Source of the DNA: Basidiobolus meristosporus CBS 931.73
Lineage: Eukaryota > Fungi > Basidiobolomycota
Reading direction: 5' to 3'
Assembly (NCBI GenBank): GCA_002104905.1
Contig: MCFE01000240.1
Location: 1 to 64,000, forward strand
Length of the DNA: 64,000 bases
The position numbers and the translations under genes are program-made. Shown here piece by piece: positions 1-64,000 of the stretch. The notes below the pieces were generated by a model that saw only the letters and a list, made by a program, of their open reading frames with translations, made no database searches and was not told the DNA's origin. The first letter of the stretch is position 1. Each line of letters opens with the position of its first letter.

Positions 1-722
1 TACCTGCCATTCCGCTTAACAAAACCATCTACTTGGCAACGGATTATGGCCCGTATAAAGCTCTCTTTAAGGATGCCTTTCCCAGCAATAGCATTACTTA
101 CTACGAAGCCAGTGAACCAGAAGGAGTGTATACATCTTGTGGTGGGATCAAATCAGCACTCATAGACCTATTTCTGTTGCAGAGGTGTGATTCCATCCTT
201 ACCACTCAGTGGTCATCGTTCTCTTATATGGCGCATGCTATGGCTGGAAAAGCCCCAATGACCGTTGCACGCTTACTACCTTCACTTGAAATAGCAGCAG
301 ACCGAGTTTCTCCAGTAACTGGGTGCCTGCAACTACCCTCTTCAGAACCATTGTACTTTGAGCACACTCACTTGAGGCTTTTTAGCTGTTTTGACGAGGA
401 ATTTATGATGCCACCGGAACGGTCCGCCTGCGTTGCAGGATTTTGTCAACAGCATTGTCTTCATCATGATCGTGTTTTTCATTCGTTGCTTCCATTAGTT
501 GTATGGGATTTGCAGCAAGTTAGACGTTGGACTGCAATATATGGTTTCGCTGGAATATTAATTGGCGCGGCCTTCTTTCTTTCCAGCAAATATGACTCAC
601 CGATTAGAATACGTATCACATTCAAATGGAAAGAGTATATGCTGTGTATCCTTCTTGTCTACTGCATACTCTTTGCAACATTTGGTGCATTGTCATCAGC
701 CTTTGGCTTAAGTGAACGCTAA
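1..722 (+). CDS. Fucosyltransferase-like protein (GT37/GT23/GT11 superfamily motifs), 5' end outside the window, C-terminal TM helices
   Basis: Frame is open from the window edge (PAIPLNKTIYLATDY). 'IYLATD' resembles fucosyltransferase motif II. 'IDLFLLQRCDSILTTQWSSFSYMAHAMAG' resembles motif III of plant xyloglucan fucosyltransferases. Two hydrophobic segments near the C-terminus; stop TAA at 720-722. Confidence 0.65.
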   Translation, partial: PAIPLNKTIYLATDYGPYKALFKDAFPSNSITYYEASEPEGVYTSCGGIKSALIDLFLLQRCDSILTTQWSSFSYMAHAMAGKAPMTVARLLPSLEIAADRVSPVTGCLQLPSSEPLYFEHTHLRLFSCFDEEFMMPPERSACVAGFCQQHCLHHDRVFHSLLPLVVWDLQQVRRWTAIYGFAGILIGAAFFLSSKYDSPIRIRITFKWKEYMLCILLVYCILFATFGALSSAFGLSER

Positions 723-786
723 TATCAGCCACTCAGATAAATCCCCATTTTTTAACTCAAGAATATGCTATTTATTGATGGTATGC

Positions 787-1233
787 TCAAGTACATTGGC
801 TGAAATCTCCATTGGGATCAGGTGTGATCTGGAAGCTCCCGGTTTGCAAACTGCAGTCCATATCTTGACCTGATGCGCTCGAATATACCTTGAGGTAGTA
901 GTCTCCATCTCTTTGCAGACACAAAGGCACAGTCAGTGTGAGTGACAGTTGGCCAGCGGTAGCACTGACTCCTGGGTAGCTTCTGTATTGTGTATGCAAG
1001 AACTGATCATCTTTGGCGCTAAAGAGATCCACCTCTCTGATATTGGTAACGCTGGAGTCTGTAGCAGTCCAGGTGATCACAACATGGTCATTCGGTGAAA
1101 AAGTCGATCCCGGGCCTGTAGCATGAGCAAGTGAGCCCACTGACCATCCTTCGCACTGACTGGGGGAACCTACTGGAGCGCTACAGGTGTGGGTGGCAAG
1201 TGCGACAAAGGCTAGAATAGAAAGACGCTGCAT
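787..1233 (-). CDS. Small secreted protein (148 aa), possible Ig-like/Kre9-N-type beta-sandwich
   Basis: Intronless ATG ORF with a signal-peptide-like N-terminus (MQRLSILAFVALATHTCSA), several Cys, and a beta-strand pattern (VVITWT, EVDLF, YYLKVYS). The fold assignment is inference. Confidence 0.65.
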   Translation of the reverse strand: MQRLSILAFVALATHTCSAPVGSPSQCEGWSVGSLAHATGPGSTFSPNDHVVITWTATDSSVTNIREVDLFSAKDDQFLHTQYRSYPGVSATAGQLSLTLTVPLCLQRDGDYYLKVYSSASGQDMDCSLQTGSFQITPDPNGDFSQCT

Positions 1234-2576
1234 GGTAAGTGGTGAATATTGGATTGTATTCTTGGGATTTGAGCATTTATATGTGAATCGTGGTTAGCCA
1301 CATATTTCAATATGGTAAGCCAAGCCATCACTCCCGCAGCCTTGGGGTTAGGGTTATTATAAAACTAGTTGGCTATGTTGCTTAAAGTATAAATGCCAGT
1401 CACCTTGATTATTTTTTTGCCAGTTCTCAATAACTGGTGCAGCAATTTGTATGATACAACTGATTGATATTCCAAAATCAGGCCATATGTATATATGGAT
1501 CGTGGTCTACTTTCATCTTATTGTTCTACCAAAGGCCTCAACTTATAATGGTAGGATTGTATAATACCCAATGAAAAAATCGCAAGCCTGAAGCTTAGTC
1601 TTAATTGTTGCTCAAGTACCAGCGATGTCAAAATATCACTTGGAATCTGTTTTCACCACACCGTTTCTACTAAGCATTCTCAACCTTTCATGGCTCTGGG
1701 TAAAGTGAATATCAGTATTTTACAGCTAGACAGTGTAATTGAGCGCTCATATATTCAATACTACTAAAACCCAAGAACATTTGTAACACTAACTCTAAGA
1801 GAAAAAATTGAGAACCAGTCAGCATAATTTTCCTATAATATCTGCTGAATTCCAGATTTCACAAAACTGACAACTCTAAATATCTCAGATTCTAGCTATT
1901 GAGCAGACAAGCAGACATATTTTCCATGAGGAGACTAGGCTAACTAGCACTCATACCAAATTGGGTAATCAACTGCTCACTACTTCCACCAACAATTGTA
2001 ACTGAAAATTTGAAGGAGAAGCACCAGCTGAATACCAGCTGAAAATATGATGAATTCTAAGTTCAAGATTTCTCTTAGGGTAACTGTAGGCTTTGGCAGT
2101 CCTACCTTGATGGAGAGAAACTTGTTCTATAAAAACCTAATTTGTATGGCCTTTATGGTGGGGTATGCTGTGACAAATGCACCTGTTTAACTTACTAGTC
2201 CCAATTTTCTCTATGGCAGTAATTATGGACCCTAATATTCAGGTGTTTGGTTGCTAATAATAAATACCACAATATATTCAGAATTTCAAGGGTCACCTTG
2301 TTTAGCACGCACAACATTATGCTTCTAGAGAGTGGTGGTTGGACCTCAAGTTTAGAGCTAATTAGAGCACTTCTAGAAGCTCAAGTTTCTTGACATTTGT
2401 TTCTAAGTAAACTGTTGCAAATCTTGAAAGCTGATGTAATTGTACTGAGATTATATTCCGCAGTATTTAGCCCCTGTTATCAAGGGTTCACAGGAATCGT
2501 GTCGCTACGCAAGTCCATAGAGATCATAAAATATAGCGTCCCTTGAGCTTCGGCACATGGAATACTCATTAAAAGC

Positions 2577-3338
2577 ATGTCTGCTGGGCCTACTATCACT
2601 CTCTACGGGTTTCCAAAACATGAGAATGAACCTTCAACCTCAGGTTACTGTCAGAAGCTCGAAACCTTTTTCCGTGCAACAGGTTTCACCACATATACCC
2701 ATTCAGCCACATTGAATAATTATGCACCCAAGAAAAAACTCCCATATATCGAGCTTAAGTACCCTTTTGGCAAAGTCGAGACAATTGCGGACTCGCACTT
2801 CATTATCAAGCGTTTAATTGCCAACGGGATAACCAGTGACCCAGATGCCTCTTTAACCCCGACGCAACGTTCTGATTCCCGTGCTTGGATTGTCTGGACT
2901 GAAGAGTTGATATATAGTGCCATCGTCAACACGCGCTGGGGGCGCGACCATAACTACAACAGTATTGTCCAAGGTCTTCCTGTTCCTTGGCCTCTACAGT
3001 CACCACTAGGGTGGTATTTGAGACGTAACATTACTAGTGCTTTGTGGACAGCAGGTGTTGGAAGACATTCAGAAGAAGAGCTTGAGAGTATATTGCAGGA
3101 GTACGTCGATGCTCTGGCTTTAAAGTTGGATGGGACCGAATTCTTTTTTGGGACGGAGCCTACTCTGGTCGATGTAGTGGCTTACAGTTTTTTAGCTAAC
3201 TCACTGTGTGTTGGCGAAGGAAACAGTGAATATCAGCTTATGATCTTGAAGAAGGAAAGGTTGAAGACATATGTTGCTTCACTGACAGAGAGATGGTTTC
3301 CGGAATACAGGAAACTCCTGGAGAAAGTGAATGAGTAG
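2577..3338 (+). CDS. GST-fold protein, failed-axon-connections (FAX)/metaxin-like family
   Basis: Intronless 253-aa ORF. 'STSGYCQKLETFFR', 'PKKKLPYIE', 'IADSHFII' and C-terminal 'FFFGTEPTLVDVVAYSFLA' are typical of FAX/metaxin-like GST N and C domains. Confidence 0.85.
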   Translation: MSAGPTITLYGFPKHENEPSTSGYCQKLETFFRATGFTTYTHSATLNNYAPKKKLPYIELKYPFGKVETIADSHFIIKRLIANGITSDPDASLTPTQRSDSRAWIVWTEELIYSAIVNTRWGRDHNYNSIVQGLPVPWPLQSPLGWYLRRNITSALWTAGVGRHSEEELESILQEYVDALALKLDGTEFFFGTEPTLVDVVAYSFLANSLCVGEGNSEYQLMILKKERLKTYVASLTERWFPEYRKLLEKVNE

Positions 3339-4283
3339 TAGTTAAACTCATCTGCAAATTGACTGATTGACAAATGTTTCCTTGATTAATTAAGATGGAT
3401 TAGGTTCACTAAATAGTTACCTCCTTTGAGGATTGTACCAACCGACGAAGTGTATATATTTCTTCACATCAAGAAGTTTCAATGATAGATATACAAATAG
3501 TTGGGACTGCTTTATTTCACGACATCAACATGCTATCCAATAGGTTTTTTAATTCTGCGTGGAATATTTGTGCGCTTCTAAGGCTCAACCCATCTCTCGG
3601 CGACAGCACACAGACCTTCAACACACTAATGCCTGAGGCTATCATCATACAACATACTTGGCTCGGTAGATATTGAGTGTCTCAGTAATATGATAGCAAT
3701 TGGCACACGTCAACTATGTACTACTTGTCCATCATCATACCAACTTGTCTCAGCATCCACTTACTGGCCCCCGTTCCCAAATTTTGGAAGTCACTTGATC
3801 TAAGGCCTAACTAACCCTAAAGACATGCTCCGATGACTCACTGGCAGGCTTGTTGAGGAATATTATGCCACCCAGCTCCATGTGGATTTCTAATGAAACA
3901 TTCGGTCAGGCATTGACAACAACCGGATTTTCCACCCAATAAGGAGTATGTTGTGTAACAGTGTTGTAGAATTATTAAGCAAGTGGAATCGACGATTATC
4001 GAACAACTACCTGGTACCGGCGGCGGTAGATTCGGGGAAATGACGTCGGTAGCAATATGCATAATTTTGAATTGCATCGTGGCCCATATTAGATAGGAAA
4101 TCACTGGGCCAATCTGTTGTACAGCAATTGATCATGCGAGCTTAGTTTTATGGTGTACAAGATCCTATCCACGGTTTATTAGTGTATTAAATGGATGCTA
4201 TATTAAGATGCGTGAAAATTTTAAAGTGCAAGTTGGTTGGATGCGTAGGAGACAAGAGCGGTATTAACGCTTTGGCTTCCTTT

Positions 4284-7200
4284 TTAACGCTTTGGCTTCC
4301 TATTGATCCATACAAACAGAATAAACACTAGAACGTTAAACACGAAAAAGCCCCAAAGAATCCCGAAGTTTCTCCACCGGTGGCTGATGGTCCACTCGAA
4401 GTTCCTCAGGAACTCGCTTCCACTGGAGTATTGGCAGTACTCGCAAACATCAGTGGCTGAGGGATCTCGCAAGTACCCTGTGGTGGTTTTCAACCAGGCA
4501 GCACTGTAGGAGCCGCATGTTTGGCCAGCCGGGGGTGTGTATTTTACGTAATCCTGTGGTATACACTCCACCTTCATGTTGTTGAAGACAGTGGTAATGA
4601 ACCCTTCCAAGAAATAATGGTAAGGATCCAGCGGGTACATCCATACTCTCCAGAAGTAGACCATGGCTGCGGGCGGGGAGAGCAGACCAGCAAAGAGGAA
4701 CAAGAAAGTGTTGGGAATCGGGGTGACAATGGATGCTTGCGCCATAGTCTGTAACATCGCGGCAATGGCCAAACCAAACGAGATCGAGAAGAGAAGGAAG
4801 ATAATCAACAGAATATAGAGGTAGAATCCATCCAATGCCGTTGTTTGAATGCCGGCCGTCCAGTAGAGGGGTAGGAATCCAAACGCACCGGCCACACACA
4901 TGTAGGGCACTTCCACAAGAATCATGGCAAATGCAAATGCGAAGAATCCGTAGTATTTGGAGGCATAGTCACGTCGGAAGAAAGCACGCTGAGCCATGAA
5001 CTGCGGCTGGATGGAGAAAATCAGCGTCAAGCCCATAATCAAGATTTGGAAGACGATCAAGGTGCGCAACTGCAAATCACTGGGGGTGGGGGCCAGCTTC
5101 CAGAAGGTGAACCCGTTAAGAATACCAATGAAGAACGCCTGCCAGATTCGGCCAATGTTAAAGAATGGATCTCTCCACCAAACAAGGTTGATACGCTTGT
5201 ACACTTCCCAAATTTGGTAGGGGAGACTGGTTGCGAACTCACGTGCATTAGGATCCTTGATGTTGGCGGTGGCGTTGGCATTCAGTCTTTGAAGCTCATT
5301 CTTAACCTCTTGAGCTTCTGGGCTGTTCTTCCACACATCGGTCCAATCCTTCAGGGCTTTGCCGGAGATACCGGCACCGATCACCTCCAAAATGTATTCA
5401 GCAGGGTTTTCTGATTGATCGCAGCGACGAGCGCCGTTGCGTTCGAAGTATTCGTTCATAACAACGGAGTTCTCGCCAATATCTCCGAAGTAAGCAACTT
5501 TGCCACCGCGGGCAAGTAGCAAGAGTCGATCGAAATGTTCGAAGAGGATGGATGAGGGCTGGTGAATAGTGCACACAAGGGCCATTCCTGAGTCAGCAAG
5601 CTTACGGATAAACTTGATAATGTTGTAGGAGGACTGGGAGTCCAGGCCGGAGGTGGGTTCGTCCAAGAAAAGAATGGTTGGCTTGGCGACAAGCTCCATA
5701 CCGATGGTTAAGCGTTTACGTTCTTCGACCGAAATACCCTGTCCTGCCTCAAGCATACCAATCAGAGCGTCGCCTAAATGCTGCATTTCCATCATCTTCA
5801 AGACGGTTTCGACATACTCATACTTCTCTTCCAAGGGAACATCCATGGGTTGGCGCATCTTGGCGGAGAATTGTAGTGCTTCACGTACGGTTAACTGCAA
5901 GAATGGGGGCTGATTAATACTTGCTCGTGTCGCAAAATAAAAAGCTTTCACTTACGTAAGGGTTATGTACGTCCATCTGTTCCACGTATCCAGTGATACG
6001 TTCAAAGTCCACTTGCAAAGGATTCCCGTTCAAGAAAATATCACCCTCGACAACACCAATGGTCTTTCTCTTAGCTAGAACATCCAATAGGGTCGTCTTA
6101 CCGGCTCCAGAAGATCCCATCAATGCAGTCATCTGGCCTGGTTTGATCCAGCCTTCACATTGGTTTAGAAGTTGGAGACTGCCACCCTTGATAGGTACAG
6201 TGTAGTTAACATTGTCCCAGGTGAAGATGCCGGCCTCAGCAGCGAAATTATCTCCCATGTTGTCATATGCCTCCTGGGCTTCGCGCACTCTCTTCAACTC
6301 CTCCTCATCAGAATGGCTAGGTGCCTTTCCTCGCTTGAAGATCTTCTTGATGAAACCGCCAGTTACCCAATGAATCTTCTCCATGGCAAGCATATTACAT
6401 CCAACAAAGAAGAGCCAGAAGAGTAGCACGGCAATGATATCAATCGCCAGCTGAGACGTCTTGTATCCATAGGCTGCATCAAGATAGTCGCTACCAGTTA
6501 CGAACAATTGTCCCGGCTTGGCTCCAGCTAATACGCAGACTTGATGGGCGGGGTCGTTATAGCCGGGCCCACTAGGCGCCAAACCAACAGGAGCAATGCA
6601 CGGGAATTGAAGGCCACGCATTTCATTAACGAACAAGGCTTTGAAAGCATAGGCGTATGGGTCGATCCAATAGATCCAGTAGAGCCAGGGATGCATCTTG
6701 CTATACGGAATGGAGAAACCACAATATGTGATTAGAGTAATCAAGCAGACACCGGTAAGCTGGAAGGCAACATAGATGGATGGACTGCAATTTCCTAGCA
6801 GTCTGAAGAGATCCGTTGTAGCCAGAGTTGTTAGGATGTTGACCAGTAAGAAAATAAAGAATTTCCCGGCATTGAGGTCCAGGCCAAACATGAAGTATGC
6901 AATAATCGAGTACATCAAACATTGAACGAACACGATGGGGATATCGGTAACCACTCGGGCGATATGGAATGCCGATGGATGGTACATGGCATACGACTTG
7001 TGCTTCTGCAAAGTCATACGACCGGTAAGAACATTTGGTAATTCGGCTTGGGATAAGAAGGCGTTGAAAAGAAGAGAACTCAAGAGAGCACCACCTCTTT
7101 GGAAGGCGCCAGTGGAGTTAAGACCCATCATGTAGAACACGGAACCATAGACAAAGGCTTGAATGAGGACAGAAAAGTACCGCTCGTACAAGGCATGCTT

Positions 7201-8851
7201 GTCTCCCCATAGAATTTGGAACTGGCGAGTGGTAAGAGCGACAACTTGTTGGTAGAAATTGGCCGAGTAAACACTGTTTGGCGACACTCCTTTTTGTTTG
7301 ATCTCCTGAACATAGGCCTTGAATTCGGCGGCCGGTTGTTCCCGTTCGATTTTGGCTTCGTAATCAGCCATGTTCTGAAGCAGGATCTTGTAATCTTCGG
7401 ATTGTTGGAAATATCTCTCGAATTCTTCCGGGCTTCGAGGGACTTTGCCTTCAAATCCGGGGGCAACGATACGCTCGTTAGGGTTGGTGATACCGGTCAA
7501 GAAGTCGGGGATACTCTTTCTGGGCTCGCAGTCGTATCCCATCTCCATGAAGTAACTCTTGGCGCGGTCCTTGGGACCGAAGAAAATGCACCGGCCGAGA
7601 TACAGCAACATCACTTTATCATAGAGGTTGTAGATGCTGTCCGAGGCCTGGTAAAGGGTAGCGATGGTGGTTTTGTTGAGTGTATCGCATTGGATACGAA
7701 GGGATTTGTTGTAGTCCAGAGCACTGGCTGCATCCAGACCTCTTGTGGGGCAATCCCAGGTGGTGATTGCGCTACGTGCGGTCATCACTTCGGAAATGGT
7801 CATACGTTTCCGTTCACCGCCAGAAAGACCTCTCACCCATGCATTACCAACAAGCTAGATGACAGTGTGGTTAGAAATCAATGGGTACAACGCGCCAGAG
7901 GGGACCGAAGTTCAGTACTAACCGTGTTCTCTTGCTTCTTCAATCCGAAAATTCTAAGCAAAGTATTCATGAAGTCGTCTTGGAATTCTTTGGAGCTCAT
8001 GCCTGGCACACGGCGAGCCGGTGTTTTCATCTTCAAAGCGAAGCCGAGCGTCTCTTTCACCGTCAGCTCTGGGTAATGGGCATCCTCCTCCATACAATAG
8101 ATCGCTTCTCCGAGATATCTGCCAAAGCTCTCGGCAGGAATTCCTCCATAGTTGACTTCACCAACCACGTCTAGGAATCCTTGTCGTGAGTTTGCCAGAA
8201 CACGCAACAGACTGGAGCAACCAGCGCCAGGCCTTCCCAACACTAGAAGCATCTCGCCCTCGGGGCAATAGCCTGTGACGTTGTGGATAATGTCGAATTG
8301 GGTGACCTTGCTAACTTTGCCGAACCTAAGTCGAAGAAGAGGGTCAGTATAACTGGGTGAACTGAAAGAACGCTCCCAAACAGTCCATACCATCTCATGG
8401 GGTTAAGCATTTTGCCGATGGCACGTATCGGGGAAAGAAGGGTCAAAATAACTGAGGCGTCGCTGCCTTCACCAACGATGGTAAGGTTCTTAAAAGTGAC
8501 ACCCATATGCTGGCGACTTATACCGTTCGCGTCGGCAGCACGGACACCCGACTCCAAATAGTCTTTGAAGTTGAAGTCGTCGCCTTGTGGGGCGCCTTTC
8601 TCGGGGTCAATTGGATTTGTCGAGCGTCGAGAGAGTTGTCGGGAAACCTCTTGCGAGTGCTTCGACGAGATTCTAGATATCCGACGTTCTAGGTCACGGA
8701 ACATCTCCGTGTTGCGTTTAACATCGATACCATCGTCCGAGGGGTCGACGGCAGTGCTGGTTGTATCTTCATCGTCCGATTCACCGAAGTGGGGGTGGTA
8801 GCCCTTGGCTTGAACCTTCTCTATGGAGTCAGGCTCTTGATTTAGGCCCAT
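4284..8851 (-). CDS. Full-size ABCG/PDR-type ABC transporter (NBD-TMD)x2, about 1457 aa, 4 exons
   Basis: NBD1 Walker A GRPGAGCS and signature LSGGERKR; NBD2 GSSGAGKT, SVEERKR and LFLDEPTSGLD; PDR_CDR-type Cys-rich loops. GT-AG introns at 8326-8390, 7855-7922 and 5895-5955 join the ORFs in frame (4374 nt spliced). Confidence 0.95.
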
Positions 8852-9491
8852 GATGAACAATCAAGCTCGAAGGATTTTCAGTTAGGTCTCCCTGGGACAG
8901 GGATTATATAGAGTTGTGAGCAACAACAGCGCTTCACAAATCATTAGTAATCAGCCAGTCAGAAGAAAGAAGGCAAATATTAAGTGAGACCAGTTTTTTT
9001 TACAACACACGATCATTCAAGCATCAAGAATTCAACAATTGCCCGCTCGGCCAATCGGCGCCGATTAGGTTCCGTGAAAAAAGATCATTGCGGAGATCGC
9101 TCACTGCGGACGCTTCGGGTATACTTCCAATGTGGATTCTACCGGATAAGACCAATTCAACACATTGCAATGCGAGGGCCATGACTGGTAGATCCAGGTT
9201 TAATGCATGAAATAATTTAGATTCCACAGTAAAACCTAGAAATATTGCCATTAAAACCACTGTTGAAGCTGGTTATCTCCATCATACGGTGGTATGTCCT
9301 TACTGGTTGTTGTGTCCATCACTCCAGTAAGTAAATGCATCAGAACAATTGTGCCATCTGCTCCATGGGGGGGTGTGGCTGAGCGGCGATTGATGGATGT
9401 TTACTTCCCTAACCCAGAGCCAACCCTGAAACTAAGATGATGTCGATTGGCAGATTTGGTGTGTCAGTAACCATACTGGGCAATTTGATAC

Positions 9492-9550
9492 TACCACCAC
9501 CACAAACACCACCACAAACACCACCACAAATACCACCTCAAATACCACCG
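9492..9550. repeat. Short 12-bp-period tandem repeat (ACCACCACAAAY)n, about 4-5 degenerate units
   Basis: accaccacaaacaccaccacaaacaccaccacaaataccacctcaaataccacc read directly. Confidence 0.8.
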
Positions 9551-10099
9551 ATATCTCCCAGGTAATTATGAATTTGGTTTTTATCGCCCAAGTGATGTTG
9601 GATTTGGGGATAATCCGATCTGGACATTCCTAGCTAATCTGATTCAATCGATTCCCCATCTGGCCATGTTCTCCCTTTACCATTGAAACCAATAGCCAGT
9701 TGAATTTCCTGATATGGACAGCTGAGGTACTAATTGAAATGTCAAAAATCATCTGGATTTTGACTTATTCGATGATGTATTGAAGTATAATTGCTAGGGG
9801 CATAGCCTGAACCTTGTAAAGTCAGCTATGCTGCGGCTGGTGTTGGTAAGAGTGCATTTGGTAACATGATAAAGTAAGTATATAGCCTCCACAATTGAAA
9901 GCCTCATCGTAAACTTTAAAACGTGGTATGCAGCTGAAAGTCCACCTAGTATATTAAGATGCTGTACTTGGCCAGTATGCAGGAATCTCATTGAGGATGT
10001 CATTAAATGTTAAAATTGCATCTACTTGATAGATATGATATCCAAGGTCCTCTAGAAAACTCGAAACTCAGCACATATACTGCTACACACCTCTAAAGG

Positions 10100-11730
10100 C
10101 CAAACACCTTACACATCTTTAGGGTTTAATTGGAATATTTTCATCAAAATATCAGGCACCCGGTATATGAAACCCTTCCCAAGCTATGCGCACGTGCCAT
10201 TGAGATCTTCTTGGCATATTTGGTGTGTTTTTTCCAAGACCTTGCAGAAGTATACATACTACCTTTACATTCAGTAAGCTGATTAGTGAGAATTGTAACA
10301 CCCTCTAATTCTCCCGATCACCTCCTGTCATAAACTTTGTAATTACACCAAAATATTCTATTCACCTGGTCACATAGATTATAGTCTATGAATCTTAGAA
10401 TATCTTGCCCAAATTCCTTGCCTGGATTTATCTAGGATGTCATACCAAAATATCAGGTACACAGGACACAAAAATTTATTACATTTTCAAACATCCCCAA
10501 ACTTTGCACACATGTTCTTAGAACCTTCCTAAGTGTACTATATATGCATGCTCAGTCAAGATTATGCTAAGTATAAACAATTAATGAAAATCACATCATT
10601 TACTCATTCTCCTGGTCACTTTCAAAACCTCCAAAGATTTTATAACTTGTGTTTCAGGTGGCATTTTACCTTGATATGGGCTCTATTACTCATCTTAGAA
10701 AAGCTGCTAGCTTAATCCAAGTTAGTCTTTGCAAGTCCATGTATGGTCTTATGATAATGTCCTACCACAACTTCAGATTGTTATGTTGTAGGAATTTTGG
10801 AGATACTGAAAGTGATTGGGAGAACCGGTAGATTATGTGGTGTTCACTTTATGATTCCTGAATGTAAAAATAGTAGTTACAGATTTTCGTGGTCTTTGCA
10901 AGGCCAACATTCAGGATATGTTCAGCAAGGTCCCAAAAACATGTGTCCAAAGTATGGGGCTGTTTGGTCAGCTTTAAGATTTTAGATGCTTTGGGTCCCG
11001 TTATTTGGTGAAAATATTCCAAGTAAATCCTGACAAGGAATTTGGCCAGAATTCTGTAAGATTTGTAGAAAATGATCAGAGTGACTGAGTTAGGTGAGTA
11101 CTTAGATATAAATAAGAAATTTACACCAGTTTTGACTTAATGATTTGCTGAATGTCAAAGTAGTGTATGTACTTGAACATGATCTTTGTAATATAGGCAC
11201 ATAGAGTATATTTAAAAGGTCTCAAGGACATATGTGCAAAATTTGGGGCCTTTGGACAGCTTTTAGACTTTTCATGCTCTAGGCACCTGGTGATTGGCAA
11301 TATTCAACCCCCAGCAAGGAATTTGGCCAGAATTCTCCAAGAAATGTAGACTATGATTTAAGTGATTAAATTGTGAATATTTATATGTAATTACAATATT
11401 TACAGCATTTTTGACATAAGCCTAAATATTTAAAGAGCTTTCTTAGCCACATTGATTCTGCTGTAGCCTTGTAGGAGGCTGTGTGCAAAGTTTGGGGGCT
11501 TCTGGACGAGTTTGAAAATATTGATAACCCCCAGACCTTCACTGATTCTAGGAATCAGCTAATAACGAACTAAATCTTAGGTAAATTGTTCATAACTTAG
11601 CAATATGCTAAGTAGAATCTTACGCTATATGAATGGTTTAGGTGTAAACTAAATAATTACAACAAAATACTCTAAGATCCAAGTGACTTAGTGAATCTTT
11701 AGGTGTAACTATGAAGTTTACAACCATATG
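10100..11730. mobile_element. Cluster of at least 5 decayed solo LTRs/LTR fragments of the Copia family found at 53650
   Basis: About 320-345-bp units homologous to LTR 53650-53998 (shared 'ttctcccaatcac', 'ttgcacacatg', 'aatattttcaccaaa'). Plus-strand copies at ~10100-10325 and 10326-10647; minus-strand copies at 10784-11128, ~11129-11407, plus fragments to ~11727. CpG-poor. Confidence 0.75.
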
Positions 11731-12200
11731 CAATTCTACTAGTTTTCCAAATTACTTCCAATACACCCTAGAATCTTGCATAAATTTGCAACAAATCTCG
11801 TGTATCGTATTGTTAGTTTTCTTGGTATGTAAAGCTTATGGAGATTGTAATGGTCATTCAAGGGTTCCAAAGAATCAGAAAAATAGCTTGAAATCCACTA
11901 ATTGAAGCATGAAATCAGGATATAAAAATACATGCGAAATCTGAATCTATCCAACACGCCATTACCCTGCCATTGTAAATTGAAACCCGCTTATAGTTTC
12001 TGAATGATTGTAACTGGTCGACAGAACTACTTTTGAAGAATAACCGGGCAGTGATTGTCTTATGGACTATTATTAGTGATCAATCCAAAATGCTGTAAAT
12101 CATTCTAAAGATATCAAAGCTGGTAAGCAAAGGTAGCTGAAACATGGGTGGATGACTGTTCGGCTTTTGCCAAGAGGGTACAGAGAAATACGTGTTCAGC

Positions 12201-12791
12201 TTAGTTGCAGCAGTTTTCTGCTTCTCTTAGCCAGTCCTCCCTCAGCATGGCGTACACATAATGGTCAACCAATTGGCCCTGCAAACATTCGGTCCGTATT
12301 TGCTCCTCTCTCTTGAAATGTAATCTCTCAGGGATCGCCCTACTCTTGAGATTTCCAAAAGCGCAGTGGATCTCCACTCGATTTATCTCAAGGTCAACGA
12401 ATAACCTATCTACCAGATATCTGGTGGCACTGGTCATTAGCCCCTGCCCGAGGAACTCTTTACCCAACCAGTAGCCGAGGGTTGCGTAGGAATTGGTCCA
12501 GTTGATCTTGTGAACCCCCAAAACCCCGGCGAGGACCTTGTCAGAGTACACGCCTAGTTGTAGGCCGTTGTTCTCCTGGAGTTGTTGCTCCGCGTCTAGA
12601 ATGAACTTCCTGGAATCCTCGGCCGTTTTCACCGAATCCAGCCACGGTAAAAAGACCGAAAGGTGGGCCCGCGAGCTATCGGTTAAAGCAAACAACCCCT
12701 CTGCCTCGGTGGGTGACAAGGGTTTGATACTGCAATGGTTGGTCACTTTTGTGCAGCTGTTTGAAAATACGTCAATCAGCTTCGATGGCAT
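12201..12791 (-). CDS. RimJ/RimL-family GNAT N-acetyltransferase (YdaF-like), bacterial-type
   Basis: Intronless. 'HLSVFLPWL', 'INWTNSYATLGYWLGKEFLGQGLMT' (acetyl-CoA motif) and 'NRVEIHCAFGNLKSRAIPERLHF' match the RimL/YdaF pattern. ATG at 12791, or an upstream ATG at 12884. Confidence 0.85.
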   Translation of the reverse strand: MPSKLIDVFSNSCTKVTNHCSIKPLSPTEAEGLFALTDSSRAHLSVFLPWLDSVKTAEDSRKFILDAEQQLQENNGLQLGVYSDKVLAGVLGVHKINWTNSYATLGYWLGKEFLGQGLMTSATRYLVDRLFVDLEINRVEIHCAFGNLKSRAIPERLHFKREEQIRTECLQGQLVDHYVYAMLREDWLREAENCCN

Positions 12792-13231
12792 GCCAAGTTC
12801 TGTAGTGGTAGAGATTGGTTGAGAAATCACGGAGCTGGTGGGAATGCAGATAATATTTATTCCACCACCTGAAGTTAGCAGCATTGGGCAGAAAAGTAAC
12901 CCGACCGCAGACAAAACGAGAGGTGCCGTTTCAATGCATTATTTCTCGAGATACACGATTGGTGGAGTCGAGCGGGATTCATCCCTCTGGGTACATGATG
13001 CAGGATGATGTAAGAAAGTCAATTATCCTTCGGATGATCATGGGATTCAAGCACCTATATGACTGCTACAGAGTCTACCACTTTCCAATTGCAAGATGAG
13101 ATCAAGATGGATTTATCATAATCATCGATGTGATTGGATGGTTTCTGCTTACTAGATTAAATGGGAAATCCTGGAATATTGCTGGTTCAATTAAGAAACA
13201 CACTCTCGCTCCTCTCCCAGCTGTTCTAACC

Positions 13232-14541
13232 ATGCGTACTGAAGTCGAGAGTTCCAAACATACAATTCACACCCCTTTGCTACGGAGCGAAGAGACCAGA
13301 GAGGAAGGTGGTGGGAATGTTTCGCGCGGCACCTCCAACATGGTTCTTGGCGCTGGGGTGTTGAGTATCTGTATAGCGACATTTACTCTCCAGACAGTAA
13401 GTTGAAGAGGCACTTTCCCGAATTACTTTGCTTCGATCAAATCTCCGCACGGACAGTAACCTTTCCCGTTGAAAATAGGAAATCGCGCAACACGTTCAGG
13501 CCGGAATGAGTTATCAAAAGCCGTACTTCATACTGTAGGTGCAGCAGTTTCTCCCCCTGCAATATTCTAGTCTATCTAACCACGTAAGTCTCGAACGATA
13601 GCTGGGTCGCCCACTCATTCTACCTGTTCTTGATCCCATTCCAACTCCTGGTCAACCGGGTCAAGGGAATATCGTATCGCGAGTCCTACAACGAGTTTAG
13701 GCACAGCCTTGAGGATATCTACGATTCGTTTCACGAGCGGGATTCGGCCCCTTCGCAGGCAGCCAACCGACACACCTTCGCCCACCTGCTGAAAATCGGG
13801 CTATTCCTGACGTTGATTTTCACCACCGCAGCCTTCCTATGGTACGTCTCCATCTCCTTCACGACAATGGCCAAGTTGACCGCGATCTACAACACCGCCT
13901 GTTTCTTCGCCTACGCGTTCTCCACGTGGCTGTTAAAGGAAGAGGTGAGCAGGTACAAGGTGTTGGCGGTGTTCCTGAGTATCACGGGGGTGGTCATCAT
14001 CTCGCTAGATCTCAGCGGTACGCCCGACGTCAACACCGGCGAGAGCTCCACTTTGATAGGGGACATCATAGCATGTGTGTGTGCGTCCCTCATCGGACTT
14101 TACGAGGTGCTGTACAAGAAATATGCGGTCCCCAAGCAGACCTCCATCTCGTTCGCCAACTTCTTTACCGGGATCATCGGCACCATCACCTTCCTCTGCT
14201 TCTGGATCCCCATCCCGATCTTTCACTTCCTGAACATCGAGCTGTTCGCCTTGCCAGACTGGAAGACGGGCTTGTTCTTGCTAGCCAACGCATCCATGGG
14301 GCTCATTTACAACGCATGCTTCATGATCGTGATTGCACTCACCTCGCCAACATTCGCCGCTGTCGGGGTGATGTTGACCATTCCCGTGGTGGCTGTGACG
14401 GACATGCTGGTCACATCCACGCCCATCAGCTTGGCTTACGTGCTGGGTGGCGTTTGCATCTTCGTAGGCTTTGGTGCCCTGCTGTCTGCCGACTTGCACG
14501 ACTCCGCCAAGAATGAGAATGGATCGGAAGAGGGCTTCTGA
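13232..14541 (+). CDS. EamA/DMT superfamily transporter (SLC35F/Thi74-like), multi-exon
   Basis: ATG 13232. GT donors at ~13397 and after 'YQKPYFIL' (SLC35F-type YxKPF motif), AG acceptor before 'WVAHSF'. Final exon has about 8 TM helices with 'TAIYNTACFFAYAFS' and 'TSPTFAAVGVMLTIP'. Confidence 0.85.
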
Positions 14542-14768
14542 AGCAAGATCCCCTCCCCCTCCCACTTCCACTCCCCATCACCTCTCCACCACTTGTAATT
14601 AGTCCCCCCCCCCTCAAAAGCCATCAGCAACAATAAAGTTTGGTCAACCGCAGAGGCTCGCCGTTTGGTTCGAATGAAACGGTTTATTTCCGCTGTGCCG
14701 GATATAAGAAATGTCATCAAGCAATACATAGGGAGTGCGAATGTGAGGGGCCAGCCCAGGAAGGGGAC

Positions 14769-15593
14769 TCAGGATTTTGATAGAATCAGGAAAGTAGCCC
14801 GTCGCAACAGACGTTCGGTCAGGTTCCCCGGTTTCCGGACGGTCGTGGGTTTCAGGGCGCTCTTGGCTGGGATCGACAAGAGGGGGATCTTCAGCGGATC
14901 AGAAACGGTGGAGGATGGCGCATCCGGGTCGAATGGGCACACCATATCAACGTTGTTGAACTTCAGCTTGCGTTGATGCGTGTCTCCGGGCAAGGTTTTG
15001 TCGAAAGAGATTTTCCGTTTGATTTTGGTGATCTGGTGGTCGAGGATGCTTGGTTTCCGGGTGAGTCGGACCTTGCTTCTGCGCCTCTCCTGGATCTCGT
15101 AGCGCACGGCAGATGCGGTGGAGTGGTCAAGTACGGTCAGGCCGTCGGGGACCCTGGGGTGTTTCTGGATTTCCTTCATTAATTTCAGCTCGTTGGCCAC
15201 TTGACGTTTATCGCTGATAGTCATATGAAAGATCATCTCCTTGGTGCCCTCGCTCACGAGGTACCCGTATTTGGTCAAGGTCTGGTTGTGGTGCATCTTG
15301 TACTTGTACCGGAAGAGATACTGCTCCGAGCCCGGGTAGATCTCAGTATACTCATATCCGTTCCCCTTGACCAGGGGGAAGTAAAATCGTGTATACGTTG
15401 AGAAATCCATGACCTGAGCAATATGAAACGGAACAAACGACGTCTGCTGAGCGCGGCCCCCGGTTATATACCCGTCTGTTTCAACGTGGTGAACGAACAT
15501 GAATGATAACATGCGCAGTTTCACAATAGCACACAATGGCCCTCTCCGGAGGCTCGTGGAGATCCGCAAATTCCCCGTGAACACTCCGCACAT
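14769..15593 (-). CDS. Hypothetical protein, up to 274 aa (true ATG probably internal)
   Basis: Long GC-rich ORF with codon bias like neighbouring genes. No recognisable domain; basic C-terminal half. Confidence 0.6.
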   Translation of the reverse strand: MCGVFTGNLRISTSLRRGPLCAIVKLRMLSFMFVHHVETDGYITGGRAQQTSFVPFHIAQVMDFSTYTRFYFPLVKGNGYEYTEIYPGSEQYLFRYKYKMHHNQTLTKYGYLVSEGTKEMIFHMTISDKRQVANELKLMKEIQKHPRVPDGLTVLDHSTASAVRYEIQERRRSKVRLTRKPSILDHQITKIKRKISFDKTLPGDTHQRKLKFNNVDMVCPFDPDAPSSTVSDPLKIPLLSIPAKSALKPTTVRKPGNLTERLLRRATFLILSKS

Positions 15594-15901
15594 TCAACCC
15601 GTTTCAGGAAGGCTCGTCGATTTGCATGGCGTTTGATTATGGAGTTGGTCTGGACAACGCACAATGGGCCATGACCTTCTTACCGTGCCTATGAAACAAT
15701 GTTCAAACAACTGCATCAATATGATGAGGTGGATCGATTTAGCAAAGCGTTTAATGTGGCTTTTGATGAGGTGGACTGACGGTACTAAGCATTGAATATG
15801 GTTTTGGATGGGGTGGAATGAAGCATTTAATCAGATGGCGTGGAATGAAGCATTTAATAAGATGGTGTGCGGGGGCAATGAAGGAAATGAAATGCCGGAA
15901 A

Positions 15902-17977
15902 TTATGAATCGATTGTGTGCACTTGGTAGACCTCGCGATCTCTCTGAAGCTCGATGTGCTCCATGGCCTCGTTGATTTTTCGGAAGAACCGGTGGGGCCC
16001 GATGTGATCTATCAGACCAGAACGGGTGAATGTCTCCTTGCAGTTTTCCCGGAGCTTGACGAAATAGATGATCACCCCGCGTCGATGATAGTCGTCCACA
16101 ATCTCCAGGAGAATTTGCGCTGCGCTCGCATCGATCTCCGGCATGTTGCCGCCGTCGAAGATAACGTAGGAGGTAGGGGGGATTCTAGGCTCCTCAGAGG
16201 GGTGTACGTTGTCATCCCCAAACTGCTCCACTCTGCGAAGGCGGTCCTTCAGCTGGCCGGTGTTGGCGAAGAACAGGGCCTCCTGGATCTGAATCAGCTG
16301 GACTCCTTGGACTTGTTCTGCCTCTGGATATTCCTTGATGGGCTTGAACTTGTCCTCGCCGGGGATCTTCCCCATGATTAGGATCTTGGGTCTGGTGCTC
16401 TTCTTGACGACCAAGAGTAGAGAAAGTCCAACCGAAGTGAAGGTGCCAGCCTCGATGGAGATCGCCATGGTTACGAGGAAAGTTATCAGCAATAATGTCA
16501 GATCGCCCCAAGAGCGCATATGGATGATGTACCGCAGCTCCTTGGGCGCTTCAACCAAAAGAGATACTCCGGCTACAAAGATGAGCGAGGAGAGTACCGC
16601 CTTGGGCAGATAACGCAATGAAGGGAGGAAATACGACACCGCCACAAGACCTATCACACCGGTCATGAGGCCTGAGAGTTGACTCCGCCCACCAACTTGG
16701 TTATTTAGCTTGCTGCGAGCCACCGAACCAAATGCCGGCCATGTCTGGAAGAGTGATCCGACGATGTTGGCAACACCAAGTGCGACCAGCTCTCGGTTAG
16801 GCGACACGCTGTAGTTGTGCTGGATGGCATAGGTCTTGGTGATCGCAGCAGAAATCACGAAGCCCATGATGGAGGTTAGCACGGCAGGGATCAATACGTC
16901 GTGGATTCTCTCCGCGTCTAGTAGAGGAGGGATCCTGGGGGTGGGGATTTTACCATGTTCTAGAGGACCGAGAATCATGACACCATCCTCATCCCACTTG
17001 TAATGCTTGCAGAAGATGGTAGAGAGTACACATACGATGAGGAACTCAGGAACGTATTGAAACCATTTCACCTGGCTACGCCTCTTGAGCGCTTGCATGG
17101 AAAACAAGAACAGCAGCGACGCTCCGGAGAGTAGCGCCGTCTGCCAATGGATGTAGCCGAGATTCTCCAAGATAAACAGAAATTTCGACACTGTCGAGCC
17201 GCCGTGCCGGCTGCCTGGGAGTTTATCCAGCCCTAATAATGTCACTGATTGACCGACAATGATGATCACCGCCAATGCTGTAATGAATCCTCGAAGTAGT
17301 GAGCGCGACAGAATCGAATCGAGGAAGCCAACTCTGAACAGCCCTAACAGGAGGGTAAATAGCCCAACTAGAAATCCGACCACCGTCACTGCTGCGATCG
17401 ATTCAGCGAATATCTCGTCGGGATCGGTAAGGTCAGCGGTTCTAATCGAGACCGCGGAGCCGACAAGCATGGCGATAAGCGCTTCAGGCCCAATGGAGAT
17501 TTGTCTATAAAGAAGTCCTGCTTAAAAAGGCTTGCCTGCAAGATACACTGGAGCACGAAAGCACCTTACCTGGACGTACCGAACAGTGCGTAAACGATCA
17601 ATGGGACGCAGGTGACATAAAGGCCATATACAGGAGGCAAGTGTACGATGGCGGAAGCATAGGAAAGACCCTGTGGAATACTTAAGCAAGCGACCGTCAG
17701 TGCGGCTAGGAAATCCGAAGGGAACGTTTTTAGGTCGTAGTTCGGGATCCAGTAGAGTGAAGGGATGTAGTATCTCAACCGAGTAAAGAATTTGCTACTA
17801 TTGGATACGTTCTGCTCTTGACTGCTGTTATTTGAGCCTGGAGAGAGGTTAGTGCCGCTGAGATTTCAAAGAACATGGTCAGGGGACCTTACCATCGTAT
17901 TGGTAATGCTGCTGTGCGAAGGGGGTGGTTTCGAACGAGTCGGCGTCCGAATCGGCTAGATTCAATCTTCTTGCCAT
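15902..17977 (-). CDS. SLC26/SulP sulfate (anion) transporter with STAS domain, 3 exons
   Basis: ATG 17977 (MARRLNLADSD), GTAAGG intron at ~17893. 'DFLAALTVACLSIPQGLSYA' and 'PPVYGLY...YALFGTSR' form the SulP signature. STAS region includes 'LFFANTGQLKD' and 'IDASAAQIL'. Confidence 0.92.
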
Positions 17978-18573
17978 TCTATGGTGTTCAGAGGCTGTCT
18001 TGTGGCAAGAATGGTGGTATATGGGATAACCAGGACCGTTTGTTTGATGTGTGGATGGTTGTCATCGTGAGTGGCATTGAATGATATATATATATGGTCC
18101 AGTAATTAGGTAACATTAGCTTCTAATCCAACGGGTCACGTGTGCGCACTCATGCCAAACATCCATCCCAAGTGGGTGATGAGCAAAAATGCTCGATGAA
18201 ACCGCACTAGCAAACAAATATCCTCTTGAGCCAAGCTGGTATTCAATATAACAACGGAACAAAAGAAGATTGACCTGCCAATCTAGACGGTTCCCAACCC
18301 ACTTATTCTCACCGTGGTCGGTTCGTTCGCAGAACAACATCAATGGAACGAAGCATTTATCGAGTATCAAGTATCGAGCTCATCTACATCTCCACTTCGT
18401 CCCCAACAATCTCTGCGTGAGTCACTTAACTTGATTTGTAAGGTAGGGTGCGTCGAGTATGCGGTACACAATTCCCAAATCACCTACGAAGTGGTGAGTG
18501 ATTTCATTGTCATTTCCTAATTGGGCGGGGGTGGATCTGGTTTGAGAGGTAAAATACTGGTTTGTTTCTTACA

Positions 18574-18652
18574 GGGATAATTACGCAGTAATTTTACCCA
18601 TCATAGTGATGGGAAATTTACGCGGTTGTCATTGCTGGGATATTTACGTAGT
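18574..18652. promoter_or_regulatory. Three 16-bp direct repeats, consensus GGGAWAWTTACGYRGT, upstream of the SLC26 gene
   Basis: gggataattacgcagt (18574-18589), gggaaatttacgcggt (18611-18626), gggatatttacgtagt (18637-18652). Regulatory role is inferred. Confidence 0.45.
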
Positions 18653-19142
18653 TAATTGAATGGATCTTCTCCTCACTCATGGTTGGCTATATCGTAGGTC
18701 CCATCGAAATTCTACCTGTCAGATAGGTGCTTCCCTTGGACCAACAGAGATTTGGCTGATGGTCTAGTTCCCGAATACTCTCTCTCCCTTATCGCGACGT
18801 TCTGGAATTGGCTCCGTGGATAAGGCGAGCTAGAGAACGACGCAGATAGCCGTCTCTAGTCGCGCCTGGGAATTCCAGTTATTGGGTGACCGATTGCATC
18901 AGCTTCATTCTAGAGCCGACCCAAAATGCAACAACAGATGCGCTTGTTTATCAATCCCGAAAAGAAGGGAAGGTTCAGACGTAACGTATTCGGGTTTATT
19001 TTATCTCTTCTAGACAGAAAATCTCCTGTATAATTAAGGCCAGTCTATTATCAAGTGTATGTATCAGCTGGCTCACATCCATAGGTGTACATATGAAAGT
19101 AGTATGATGCAAATTAAGGAAAAACAATGCTGCAGATCACGC

Positions 19143-20588
19143 TCAGAGCCCCTCTACGATGGAGCTTGCGGGTGTGTTCTCGTACACGATTTGGTAGATT
19201 CTTGTGAACAGTGGGAACCTAAATGGGGCAAGATGGGTGAGTGAGATGCGACACTAGCGTGGTTGATCAACGTCAACTTACTCGGCAGTCATGTTCTTGG
19301 CTTTGAGATAATCGTGAACCTCGTGGGCAGCCAATGTTCCTTGTAGTTTTTGTCCATTGAGCATCTCGCGTTCGAGTTCATCGAACGATCTTCCGGTAAC
19401 CACATGGGCCTCGGCAACTTTACGGTTTCTGCCGCCGGCACATGTGGTGATAAGATCGGCCACACCACAACTCTCGTAGAAGGTCTCCTCCTTGACACCC
19501 GACCAGAATGTGCAAGCAAATCGCTTCATCTCCATGAGACCAATTCTCATGATGGCAGCTTTGGTGTTTTCACCTAGCCTAGGGTGGAGAAGGTCGTTAG
19601 TAAGCACAAGGGAGGCGACGGGGAGTGGACATCTACAAGTCCGTGAGGCGCTTACTTCAAACCGTCAATGAATCCAGCACCAACAGCAACGATATTCTTC
19701 AAAGCACCGCAAATCTCCACACCAGCAACATCCTCAACCACGGTGATTCTGAAATAGGGGGTGTTGAAGAGCTTGTAGAACACCTCTCCATCTTCCTTTC
19801 TCTTCGAGCCAATGGTGGACTCACAGAACATCTCTTCTGCTACTTCGTTGGCGATGTTGGCACCAGACAGGACGCTGACCTCAATATTGAGGACATCGGC
19901 AATCACTTGGGAGAACAGCCTCATTCCATCGGCAGAGGCATCGAGTCCCTAAGGGATGGCAATCTCGATTAATCCCCATTCAGAGCAGGCGCTCCCTTTG
20001 TCAACTAATATAGCCAAGTACCTTGATCAAAGAAATAGCCCTGGCGTCGGGTCTAATGTTTCCGAGCAAGGACTTGCAAATCCCCTTCAAGAACTGTGGT
20101 TGAACGGTGTACGGGTTAGAGACGAGCAACCCCCTACACGGGCCAACCGAGGGTCAACACTTACCTGATGGGGCACCACGAAGATCAGGGTGGTGGCATC
20201 TCGGACGCATTCCAACAAGTCGGGGACGGCGACGATGCTCTCGGGTAGTTTGATTCCGGGCAAGTATCTAGAGGAAAGGGTAAAGTCAAGGGACAACTGC
20301 AACAGCGTCTGGTTCTTCCTCGCGGATTCAGGCTGGGAAAAGGATACTTGACGTTCTCGTGGTCGTTGTTGATGATTTCGGTGAGCTTTCGGCCGTCGAC
20401 CATCTCTTCGAAGACCCACATCCTAACTTCCTTATCAAACTCGGCATTTTGCAAGACGTTGCTGCCAACAATCTTGGCGATGGCAGATCCCCTATTGAAA
20501 GCGTGCTTAACAAACTGACCTAGTCAGGCCGGGTAGGTCGGACGTACCAATTTCCTGAACCGATAAGAGCGACTTTTTCTTGGGTCAT
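19143..20588 (-). CDS. GPD1: NAD-dependent glycerol-3-phosphate dehydrogenase, multi-exon
   Basis: [14 protein letters not shown] (GxGxxG), 'VRMWVFEE', 'HENVKYLPG', 'GANIANEVA', '[13 protein letters not shown]', '[19 protein letters not shown]' and last exon '[12 protein letters not shown]', separated by short GT-AG introns. Confidence 0.95.
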
Positions 20589-20833
20589 ATTTGCAGAGGG
20601 AGAGTGATATAAGGTTAACTCAAGTGCGAGGGGCGAGAAGTGACTATTTATTGGGAAAGCCAAGGAGGGGATCTCGCATTTATGTGGCAGAGACGATATT
20701 TAGTGTCGGATATAATAGTTAAATCGATAATTACTGATCATTCTAGTACGATCTTTTTCCAGCGGTTCTAATCGGACCTCTATCTGCAGGATCCTAATCC
20801 ACTTACTAAGCTCGAATCAGTGTGGGTGAGCAG

Positions 20834-20856
20834 GCGAGAGCGAGAGCGAGAGCGAG

Positions 20857-20885
<29 letters not shown>
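20834..20885. repeat. Hexanucleotide microsatellite (GCGAGA/GCGAGG)n
   Basis: About 9 units read directly, upstream of GPD1. Confidence 0.9.
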
Positions 20886-20888
<3 letters not shown>

Positions 20889-21837
20889 TGATGATATCAT
20901 ATCGCCTCGTGGATTTCCTTAGCAATGAACTGAGCGTGGCCTATCTGTTAGTGTTTCCTAATCAGAGGGATGACCAAGCTCCACCACGGAACACCACACA
21001 AGCTGGTTGATATTCATGTGTCTTCAGTAACCAGCACAAGTGGGAGTGTATGGACACACACCCAAATTAAATTAAAAGTAACCAATTGCCGCCATGTGAG
21101 GGACCTCGATGGGGTAGTCTCACGATGAGGGGATTTCAGTGGGGGAGATGCCACTGCTGACAGCCATAGTCATGCTTTCGGCTTATGCCATTGGGATTTC
21201 GACTTTACCCGGCTTATCTATGGGCCAACGGATTTATCGAGCAGTGCAACATCTATTCTACCGATTTCCCACAGCGGTCTGCGATGGAATTGACGGGTTG
21301 CCTTTTCCGGCGATTTAACTTTGTATCCCCTGCAACTGTCAGATTCTCAGGCAAATGCAGTCGCATGTATGACAGCAGTCCGCCCAAACCACCCAATCCC
21401 GTGCGCCAATGTGTGCGAGTTAAAATGCAAATGAATTCGGCAATTGACCATCAACTGGTGCTCCAGTCCAGATCCAATGCTAATCTCGCCGGAAACTTCT
21501 GTCTGGGTAGGTTACTAAATCGACCTCATTTATCTCTGCCCTAATCGATTGTTTACTAGTCGCTTGCTTGCCAGGCTAGATCCCACTGCCTGCCTCATGG
21601 TCTAAGCTGAGTGGTGGTGAAGCAGGATCGACGGTGGGGTGTCGGACTTTATCAGATGAGCATACCAAATACAGTGCTTAATTGTCTAGTGTTACATTGA
21701 CTAATGGTTACAGATCTAGGATGTGATTTAGCTGCATCAGTAATTCCATGGTTCTGCGTTTGGCATTGATGGGCGAGACGGTCTCCAGCACCCAACCACC
21801 GTTGTCGGACTGGACATCGCACTAGGAACAAGAAAAG

Positions 21838-24800
21838 TTAATCTCTGGGATGGACATTGCTGGATCTGTAGGGCCCAGGTACCTGAAGGGTGGTCTGCCT
21901 GATGTATGTGATCAGCAAATCGGCGAAGTGGTTCCATTCTTGCTGTAGTAGTGGAAGGCACATGTCGTCCGGATTGGATCCAAGCTTCGTTGGGTCTACC
22001 AGCGTGGTGAAAAAGGGGCAGTAATCCACCTGGTCTGGCGCTGGCTCCTCCCTCGGTAGATCCTGATCCTCCAGCCAGCTCAGGTATTTCCCGTGGAGTG
22101 ACTGTGGTTCGACCAGATCCGCCCTCGTCAACACGGTGCAGATCTTGGGGATCGTGATCGCCCCGTCGAGGATCAGGATGGAGTAGATCCTCTCCTGTTT
22201 GAATTGGATGAACTGCTCGACGAGGTTTTGCAGGTGGGAGGGAATGGATGTCACATCAATCTTGTAGGCCTCATAATCGATATGCATTTGCATGTGAGGA
22301 TCAGCCAGCGTTTCAATGGATTGGAAGATTCGTCGGCTCGCTTTCACATGCCAGATCTGAACTCCATCTTCGATACACAGTGTAATCTCCCCAGACAGGT
22401 TTGAGGCCCCGTCTATGATGCCGATGCCAACAATGGACCCCGTAATAGCCATACGTGGCTGCTCATGAAACACTCCTGGAATACGTCTAAGGCAGGGTGT
22501 GGTGGATGCGTTGCGGGTTGGGCTGGGTTCCAAAGCCATGGTCTTCGCATTGGGAAGTTGGGCTGTCATGACCAGAGGAGTCAGCGAGTATGGTGCGGGT
22601 GCGGGTGCGGGTGACTGGGTGAACAAATCGTTGTGTGCCACGCTTCCATGCTCGGGAATCTCTTCCGTAGAAGCGATCAACGTTTTCACATGGGCAGAAT
22701 TTCTATCAGGACAGCATTAGTATTGGCTTGAGCACAGATCAGTTAACCGCCCTTACTTTTTGATCCAATCCTCGATACACAATCCGGCCTGCCTGAGATG
22801 TGGAATCCGAACGAAAGGTTTGATCTCTGTATCTTGGGTAACGGATAGCACATGGATGTTGCGCACCGGATCATTTCTTATGTACAGTAAATTTACAAAT
22901 CCGAAAACGTCATTTGCCTAGAGCTCATTAGAATCCATCCATTCCAATCCATGGTATCGTTGAGGATTAGTACCTTTAAGCCTCCTGCTTTGCCATTGGT
23001 GTTGATCTGTATGATGGTTTGCGAGCAATCGGATGCGTAGACAGAGATGTCTTGTGGCTTCTCATTTGCGAGGCTTGCATAGCAATTGACGGAAAGCACC
23101 ATCAGGGCCATATCTACTTCTTGGCCTCTACTATAGCCACCGAGCTCGTCACATCCCGTCGCTCTTCTGGGGATGAACAGGGATTTAAGCTTGTCTTCCG
23201 AGGAGATCTTCATCTCTTTCCAGCTGGTGGTGCGACTGGCCGTCAGGTTTATTTGTTTCCGGGGGGAGAAGGAGGCGATCGTTTTGTTCGACGCGGAGAG
23301 GGAAAAAATCTGAACACCAGTCGGGGTCAGAATCTCAGCCACCAACATCCATGTTTCTATCCGACTTACTTTATATCTGTGGCCTTCGAGCAGCATATCA
23401 TAGATGCTCGGATCAGGTCTCCAGATTGTGATGTAGGCTTCGTTGGGATGTGTGATGCCTGGTCGGTCACAGATGCGTATCTTGAAGAATGGGACGACAT
23501 TCCGTTTCTGTTTAGAGCTCTAGTTCGATGGGTAAAATGGAAAATGAGCCAGAATCTATTGATTAATTTCAAGTACACATACCTCGAGGTGCTCATGTAT
23601 CTCTTGCATCATTTCATTTTGCTGGCGTTCCTTGTCTTGGAGCATGTATTGCTCAAGTCGAGCCCTTTGGACTGAGGTCAAACCTTCAAGGAATCCTGCA
23701 GGATCAACATGGTTTGACATCTCATCATGGAGCTCTTGTCCACTTTCCATATCGCTGATACCTGAGCTCTAAAGTTAGCGAGACGCCTTTTTCGATAGAA
23801 GCGGGAAAACTCACTCTTTCTCTTTCCCTTTCCCTTTCCTGAAGACTTTGGCGTATTACTTTTGCTAGGAGTGTATTTGTCAAAGAGAGAACTTGCCTCG
23901 GCAGCAATTCGATCCTAAGCCGTGCACATGTCAGTCACACAAACGTCCGTCTTTGTTGTGTTATACCGAGACCTACCTGGGTTTCCCTTTCCTTCACTTC
24001 CTCCTCTTTCGCGTTGCGGAAAATCTTGGTTCCGTCGGGCTGAATCTCCATATAGCACATTGGGTACTTGCGCATCACGATAGCATCGACGCTAGAAATT
24101 AAGCCACCATCAGGTGATATCGCCCCAAGAGTGATTTCGAACGCCTTTTTGCTATATCCGAGCTTTGCGTCCCATGGGGCTATTCTGCAGCTATTCGTGG
24201 TGATTTTGAGCGAAGTCGATTCGCTTACTTCCAGCGCTGGGGTGGCTTCCGTTGAACCCACCAACTATCCCAAGGAATGCATTAGATTTCGGTCTGCATG
24301 AACATCATCTATCACAAGCTCACCCGTGCGCCGATTATGGATAACTTGTAGCCGATTCGTAGCTTTCGAGAGTCAATGGCTCGTTGAAGGGGTTTGTCGA
24401 TATGTGTTCGTAGGGAGTACCAGCCGTCTGTCAGCTCAATCACATACTTGGCAACCTCTTGATTCGGCTCATCTGAATAATGGGGAGAGCGTCTTAGCGA
24501 TATGATCCATGCCGATCAAGGCCACTGATTGCGTTGCAAACCTGTAGAAGTCTCAACCAGAATGGTGTCTTTCGTATATGCCTCATTTCGGATTATTCCA
24601 GAGATACAAAGTACCATGGCTTTTGCTGGTGAATCATCACGTTCAATAATTCGTTTCAATGCTGATCGGTGACCAAGATTGATCTCTTTTTCATATCTAG
24701 ATGAACATGCCGTTTGATGTCAGTTTGTTACGTAACATGGGATTATGCTATGCCACACCAACCGGAATCGAAGTTGGTCCATCACTTTCTCTGGTGTCCA

Positions 24801-27800
24801 CCACGAGGCGAATCTTTCTGGATATGATCGAACGTAACTGGCGAATTTCCAGATGATCCAGCGATAATGATTTTCTGTCCATCGATCCGAGAACTGGGGT
24901 GATTTACATCCTAGCGCAACCAACTCCTGATGGGCGTCTTCAAAGCCCCAAGAATCAGTAGCAAACTTCAATCGGCCGTTGGTGGTGGCGGATTTAAAGC
25001 GATATTGGGCTGCATTGGAGGGGTTGATGCTTCCAATCTCCAAGGGGCTAGCATTTACAAGTAAGTCAAAGGTGCGGTTAAACTTGGACCTTGATATACG
25101 TACAGGTTATAACTTCCGAGCGCGTCGAGATCCCTGTTAATAGGCACCTGAGCGAGATCTTTCAACGTGATTCTTGAAGTGGTCGCTGTGATTAAGGAAT
25201 TAATATATAGATGAATCCAGAATTCTCGCATTGCGGTGTATACCTCTCATGTTAAAAATATCGGAAGGGCGAAATGAGGTTTCCTCGCAAGAGGTGCGGC
25301 TGACTTTTTGCGTGACAACAGGTAAGTCATTTTGCTTCTGAGGTCGGGGTGACATCATAGGGCTTTTGAAAGGCTTGCTAAATCTTGAACGAAGTGCCTT
25401 GGGGGTGGAGAGTTGAGCTTTCGAAGATTCTCTCAATCCAGTTTTATCCGCTCCAGCCCTCCCAATGGATACATTGCTGTCCTGGATATTGACGCTTTTT
25501 CGTATAGGTGTCTTGAACAAGGGCCTGATGTTGCTTCGATTCTGGGTTGAACGGAATGGATGGGTTGGTGTGGTTGATATTTCAGCTTTTGACTCCAAGG
25601 TTTCTATTCAAATCCCATAAATCATGTTAATACGTAAACCACAGACTTCGAGTGAAACTCAAGGTATCATACCGTTTGGTTCAACGTGAGATACTCGCTT
25701 TTGATGAATTGCGATGCTGCTCGTTGAGTCAGGATACTGCGGGTTGCGAAGTGATGATGGGTATTTTCCATTATTTGTTTGTTCGGTTTCTATCGATGCG
25801 ATCTGATTTTTCATAAGAGGTGATGGAGAGCCGGTTTGGATATCTCGGATTTTGGGAGATATGATTCCTTCGGTTCCAGAAGATTGCGCTAGAGCTTCGT
25901 TATCCTGCACCGGTTTCGATTTCTCCAACGCTAAATCATCTCCAAAGCAGGCGTTGACGTTAATCTCTTCTTGGCCAAAGAGCTCCTTTGCTTTTTGCAA
26001 AGAAGATTCTGATGGTCCCGCCAGTTTTCTTCCGGCACCAGTCGAAAAACCCAGATTGCTCTTGGCATCAAGATAACCACGGTCGGATGCCGCGTCATCA
26101 GCTAGATCACCAAAGAGCTCCTTTGCTTTCTGTAACGAAGATTCTGATGGTGTTGCAAGCTTCTTTCCAGCACCCGTCGAAAATCCTAGTTTACCTGTGG
26201 CACCAGAATAGCCGAAGTCTGCTGCAGTTTCATCGGGATCACCAAAGAGTGCTTTCGCCTTTTTCAAGGAGGATTCTGACGGTGCCGCAAGCTTCTTTCC
26301 AGCGCCAGTTGAAAAACTTGGAATATCCTTGGCACTAAAATTGTTGTTGTCTAGTGACACCTCATCCATATCACCGAAAAGTTCTTTTGCTCTTTGTAAA
26401 GAAGAGTCTGATGGTGCTGCAAGATTCTTCCCACCACCGGTCGAAAATCCTAGATTACCTGTGGCACCAGGATAGCCGAAGTCTGTTACAGCTTCATCGG
26501 GATCAGCAAAGAGTTCCTTTGCTCTCTGTAAAGAAGACTCTGATGGTGCTGCCAGCTTCTTACCAGCACCCGTCGAAAAGCCTACGCTACTCGAGATGCC
26601 TGGATAACTGTGACCTGCTGTAGCTTCATCAGGATCACCAAAGAGCTCTTTAGCTTTTTGTAAAGAAGACTCTGATGGCGTGGCAAGCTTCTTTCCGGCA
26701 CCGGTTGAAAAGCCTAGATTCCCTGTAACACCAGAATATCCAAAATCTGTTGCAGCTCCATCACGATCACCAAAGAGCTCTTTAGCCTTTTGTAAGGAAG
26801 ACTCCGATGGTGCTGCAAGTTTCTTGCCTGCACCAGTAGAAAAACCCAGGCTACCAGTAGCACCAGGATAGCCGAAGTCTGTTGCAGCTTCATCGGGAGC
26901 ACCAAAGAGTTCCTTTGCTCTCTGTAAAGAAGATTCTGATGGTGCTGCCAGCTCCTTACCAGCACCCGTCGAAAAGCCTAGGCCACTCGAGATGCCTGGG
27001 TAACTGTAGCCTGTTGTAGCTTCATCAGGATCACTAAAGAGCTCTTTGGCCTTTTGTAAAGAAGACTCGGATGGTGTGGCAAGCTTCTTTCCGGCACCCG
27101 TTGAAAATCCCAGATTCCCTTTGGCACCTGGATAGTCAAGTTCAGTTGCAGCTTCATCGAGGTCGCCAAAGAGTTCCTTTGCTCTTTGTAAAGAAGACTT
27201 CGATGGCGCCGCAAGCTTCTTCCCACCACCGGTCGAAAATCCTAGATTACTGGTGGCACCAGGAAAACTGCTGGCTGTTACTGTCTCATCGGGATTATCA
27301 AAGAGTTTGAAGGCTTGCTCCAGAGATGTTTTTGAGGGGGCCGCCAATTTTTTTCCGCTACCGGTCGAGAACGACAGCTGTGTGTCGTCCTCTTTCGAAT
27401 CATTGAATAAAAGAATAGCTTTTCCCAACGCTTCTTCTGAAGGGGGCTTTAATTTCTTGCCTGCACCGGTCGAAAACCCATAGGAATATGAATTCACTAC
27501 ATCCCCCGTAACAGACTCACCACTAACACCATCCGCATTCTCACAAGCCTTTATCAAAGGCGATTTGTAGGGAGAGGTGAGCCTTCCTGTACTATCTGCT
27601 ACCTTACCCGATCCCTTACTGCTAGTGTCAGAGGGAAGATCCTTGGTGCTCTCGGGAGATATTGCTGATGTAGGGCTGGAAGGGCCATCCGAACCGAATG
27701 GATTCTGGTCAGATTTAGCAGTTGTTGATGTCTGCGGTTGATTTTTTGTGGAGTGGAGATCCGACTTGAACCCCGTTGTAAAACCCCCATATTGATTGAC

Positions 27801-30800
27801 AATGGCGGTCACATCCAGATCGTGGAACTCACCTTGAAGGTCTTCCATCAGGGAAGTTTTATCCTCCTTCGAGTTCTCACCGCTGTAGGGTGAGGGATTC
27901 TCAATTCGGACGTCCTCTTGACTGAGCGTTTGGTGAACTGCATTTAAAGATCTTCGTTTCGAGGTTGTATGAAGATCAGAGTCAGCAAAAGGTCGTTTCA
28001 AATGGCCAGCAGTGTCGGTCTGACTTGTGCTTGAGGGATTAGATACACTGTCTTTACTTGGCAATGGCTTTTCTACGGAAGGCTCCGTTGAGTCAGAGGA
28101 GTGATCCGGTTTGTGGGAACCAAGGCTAGATGAAGCATTTTCGAACAATCCCATCGCCTTTCTTAAAGCATCTTTGTTGGGAGGTTGTAACTTTTTACCT
28201 TTCCCAGTAGAAAATCCACCAAATGTTAATAGAGAATTCTCTATGTAGCTAAAGTCAGGCATCTCATCCTTGTCAATTTCCAATTGGTCTATCATTACTG
28301 GCGTGCTATCCGGATTCTGTACATTAGCTAATCGGGGCTTTTTGGAGACCGATGTCAAAGGTGTATTTGTGCTTAGAGGAATCGGAGGCTCATGGTGATT
28401 TGGTCGTTTGGTTGTTATTACAGTTTCTTCACTGCTAGAGCTCTTTCCAATAAACGGGTTAGATCTTGGTGAAGTGCGCTCAACCTTGGGGGTTTTATAA
28501 TTGCGAGCTTTGTTCTGAGCTTCTATTGCCAAAGCCCCAAGCGTCTTAGCTCGAAATATGTTGTCCCCAAGCCCGTTAGTATTGATCGATTTGTTGAGGA
28601 ATAGAGCATTCTCAGTCTCACGTAACTCATCCACACTTGGGAGAGGCAAGATTCGCCCAGAGCCGGTCCGAAACCCCTGTGTCTTTAAAACTGTGAAATC
28701 CAAAGGAGTGCTGGCTTCGAATAAATCTCGATCATTCTCCATTACAGTGGCTAATTCCGGTGACTGTGTTGGCTGATGCTCGTACTCATCGCTTCTGACT
28801 TGTGCTTCATCAGATTTGACACTTGGGATGCATGTCCCATCGATATACTCTTTTTTACAATTAGTACGGATTCAGAAATGATTCGCCAGAGAAACCATTA
28901 CCTTCTGTGTGGTTGTTAGTAATTGGGTCACCCTCAGTGCGATCTAAATTTTGATTGATATTTGGCGTAAATTCGCAGTGCATGCAGTACACACTTGTTG
29001 GGTTACTTGCCTTGACGATCTTCAAAATTGATGCAATTAGGAGGAGTCTAAAAAGAGTGTCACCGTAAGTACATTATAAGTGGGCCTGGGTTTGGGAGGT
29101 ACATGTGTTACCTTGGTATCTGAGTCGAAATCCCCTTCAACTGAAGGCAATAATCCATCTTGTTTGAGCTCTTCAGCTTTGGTAGTGGATTCCACTATGG
29201 TCGATGAACTGTGAGGCATAGTCGTCAGATCACTCTCTTCATTCACTTCATCTAAAACAACTCGCATAAACACTCTAATGTCTCACTTATTCATCCGTGT
29301 GCAGCTACTGTACCTTCACACTGATCATCATCATCTACGATACATCATGAAAGTTATTAACGAACTACTCGTCAAAGCGCAATGTCATCCACCTACCGCT
29401 TGGAAGGTCGGTACATTCAGGGCTCGAGTGCTCTGATTCATTTGGTGTATTTTCAAATAACGAAGGGGAAAGTGGTTGCTCAGCATTTTCGTCTGTTAGT
29501 ACATGCTCTTGAGAGTGTTGCCTATCATTATACGTGGTGTCTATACATTGTGTATCATCACTCTTCTTTCCCTTAGACTCGAAGGGGTTGGATAACCTGG
29601 TAGGACTGCTGGAGTTGGAATGCTCCAGAGCTGAATCTTGCGATATGCTTGGCGACTTGGAAGGTAATTTAAAATTCATCGTCGCAAGTGGTTTGCATTG
29701 CTCTGCATCTCCTTGATGCTCGGTTGAGCCGGAGCTATTTAATAAGAGCTTGCTTGCATTATCGCCTAAAGCGTGCTTCGATGTGTGCTCTGTTTTTAAA
29801 TTACAATCCGAGTCCTTCATGAATTCAATAGAGTTTGAAGTGCTATCCCCATCATCATCATCGTCATCATCACCACCATCACCATCATCAAGAGTAAGCT
29901 CCTTAAGCCCTCTTCTGGGCTTGACTCTGGAAGGAGTATCTAAAGGAGACCATGCGGAACTATTGTCCGGGGTCTGCTTAGATGCTCCGCCCAGAGAAAA
30001 CCGGCGGATTTTCGAAAAAGGGGTGGAAATTCCAGTGGCTTTCGGATTAACGATTTGCGTATTAATATGTACTCGTTGCGTTGGAGAAGACAGCCACCCA
30101 GGCGAGTCGCCAAGATGCTGGTCTAACAGTTTCGAGATCGATATGTGAGGAGAGAGCTCTTCATCATCATGCACATGCGAAAGTGGAGAACCAGGGGTGC
30201 TATGTGGATGTCTGTTCTTACTCGAGGTGTTGGAATTCATTAATACTGTGCTCGGTGTGCTTGCCGTGCTTTTGAATTTCTCGGAGTTTCGCGTAGGCGT
30301 TTTGTTGCCAAAACCTAGGGTACCTCCGTTCTCCAAGGAGAACTTTTCGAACTGGAGGGTCTTCTCACGCATCAGTTGGGTCTTTTGTTGTGTAGGAGTA
30401 AGATCCTCCATCTCGGCCAGTCTAGGGGTCTGGATTCGAGTAGACGGCGTTTCGATTTTATAGTGCCGTTGCGTGTTGGGAGTGTGCAGAAGCTCAGTCT
30501 CTTGAAAAGCACATTCCTCTTGGATCTACAAGAAAAAATGGTTGAGCTGGAAGATCGAGGCATAGGACGAGGGAGGTGATTCAGAATATCGTTGATAATC
30601 GTACTGCAGAGCTCACGTACCCCAGGCATAAGTTGTTCTGCTTTGAATCTTTCGGTTATCTCGTTTTGTATTCCTTGAGGCACAGCCGACCACCAACCGT
30701 CGTCGTCGTCTTCCTCATTACCACCTGTGGTAGTGGAGGGTTCAGTTCCGTCGGGATAGAATTTCTGTAGAATAATGGTATTTCCTCGAGGACATTGAAA

Positions 30801-31026
30801 AGAAAAATTTCTCTCCTTTGACTGACACATCAGCTATTGAGGAAATGACTGAGAAAAGACACCTAAAGTGCAACCAACTATGCTTACACCTAAAGACTGC
30901 AGTCACTTGGATGGGATTTCTATTGGCTGGCAAAGAGATCCAGCACAGAACTGCGGTAAAATATAAACAATTGAGCCATTCACAAACATTTCGCCTAAAT
31001 AAGAAGATTTTGGGAATGCAAGGTTC

Positions 31027-31098
<72 letters not shown>

Positions 31099-31195
31099 GG
31101 GCCTCATTGAAACACTACCCTCCAAAATCCATAGTCTATTGAGAATTTCAGCAATATACAGCTACATCGATATTTCGTAACAAATCTTCACTCAT
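21838..31195 (-). CDS. BRCA2: BRCA2 ortholog (>2400 aa inferred) with 14 BRC-like repeats and a C-terminal helical/OB-fold DNA-binding domain, many exons
   Basis: Helical domain 'WTENHYRWIIWKFASY...VMDQLRFR', OB1 'VIELTDGWYSL', 'NSCRIAPWDAKLGY' and 'DGGLISSVDAIVMRKYP'. BRC repeats lie in the 25659-28742 exon. In-frame splicing was traced by hand from the 30621-30830 exon through 29365-30525 and small exons at ~29112-29250, 29011-29047 and 28902-28943 into the BRC exon. ATG 31195 and some DBD exon borders are tentative. Confidence 0.88.
25970..27480 (-). repeat. Coding tandem array of 12 BRC-like units (mostly 132 bp / 44 aa)
   Basis: FST codons at 27469, 27364, 27232, 27100, 26968, 26836, 26704, 26572, 26440, 26308, 26176 and 26041, giving spacings of 105, 9x132 and 135 bp. 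Consensus GFSTGAGKKLAAPSESSLQKAKELFGD. Confidence 0.95.
31028..31098. repeat. (CA)n/(TG)n microsatellite, about 35 units with one interruption
   Basis: Read directly. Probably in a 5' intron of BRCA2. Confidence 0.95.
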
Positions 31196-31386
31196 TATAT
31201 CTCATACAACTGGCAGCGCATTTAAGGATGTACAGTCCCCGAATGCTAGTGTTAGGGTTTCCAAAATCAACAGTTTATGGGAAATTGTCTTCGGGGAATG
31301 AAAAGAAACATGAGAAATTTGAAGTGATTGAATGTGATACAATTTTGGAGTGGAAAACTGCTACTGTAATGAAACTAATAGAGGTA

Positions 31387-31746
31387 TTAGTGATGGGAAC
31401 CGGAAGGCTTGGCATCGTCCTTGTGCTTGGCAATGTATTCCTTGACGAAGGCCTCTTCTTCGGCAGAAGAAGTGTTGAGAGGTGGCTCAGAGGTAAAATC
31501 CTTGGGAGGGCCAGCCAACTTCTTCTTAGCGCCCCACACCAAGAGACCTAAACTACCCAAAGTACCGAGGGCAAGCTAACAAAACAAACTGATGAGTTCA
31601 CGGGTCCGCAGGGATTTGGAAGTGGAGAGAGAAACAAGCCCTCCGTATAACCGACACACCGAACTGCACTGAGCTAAATTCTAGAGAAATATGCTTACAT
31701 ATTCGTTGGCAATCTTCTTTCCAGCAATCACGTAGTAACCACCCAT
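31387..31746 (-). CDS. ATP19: Mitochondrial ATP synthase subunit k (78 aa), 2 exons
   Basis: Removing intron 31576-31698 gives MGGYYVIAGKKIANEY|LALGTLGSLGLLVWGAKKKLAGPPKDF...EEEAFVKEYIAKH, which matches the Atp19 pattern (LAIGTLG, EEKFIENYLKKH). Missed by the ORF track. Confidence 0.88.
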
Positions 31747-32282
31747 AGTTGTGTAAGTATTGGTCAAGGATAGAGAGGACAAGAGCTACGCACAAATTGT
31801 ATGAAAGTGAAAACTTCGATGTAAAAAAAATTGATTCTCTGAGCCCATTTAGTTAATGCGTTGGGCCTGGTGTGGGGTTGTCATGCTCCGCAGAATGATA
31901 TATGTCAGCCCGAGTATTCACTCATTGGCCAAGAATTACCCCGGATATTCAGATGGGCCACTATTCTGCCTGAGGTTTCAGGTATTTGCGATAATATCGG
32001 CCACCAAATCACCCCAAAAAAAGGGATTGTGGTTAAATAAAGTTGGACTAAATCATGTTTAACCGATTTACTGTTGGAATAGTCGGAGCATTAGGAGGTT
32101 GTTGGTGAAGGTAGTGGAGATAATGTGGAGTTCCATCAAATTGGCCTGCTTCACTGAAGATTTGATAGGAATTGCATTTGGCCTGTATGATAAAAATAGA
32201 TAACATGGTAAACAAGTGCACATGAGTGAGCTTCGGCTTGAACTAGCATATTAATCTATTTCATGAATGTTGGGTGTTAGTA

Positions 32283-34055
32283 CTATTCATTCTTTTTCCT
32301 TGATTTCTGTTTCCTTTGTCGGAAGGTGGCGTTTTTAGGTTCGATTTGAGGTGGTTTTGCTGCCTCCTCCGACTGGTTTGTTTTGTGACTACCGTTTTGG
32401 TTTGGTTCGGCATCTTCTGGCTCATCTTCCTCTTCCTCCTCCTCCTGCTCCTTTGTGGTGTCTGTAGCTTGATCTTCGGCAACGTGCTCATCGCTTGAGA
32501 CTTTCTCATTGTCAGAGAGTTCTTTAGTTGCTCTCAGCTCCGCTGGACTTCTCGCAGGGGTCTCAGGCAGAGTGCTTTCTGTCGCCTTCTGATCTTTCGA
32601 AGCTGTATTGATGGAGTTGGTCACCGGGGTTTGCATAGGTCGGGTGCGAGGGTGACGACTAGCATTGAGGAAATTACACTTCGGACAATGATATTCTGAC
32701 CGACAGGAATTTGGTTGTTAGTGTACGTTTACGTAACAGCGATTTTTGGTGACCTCTTACGAATTTCGTTGATTTCACTGGGTAAAGCCAACCCATTATG
32801 TGCAAAGCAGTTTTTACAAATCAATGCATATTTGGAGTTTGGGCCTTCTTCCCCAACGATCACATCAATGATCCTATCGTACCAGCTATTCCTTTGAGTG
32901 TTGAAGGCATGGTGAGCTGGATGATGCGAGATGAGAAATCAATGAGAAAGCAAATGATTGAAGAGTGTGTGCCAAACTAACAGTTGATTCCATTGCTGGC
33001 TCCGATCCTGGGTGCATGATATGGAGTTGTGCCAGGTAACTTGATTCCATTAGTATAGGGATTTTGCGGGGCAGGAGTTGAGGCGGAGCTGATCCCATTC
33101 AATGAATTCGGTTGATTCTTTGGACGCAAGTTAGGATTGACAGGTGCTAAATAAAGTTAGGCATTAGATATATTGATGAGTTAATTGATATCTAAACGAC
33201 GAACCTGAGTTGGGCGCAGTAGGGTTTCCTCGAGTCTGCGGCCGATTATTATTTTGTGGTGTGTTGCTCTTTGGGCCTGGCATCTGTGGTGAACGGTGTG
33301 AACGAAGCGCATGGGAATGAATAGGAAGGTATAGACCCACTTTGGCTCCGGGTTTCGCTTTGACTGGTGTATCATAGCGGTCTAGCAGGGTTTTAGTCGA
33401 GTAGTAGGCTGTCTTTTTCTTCAGCTCTTCAACCTGTTGTATGGCTAGGTTAGTGTATCGGTAGCACCAAATCATTAAATATCTACGTAGCCCACTAAAG
33501 TGTAGCACCTTCTGTCGTTGTTTGACTCTGAGATTTTCCAGCTGGTTTTCTACAGTATACTGTTAACAATGGGGATTTCGCTGACCTTCACGTAGAGTTT
33601 CACCTTCGTTTAGACGTTTTCTGTTGTACCAGTAGGAAACACCGCGGGAAATGTAATAGATGCTTATCAGAGGAGTAAGAATATGTCAAGGGTATTCGCA
33701 CAATAGTATGCGAGTGTACCTGAACGGGATAACGAAAGCCGGAAGCAGCTTCCAAAGCCAGATGTAAAGCGCATCTTGTGCATCTCGCAGGTAGACAAAG
33801 TATGTGGCCAAATAAAGTCCGTAGGCAAAGAGAGAGTATATCAGGAAAAGTAGCACAAATTTGCGCTCCCGTACTTTAATATCGGAGAGACGCACTTCGA
33901 CCTTTTGGATTTTATCCTCCAAGTCGGCAAGTATCTTTTCGTAGTTATCTTCTTCACGCTACCATGAAATGGGAAATGAGCAAACCAGGGTAAAGGAACA
34001 TATGCTTTACCAAGACTATACATACGTGTTTGAATACGGAGAAGACAGCACCCAT
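32283..34055 (-). CDS. LNP1: Lunapark (ER three-way junction protein), multi-exon
   Basis: MG- start (MGAVFSVFK), 'DNYEKILADLEDKIQKVE' coiled coil, two TM segments, WYDRIIDVIVGE-type motif, CxxC...CxxC zinc ribbon ('CPKCNFLN') and an acidic tail. Confidence 0.85.
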
Positions 34056-34408
34056 TCTTACTGTAGCTGTTCCAGAGCGTAGAAGGCAAGGCTATTATCT
34101 TATAGGCAGCAATATTTACCAAGTTAACATGACTTCCTAAATCGTAAAATGGGTTTAGACGCCACCTGGAAACGAGCTTTGTGGTTTTAAGTTATCCAAT
34201 TTAATAGCGACTCATTTAATTGCATATGCTAGGCAGTCGTTGCACCAGAGCGGTATATGCATATTTCAGTAGGGACTTCAAAGCAATCCACTACCTCAAA
34301 TCTACATAAATATACCGCTTTAGCCAAGACTAAATATTTGTACTAATCGTTCAATATAAATCGATCCTGGCATTTATTACATACTCTTTGAATTCTCTAT
34401 ATATCTTT

Positions 34409-35987
34409 ATGTACTCTCGGTCAATATCCACACTGAATTTGAATCCTTCCTTGCGTGGGAAGTTACTAAAGGCTGGCTTCAAAAGCTCCAAGGATCTAGA
34501 GGGAGTCACACCGATCGGTTTGAGCCGAGGTTTGTATCAATAGGCCCTCAAGTACTGAGAACACAATTAGACAACGGGTTTGATTTCATTCACAATTCCA
34601 ACATTTAATAACGGAATGCATAGAGCTTTCAATCTCCAATGAAGAGGCTTTACTGATAATACAGCAAGTGAGGCAAGGTTAGTAACCCCCCAGGGCTCTA
34701 CCTAATTTGAAGCTGACTATTGGACGTTTTCTACAGAGAATGTGGAATCCTTTTCAGCTTCAGAAGCCTTGGAGCGTGAAAAGGCCAGGTGTCCTGTCAG
34801 TACGGGCTGTTTAGATTTGGACGCGATGTTCGGCAGCAAAGGGGTATTGATTGGGAAGATCACAGAATTTTGCGGTGTTCCTGGTATCGGAAAAACACAA
34901 CTTGGGTACGGAAAGAATCTAGACTGCCATTCCGGTGGAGTGCTCACGCAGTATTTAACTTTAGTATGCAATTGGCGTTGAACGTGCAAATTCCAAGATC
35001 ACTCGACGGCCCCGAAGGGGAAGCCATATATATCGGTACGCATCGCGTAGTGCATTGTTCGGGCTTGGATTTCTATCAACTCAATCAAAATCCCCAGACA
35101 CCGAAGGCAGTTTTATCGCGCAACGTACTGCGGAGATCGCGGAGGCAACTGCTGAGCGGATAAATCAACAACTGCGACAGAAGAATCTAGACACGGAATG
35201 TAGTGTTACTGTTTACGAGTCTAAGGCCGCGCACTTTCACTAATCATCGAGACAGCATTCCAAGTTGAGTCGATGCTATCTAGAATCCATTACTTCAGAG
35301 TGCTGGAGTACACCGAGCTGGTTGCTCTGGTTAATTTGCTCGAAGAGTTCCTTGAAACGCACGAGAATGTAACGATCTCTTCGCACAACTCAACAACTAT
35401 GTGGCTAACTAGTTTTGATGAAGGTCAAGATTATCATCGTCGACAGCATTGCCTTTCACTTCCGACTGAACTTTACTGACATGGGTCTAAGGACCAGATT
35501 GCTCAACGGCATCGCTCAGACCCTGCTGCAGCTGGCCGATTCAAAGGATATCGCCATTGTCCTCATGAACCAAATGACCACAAAGATCAATCACCACGCT
35601 ACCGACAAACAGAATGAGGCTGTATTGGTTCCCGCGCTAGGTATGGCTTTTCATGGCATTGTGTTAGAGCAAGAATCTCACCGATTCGTAGGTGAAAGCT
35701 GGGGCCATGCAAGTACCAACCGAGTGATCTTATTCTGGAAGGATGGGGTTCGGTGAGCAAGGTATCAAGCGGTATCTTGGCTACTTAGGCTAACACAGCT
35801 TTTCTCACTCAGAAATGCGCTTTTGTATAAATCGCCGAACATGGGAGAGAAGGTGGTTCAGTACCAAGTCACTGTAAGTGCAGACTCTGCCCACCAACTG
35901 TTGTCACTGATGGCTAAATGCTCTCTCTAGGCACATGGAATCCAGGATTATCTGGAAATTCGCAAACGAACTCATTCGGAGTGTTGA
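34409..35987 (+). CDS. RAD51C: RAD51 paralog C, multi-exon
   Basis: N-terminal '[16 protein letters not shown]', Walker [11 protein letters not shown], 'QLALNVQIP', 'YIDTEGSF', Walker B '[12 protein letters not shown]', 'MNQMTTKI' and '[17 protein letters not shown]', all characteristic of RAD51C. Confidence 0.9.
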
Positions 35988-36355
35988 TATAGAGAATGGC
36001 ATGTGACGGCAAACCACACAGCCTATAGATAGAGAGGGGCTAAGGGTGACATTGGATGAATAAACCACAGATTTTGCTTTCCTCATCCTCATCCACATCC
36101 TCATGTACGTCTACATCCACTGCCTAATGGCCTAACAATCAAATATCCCCGCGGATATGTCACGTGATAGAAAATCGAAAGCAACCCCTGTCACTATTGG
36201 AGATGTTCGTTGGGAGAGTCATAAATTATACTCGAAACGAAAATTATTCTTTCTTTCCGCCACTGACATCTGTGAAGGTAATGATTACTTCCATCCATCC
36301 AAAGAAATATACAGCACAATGTTAACCACGATTTTCCTGAAAGTTGTAAGCGAAT

Positions 36356-36541
36356 ATGGCCAAGTCCAAGAACCACACCAATCACAACCAAAACCGCAAG
36401 GCTCACCGTAACGGTATCAAGAAGCCCAAGGCTCAACGTCACCCTTCCCTCAGAGGTGTCGACCCCAAGTTCCTTCGTAACCAACGCTTTGCCAAGAAGG
36501 GTACTCAAGCTGCTGTTAGAGCCGCCGTCAAGGCTCAATAA
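36356..36541 (+). CDS. RPL29: 60S ribosomal protein L29 (eL29), intronless
   Basis: [24 protein letters not shown]...[16 protein letters not shown]. Confidence 0.97.
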
Positions 36542-36911
36542 TTACTTCAGTTCGATGTTTTTACCTGCAGTTGGTTATGGTTCTTCGTAGGATTTAAGCT
36601 ATAATAAAGCACGCCAACTTGGGCATCGCACATGTGCATCTAAACATAGAACTTGTTTGATAGACTAATGGATGAGTTTGGAGCATATCCGCATTGCTTG
36701 GACTTTGGAGGGGCGGCTTGGTTTAGTTGGGTTCCGTTGAAGGATTCATGAGAATATCATTTACAAACAAGATAATCCACATTTAGTAGTACATTTTGGT
36801 TGAGTTTAAGGGGATGGATTGGTACATGTGAGTATCTAGCTCGTGGATATTTATGGTGATTTGTTCCAACTCAACTCGTAAGTTGATTGTACTTGGCTGC
36901 ACTTAAAAGAC

Positions 36912-37632
36912 ATGTCCACAACAAGCGAAGCAATCGCCACAATCGAGGAAGTCCCGGCGGTAAATCCAACTGCTGAGGTACTGTTTTTATATATCTCTTG
37001 CTTGAGTTGCCCTGTTTTAATGCTTCCTGCAATCTAGAAGCCCGTAGAGAAATCAGAAGTAAGGAAAAATCCATGCCAAACCACACCTCATTTGTAACCG
37101 TTCTTTTTTAGAAAGTATTTGATGTTGAGCAAGTGACCAGCATCCTGAAACAGGTACAGTTTCGCACTGTTCGTTTGTCGCTTGCAATATACAAGTCGCT
37201 CCTTTTTTTTCCTAATGCTACGTTTCAGACTGTCGAGAACACCATTGTGGAGCACACATATGTTCACTCTAGGGCCAAGGAATGGAACAACACAATAACC
37301 GAGAACTGTTTGAAGAGATTAGCCCTCCTCAACAAGTCCATCAAGTACATAGGTATGTGCATTATTGCTAAGTCGGAATTTCTTGGCGTGCTCTAACCAT
37401 CTTGGCCATACTTGTCTTGGTGTTAGTGAATTGTACTATTCTTGAGAACAACGGCTCAGGTATACACACTGCCAACTCGTGCTACTGGGATGAGGCACAT
37501 GATGGTATGTGGCATATTTATCTGCTATTCAATAATTGCTTCTAAACTCGCGTGAACGTAGCCATGGCGTCATATCATTTCACCAACGATGTGGTCCATG
37601 TTATTGTAACGGCATACGGCTGTGCAGTATAA
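36912..37632 (+). CDS. DYNLT1: Tctex-1-type dynein light chain, multi-exon
   Basis: Spliced reading 'VFDVEQVTSILKQ|TVENTIVEHTYVHSRAKEWNNTITENCLKRLALLNKSIKYI|VNCTILENNGSGIHTANSCYWD...D' matches Tctex-1. First exon is tentative. Confidence 0.82.
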
Positions 37633-37982
37633 CCCTCTGGATGAGCACTTCGCCACGATATACTAGATTCAACGGCCAAAATGACTCGATGTGCACTTCG
37701 TCTCTCTTTTAACACCCGTTTATTTCGTTTGCTCTGTCCTGTCAAAGGTTAACAGACTACAAAAATCATGCAACTGCGTGAACCAAGAAGGCTTGCCTCC
37801 CAACAGAATAAATGGCTTGATATCAACTCCAACTTGACCACAACGTTATGAACAAAGCAAGTATTAGAAAGTAATAAACCAAGAAGCTAAGCGGTAGTTG
37901 CATGAGTTCAAAATGCGAAAAAGTGTAGATCTATAAACTTTTGTCCGGTCGAGGGATTTAAACAACAACGTCGTATTAGTTA

Positions 37983-39412
37983 CTACCGAGTGTTGTGTCG
38001 AATCATCCCTGGGTGGGGAAAGTTGAACCCAAATCTAGACACAGGGTTGGCGTTGGCTCTCTGTTGAATGAATGACTTAGTATAAAGCGGAGTTTTCTTA
38101 GATGATAGAATAGGGCCTGACATAGATATCTGCTTGTACCTGAGGGATGTGCATTAAAGAGCGTCCATACACCAATGGTGGTCGGATAAATCCAGGTGCC
38201 ATTCTAAAATCTCGCTCTGCAATACCAATTGTTAGTACAAAAGAGGCAACAGCAATTCTGACCTGACGGCCACCCACCATTATAATACCCATTTCTTCCC
38301 CGATTCTACGATAGAACATTTCAAGTATGATTAGTTAGTTCGTTCATCGTAGTAGGCGAGTGGAAAAGTGTATTTACAGGATACTGTGATACAAAAGCGC
38401 GTCCTCTTCCAGGATAGTGGAAAGCACCGCCACCTCGAGTGCTGGCTCCCGTCCGCGAGCTCTTGCGATAGCTACTAGGGTTGTTGTTGTAATTGGGCGG
38501 GGGAGCATTAGCTGGACTTCGTCTTCTCTTAAAAGCTGGATTAGGGACATTAAAGGAGGACTCTCGTGAATGTGTGGGGTCATGTGATTTTTTGCTATCT
38601 TCGATATCTAGATATATCAAAGTGGGTCTGTCAGTTAACAGTCGTGAACAAACCAAGATGCTGAAGCATTCAAATACCTATTGGGCTTGATGACTTTTCC
38701 CTTAAAGTCTCTGTGTTTTTATCGCTACTGAAAAGAGAAGAATATGTAAGAAAGGGAAAATGAAGTTTGACGGTTTAGCGAAAAAAAACACGAGCCAGAA
38801 CGCTGGCATGTCGATATATATATATACATATAAAGTGAATACATACTCTTCAGGGTCGCTCTCTTGCACTGCACCCTCTTCGTTTTCTTCTGTGATTATC
38901 TTTTTGAAAGCAATGAAGAGTTTGTGCTTCTCTTCCTTTAGTTTCTCGATTTTTTTGACTATCCTTTCCTCTTCACCTTCGAGCTCTGCAAGAAGAGCTT
39001 CATTTGAGTTGGCTTTTATGGGTGAGGTGATAACTTCAGTAGGTGTCTCGGTTAAGGGAACAGTGGTATCATTATTTGAAGGATTTGAATCAGAATAGGT
39101 AGGTGGTTTTTGAGGCGGGGGGTCTTCGGGTGGAGAAGAGATGCCACAAGAATCCATGGTACTTTGTGGTTGTGTTGAAAGTAAATTAGAACTAGATCCC
39201 ACATCAGAAGGATCCTGAATGGAAGAAATAAGAGTGGTGGTGTGAAGCGGATCAACACCACCCTCTACAACGTCTATTTCCTGGTTTTCATCTTCAGAAC
39301 CAGACAGCGAGTCTTTTTCTAAGAGAATCTTTCTGTGCGAGATGGCTTTTTTCAGTGCTTCTAATCTTTTGGGTTCAATTGGGGGTGTTTTAAGTTGTAC
39401 TAGAACTGCCAT
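37983..39412 (-). CDS. GPS2 (G-protein pathway suppressor 2)-like coiled-coil protein, multi-exon
   Basis: 'LEALKKAISHRK' and 'IVKKIEKLKEEKHKLFIAFKKIITEENE' resemble the GPS2 N-terminal coiled coil (LQEEKHQLFLQLKKVLHEEEK). Low-complexity P/S/G/R C-terminus; the 3' exons beyond 38321 are tentative. Confidence 0.6.
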
Positions 39413-40241
39413 ATCTCGCTCGAGTTAACAAGAATAAGACGATACAAATCTTTTAGGATAAAAGTAAGTATTTCAAACCAAATTGCACCGTAGTCAACTC
39501 AAACTAGTTTCTTTTTTTCAAATTGATTCAATAAGGTATCGCTGGTGGAGACAGTGCGAAGAATCACGAGACATATCACGATGACTGATTCCACGGTCAA
39601 CATCGAAGCCTCCCTCCTCGGGCGTGAATTGGCCAATAAACTCCGACCTAACGCGACTCCGATGGAACGAACGCATCTGATATACTCTCCCTCCATCAAC
39701 TGCATATAAACACAACAGACCATGTATGCGCCGGGCATTGATCGACACTGCATCGTCTCCACACGGCGTAGTTGACTTGATTGCGGTTATTCAACGATGT
39801 ACTCAACTGTCCATTGGTTTTAGGTTTATTGAATTTCTATGATCAAACAAATAGAAAAACCGCCGTATAAATAAATCGACACCTCAATGAAGATATAATG
39901 ATCAATCAAGTATTAATCAAAGAATGCGCTTGGAATACCTTCGATCAATGAAGGGAATTTAATTTATGTGGAGCTGACAAATCACGATTCGTAACCTGAT
40001 CCAATGGTACGGGCGAATTGGGTTGGCTCGCCTCTTCATTAAATAGGCGAATATCTGCCGGAGTTCCCAGCGACTATTTTTATTAAGTTCGTGTACCATT
40101 CATTTGCTTTCCTTTGATCCTGATTAGCTACTACTGGCAGTCGTCAGCCGGTCAGCCAGCTGGATTCAATAAATATTAACCTCCCTTCTACCGGTCCGCG
40201 ATTTTTGGTTTTTGATCTCCTACACTCTACACGCTTTGATC

Positions 40242-42560
40242 ATGCTGAAAGAGAGTCTACTAACTCCATCAATATCCAGCGTGTATCAAGAGAATAACGA
40301 ACGCCCTAAAGAGATGGCAGTCACCGTAATCCAACGGTGGTGGAGGGGTCGGCCTTTCGCCTCGTCCATTAAAGAATATGGTCGTTTTAATATCACTCTG
40401 CGCAGATTACAACGACTACCTGTCGAGGCCGTCATGGAGCTAATCCAATCTAAATCTTTAATCTTCGTCACATCTAAACTTTTGCATCGCATTCGGCGGT
40501 GCCCTATCTCCTCAAACTCTCTTAATCGATATAAAAACCTGGCTAAACAATTCCTAACTGCATACTTAATGGTGGCACATTCACAAGAGGTACTCACGAC
40601 ACAAACTAAACAGGAGGAGGTAACTCTACATCTTACAAAAGAAAACCCCTTCCTTCGTGATCAAGTTCTGACTATAATCTTTCGCGTTTAGGAGCTGGTT
40701 GTGTCTGGGTTGTTGATGATTCAAAGTTTCGAAACCTGGCTGCGGAAATATTTCAACCCTGATGGCAATCTATTTCTGGAAACCTTTATTGAAAACCTCA
40801 AAGCATTCTACGATATCTTTGAAGTGTGGAAGCAGAAAGACAACGAAAAGATAATCGCCAGTATGATGAGTCATTATTTGGAAATGGACCGTCTTTGGAT
40901 TACTGTAAAGGATCATCCAGCGGCCGCTGCTCAGTATGAACCTCAATTGAGCAACAATCGCAAAGAGCTCGAGCATCAAATATTCAAAGTAGGTGGTCGT
41001 GAGGCGCTTACAAGGCTTTTTCAGGAGCGCCAAAAGGCTCGCGAAGAGCAGGGAGCTGAAGAGCCTTCACCTATAGATGACCCTCGAAACCCCACATCTG
41101 AGAGTGCAGCTAGCACATTTGTTGAGCTCAATGACGATGGGTCTGAGTCCTCTGATATCGAATCAGAGACCAACTTCAAGCGAGTACAACTTGCACGTAT
41201 CGATCGACAAATATCCAATATTTTGATTGGTTTTACGAGCGAGGAGATACTAACTAACGAGCAGCTGGCCCATGAGCTCCTTCTAGACCCCGAGTTTGAG
41301 CTGACCATCGCCAAGGGCACCGAACTTGAAGAACGTGTCCGCGAAATGGCTACCAAGGCATTCTTTGATACAGCTCGAGAGGAATTCAGCCAAGGAAGGT
41401 ATACTGTGTGGCTACCTCAGTTGTTGGTTGATGTGAAAAATGTAACGGTTTTCTTTGGTTGTAACTCATTGGAATTCCCCTAATCATATTGTTTTCTCCA
41501 GAGGCTTCTTGAGTTGGTTTCTAGACAGAGTCCTATTTACAACGAAATCCAAGATGTGGTGGATATCGAGCTTATTACTCAGCAGGTGAAATCCGGATCA
41601 TACGACGTTCCCAAGCTGATGAAGTTCATCACCCAAACCATGCTGCATTTATGTGCTCCAGTGCGTGATCAAGCCATCCGCGAAATTCAAGAGATGACTG
41701 ATCTGGCGACGGTGTTCCAACGCTTGATAGAGATTTTGCAGGATATGAGACTCGATCTCGCTAATTATCGTCTACATCTTCTGCGCCCTGTGATACAGGA
41801 GTACGGAATTGAATACGAGAGAGAGAAGTTTGATGTAACTTTGAAGGCCAAGATGGTGACATTGGAGCGTACGAACACGTGGTTACGTGAAGCGGTCAAG
41901 TCATTGAAGAATAAGCAGCAACAGACTAATCAGAGAGTCAACAGTCGTTTTGAGCTTGTCTACTACGAAGCATTGGTGTCGACTGTATTCAGCATGACTG
42001 TTGTTCACCACGAGAATTGTCCTGAAACGTTAATGCTAGATGTGGATCGTTTATACGAATATCAGAACGAGTCACAAGCAGTCACTATTGTGGCAGCATT
42101 ATTAATGCTAAGTAAAAACATTGTACCGGAGTTCAGGCGAAACGAGGCATTGGCAACAGAGTTGAAAGATCGACTATTTGTTCTGCTGAAGGATCCTGGG
42201 ACAGTACTGGATAATCTCACGGTACAGCTCATTGCCTCTCTCACGGAGGCATCTCCCAATGATTCGCTCACGCCCGAGAACCAGGAGTTTATCCGAAATA
42301 TGGTTGACAAGACGCTCTCGTCCAAAGATCCAGTATACGCGTTGCTCTCTCGGCGGATATCGGAAGTACTATTCCTACATCTATCGACAGGTCGTTTTCC
42401 GCCACCCGAGAAACTCGTCAGCTATGGAATCGAAGGGGTTTCTGCACAACTCCAGTCCCTAAGTAAAAAGTTGGTAATGCTGGCGAAACATAACCGGGAG
42501 GTCTATGCACATCACTACAACGAACTCATCCGGGAAAGTTTGCGAGAGGAGGCCGAATAA
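40242..42560 (+). CDS. TCP11: T-complex protein 11 (TCP11/Sok1) family protein with an N-terminal IQ-like motif, 3 exons
   Basis: 'AVTVIQRWWRGR' IQ-like motif; 'EQLAHELLLDPEF', 'VREMATKAFFD', 'LCAPVRD', 'DMRLDLANYRL', 'CPETLMLDVDRL'; introns at ~40620-40692 and ~41441-41502. Confidence 0.88.
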
Positions 42561-42855
42561 TCGCTTCCACTTTGGAATCCAGCCTAGTCAGTAGTAATTT
42601 TCACTGGATTTGCACTCGCCCACCTTCTACTCCCTGTATTACTATGTAAATTTTTACTTCCAACATTATTTTATTGCCGCTTGCTCCAACTATCGAGTGA
42701 TATTCTGTTTCTATAATTCATGTAACCTATACATCAAGATAGTACTCCCATCTCCCTCTGAGAAATAAACCGTATCTCACGGCAAGGAAATATTTGAACT
42801 GAAGTCGGTCATCATTGGTATTCACAAGTAAAATTAAATATGGCCCGGCTTATCA

Positions 42856-44350
42856 TCAGTTGAATAGCATCTCGTCCAATCTGGAAATGACCTGTATTGT
42901 TGGGGGTTAGTTTCGATGTCAAGCTGATTCTCACTTGCCGTATAGATACCTGATGAATGTCGGGCCTTTGCTTAACATCAAGAACTAGGATGTACCGGAT
43001 GAGTTCACGAAGATGCTCCGAATACCTGCAAATAACAAGGGTCTCAGTCATTGGGACAAGGTGTGATCTATGTGGGTAGGGATTCATACAAGTCATCGCT
43101 GGGGAAGGTGTATTTACAATTCTGGACAGCAAGGGCGATGCTTCCGCCTTGGTCATTTTGGTTTGCTTCGAATGGGGATTGCCCATAGGTCATGGCATAA
43201 AGTAAGCATCCTAGTGACTGGGGGAGGGAGAAGGACCGTGAGGATCATCGTTGGAAATTCATCACTCGGTGACTTACCCATATGTCCACCTTCTCGTTTA
43301 GCACGCTTCCAGTTTTTACATCAAACAACTCCGGTGCTCTGTAAGCCATCGTCGAGAACTCCGCAGCGCGATCCTACACAAACCAGTGAGCTAGTGATAC
43401 AACGAGGATTAACGAGCGCAGATCCCTACTTGTTCCAACAGCGCTTGCTGGCGGGTTTTAATAACGGTTCTGGCACGAATCACGCTGCCGAAATCCATCA
43501 AAATGGGCGAACCATCATCGCTAATCATAATATTGCTGAGGAGAGAAGGGGTTAAAGATGGCTCTAAGGGGTTAAGTCTGTCAAAGAAGCAAATTACCTT
43601 GGTTTGATATCACGATGAGCGTAAGCTACGCGATTATTCTCATTCTCAGTGGCAATTTCAGTTGGTTGTTCGGATGTTACCGGGATATTGGGCAGCTCGA
43701 AGGTATGAAGCTCGCGGACTGCTAAGCAAATGCCGTGGAATAGCTTTAAGATCTTTTTCTCTGGAAGTTGAAGATGATTCATCACATTCGCAGACAAAAC
43801 ATCTTGGAGAGTCCCATTCTTCATGCATACTGGTTAGCCACTAAGTAGTCTAGTAATACGAGTGTTCGCTTACCTTGTAGTAGGGAAGAAATATATATAC
43901 GATTTTGTCGCCGCTCCTGTCCTGAGTTACGCAGTTATCCTACGACGGAGTAAAAGGTTATCAAGGGAACACGCGCGCTCTGTTCACAAACGAAGCACAT
44001 ACCAATACCCTGATGATGTTTGGATGAGAGAACAGTTTGTAGAGTTCAGCTTCACGCATGGCGTCCTTAAAAGAATCTGTGCCCAAGGGGCATTGAATCT
44101 TTTTGAGCGCAAATTGGCGACCTGTAGTAGAGTCTCGTACCAAGTAAACCATGCTGAAACCACTATACTGCAAGGTTAGCATGCGACTCTAGTTCACTAG
44201 AGTTTCAATTATACTTTCTTACCCTTCACCAAGTAATTTAATTATTTTAAAACTACGTCCATTAATGTTAAGCACTGGCAACGGGATGCAGCTGGATAAG
44301 CCTAGATACACCAGACTCTTGAGCTCGGAAGCTGCTTTGGATAAAGCCAT
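42856..44350 (-). CDS. NAK-family Ser/Thr kinase (STK16/Env7-like), multi-exon
   Basis: LGEGGFS, FALKKI, 'FSHPNII', HRDIKP, 'ILMDFGS', 'STMAYRAPELFDVKTG', 'KVDIWSLGC' and 'RPDIHQ' assembled across GT-AG introns. Confidence 0.9.
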
Positions 44351-44934
44351 TATTGAGAAATAAAGGAGGAAAGGAGAAACGTGTCTTGTCAATTCTTGTA
44401 CACCCTTTGTAGAAAGTGTATCGGTTCAAGCAGTGGTGCACTCAAAGTAGGCAAATATTTAAATGTATATTTCTATGATTTGTCTATTGTTGGGACAGTA
44501 AATCTAGCCACCGGTTATTATCGAGTTTAATTCCATATTAAATCATGTATCATCTTTGGGTGATATGGTTGCGTTGTCATTTGTGTGTTAAGGTGAGGTT
44601 TCCACCATGCATCTTCACGTACATCCCACTCGGTCCCCATTGCTAAATGCAAATGGATTCTGATCCATACATAGCAGCTGCTCCTCACATATGCTACAAA
44701 GTGTACTTTGAGGTATAATTACCGAAGATTAAAATCCCTTAAAATATCGAGATATGATAGGTACATCGAACAATGAAGTTTTATACTGGTCGAATTAAGT
44801 TTCTAGTTTATAGTCAGCCATTAACGCTGATAAATACAACAAATGATGTGATTATTATAGTGTGTGTGTGTGGGGGGGGTGAAATATATGAAACAGTAAA
44901 GTTAAACTAAATTCTGACTAGAATTGAACTTTGC

Positions 44935-46540
44935 TTAACCGCGGTTAGTGAACAAACTGCCGGAGCCTTCTTGGACAGTGGCGATCTTACGAATGGCATT
45001 GGCAATGGCAGCGGTACGGTAACAAGTCTTCAACTCGTTGGCGGTGGCTCTGGTTTCTTGACAGGCATTGATCATGGTGTCCTCAAGTCCAGAGTACACC
45101 AACTCGTGCTCCTCAGCTCCATGAATGACATTGCGGCGCTCAGACTCGGTGAGCTTGCGTCCTGCGTTCTCCTCGACAAGCTTGAGGATCTGGGATTTGC
45201 CAAGCTCGTCCCACTTCTTGTTCATACGTCCGAATCGGATGTGGGAAAGGTTCTTGAGCCACTCGAAGTATGACACACACACACCACCGGCGTTGAGCAG
45301 CAAGTCAGGAATAACAACCTTGCCACTCTCCACAAGGGCCTCATGCGCTCCAGGGGTGATGGGTCCGTTGGCTGCCTCTCCAATGATCTTCGCCTTGATG
45401 TTCTTGACGTTCTTGAGGCCGATTTGACGCTCAAGAGCTGCTGGGATGAGGACATCACAGTCCATCTCCATCACCTTGATGGGATCTTCGATGATCTGGC
45501 ATCCATAGTCACGGAACGTGCCATTCTTCTGCTTGTACTCCAGCAATTTGTCAATGTTAAGTCCATTCTCGTCGTATGCGGCACAGTCGCGCTCAGCAAT
45601 ACCGACAATCTTGGCTCCATCGGCTTCGAAGAACTTGGCTGCCCAGTATCCGACGTTACCGAAACCTTGGATGATCACTCTGGTTCCCTCCATCTTGCCG
45701 GAGAGTCCGGTCTGCTTCTGAACCTCGGGGAACTTCATGAACTCGCGAACACCATAGTACACTCCGAGACCGGTGGCTTCGTTGCGTCCACGGACTCCTC
45801 CTTGAGAGATGGGCTTGCCAGTGACACAACCCATGGAGTTGACATCGGAGGGGTTGAACTGTCTGTAGGTGTCCATGATCCAGGACATCTCACGGGGTCC
45901 AGTACCGACATCTGGGGCGGGCACATCAATACCAGGGCCAATGAAGTTCTTCTGACAAAGCTCCATGGTGAAGCGACGAGTGATACGCTCCAGTTGGGCT
46001 GGTGTGTACTTCTTGGGGTCGATGGCCACTCCTCCCTTGGCTCCGCCAAATGGAACGTCAACAACTGCACACTTGTAGGTCATGAGGGAGGCCAACGCCT
46101 CGACCTCTTGCATGTCAACATCGTCAGCATAACGGATACCTCCCTTCACGGGGAGACGATGGTGGGAGTGTTGTGCACGGTAGCCACGGATGATCTCCTC
46201 CTTGCCCTCATCAGTCTCCACTGGGAAGCTGACACTGAGGATGGCATCAACACGCTTGATGGCGGCGAGGGTGTTGCTGCTTACTCCGCTCACACCGGCG
46301 GCTTTGTCGAAGAACTGCTCAACACATTGCAAGAAGTTAGGCTCGGACTCTTCACAGGCAGCGTTGGCTGAGCTGTATTGTCTGAGGATTGGCAGGGAGC
46401 GGACGCCAACAGGAACCACTGCTTTGCGAAGGCTATAAACGGAAGAAGTTAGGATTAGCCGGAGTTGAACTAGGCCATTGAGATAATCCATATTTGGCGT
46501 ACCTGGAGGTGGAAGTCCTGGCAAGAAGAGCGAAGGCCAT
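44935..46540 (-). CDS. GDH: Glutamate dehydrogenase, GLUD-type (copy 1, 511 aa, intron 46433-46502)
   Basis: 'KGGIRY', 'PFGGAKGG', 'VPAPDVGT', 'VTGKP...GG..GR..ATG', 'IQGFGNVG', 'EAANGP', 'NAGGVCVSYFEWLKN'; mitochondrial-transit-like N-terminus. Confidence 0.95.
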
Positions 46541-47384
46541 AGTAATTAGTTTGAGGGATGAATTTACTGCTTGTCGTTGATCCTAGCTAGGGTATTTAAA
46601 TAACCTAATCCAAGCCACTTCACATACAATTATACCACTAATGTTGGGGGATAAAATCCTTACGTGTTACATCATATATTCTAGTGGGCATTTGGTATAT
46701 CATGGGATAATCCCAATCGGTGCTCGGCTTATTCTGCCATTTTTGTGAGCAACGTTGTATGCTGAAATTTTGGCTGGATTACAGTTGCCCGAAATATATG
46801 TCAAAGAATGTCTCAGTTTGATTAGATTTAGTGGCCAATCACATCCCCTTTAGTAATGCCAACATCTAGAATGAATGAGACATCCCTCCACATGACCACC
46901 TCATCACATTATTTCGTAGATTCAATCTCAAATGGTCGGAATTTACTTTTTCACCACCGCTTACGAACCTGGCGGACACGTTACAGAAGTATTTTATTTT
47001 GACAGATTGCCCACACGTTTTCAATGCAACTCAAGTGAATTGCAGGCCTATATTAATTGTCAGTAACTTACCGCTTTTGACTTAAACAGGGCCCAGGTTG
47101 GTAGCAATCGGCTAAACAATTCTTGACAGCACGAGGGGCCCAAGATAGATTGATAATTGCGTTGCGATTCCCCTTATACGTAAACGCCGATACTAATACT
47201 GCATTATGATACTTTCGCAATAGAGAGAACCGAAAACTCGAACCAGACCCCCGTTATCGTATACTTGCATACAAAAGAGGAAAGAATCGAGGTATGAATG
47301 GTCAACTTTTACTTTATTTTCTACAATTGATGGTCATGACATTTACACAGGAGTTTTGGTATGACTGATCCTCTCTATTCCAAT

Positions 47385-48980
47385 CTAACCACGGTTAGTA
47401 AACAAACTACCGGAGCCTTCGTATACTGTAGCAATCTTGCGAATGGCATTAGCAATGGCAGCGGTACGATAGCAAGTCTTCAACTCGTTGGCGGTGGCTC
47501 TGGTTTCCTCGCAAGCGTTGATCATGGTGTCCTCAAGTCCAGAGTACACCAACTCATGCTCCTCAGCTCCATGAATGACATTGCGGCGCTCAGACTCGGT
47601 GAGCTTGCGTCCTGCGTTCTCCTCGACAAGCTTGAGGATCTGGGATTTGCCAAGCTCGTCCCACTTCTTGTTCATACGTCCGAATCGGATGTGGGAAAGG
47701 TTCTTGAGCCACTCGAAGTATGACACACACACACCACCGGCGTTGAGCAACAAGTCAGGAATAACAACCTTGCCACTCTCCACAAGGGCCTCATGCGCTC
47801 CAGGGGTGATGGGTCCGTTGGCTGCCTCTCCAATGATCTTCGCCTTGATGTTCTTGACGTTCTTGAGGCCGATTTGACGCTCAAGAGCTGCTGGGATGAG
47901 GACATCACAGTCCATCTCCATCACCTTGATGGGATCTTCGATGATCTGACAGTCATAACCACGGAAGGTGCCATTCTTCTGCTTGTACTCCAACAATTTG
48001 TCAATGTTGAGTCCGTTCTCGTCATACGCCGCACAGTCACGTTCACCAATACCGACAATCTTGGCTCCATCGGCTTCGAAGAACTTGGCTGCCCAGTATC
48101 CGACGTTACCGAAACCTTGGATGATCACTCTGGTTCCTTCCATCTTGCCGGAGAGTCCGGTCTGCTTCTGAACCTCGGGGAACTTCATGAACTCGCGAAC
48201 ACCATAGTACACTCCGAGACCGGTGGCTTCGGTACGTCCACGGACTCCTCCTTGAGAGATGGGCTTGCCAGTGACACAACCCATGGAGTTGACATCGGAG
48301 GGGTTGAACTGTCTGTAGGTGTCCATGATCCAGGACATCTCACGGGGTCCAGTACCGACATCTGGGGCGGGCACATCAATACCAGGGCCAATGAAGTTCT
48401 TCTGACAAAGCTCCATGGTGTAACGGCGCGTGATACGCTCCAATTGAGCCACAGTATACTTCTTGGGGTCGATGGCCACTCCTCCCTTGGCTCCGCCAAA
48501 TGGAACGTCAACAACTGCACACTTGTAGGTCATGAGGGAGGCCAACGCCTCGACCTCTTGCATGTCAACATCGTCAGCATAACGGATACCTCCCTTCACG
48601 GGGAGACGATGGTGGGAGTGTTGTGCACGGTAGCCACGGATGATCTCCTCCTTGCCCTCATCAGTCTCCACCGGGAAAGTGACACTGAGGACAGAATCGA
48701 CACGCTTGATGGCGGCAAGAGTTTTGTCGCTGACACCACTTACACTAGCGGCTTTATCAAAATATTGGCTAACACACTGCAAGAAGTTAGGCTCGGACTC
48801 TTCACAGGCAGCGTTGGCTGAGCTGTATTGTCTCAGGACAGGAAGAGAGCGGAGGCCAATGGGGGTAACAACTCTTCGAAGGCTGCAGAGAAAATTGGGA
48901 TTTAGTACAAGTGCCGGATGTAATAGAATAGTGTATTCCATGTGTTACCTGTGTGTTTTGGCTAGAAGTGTAAATGACAT
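47385..48980 (-). CDS. GDH: Glutamate dehydrogenase, GLUD-type (copy 2, 509 aa, intron 48883-48948)
   Basis: Same motifs as copy 1, with substitution clusters near the N-terminus (VSQYFDKAAS, SDKT, DSVLSVTF) and elsewhere (TVAQ, RYT, RTEA, GIGE, RGYD, VYEG). Confidence 0.95.
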
Positions 48981-50304
48981 CTTGACAGTTGAAGTTATTG
49001 TTAGAAGTAACAAATTATTTATAGGGTAAAACTAATGTATACGCATTACACAGATGATTGGTGGAACCAACCAGGATTTAGTCCAATCTCATTTAGATGC
49101 TGGATAAGCCAGAATTATCAACAGCCATTAAGAGCGGCTACGTAATCAACCGCTTTCCAGTAAGAGATTGTCATCCATATTACCCATGGAACCCAGGAAC
49201 CCTGGTTAACATGTCAACCAACCTTACTAAATGGTGAAATCCACAAACTCCGACCAACTGTGACACACAGACGTATTGTTGGTGGCTGATCAGTATATTT
49301 ATCCTGTAAGTTTTCCCCACAAATCAGGTAGCATATTTGGTCAGGAGCATCCAGTTTTCCCAGGCTGTAGTAACTTTAAACCACGCATTATTATTAGGCA
49401 CCTGCTTTGACACATCCACGCTGGATTTGGCGGTTGCCATTTGAGTCATTTCTCGATTCAGCCATGCGGTTTTGGCCAGAATGGCGCCTCACCACCATGA
49501 GGTGCACAAATGGAAATGTTTCAAGCACAAATGCATGGGTGGTAGCATCGCTTGTAATTGCACCAGAGGAAAGCGGTCAAGGCCAACTATTACCTAGAGA
49601 TTCAATAGGTTTCTAATCTATTTCGATCCATTCTTGTAACAGAGCTCATTGGTGTCTCATTTGCATCCCAAATCCTCCTACCAAGATGGCCGTCCTTTTT
49701 GGTGATTTCCTAACCCAAATTATGGATTCTGGTGATACCCTGGCCATTTCTCTTCCAAAGTTGGGCGATGCTAGAGTCGCCAAACAAAGCGTGTTGCTGT
49801 TAGTTGAAGTGCTGATAGGGTGGCTCTCTTGGCTAGGGACAACGTATTGGGTATATGGGTTTTTACATACGAGACTAGCGTAGCAAATGGGTTTCTACAC
49901 ATGAGGTTGTTCCATGGCTACGCTCGTGTGAAATTCTGCCAAGTACCAGTGGTTGAGGTTTCTCAGGGCTTTGTAACATCATTCACTGAAAATGGTTGCC
50001 ATATATCGAAGTTAGTTTACGATTGACGCTCGTCAATTTTTGACAGGTCACTCAGCAATATTCCCACCTTATGAAACATTCCTCTTGCACTTCATTGGCA
50101 GTCATCCGAATGAGTGGCCAATTCTGTGTGATGGTTGGTTAAATCCGGTGATATCCAGTTGATGGGAATTCCTCACTTGGTTACCCACAATACTTCCAAT
50201 GCAATCCACCACAAATGTAAACGGGGTTTAACGTGCGCATGGTGGCCAATTTAAATAGATCCCACCTGCTTCCATTCCTCACTCAGCATATTCCTACCGC
50301 AACA

Positions 50305-51906
50305 ATGGCATTCAGTCTTCTCTCCAGAACTTCCGCCAACAGGTACATTCTCTTCGGGCCTGTATTGATCTCCCAGGCATACTAATCATTGACTGTTTCA
50401 TATTGCAGCCTCCGCAAAGTTGCTACCCCCATTGGGTTCCGTTCTCTTCCTGTCTTGAGACAATATAGCTCAGCCAACACTGCCTGTGAAGAGTCCGAGC
50501 CTAACTTCTTGCAATGTGTTGAGCAGTTCTTCGACAAAGCCGCCGGTGTGAGCGGAGTAAGCAGCAACACCCTCGCCGCCATCAAGCGTGTTGATGCCAT
50601 CCTCAGTGTCAGCTTCCCAGTGGAGACTGATGAGGGCAAGGAGGAGATCATCCGTGGCTACCGTGCACAACACTCCCACCATCGTCTCCCCGTGAAGGGA
50701 GGTATCCGTTATGCTGACGATGTTGACATGCAAGAGGTCGAGGCGTTGGCCTCCCTCATGACCTACAAGTGTGCAGTTGTTGACGTTCCATTTGGCGGAG
50801 CCAAGGGAGGAGTGGCCATCGACCCCAAGAAGTACACACCAGCCCAACTGGAGCGTATCACTCGTCGCTTCACCATGGAGCTTTGTCAGAAGAACTTCAT
50901 TGGCCCTGGTATTGATGTGCCCGCCCCAGATGTCGGTACTGGACCCCGTGAGATGTCCTGGATCATGGACACCTACAGACAGTTCAACCCCTCCGATGTC
51001 AACTCCATGGGTTGTGTCACTGGCAAGCCCATCTCTCAAGGAGGAGTCCGTGGACGTAACGAAGCCACCGGTCTCGGAGTGTACTATGGTGTTCGCGAGT
51101 TCATGAAGTTCCCCGAGGTTCAGAAGAAGACCGGACTCTCCGGCAAGATGGAAGGAACCAGAGTGATCATCCAAGGTTTCGGTAACGTTGGATACTGGGC
51201 AGCCAAGTTCTTCGAAGCCGATGGAGCCAAGATTGTCGGTATTGCTGAGCGCGACTGTGCCGCATACGACGAGAATGGACTCAACATTGACAAATTGTTG
51301 GAGTACAAGCAGAAGAATGGCACCTTCCGTGACTATGGATGCCAGATCATCGAAGATCCCATCAAGGTGATGGAGATGGACTGTGATGTCCTCATCCCAG
51401 CAGCCCTTGAGCGTCAAATCGGCCTCAAGAACGTCAAGAACATCAAGGCGAAGATCATTGGAGAGGCAGCCAACGGACCCATCACCCCTGGAGCGCATGA
51501 GGCCCTTGTGGAGAGTGGCAAGGTTGTTATTCCTGACTTGTTGCTCAACGCCGGTGGTGTGTGTGTGTCATACTTCGAGTGGCTCAAGAACCTTTCCCAC
51601 ATCCGATTCGGACGTATGAACAAGAAGTGGGACGAGCTTGGCAAATCCCAGATCCTCAAGCTTGTCGAGGAGAACGCAGGACGCAAGCTCACCGAGTCTG
51701 AGCGCCGCAATGTCATTCACGGAGCTGAGGAGCATGAGTTGGTGTACTCTGGACTTGAGGACACCATGATCAACGCTTGCGAGGAAACCAGAGCCACCGC
51801 CAACGAGTTGAAGACTTGCTATCGTACTGCCGCTATCACTAACGCTATTCGCAAGATCGCCACTGTCCAAGAAGGCTCCGGCAGTTTGTTCACCAACAGA
51901 GGTTAA
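50305..51906 (+). CDS. GDH: Glutamate dehydrogenase, GLUD-type (copy 3, 511 aa, intron 50343-50408), inverted relative to copies 1 and 2
   Basis: Same motifs; mature part differs from copy 1 at only a handful of residues (e.g. T/A, K/Q, E/Q, T/A). Confidence 0.95.
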
Positions 51907-52834
51907 TCGAGCTCCCACACATTTCCCAACTATTGATATTCATCATGTAAAGAAAGCATCGCATTAATATTGACAATAATAAATACCCGCATTTCCAGTC
52001 GTAATCCTTCGTTATGGTGGAGCGTATGACAGCATTCATACCGGATATAGGCGAATCCACGGAATATTTGCCGAGTACTTGAAAAGGCTGCTTACGGGCA
52101 AATGCGAAACGTTCTGGCCAGGCCATTGTGGGTAGTCATCGGGGAGCCACGCATGCCAGATGAGTATCTCGATTGACATCTCACTCGCACCATGTAAGGG
52201 GTGCTAATATGAGGGCTGATTTTGGAAATCCAATATAGGGATTGACCAGTTCTCCTTGTGAATGCTCTGAACCTGTGGAAATGCTCATTGGTGGTAAGGC
52301 TTGAATTCTTTGCAATGTCTGCTGAACAGTTTCCCGTGAACAGCCATTTCGAACCCCTCTTTCCGGCTACCTTAATAATCTGTCAATAGTCGAAGTATGC
52401 TCAAAAGAAATCCTCCACCTTGCCTCTGCCTGGCTAGTCAACATTATATCAATACTGGATATTTCAATCAAAGCCATTCTGGTTAGACTATGGCACTTTT
52501 CCATCTGCGAACTCGTGACACCCTCAAGTAAGGTTATTTGGTATGTGATCTACAAACGTTACATTTGCTTTCCACCCAGCTTTCATTCTCTACCCTATTG
52601 GCTCATTGCTAGAATATATTTACATGACATTTCTAGTTAAAAGAAAGCTCAAATCTGAATCCCCCATATACACCCTTGCTACTAAGGGCTGTGGCAAGTT
52701 GATCTAGGAGCCTATCTGCAACTTAGAGCAGTAAGGAGGATGTGTGACCTAAGCATGAAGCATTCAAGTCTGGGACAAATCAGACATTCTTTCCATACCC
52801 CCACTCAAATATAATGATCTATTCTGGGAGATTT

Positions 52835-53172
52835 GCAGTGAGAGTCTTGGTAATATTGGAAGCAATTGGGAGAACAGGTAGATCATGAGGTTCTCATTCA
52901 ATGACTTATTGAATGTAAAGTGATTTTTATGCTTTTAAATGGCCTTGGCATAACAAGTATGTAAAATATCTTTGGAAAGGTTCCATTAATATATGTGCAA
53001 ACTTGGGGGCTCTTTTGATAACTTTGGTAACACCTATGCTGTCTGTACCTGACTATTTTGGAGAATTAATCTATATTCCAATACAAAAGTTACCTGGAAA
53101 TCTCTTAGATTTGTAAAGTAGGATGTAAATGACAATAAAGTGAATATGTTGGTGTATTACAAAATCTACAAA
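52835..53172 (-). mobile_element. Decayed solo LTR of the Copia family, inverted relative to LTR 53650-53998
   Basis: Reverse-complement homology ('gagagtcttgg..attgggagaacaggtagat..atatgtgcaaacttgggg..'). Confidence 0.65.
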
Positions 53173-53649
53173 AGGCATCAGGAATTATTTGCAAAGTTTA
53201 GTCCATCCAAGAGTACTGTGGGATGCACTTACCACTGATATGCTGCAATGCTCTTGAAGTGATTTGGAGGGCTTGCTGCTCATGTGGTTCTGATTAAATG
53301 CTTGCTGAATGGTATAGTTGCAAATAATTCACTGAGTTCTTTTAATATTATCTACTTAGAGCACCACCAGGACAGTGCCCAATTTATATGGACATAGCTT
53401 GGGGTCTCCTGGATAACTCTCAGATACATCTATGTAAACATTAAGATAAGCATAGCTTATAACTACTTTCTGTTTGTATGACCTAGCTTAAGCTACAGTT
53501 GTATTGCAGATCTTGCACTTATACCTTGATGACTAAGCTTACTGCCTACATATGTTCAGGTCCACAATCTTCAGTATTCTTAAAAGTGTAGCATTCTTCA
53601 ATAGAGTTGAATGATGACTTTATCATTTAGATCTCAAGGACCAAGCTAT

Positions 53650-56600
53650 TGTTGTAAAAATTTGTAATTCCACCTAAATATTCACCAGACTTAGTCACTT
53701 AGATCATTACCTCAAAATCCTAGAGAATGCTGACCAAAATCCCTGTTGGGATTGACTTTGACAATTTTCATGTTCTGGGTACCTGATATTTTAGTGAAAA
53801 TATTCTAAGTAGTTTAAACAGCCACAAGCTTTGCACACATGTTTTTAGGGCCTTCCTGAACCTATTCTATGTGTATGTTATGCCAAGATCATGTAGAAGT
53901 ATAAATATAACTGTTACATTGAATAAGTCATTAATTGAAAAACACATAATCTACTTGTTCTCCCAATCACCTCAAGTATCTCCAAGACTCTTACAACAGG
54001 TTATGAGCCCCAAGCTGTCACTCTCTGCAATGTCTGCTACTGCTATTACTGGAATTCTTCCCTGTGCTGAAAAGTTGGATGGATCTACTTGCCAAGTGTG
54101 GAAGGTGAAGGTGAAGAAGAAGATGCTGCTACAAGAAAGATGCCTTTGGGATATTGTCATGGGAGAAGAATGCCCTCCTAGAAACGCAGGAGAGGAAGCC
54201 TTAAAGTACCAGAAGAAAGAACAAAATGCCTTTAACTGCATTTGCCTTAGTGTTAAAGACAAGTTGCTAATTCAATGCTCAAGAGCAAAAGCAGCAAAGA
54301 ATACCTGGAAGGCATTAAAAGACACCTACCAGTCACTTTCAGTTGCCAAGAAAATGTATCTTAGACAAAAATTCTTTACTACAATGTTGCTGCCATGAGA
54401 AGAAATGAAAAATCTAATTAACAGAATTACCTGGCTGTGTGATAAGATGGAATATGTGGGCATACCAACTACTGATGAGGATGTAATAGTAACCATCCTG
54501 AATAGACTAACAGACAGGTTTCAGGGCCTTGTATCAGCCCTAGAGTCCAGAACTGAATATTTGACTTTTAATTACATATATGGAAGAATACTGAATCATG
54601 GATTAATTAAATCAAGTGCTATGCTCTTTCTTCTGGTACTTAAAGAATTCCTCTCCCATGCTTTTAGGAGGGCATTCTTCTCCCATGACAATATCCCAAA
54701 GGCCTCTTTCTTGTAGCTGCATCTTTGTCTTCACCTCCCACACTTGGTAGTTAGATCCATCCAACTTTTCAGCAGAGGGAAGAATTCCAGTAATAGCAGT
54801 AGTGGATACTGCGGAGAGTGACAGCTTGGGGGATCATAATCTGTTGTAAGAGTCCTGGAGATATTGGAAGTGATTGGGAGAACAAGTAAATTATGTTGTT
54901 TTCAATCAATGATTTATTGAATGTAAAAGTAGTATTTATACTTTTATATGATATTGGCATAGTATACAGATAGAATAGGTAAAGGAAGACCCCAAGAACA
55001 TGTCTGCAAGGTTTGGGGATGTTTGGACAACTTTGAGAATTTTCATGTTCTGGATATCAGATATTTTGGTGAAGTATTCCAAGTGCATCCCAACAAGTAA
55101 GTTTCAGGGCCTTGTATCAGCCCTAGAGCTCAGAACTGGAGATTTGACCTTAAATTATTTATATGGAAGGCTCCCAGATGAACAATTAATAAAATCAAGT
55201 GCCAATAAGAAGGAAGAAAAAAATGCTTTAATAACCAATGATAACCAACAAAGAAGATACCCAAGATCTTTTAAAGGCAATAGAAACCTGTTTTGTAACT
55301 ACTGCAAAAGGAAAGGACACACATCAGACCTGTGCCTCATAAAAAGCAATAGTCAGCAGAAAAAGCCTGAATATGGAAATGCTGCAACAACTGAAGATAG
55401 ACTATTAACATCTGCACTAAATATGACCACAAACAAGAATTCTCAGATGCGGTGTATTGACTCTGAAGCATCTCAACACTTAACACACCAAAAAGAACTT
55501 CTTACCCAATATCAAGATATTGCAATCAAGAAGGTTTTCAAGGGTACAATAGGACACCTGAAGCAGTGGGAGAAGGAACCATCCAAGTAGACCTTAGAAG
55601 CAGTGAAGGAAGCCATACACTGACCATTAAAGATGTACTTTATGTACCAGAAATAGTCAATAACCTACTATTGGTAAGCAAGGCCATAGTAGAATGACCC
55701 AGTTTTAGCTTTGACAATTCTGGATGCAGGATCACTGATCAATATGGTGCTCATATTACTTTGGGTATCAGAGATAAGAATCTGTATAAGTTGACTTATA
55801 TTCCACCATATCTGGAAGCCAATATAGGCAACTTAAATGAAGAAACACCAATGCTTTGGCACAGGAGATTTGGACATATCAATTTTGATTATATGAGCAA
55901 AATGATCAAAGATCAGCTAGTTTCCAGAGTTAAAATTGATCCCCTAGCTAATTTGGAGCACTGTGAAGCCAGCATATATGGGAAACAAGCCAGACAGCTG
56001 TTTAAGAGCTCTGGGTTAATCAAAACTAAGAAAAGATCAGATCAAATTCACTCAGATCTGTGTGGAACTATGCAAAATTTATCCCCAGGTGAGATGACAT
56101 TGTAGTGGGGTGACAGTGATACCCACTGACAGATGTGCTCATTCCCTTATTTTTTACTTCCCTATATCTCTACTACACTTATTTTAGTTTTATCCCATTT
56201 GTCTTACCTGATCAGTACTATCCCATAAGCCAGTTGACTATCACACCTGCTAACCTTATTGCATAAGTTACCCTTCACTTTATGTAAGATTACTAGCTAT
56301 AAGTGCTTCTATATTAGGCAAGTACCGTGCCAGTACCTGTGAGAAATGATCAACCTATGTCACCATCCCTACAATTTCCAGACCATATATGGTATCCCTA
56401 TGTTACACAGGTTTCAGAGTACTGATTCCTGATTGGTTGGATGTGCTGTGCCTCTTAGAACCTTCTGGCACCTACTTAGAACATTCTTAGGTCATTCTGA
56501 TGTCATTAAGATTTCTATTGATATCCAGAACCTTCTGGAATACCATGCTTAGTAATCACTTAGCCAGTGAGAAAAGTATATAAGGGAGGCTATCCCTCAA

Positions 56601-58620
56601 CAATAAATCATCATCCCTTTTATCAATATACCAACTTGTTGATTAGTGTGATCACTGCTACCTGCTGCTACCTGAACTTCCAACCCCAGACCACAGGACA
56701 CTCCCAGGGAACCATGCTGACAGCCAACTGACCTTGGAGGCACTACTTGTGAGGAATACTCACAGTAGGTATCTTTTATTATATTTGATTCTTTCCCAAG
56801 TTTGTTCTTGTATAGGCAAAGATACTTTTCTGTCTTTGTAACTATTGACCACAGCTGCATTCTTATCAAGTCCCTGCTGGTGGAGTTTACAGTTGTTTTG
56901 ACTTTGGAAGCTTTAGTACATTGTCATCTCAAAGGACGCTGAACCCAGCACATATTTTTGTTAAGACGCTGTGGTAGGGTAAACATACCTCCCACAGACA
57001 AGTTTATTCATATAGTCATTATGATATACTTATCCATATTTTATCTTATCAGTATTATCCCATTCTTCTTTTGCCCATATTATCAGTATTATCCCCATAT
57101 GATGTTTACCCTGATTAGTTATTAGCATTAGTTATCCCAGATGTTATTCAGCTTTGTGATCAGTAGATGTATCTATATAAGGCAAGTACCTGTGTCAGTA
57201 CCCGTGACACATGACCTAGGTCTGTGTTACCATCCCTACCATTTCAATACCATATATGGTGTTTCTATGTTACACAGGTTTCAGACTACTGATTCCTGAT
57301 TGGTTGAGAGTGCTGTGCCTTTTAGAACCTTCCAGGACATTCTTGGCATATTTTTAGCTCATAGTGATGTCATCAAGAATTCCACTGATACCTAGAATCT
57401 TCTAGAACCTTGTCATTGGTAATCACTTGGCAATCAGGAAAAGTATTTAAGGGAAAGCAATCCCTCATCAATAAATCATCCCTTCTATCAGTAACACTTC
57501 TCCCTTATTGATTAGCAGTTGATCACTGCACCTGCCTTCAACAATACATCTCAGACCTGCCATCAAGGAGCTTTTCAAGGTAGTGCACAAGACACAAAGA
57601 GGCCTTTGGAGACACTTGGAGCACCTAGGAAGCTAGAGAAGCAGGAGCTTTTACCATAGAGACATACTGACAAAGACACCGGCAGTTTAGACCCAGAGGT
57701 TATTGCACCCATCAGACACCTCACACACCTTGAGTTGTGTAGCTTCTCCCAGGAGTACCTCTACACCACCACAATGCCAACTAAGTTGGGGAATGTAGCT
57801 CAATAGTTTTCCCTTGACAAGCTTGTGGCTTTATTCCCCTTCACGTTAGATTAGAGACAGAACCCAAGTATTCCTAGCAAGCTTTTGCCAGAGGTTATTG
57901 CACCCAGTGAACATCCCACACACAAAACACTTGAGGAGTGTTGGACCTATTTCTCCCTTGGACCTATACACCATCACAACATATTTATTCACTTTTATTG
58001 ATTATTATACAGGATACATGTGGGTCTACTTCATGGTGAGAAAGGAAGAAGCTCTGTCTAAGTTCAGGGAGTTTAAAGCCATGATGGAGAGAGAAACTGG
58101 TGAAAAAATCAAGAAAATAAGCTCTGACAATGGTGGAGAATATACCTCAAAACTCTTCATCCCCTTCTGCAAAGTTCATGGGATAAATCAAGAGACTACT
58201 GCACCTTACTCCCCACAGCAAAATGGAGTAGTAGAGTGTGCAAACAGATCAATAACTGATATGGCAAGATCTATGATCCATGATCAAAAATTATACTATG
58301 ATTTTTGGGCAGAATCAGTTGCCTTAGCTGTATACCTTAGAGATAGTAGTTATAACAGAATACTTTGTGATTCTACTCCATTTGAAGCATTGTATAGACA
58401 CAGACCAAGTGCAGAATATCTAAAAATACTAGGGTGCGCAGCATAAGCCAAGAAACTGCCTGAAATTAGTCAAAATTTGAGCTAAAAAGTGTAAGATGCA
58501 TATTTTTGCACTACTGCAATGAGAGTAAAGCATAGACTCTATAATACCAAAGCAAAGAAGCTAAGCAAGTCCAGGGATGTTTTGTTTGATGAAAATGCAA
58601 TATTTTCACAAAAAATGACA
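53650..58620 (+). mobile_element. Degenerate Ty1/Copia LTR retrotransposon (5' LTR, PBS, gag, protease, integrase; interrupted, RT not seen)
   Basis: LTR 53650-53998 bounded by TGTTGTAA...TTACAACA, followed by PBS GGTTATGAGCCC. Gag 'LWDIV', zinc knuckle CNYCKRKGHTSDLC, protease 'IDSEASQH', 'LWHRRFGHIN', integrase 'IHSDLCG'...'FIDYYTG...SDNGGEY...PYSPQQNGVVEC'. Multiple stops and frameshifts. Confidence 0.9.
56101..57978 (+). mobile_element. Nested TG...CA insertion with 4-bp TSD (ACAT) splitting the Copia integrase; contains two diverged LTR-like units
   Basis: ACAT at 56097-56100 and 57979-57982. Removing the insert restores the frame G-E-M-T-Y-L-F-T-F-I-D. Units at ~56101-56660 and ~56960-57530 share long identical stretches (e.g. 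ctatgttacacaggtttcaga), TATA-like and AATAAA motifs. Confidence 0.8.
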
Positions 58621-58879
58621 TTTATATTTGCAAGGACTGAGTGAACTGGATATGTATTTACTCAAGTAGCCTTCTGAAGTCATTTCTACCAAGAGTACAT
58701 TGGATGCTTTGAGAGTTATATGTGGACATTGTAGGAAAATCAATCCAGAAGCAGATCACCAATCCCAACTTGACATATCTACAGCTTTTGAGCAAAGAGT
58801 GTGTGATGGGATTTAAGCAGCTATACTATAAAGATAAAGCTTGAAATGCAGATCTCTGCCACTATTATATCCATATGCT

Positions 58880-59200
58880 ACTCCATCTTGCTTTGTATGT
58901 GGAGAATATTAGACCTTGCTTCACCTTTTGGGAGTGCTCTATAGATGGGACAAGTGGGGATATAGGAAGACAAGTCAGGTTGCAGGTACTATTATATCCC
59001 AATTTCATCAAGAATATTACCTTCTATTCTGCGATGGATGTGATGAGTTGGCACATGGAAGACAGCCAGGAAGAGTTGGAAAGTACTGGGGACAGATGTG
59101 TGCATGCAGACACCTATGCCTTTGGCATCAAGATGCTAAGCAGCCCAAATGTGTATGTAGTTATTTAAATAATGCAAAATTGAGATGGGCTTAACAAGCA
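58880..59200 (+). pseudogene. Possible degenerate Mutator/MULE-type transposase fragment
   Basis: 'SIDGTS' and 'CDGCDEL...RHLCLWH' in different frames resemble MULE DDE and CxxH motifs. Weak similarity only. Confidence 0.3.
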
Positions 59201-61033
59201 ACTAAGCTTTATTAGGACAACTTACCAAAGTATGCCAGGTTTTTCTTAATCACAAGTCAGTTTCTCTACCATTCAATGCCAAGTTCACACAAACAAGAGC
59301 TATAGCATACCAATATAGAAGACTAGGATTCAGCAGGGAGAAGAAACAATTGGTAAAATACCAAGAAGTTCTCTGCAGATATTCAAGAGCTGTATAAAGA
59401 ATAATTTGGTCTTATGGGTGAATCTAGTCCAGATCAGCCATCAGTGTCCTGCAATGAGTCAAGCATAATACTATTAGCTTGCAATTATTAACCATCTACT
59501 CAATCTTATGATAGGACTGTTATGTCACTGTGCTAATTTTACTGCCATAACAATGCTTAAAAGCTGACAGTGTTGTACCTGTCTTTTGACAAGAACTGCA
59601 TAGCACTCTAATGGTCTTGATGCACTCCATACTTAGTTGAGTAGACCTAGCCTGCCAATGCATCTAGTTGCCATATATGGCAAGAAGCTTAACATTACTC
59701 TGATGGCCTCATTGTAAACTTTAGTTGGCATTATTATAGCAGTATGGTGGCTTACAGCTAGTTTGCTATAATGCTACCAGACTAATATACCCAATGTTAA
59801 ATCATATTCTCTACCTCCCCTTGCACCATTCATATCACCGCTGTATAGTTACACCTCTTTATTTGTTTATCCACTGTTACCTTGCACATTCCGTATATAG
59901 CACAAGTTAAAGAAAACTCTACAAAGGTGCACATCTGGTGCAATTGATGCACTTCTATCACTTAAGCTTTACAGCTTTTTAGTGCAATAATTGCAAAGTT
60001 GCCATATACTGTGTATTGCTGGTAATACATACATCTTGTAAACATGTTTTGGGATGCCTCCACTTTTAACAGAAATACCTTCTGAATATCTACATGGAAC
60101 TTCTTGGTATTCAGCCAATAAATTCCTTCACCCTACTGGATACTAGCCCCTGTAACTGGTGTGCTCTGGCTCTAGTTTGTGTGAGTTCCCTGCTGAACAA
60201 TGTGGAAACTGGCTTGTGAGCCATATAAATATAAAAGCTGCAGTTCTCACTAATTAACACCATCAGCCCAGACCAGGCTGCATCCCATCACAGCCAAGAA
60301 GAGTTAACAACAAGAGAAAGCTAGTTTTCTTCAGAATTGGAAGTACAGCCAGTTGAGCTATGCTCCACAGAGGTGGATAGGTTTGCAGAGAAAAGCAATT
60401 AATTTGCCACTGCTTCAATGTCCTTCATTGTGGACTGAGCGGAGATCCAACTGACAGACAAAGCAACAGCACCAAGAACTCAAAGGACTATCAAAATGCC
60501 TACAGTGGAATTTTTGGACCTTAGAACTAATGGGCACACCAAGAGGTTGCAACACTTCTTCAAGAGCAGTGCTCAAGCAAACACACTTGACTAATGCAAG
60601 GAGCTACTGCAAAGACTAACAGATGAGGTGCCAGACCATGCAGTGCTGGCTGAACACCAGCTTGTATTGGAAGCATTGAATGACTAGCTGCCTATAGCTA
60701 TAGGGCTTCTGACAAGGCATGGAAATAGGGCATTTGGGCAGAAAACTTATAAATGTCAATACAATTGGCAATTGAGGCATAACTAAAGCTTCAACAGAGA
60801 TATATCACCTTGTAAACATGAGTGCAGTACTTTTTAGCTTCTCCATATTGTTGGACTGTGTGAACTTCTTGAATGGGTATACCTGGAATATATCTGGAGT
60901 GTTGACAGTATCCACCTTCTATTGTGGTGTATTCCTGACAAGTTATACTACTTTCAATGATTGCATTTGCTGAAGTGAATGCCATCTAACTGTTAACATA
61001 TACTGGTATCAGGACAGTCTCTGGGTCATATGT

Positions 61034-61310
61034 TGTAAGCTGCTGTGGTAGGGTTAATATACCTACCACAGGCAGATTTATCCATTTAGCTGTTGTGGTA
61101 CATTGACCCATATTTATCTTATCAGTGTTTTACCCTTTTTCTTGGCCTGCAAATTTAGTGTTATCCCTATGTGAAACTCACCCTGTTTACTATTAGCACT
61201 GGCATATGAAATATTACTCAGTATTGTGATCAGCATATGTATTTATATTAGGCAGGTACCTGCATCAGTACCTGTTATATTCAAGCTATGTCTTGCAATC
61301 ATCCCTACTA
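61034..61310 (+). mobile_element. Third, truncated copy of the LTR-like unit seen at 56960
   Basis: ctgtggtagggttaatatacctaccacag...aggcaggtacctgcatcagtacc...catccctac is homologous to 56969-57240. Confidence 0.65.
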
Positions 61311-61944
61311 CGTCAATTGTACAAATTATAAACCTGTTCCATTAGATAGTGCCGCATTTAGCCATAAGTGCCAATAATGTCATAGTATGCCTAAGTGGTA
61401 ATATAGATCTGTGTTTGGCCACAGAGTGTGATACATAGCTCTATACCATCATGCAAAGCAGCACCTGTGGTTTACTCACTATGCTGGAGATGATACTCTT
61501 ATTGCCTTCTTTGGGATCAACAATGTGCATGATGTGTAAATTCACTGAAGAGCAGAAGACATGCATTGGATACTAAATACCCATGGCATGCTGAAACAAG
61601 CATCAAAGGCTTGTGACAAGTGGCCAAAATCTGTTGCTCTATCTTGGTCCACTGATACTCTCTGCCATGATAATTATATAATAACCTTAAAGTAATACCC
61701 CAAAAACAAATAGATAGTACCAGATAGTACCAGTAGACCAGGATAGTATTGTAAGGCCTTGGAGATGTGTTATGATCTTCTGCTTGAATGTTGAAGTTTG
61801 ATCAGTTTTTAGTCAAATCAATTAGTTATATGTTTAGTTTATCAGTATATCAGTATTATCTATCAAATCAGTGGCATTAGTCAGCAAATGAATCAGCATA
61901 TCCTTATCAGACAGAAATAGATATATTAAGTAGGATCTTATTGG

Positions 61945-64000
61945 GTGAAGATGATGAATCAAATGAGTCATCAGCCACAGCCTACACTAAGAAATACAAT
62001 TAGTCAGCAATTGATCTGGCAAAATGTATATAAGGAGCTGCTGGAATCTCAAAAAAGATCAGTTCAAGCTTTAGTGAATACAATACTAGCTAAACTCCCT
62101 ATTCCTCTACAACTTGTATACCAAGATTTGTAACATTGGCAGCAGCAATAACTAGAAACATCCCTCCTGAAGAAAGAAGACGCTACCTTCAAGATGTCCA
62201 AAAATCAAGAATGGAAGAATGCTATGCAACAAATCCTGGCCCAGCAGCAACAGTTACTCCAGATCCTTAGCCAGCAGCAACAAGGAATGACTACCATGGC
62301 TCAAAGCCAGCAAAACCCTGTCAAGAGCAACTTTAGTGTGAAGGTTAATGGGTACCATGGTAGAGTCAATGAAAACCTGGGAACTTGGCTCTTCCAGATT
62401 GAAGCAGCTTTCAAGGCTAAGGGAATTGCTCCAGAATGCAAGTTACATTATGCAGCCTCTTACCTGGCAGATGCAGCTTTACAGTGGTACCACAACAAGA
62501 TCAGGTCAGCCACCATGATGGGATGCTCTATAATCTCTACCTGAGATGAGTTTGTGTCAGAAATTCAGGATGCCTTTGAGCCCCCACACCAACAGACACT
62601 ACTAGGAAGAAAGTTGAAGACACTCAGGCAGAAAGGTATTATCCAAGAGTACATCTATGAATATAGATGTCAACTTGAGCAAATTGAAAGAATGGACTGT
62701 TGTGCATTAACATTGAAAACTTAGCCAATTTTACTCCGTTTGAAAATCTGGTACCCTAACTGATTTTCCCTAACCCAAACATAATAAATCCCAGTTACAG
62801 TTTATTTTATCCCACCTCAGAATCTATTTTTAGCTATCACACCTGATCTATTTTCAAATGGTCATTACGTTATCAACCTATCTGCCAAGCCTTCCCAGGT
62901 GTTTAGTCATCTGAGATCTATGCAACCACTGTGCAGTTGCCAAGACATCAGTTGATTGATGATGTAATTTTTATTTATCTAATGCACCTATGAACACCCA
63001 TATTGATTTCAATCAATCCAGTCCCTTGGCGCTTACTAATGCAACTTGATCAGAAAAATATAAATAAAGTTTACTGAACCTTTTGGTTTAGTGTGTGTCT
63101 CAACAAAATTAAGATTCTGTCTCAGCAAAAATAAGAATCCAACAATTCAGTCCTAGTTTCTATCCAAGCCTAGTATATCTATCACTCCAAAGAACACCAA
63201 GCCTAGCCTGCCTAGCAAACAAATATCATTGTCTTTATAGCCAACCCGCTTTATCCAAGACCAATATTAGATCAGAATCTTTCTGCTAATATTTCTGCCA
63301 CTCTCTGACAATTCTAAGATTCTGCACTTAATTGTCCCTTTGGTTCAGTTAAACCATTCAAGAGTTATATGGACCCTCTGGATCAAGTTGAATACTTTAT
63401 TGATGGGTTGAAAGAAAGAACTTGTAAGGAAGTGAAATATTAAAGACCTCAGACTATTGAAGAAGCCATCAAGATTGCCACCAGCTATGACTCAGCTATG
63501 TTTGGAGTTTGGAAGCCCACAATGACTAATTGGAGAGGCTACAATCACTACAAAGAAGATAATCAGAAGCAGTGCCAATGGAAATAGATGCTATGCAGAA
63601 AACTCCTACCTCAGAAGAATGTAAGAAGAAAGGACCTTGCTTCAATTGCCACCAGCAGGGGCATATTGCAAAGTACAGCCCTCAGAGAAGAAATGGAACC
63701 AGCCATCAAGAACCTTTAACCTTATTGAGTCCATGGAGCATAGTAACATGGAGGATGAACTTGAAGAAGACTTAGAACTCACCTTCTGTATGACAGAGGA
63801 ATACCTATCCCAGATGATCTCAAACTCAGGAAAGCTATTATACTTGAATGGAGGGAGTAATGAAGTACCTGCCAAGATCATGATTGACTCAGGAGCATTG
63901 CATGAGTACATGTCAGAGCAATTTGCTTTGAAAGCTGGAATGAACTTGGAACCCACCAAATCAACTTCAGTCTCAACAGCTGATGGAAACTCTCACATAA
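61945..64000 (+). mobile_element. Degenerate Ty3/Gypsy retrotransposon (gag, zinc knuckle, protease), continuing past the window end
   Basis: Retrotrans-gag-like 'YHGRVNENLGTWLFQIE...YLADAALQWY', 'YFIDGLK', 'TIEEAIKIA', knuckle CFNCHQQGHIAKY and protease 'MIDSGA'; stops and frameshifts. Confidence 0.88.
62698..63369. mobile_element. 672-bp solo-LTR-like insertion with 5-bp TSD (TGGAC) in the Gypsy gag
   Basis: TGGAC at 62693-62697 and 63370-63374. Element begins TGTTG and ends TTATA (CA>TA decay inferred). Removing it restores E-R-M-D-P-L-D-Q-V-E-Y-F in frame. Confidence 0.75.

Follow-up and report, generated by a model that had tools for sequence, protein, structure and literature searches.

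Why do some BRCA2 proteins have a single BRC repeat and others many? This question stands behind a locus of the fungus Basidiobolus meristosporus CBS 931.73, located on contig MCFE01000240.1 within the window analyzed here (the whole stretch of DNA, 64,000 nucleotides long), in which a single exon carries 14 BRC motifs. The best explanation is very probably an old, lineage-grown and selectively kept BRC array that would serve RAD51 loading by a BRCA2 orthologue.

The locus is the BRCA2 (Brh2) orthologue of this fungus. Its parts, apart from the BRC exon, are as follows.

22753-30411, minus strand: BRCA2/Brh2 orthologue; its exon model, with all phases in agreement and both ends predicted, encodes about 2239 aa
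22757-23519, minus strand: OB2 exons 23519-22974 and 22917-22757 (PF21318, E 3.8e-6)
23977-24696, minus strand: three OB1 exons, the last one entering the Tower domain (PF09103 and PF09121 matches)
24312-24884, minus strand: sole part of the gene annotated in the GenBank record, a 131-aa partial "nucleic acid-binding protein"
24763-25185, minus strand: BRCA2 helical domain in two exons (PF09169, E 7.8e-14)

Profile searches of the spliced model, done exon by exon, place the helical, OB1, Tower and OB2 matches (the DNA/DSS1-binding region) in successive exons downstream of the BRC exon, with PF09103 E values of 3.6e-8, 4.3e-16 and 2.2e-7 for OB1 and a weak PF09121 match for the Tower (E 0.0016). 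These exons and the spliced RNA contigs bear out the reading as a fungal BRCA2 that an earlier note on this DNA had proposed. Specifically, RNA contigs of run X3 contain minus-strand GT..AG joints and lack eight introns of 52-69 nt, including both introns that flank the BRC exon (25604-25672 and 28850-28901); the OB1 introns 24473-24541 and 24265-24323 are likewise visible in RNA contigs. Introns 25048-25103 and 25186-25243 of the helical domain are inferred from their GT-AG ends and phase. Because X3 contigs leave a gap at 24788-25523, the physical link between array exon and helical exon consists of the spliced 25604-25672 joint together with these inferred introns. At the far end, positions 22756-22917 can be aligned with Spizellomyces BRCA2 straight after the latter's OB2 match, and the model grows to about 2526 aa if the in-phase intron 22703-22756 links ORF 21838-22702. 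The FxPP motif (DMC1/RAD51 P-motif) was looked for in each BRCA2 exon and found in none. There are no GenBank gene calls at 24885-31386, and the BRCA2 gene is effectively missing from this genome's public annotation.

The BRC motifs themselves are distributed over the large exon as follows.

25673-28849, minus strand: large exon of 3,177 bp with all 14 BRC motifs, frame open throughout
25944-27266, minus strand: ten core BRC units with a 132-bp period (F at aa 502-899), the lineage-specific part of the array, with a pN/pS of 0.12
27267-27503, minus strand: two older tandem units at the head of the array, with F at aa 423 and at aa 458, a spacing of 35 aa (DNA identity to the core 43-57%)
27756-27785, minus strand: half-motif GFTTGF at aa 321, without the second (LF) module, recognized by sequence pattern
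28110-28241, minus strand: isolated BRC repeat with F at aa 177 (PF00634 E 9.8e-4, scanned singly)
28569-28700, minus strand: degenerate BRC-like motif with F at aa 24 (FRTGSGRIL ... ALFLN), which fits the pattern

The Pfam profile check that the earlier note had suggested, also run exon by exon, yields 96.7 bits for PF00634 in the minus-strand ORF 25659-28742 (1027 aa; E 4.6e-28; cut-off 20.3). The F residues of the F-x-T-G motifs lie at aa 24, 177, 423, 458, 502, 546, 590, 634, 678, 722, 766, 810, 854 and 899, their codons running in the window from 28673, 28214, 27476 and 27371 down to 26183 and 26048. Twelve of the 14 units are in tandem, with F-to-F spacings of 35 aa, nine times exactly 44 aa (132 bp), and 45 aa; the remainder are the isolated and the degenerate unit. 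The earlier note had counted the same 14 motifs in one exon of about 3 kb, twelve of them in an array with nine exact 132-bp steps, and had placed the other two near 28208 and 28667; the spacings, the F codons and the profile score uphold all of this. The half-motif was absent from that note, and Pfam gives no match to it. Across 25975-27307, Tandem Repeats Finder reports periods of 132 (10.1 copies, score 1063) and 396 (3.4 copies, score 1470). The protein contains 14 instances of F.[ST][AGSV].G; shuffling it 2000 times gave 0.34 instances on average and never more than 3. When each unit is scanned by itself, PF00634 recognizes 12 of the 14 at E<=0.01, while the unit at aa 423 matches weakly (E 0.089) and the degenerate unit at aa 24 has no Pfam match.

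Tandem repeats are notoriously hard to assemble, and one could ask whether the number of units has been inflated or collapsed by assembly, as the short-read unitigs are interrupted at five points within it (shared-k-mer branch points), across which the unit order is taken from the published assembly. The chance of this is exceedingly small; the earlier note, too, had judged it unlikely. The array is tiled by unitigs from what is probably the source sample, all of them 100% identical to it, and their depths (143-168) equal those of the flanks (156), so that no copies were collapsed or invented; only a 34-nt piece common to two units has double depth, and roughly one base in four differs between units. 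In addition, X3 RNA contigs cover part of the array at at least 99% identity.

The age of the array is where the present reading departs from the earlier one. Over the 27 residues of the motif core, the ten core units share 89-100% identity with each other but no more than 63% with any unit found elsewhere, and on these identities the ten-unit expansion is lineage-specific, which agrees with the earlier view of an expanded tandem set independent of other lineages. The two older units (aa 423 and 458), by comparison, resemble the BRCs of other fungi as much as they resemble their neighbors. At the DNA level most unit pairs are 62-79% identical (best pair 94%), with pairwise dS of about 1.4. The motif core has a pS of 0.57 and a pN of 0.066 (pN/pS 0.12), which puts synonymous sites near saturation, and synonymous variants occur at 15 of the 16 core codons that are invariant in amino acid; in the linker, pN/pS is 0.62. 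Judged from this pattern, the motif core is under purifying selection. Since the units are only 62-79% identical and their silent sites saturated, the array is, by sequence divergence, old and selectively maintained rather than "recent", as the earlier note had it, an age read solely from silent sites in the one Basidiobolus orthologue retrieved. Only one tract is younger, a duplicated or converted stretch present in two copies.

26440-26725, minus strand: younger duplicated/converted tract, copy 1, covering units 678 and 722 (90-94% identity at 396 bp)
26836-27121, minus strand: younger duplicated/converted tract, copy 2, covering units 546 and 590 (90-94% identity at 396 bp)

This tract of about 290 bp stands out at an offset of 396 bp against a background of 62-76% identity. 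A possible higher-order period, three units long, was rejected because its signal is weak beyond this single two-unit tract.

Among the closest known counterparts is BRCA2 of Trypanosoma brucei, whose BRC unit is 44 aa or 132 bp long (PMC2408642, Hartley & McCulloch 2008), as the earlier note had given approximately. That array comprises 12-15 units of virtually identical DNA, with less than one change per repeat and a strain-variable number (PMC2408642). Both arrays are tandem and lineage-specific, have the same period and end in a more divergent last unit. A recent, still unstable and strain-variable expansion of this type, sustained by ongoing unequal crossing-over, would fit the exact 132-bp register across nine steps, the young tract, and data from another isolate or species (run X4), in which contigs of only 45-135 nt align to array units at 90-95% but are mosaics of units that do not lie side by side. 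We nevertheless consider it quite improbable: the fixed-period, head-to-tail arrangement is present in Basidiobolus, but the near-identity of the trypanosome units is not, and units so diverged would be poor substrates for frequent unequal exchange. The old, maintained array can instead be pictured as a disordered N-terminal half with about four older BRC motifs and the ten-unit array, which would have arisen in this lineage as one 132-bp unit was duplicated in register again and again. Silent sites have drifted apart while selection held the motif, a sign that the high copy number itself is maintained; unequal exchange or gene conversion may still occur occasionally, as the young tract suggests.

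What the units might do is indicated by their chemistry. The FxxA module of BRC repeats mimics RAD51's own oligomerization motif. In all 14 Basidiobolus units the first module (FxxA-type, Fx[ST][AG]xG) appears as F-[SR]-T-G-x-G with F, T and both G invariant. The second module (LFDE-type) has an invariant L32 and F33, followed by G or another residue and then D or N; the invariant columns are F10, T12, G13, G15, L18, P21, L26, L32 and F33. The spacer between the modules measures 18 residues here and in chytrid units, as opposed to 17 in human BRC4. A profile of the units matches the BRC peptides of solved RAD51 complexes (8c3n_B, E 3.4e-4; 1n0w_B, E 2.2e-3), and the alignments pair GFSTGaGKkL and LF, the spacer of the units being longer by one residue. 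Taken by itself, a BRC peptide is disordered. Each unit keeps both RAD51-contact modules, F-S-T-G for FxxA and L-F-G-D for LFDE, and RAD51 binding by the units is predicted. A single BRCA2 molecule could thus carry roughly a dozen RAD51 monomers, which would be handed to single-stranded DNA bound by the helical/OB1/Tower/OB2 domain to seed the recombinase filament. The replacement of FxxA by FxxG in the Basidiobolus units and the spacer, longer by one residue than that of human BRC4, are observations that count against this reading; FxxA and FxxG are both reported among fungal BRCs (PMC10684384).

It is also conceivable that few units bind RAD51, with the others being tolerated filler, a spacer, binders of the meiotic recombinase DMC1 or a second, filament-binding class like human BRC5-8. 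One BRC is enough for viability of mouse cells (PMC12803100), the linker is almost free to evolve, and there is the precedent of functional classes among the human repeats. This is unlikely all the same, as every invariant motif residue is kept in all ten core units at a pN/pS of 0.12, filler would have decayed at such silent-site divergence, and the units are homogeneous, with no hint of two classes. The human repeats BRC1-8, in contrast, are dispersed over about 1100 residues, form two functional classes, have a spacer shorter by one residue and use FxxA rather than FxxG. They share the same two-module motif, and the Basidiobolus profile aligns to the BRC4 chain (1N0W).

Other BRCA2 proteins put the array into perspective. 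Ustilago maydis Brh2 and the BRCA2 proteins of Naganishia and Cryptococcus have one to three BRCs in about 850-1200 aa (PMC10684384), as opposed to 14 in at least about 2240 aa in Basidiobolus, while they share the helical, OB1, Tower and OB2 domains and a BRC flavor (GFxTxxGKxxxxPSxxA) in which FxxG is accepted. BRCA2 of the chytrid Quaeritorhiza haematococci (KAJ3092347.1, 4510 aa) has a larger set of about 20 BRCs, of which 10-11 form a tandem array with a 50-aa period, with the same 18-residue F-to-LF spacing. In contrast to Basidiobolus, its units are near-identical as protein and arranged in a higher order of two units, suggesting that the expansion is young, and their identity to the Basidiobolus core does not exceed 63%; a literature search found no papers on this array. 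In Drosophila yakuba dmbrca2, slippage or unequal exchange reportedly expanded a tandem BRC array within the lineage; that array has fewer units, is recent and is polymorphic (PMC2882388). Among the 150 best-scoring proteins from a library of 1.84 billion, 29 have at least 12 BRC motifs, and long exact-period arrays are present in 10; among them are proteins of a chytrid fungus, insects, Hydra, a sea urchin and Trichomonas, and exact-period arrays across eukaryotes have periods of 33-56 aa. The earlier idea of convergence on a trypanosome architecture was thus right about the shared 44-aa period but overstated, as such arrays recur across eukaryotes and are not special to trypanosomes. Word-index searches gave no matches for the whole BRC exon, only Planoprotostelium, Linnemannia and one Logan protein for the array region, and only the locus's own 131-aa GenBank fragment for the helical exon; they retrieved no orthologues from Basidiobolus or other Zoopagomycota.

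The array is undescribed, although similar tandem BRC expansions exist in many other eukaryotes. No literature pairing Basidiobolus with BRCA2 was found; Sutherland & Holloman 2023 (DNA Repair 127:103511), reportedly a survey of fungal BRCs, may mention multi-BRC early-diverging fungi. A 2026 preprint still cites the 15 BRCs of T. brucei as extreme (PMC12803100), and the survey indicates that large exact-period arrays are common in sequence databases and barely discussed in the searchable literature. As such, the Basidiobolus locus corrects the view of fungal BRCA2 as a protein with one to three BRCs. Because an array of the same period as that of T. brucei here has old and individually constrained units, the comparison argues that copy number itself can be selected and is not a mere by-product of repeat instability. 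Only tentatively, high BRC valency might be a long-kept adaptive trait in Basidiobolus, maybe tied to its unusual nuclear and genome biology. In that case, ten diverged but conserved units would imply selection on how many RAD51 molecules each BRCA2 carries and, together with the many independent arrays, BRC copy number would be a recurrently tuned recombination parameter across eukaryotes.

The minus-strand ORF at 25659-28742 (1027 aa) contains the BRC motifs that an earlier note had described, at the same positions and spacings. Specifically, the F of F-x-T-G falls, in a pattern search, at aa 24, 177, 423, 458, 502, 546, 590, 634, 678, 722, 766, 810, 854 and 899 (used here as unit names), with spacings from aa 423 on of 35 aa, nine times 44 aa and 45 aa, and there is an additional half-motif at aa 321 beyond the earlier count. 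The Pfam check that the note suggested, done on this ORF of the BRC exon, gives 96.7 bits for the BRCA2-repeat model PF00634 (cut-off 20.3 bits), and 12 of the 14 units match if scanned singly. Tandem Repeats Finder reads 25975-27307 both as 10.1 copies of a 132-bp period and as 3.4 copies of a 396-bp period, and a separate repeat search returns the 132-bp register; a loose BRC pattern occurs 14 times versus a mean of 0.34 in shuffles. Residues F10, T12, G13, G15, L18, P21, L26, L32 and F33 are invariant across all 14 aligned units. Furthermore, the unit profile matches BRC peptides from solved RAD51 complexes (8c3n_B and 1n0w_B), aligning both the GFSTGxGK and LF modules, with a spacer one residue longer here.

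The available reads are compatible with this array. Unitigs from X1 and X2, short-read runs from the probable source sample, tile across it at 100% identity with depths of 143-168 versus 156 in the flanks, and double depth is confined to one 34-nt piece common to two units. The reads are thus in keeping with the copy number; the unit order across five branch points was taken from the published assembly.

The proposed identity as a fungal BRCA2 holds, since stop-free pieces lying downstream in the same orientation give matches to BRCA-2_helical, BRCA-2_OB1 (three pieces), BRCA2 OB2 and, weakly, Tower. A search with the helical exon leads to a Basidiobolus meristosporus CBS 931.73 entry in GenBank, a protein of 131 aa whose contig, MCFE01000240.1, is identical to the window at matching coordinates. 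Between 20588 and 31387, this partial model (24312-24884) is all that GenBank calls as a gene. The annotation therefore misses the BRC exon, and for this reason no database search returned the protein encoded here. In GCA_002104905.1, no gene is called from 24885 to 31386, a stretch that takes in the complete BRC exon and the BRCA2 exons upstream of it. A long (CA/TG)n microsatellite, recognised in ORF translations, lies at ~30960-31060, between BRCA2 and the adjacent ATP19 gene, in what is presumably the promoter region.

X3, a public run of the same study, behaves as a transcriptome. Its contigs align at 99% identity or more while leaving out segments of 52-69 nt with GT..AG ends on the minus strand, and loose contig ends imply two further introns:

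28850-28901, minus strand, intron skipped in X3 contigs, GT..AG
25604-25672, minus strand, intron skipped in X3 contigs, GT..AG
24697-24762, minus strand, intron skipped in X3 contigs, GT..AG
24473-24541, minus strand, intron skipped in X3 contigs, GT..AG
23915-23976, minus strand, intron skipped in X3 contigs, GT..AG
23520-23582, minus strand, intron skipped in X3 contigs, GT..AG
24265-24323, minus strand, intron implied by loose X3 contig ends
28944-29010, minus strand, GC-AG intron (donor GCAAGT) implied by a loose X3 contig end joining 28943 to 29011

Five parts of the array exon are likewise covered by X3 contigs, and this, together with the splicing, sets the exon at 25673-28849 within a spliced mRNA. 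This BRCA2 is a genuine, expressed gene that is almost entirely missing from the annotation. The reading frame remains open 5' of the ATG at 28742, and exon phases are all consistent once further introns are inferred from GT-AG ends and phase, with one exon boundary set by hand to 29112. The resulting model would span 30411 to the stop at 22753 (~2239 aa, both ends putative), or lengthen to ~2526 aa with the removal of a further in-phase intron, 22703-22756. Gene-model exons were searched singly, not as a joined protein; Spizellomyces BRCA2 aligns with the piece 22756-22917 immediately after its OB2 match. A good donor, GTAAGG, overlaps the stop at 22753 on the minus strand, and in-phase splicing of the 54-nt intron-like segment, which has an ACTAAT branch site, would lead into an unannotated 287-aa ORF (21838-22702, minus strand). 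This ORF, for which searches gave neither a Pfam match nor similarity to other BRCA2 C-termini, is either a BRCA2 C-terminal extension or a separate unannotated gene.

The expansion was also claimed to be tandem, independent and recent, and the first two descriptions stand while the third does not. The ten core units (F at aa 502-899; 25944-27266, minus strand) keep the 44-aa register and are 89-100% identical among themselves over a 27-residue core, over which they are at most 63% identical to units of chytrids, Linnemannia, Kwoniella, Trichomonas, Hydra and others. Units 24, 177, 423 and 458 are no nearer to their neighbours than to other fungi's units. The simplest reading of these sequences is that about four BRCs are ancestral and that one of them was amplified in this lineage.

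As to age, most core-unit pairs share 62-79% DNA identity, with a typical dS of ~1.4. By the Nei-Gojobori method, the 27-codon motif core has pS 0.57, pN 0.066 and pN/pS 0.12, and the linker pS 0.50, pN 0.31 and pN/pS 0.62; synonymous variants occur in 15 of the 16 core codons with an invariant amino acid. The array is therefore mostly old, and the motif of each unit is under purifying selection. The exceptional pairs 590/722 (94%, dS 0.06) and 546/678 (88%), whose high identity at the 396-bp offset is limited to a ~290-bp tract (26440-26725 vs 26836-27121), indicate that duplication or conversion also took place later, at least once. In X4, a run from another isolate or species that carries the same species label, contigs of 45-135 nt are 90-95% identical to array units (window 26266-27199) but form mosaics of units two to four positions apart in the window, with nothing above 90% in the rest of the gene. 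These short contigs hint that the arrangement differs between isolates.

Such arrays are widespread. The BRC unit profile gave 417 matches in 1.84 billion representative proteins; among the best 150, at least 10 BRC motifs occur in 43, at least 12 in 29 and at least 14 in 19, and 10 contain runs of at least eight near-equal spacings (within one residue; periods 33-51 aa). Examples are:

Quaeritorhiza haematococci (chytrid), ~20 motifs, 10-11 near-identical, period 50 aa
Macrosteles quadrilineatus, 24-26 motifs, period 33 aa
Hydra vulgaris, 16 motifs, period 41 aa
Ischnura elegans, 20 motifs
Diploptera punctata, 17-19 motifs, period 45 aa
Lytechinus pictus, 19-21 motifs, period 38 aa
Dryococelus australis, 16 motifs, period 37 aa
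Trichomonas vaginalis, 14 motifs

Other fungi among the matches listed (Spizellomyces, Zopfochytrium, Siphonaria, Linnemannia, Kwoniella) have two to seven BRCs. The Quaeritorhiza array is a second, younger fungal expansion; its BRCA2 (KAJ3092347.1, 4510 aa) has a near-identical 50-aa tandem block with a two-unit higher order. Metagenomic proteins from the same profile search carry 14-15 near-identical units. In the intron-poor genome GCA_048222815.1 (JBAMKY010007026.1), a five-BRC ORF immediately precedes a helical/OB1 ORF, and a Rad52-domain ORF lies ~3 kb away. Many large exact-period arrays sit undiscussed in public protein sets, and recent papers still quote the 15 BRCs of T. brucei as extreme.

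The architecture itself is already known, and the Basidiobolus array is an additional case. T. brucei BRCA2 has 15 nearly identical, strain-variable units of 44 aa and T. vaginalis has 14 (PMC2408642), Drosophila yakuba has a tandem expansion (PMC2882388), and basidiomycete fungi have one to three BRCs (PMC10684384). None of the papers covered by the literature search pairs Basidiobolus with BRCA2. The tandem 44-aa period is indeed common to T. brucei and Basidiobolus, but the trypanosome units are nearly identical whereas the Basidiobolus core units are mostly 62-79% identical as DNA, and the special convergence on trypanosomes proposed in the note is overstated because the same large exact-period architecture recurs in many other organisms.

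RAD51 self-association uses the pocket that BRC4 occupies, and BRC4 also contacts a second hydrophobic site. By homology to the BRC4-RAD51 complex (structure 1N0W), the F-S-T-G module would enter the self-association pocket and the L-F-G-D module would reach the second site. A dozen units on a flexible chain, joined to a single-stranded-DNA-binding domain, would then gather and deliver many RAD51 monomers, which could seed filaments. The analysis demonstrates the sequence anatomy, the selection and the expression; RAD51 binding, its stoichiometry and any tie to Basidiobolus biology are putative. The most interesting aspect of the Basidiobolus array is that it is old and has been maintained by selection.
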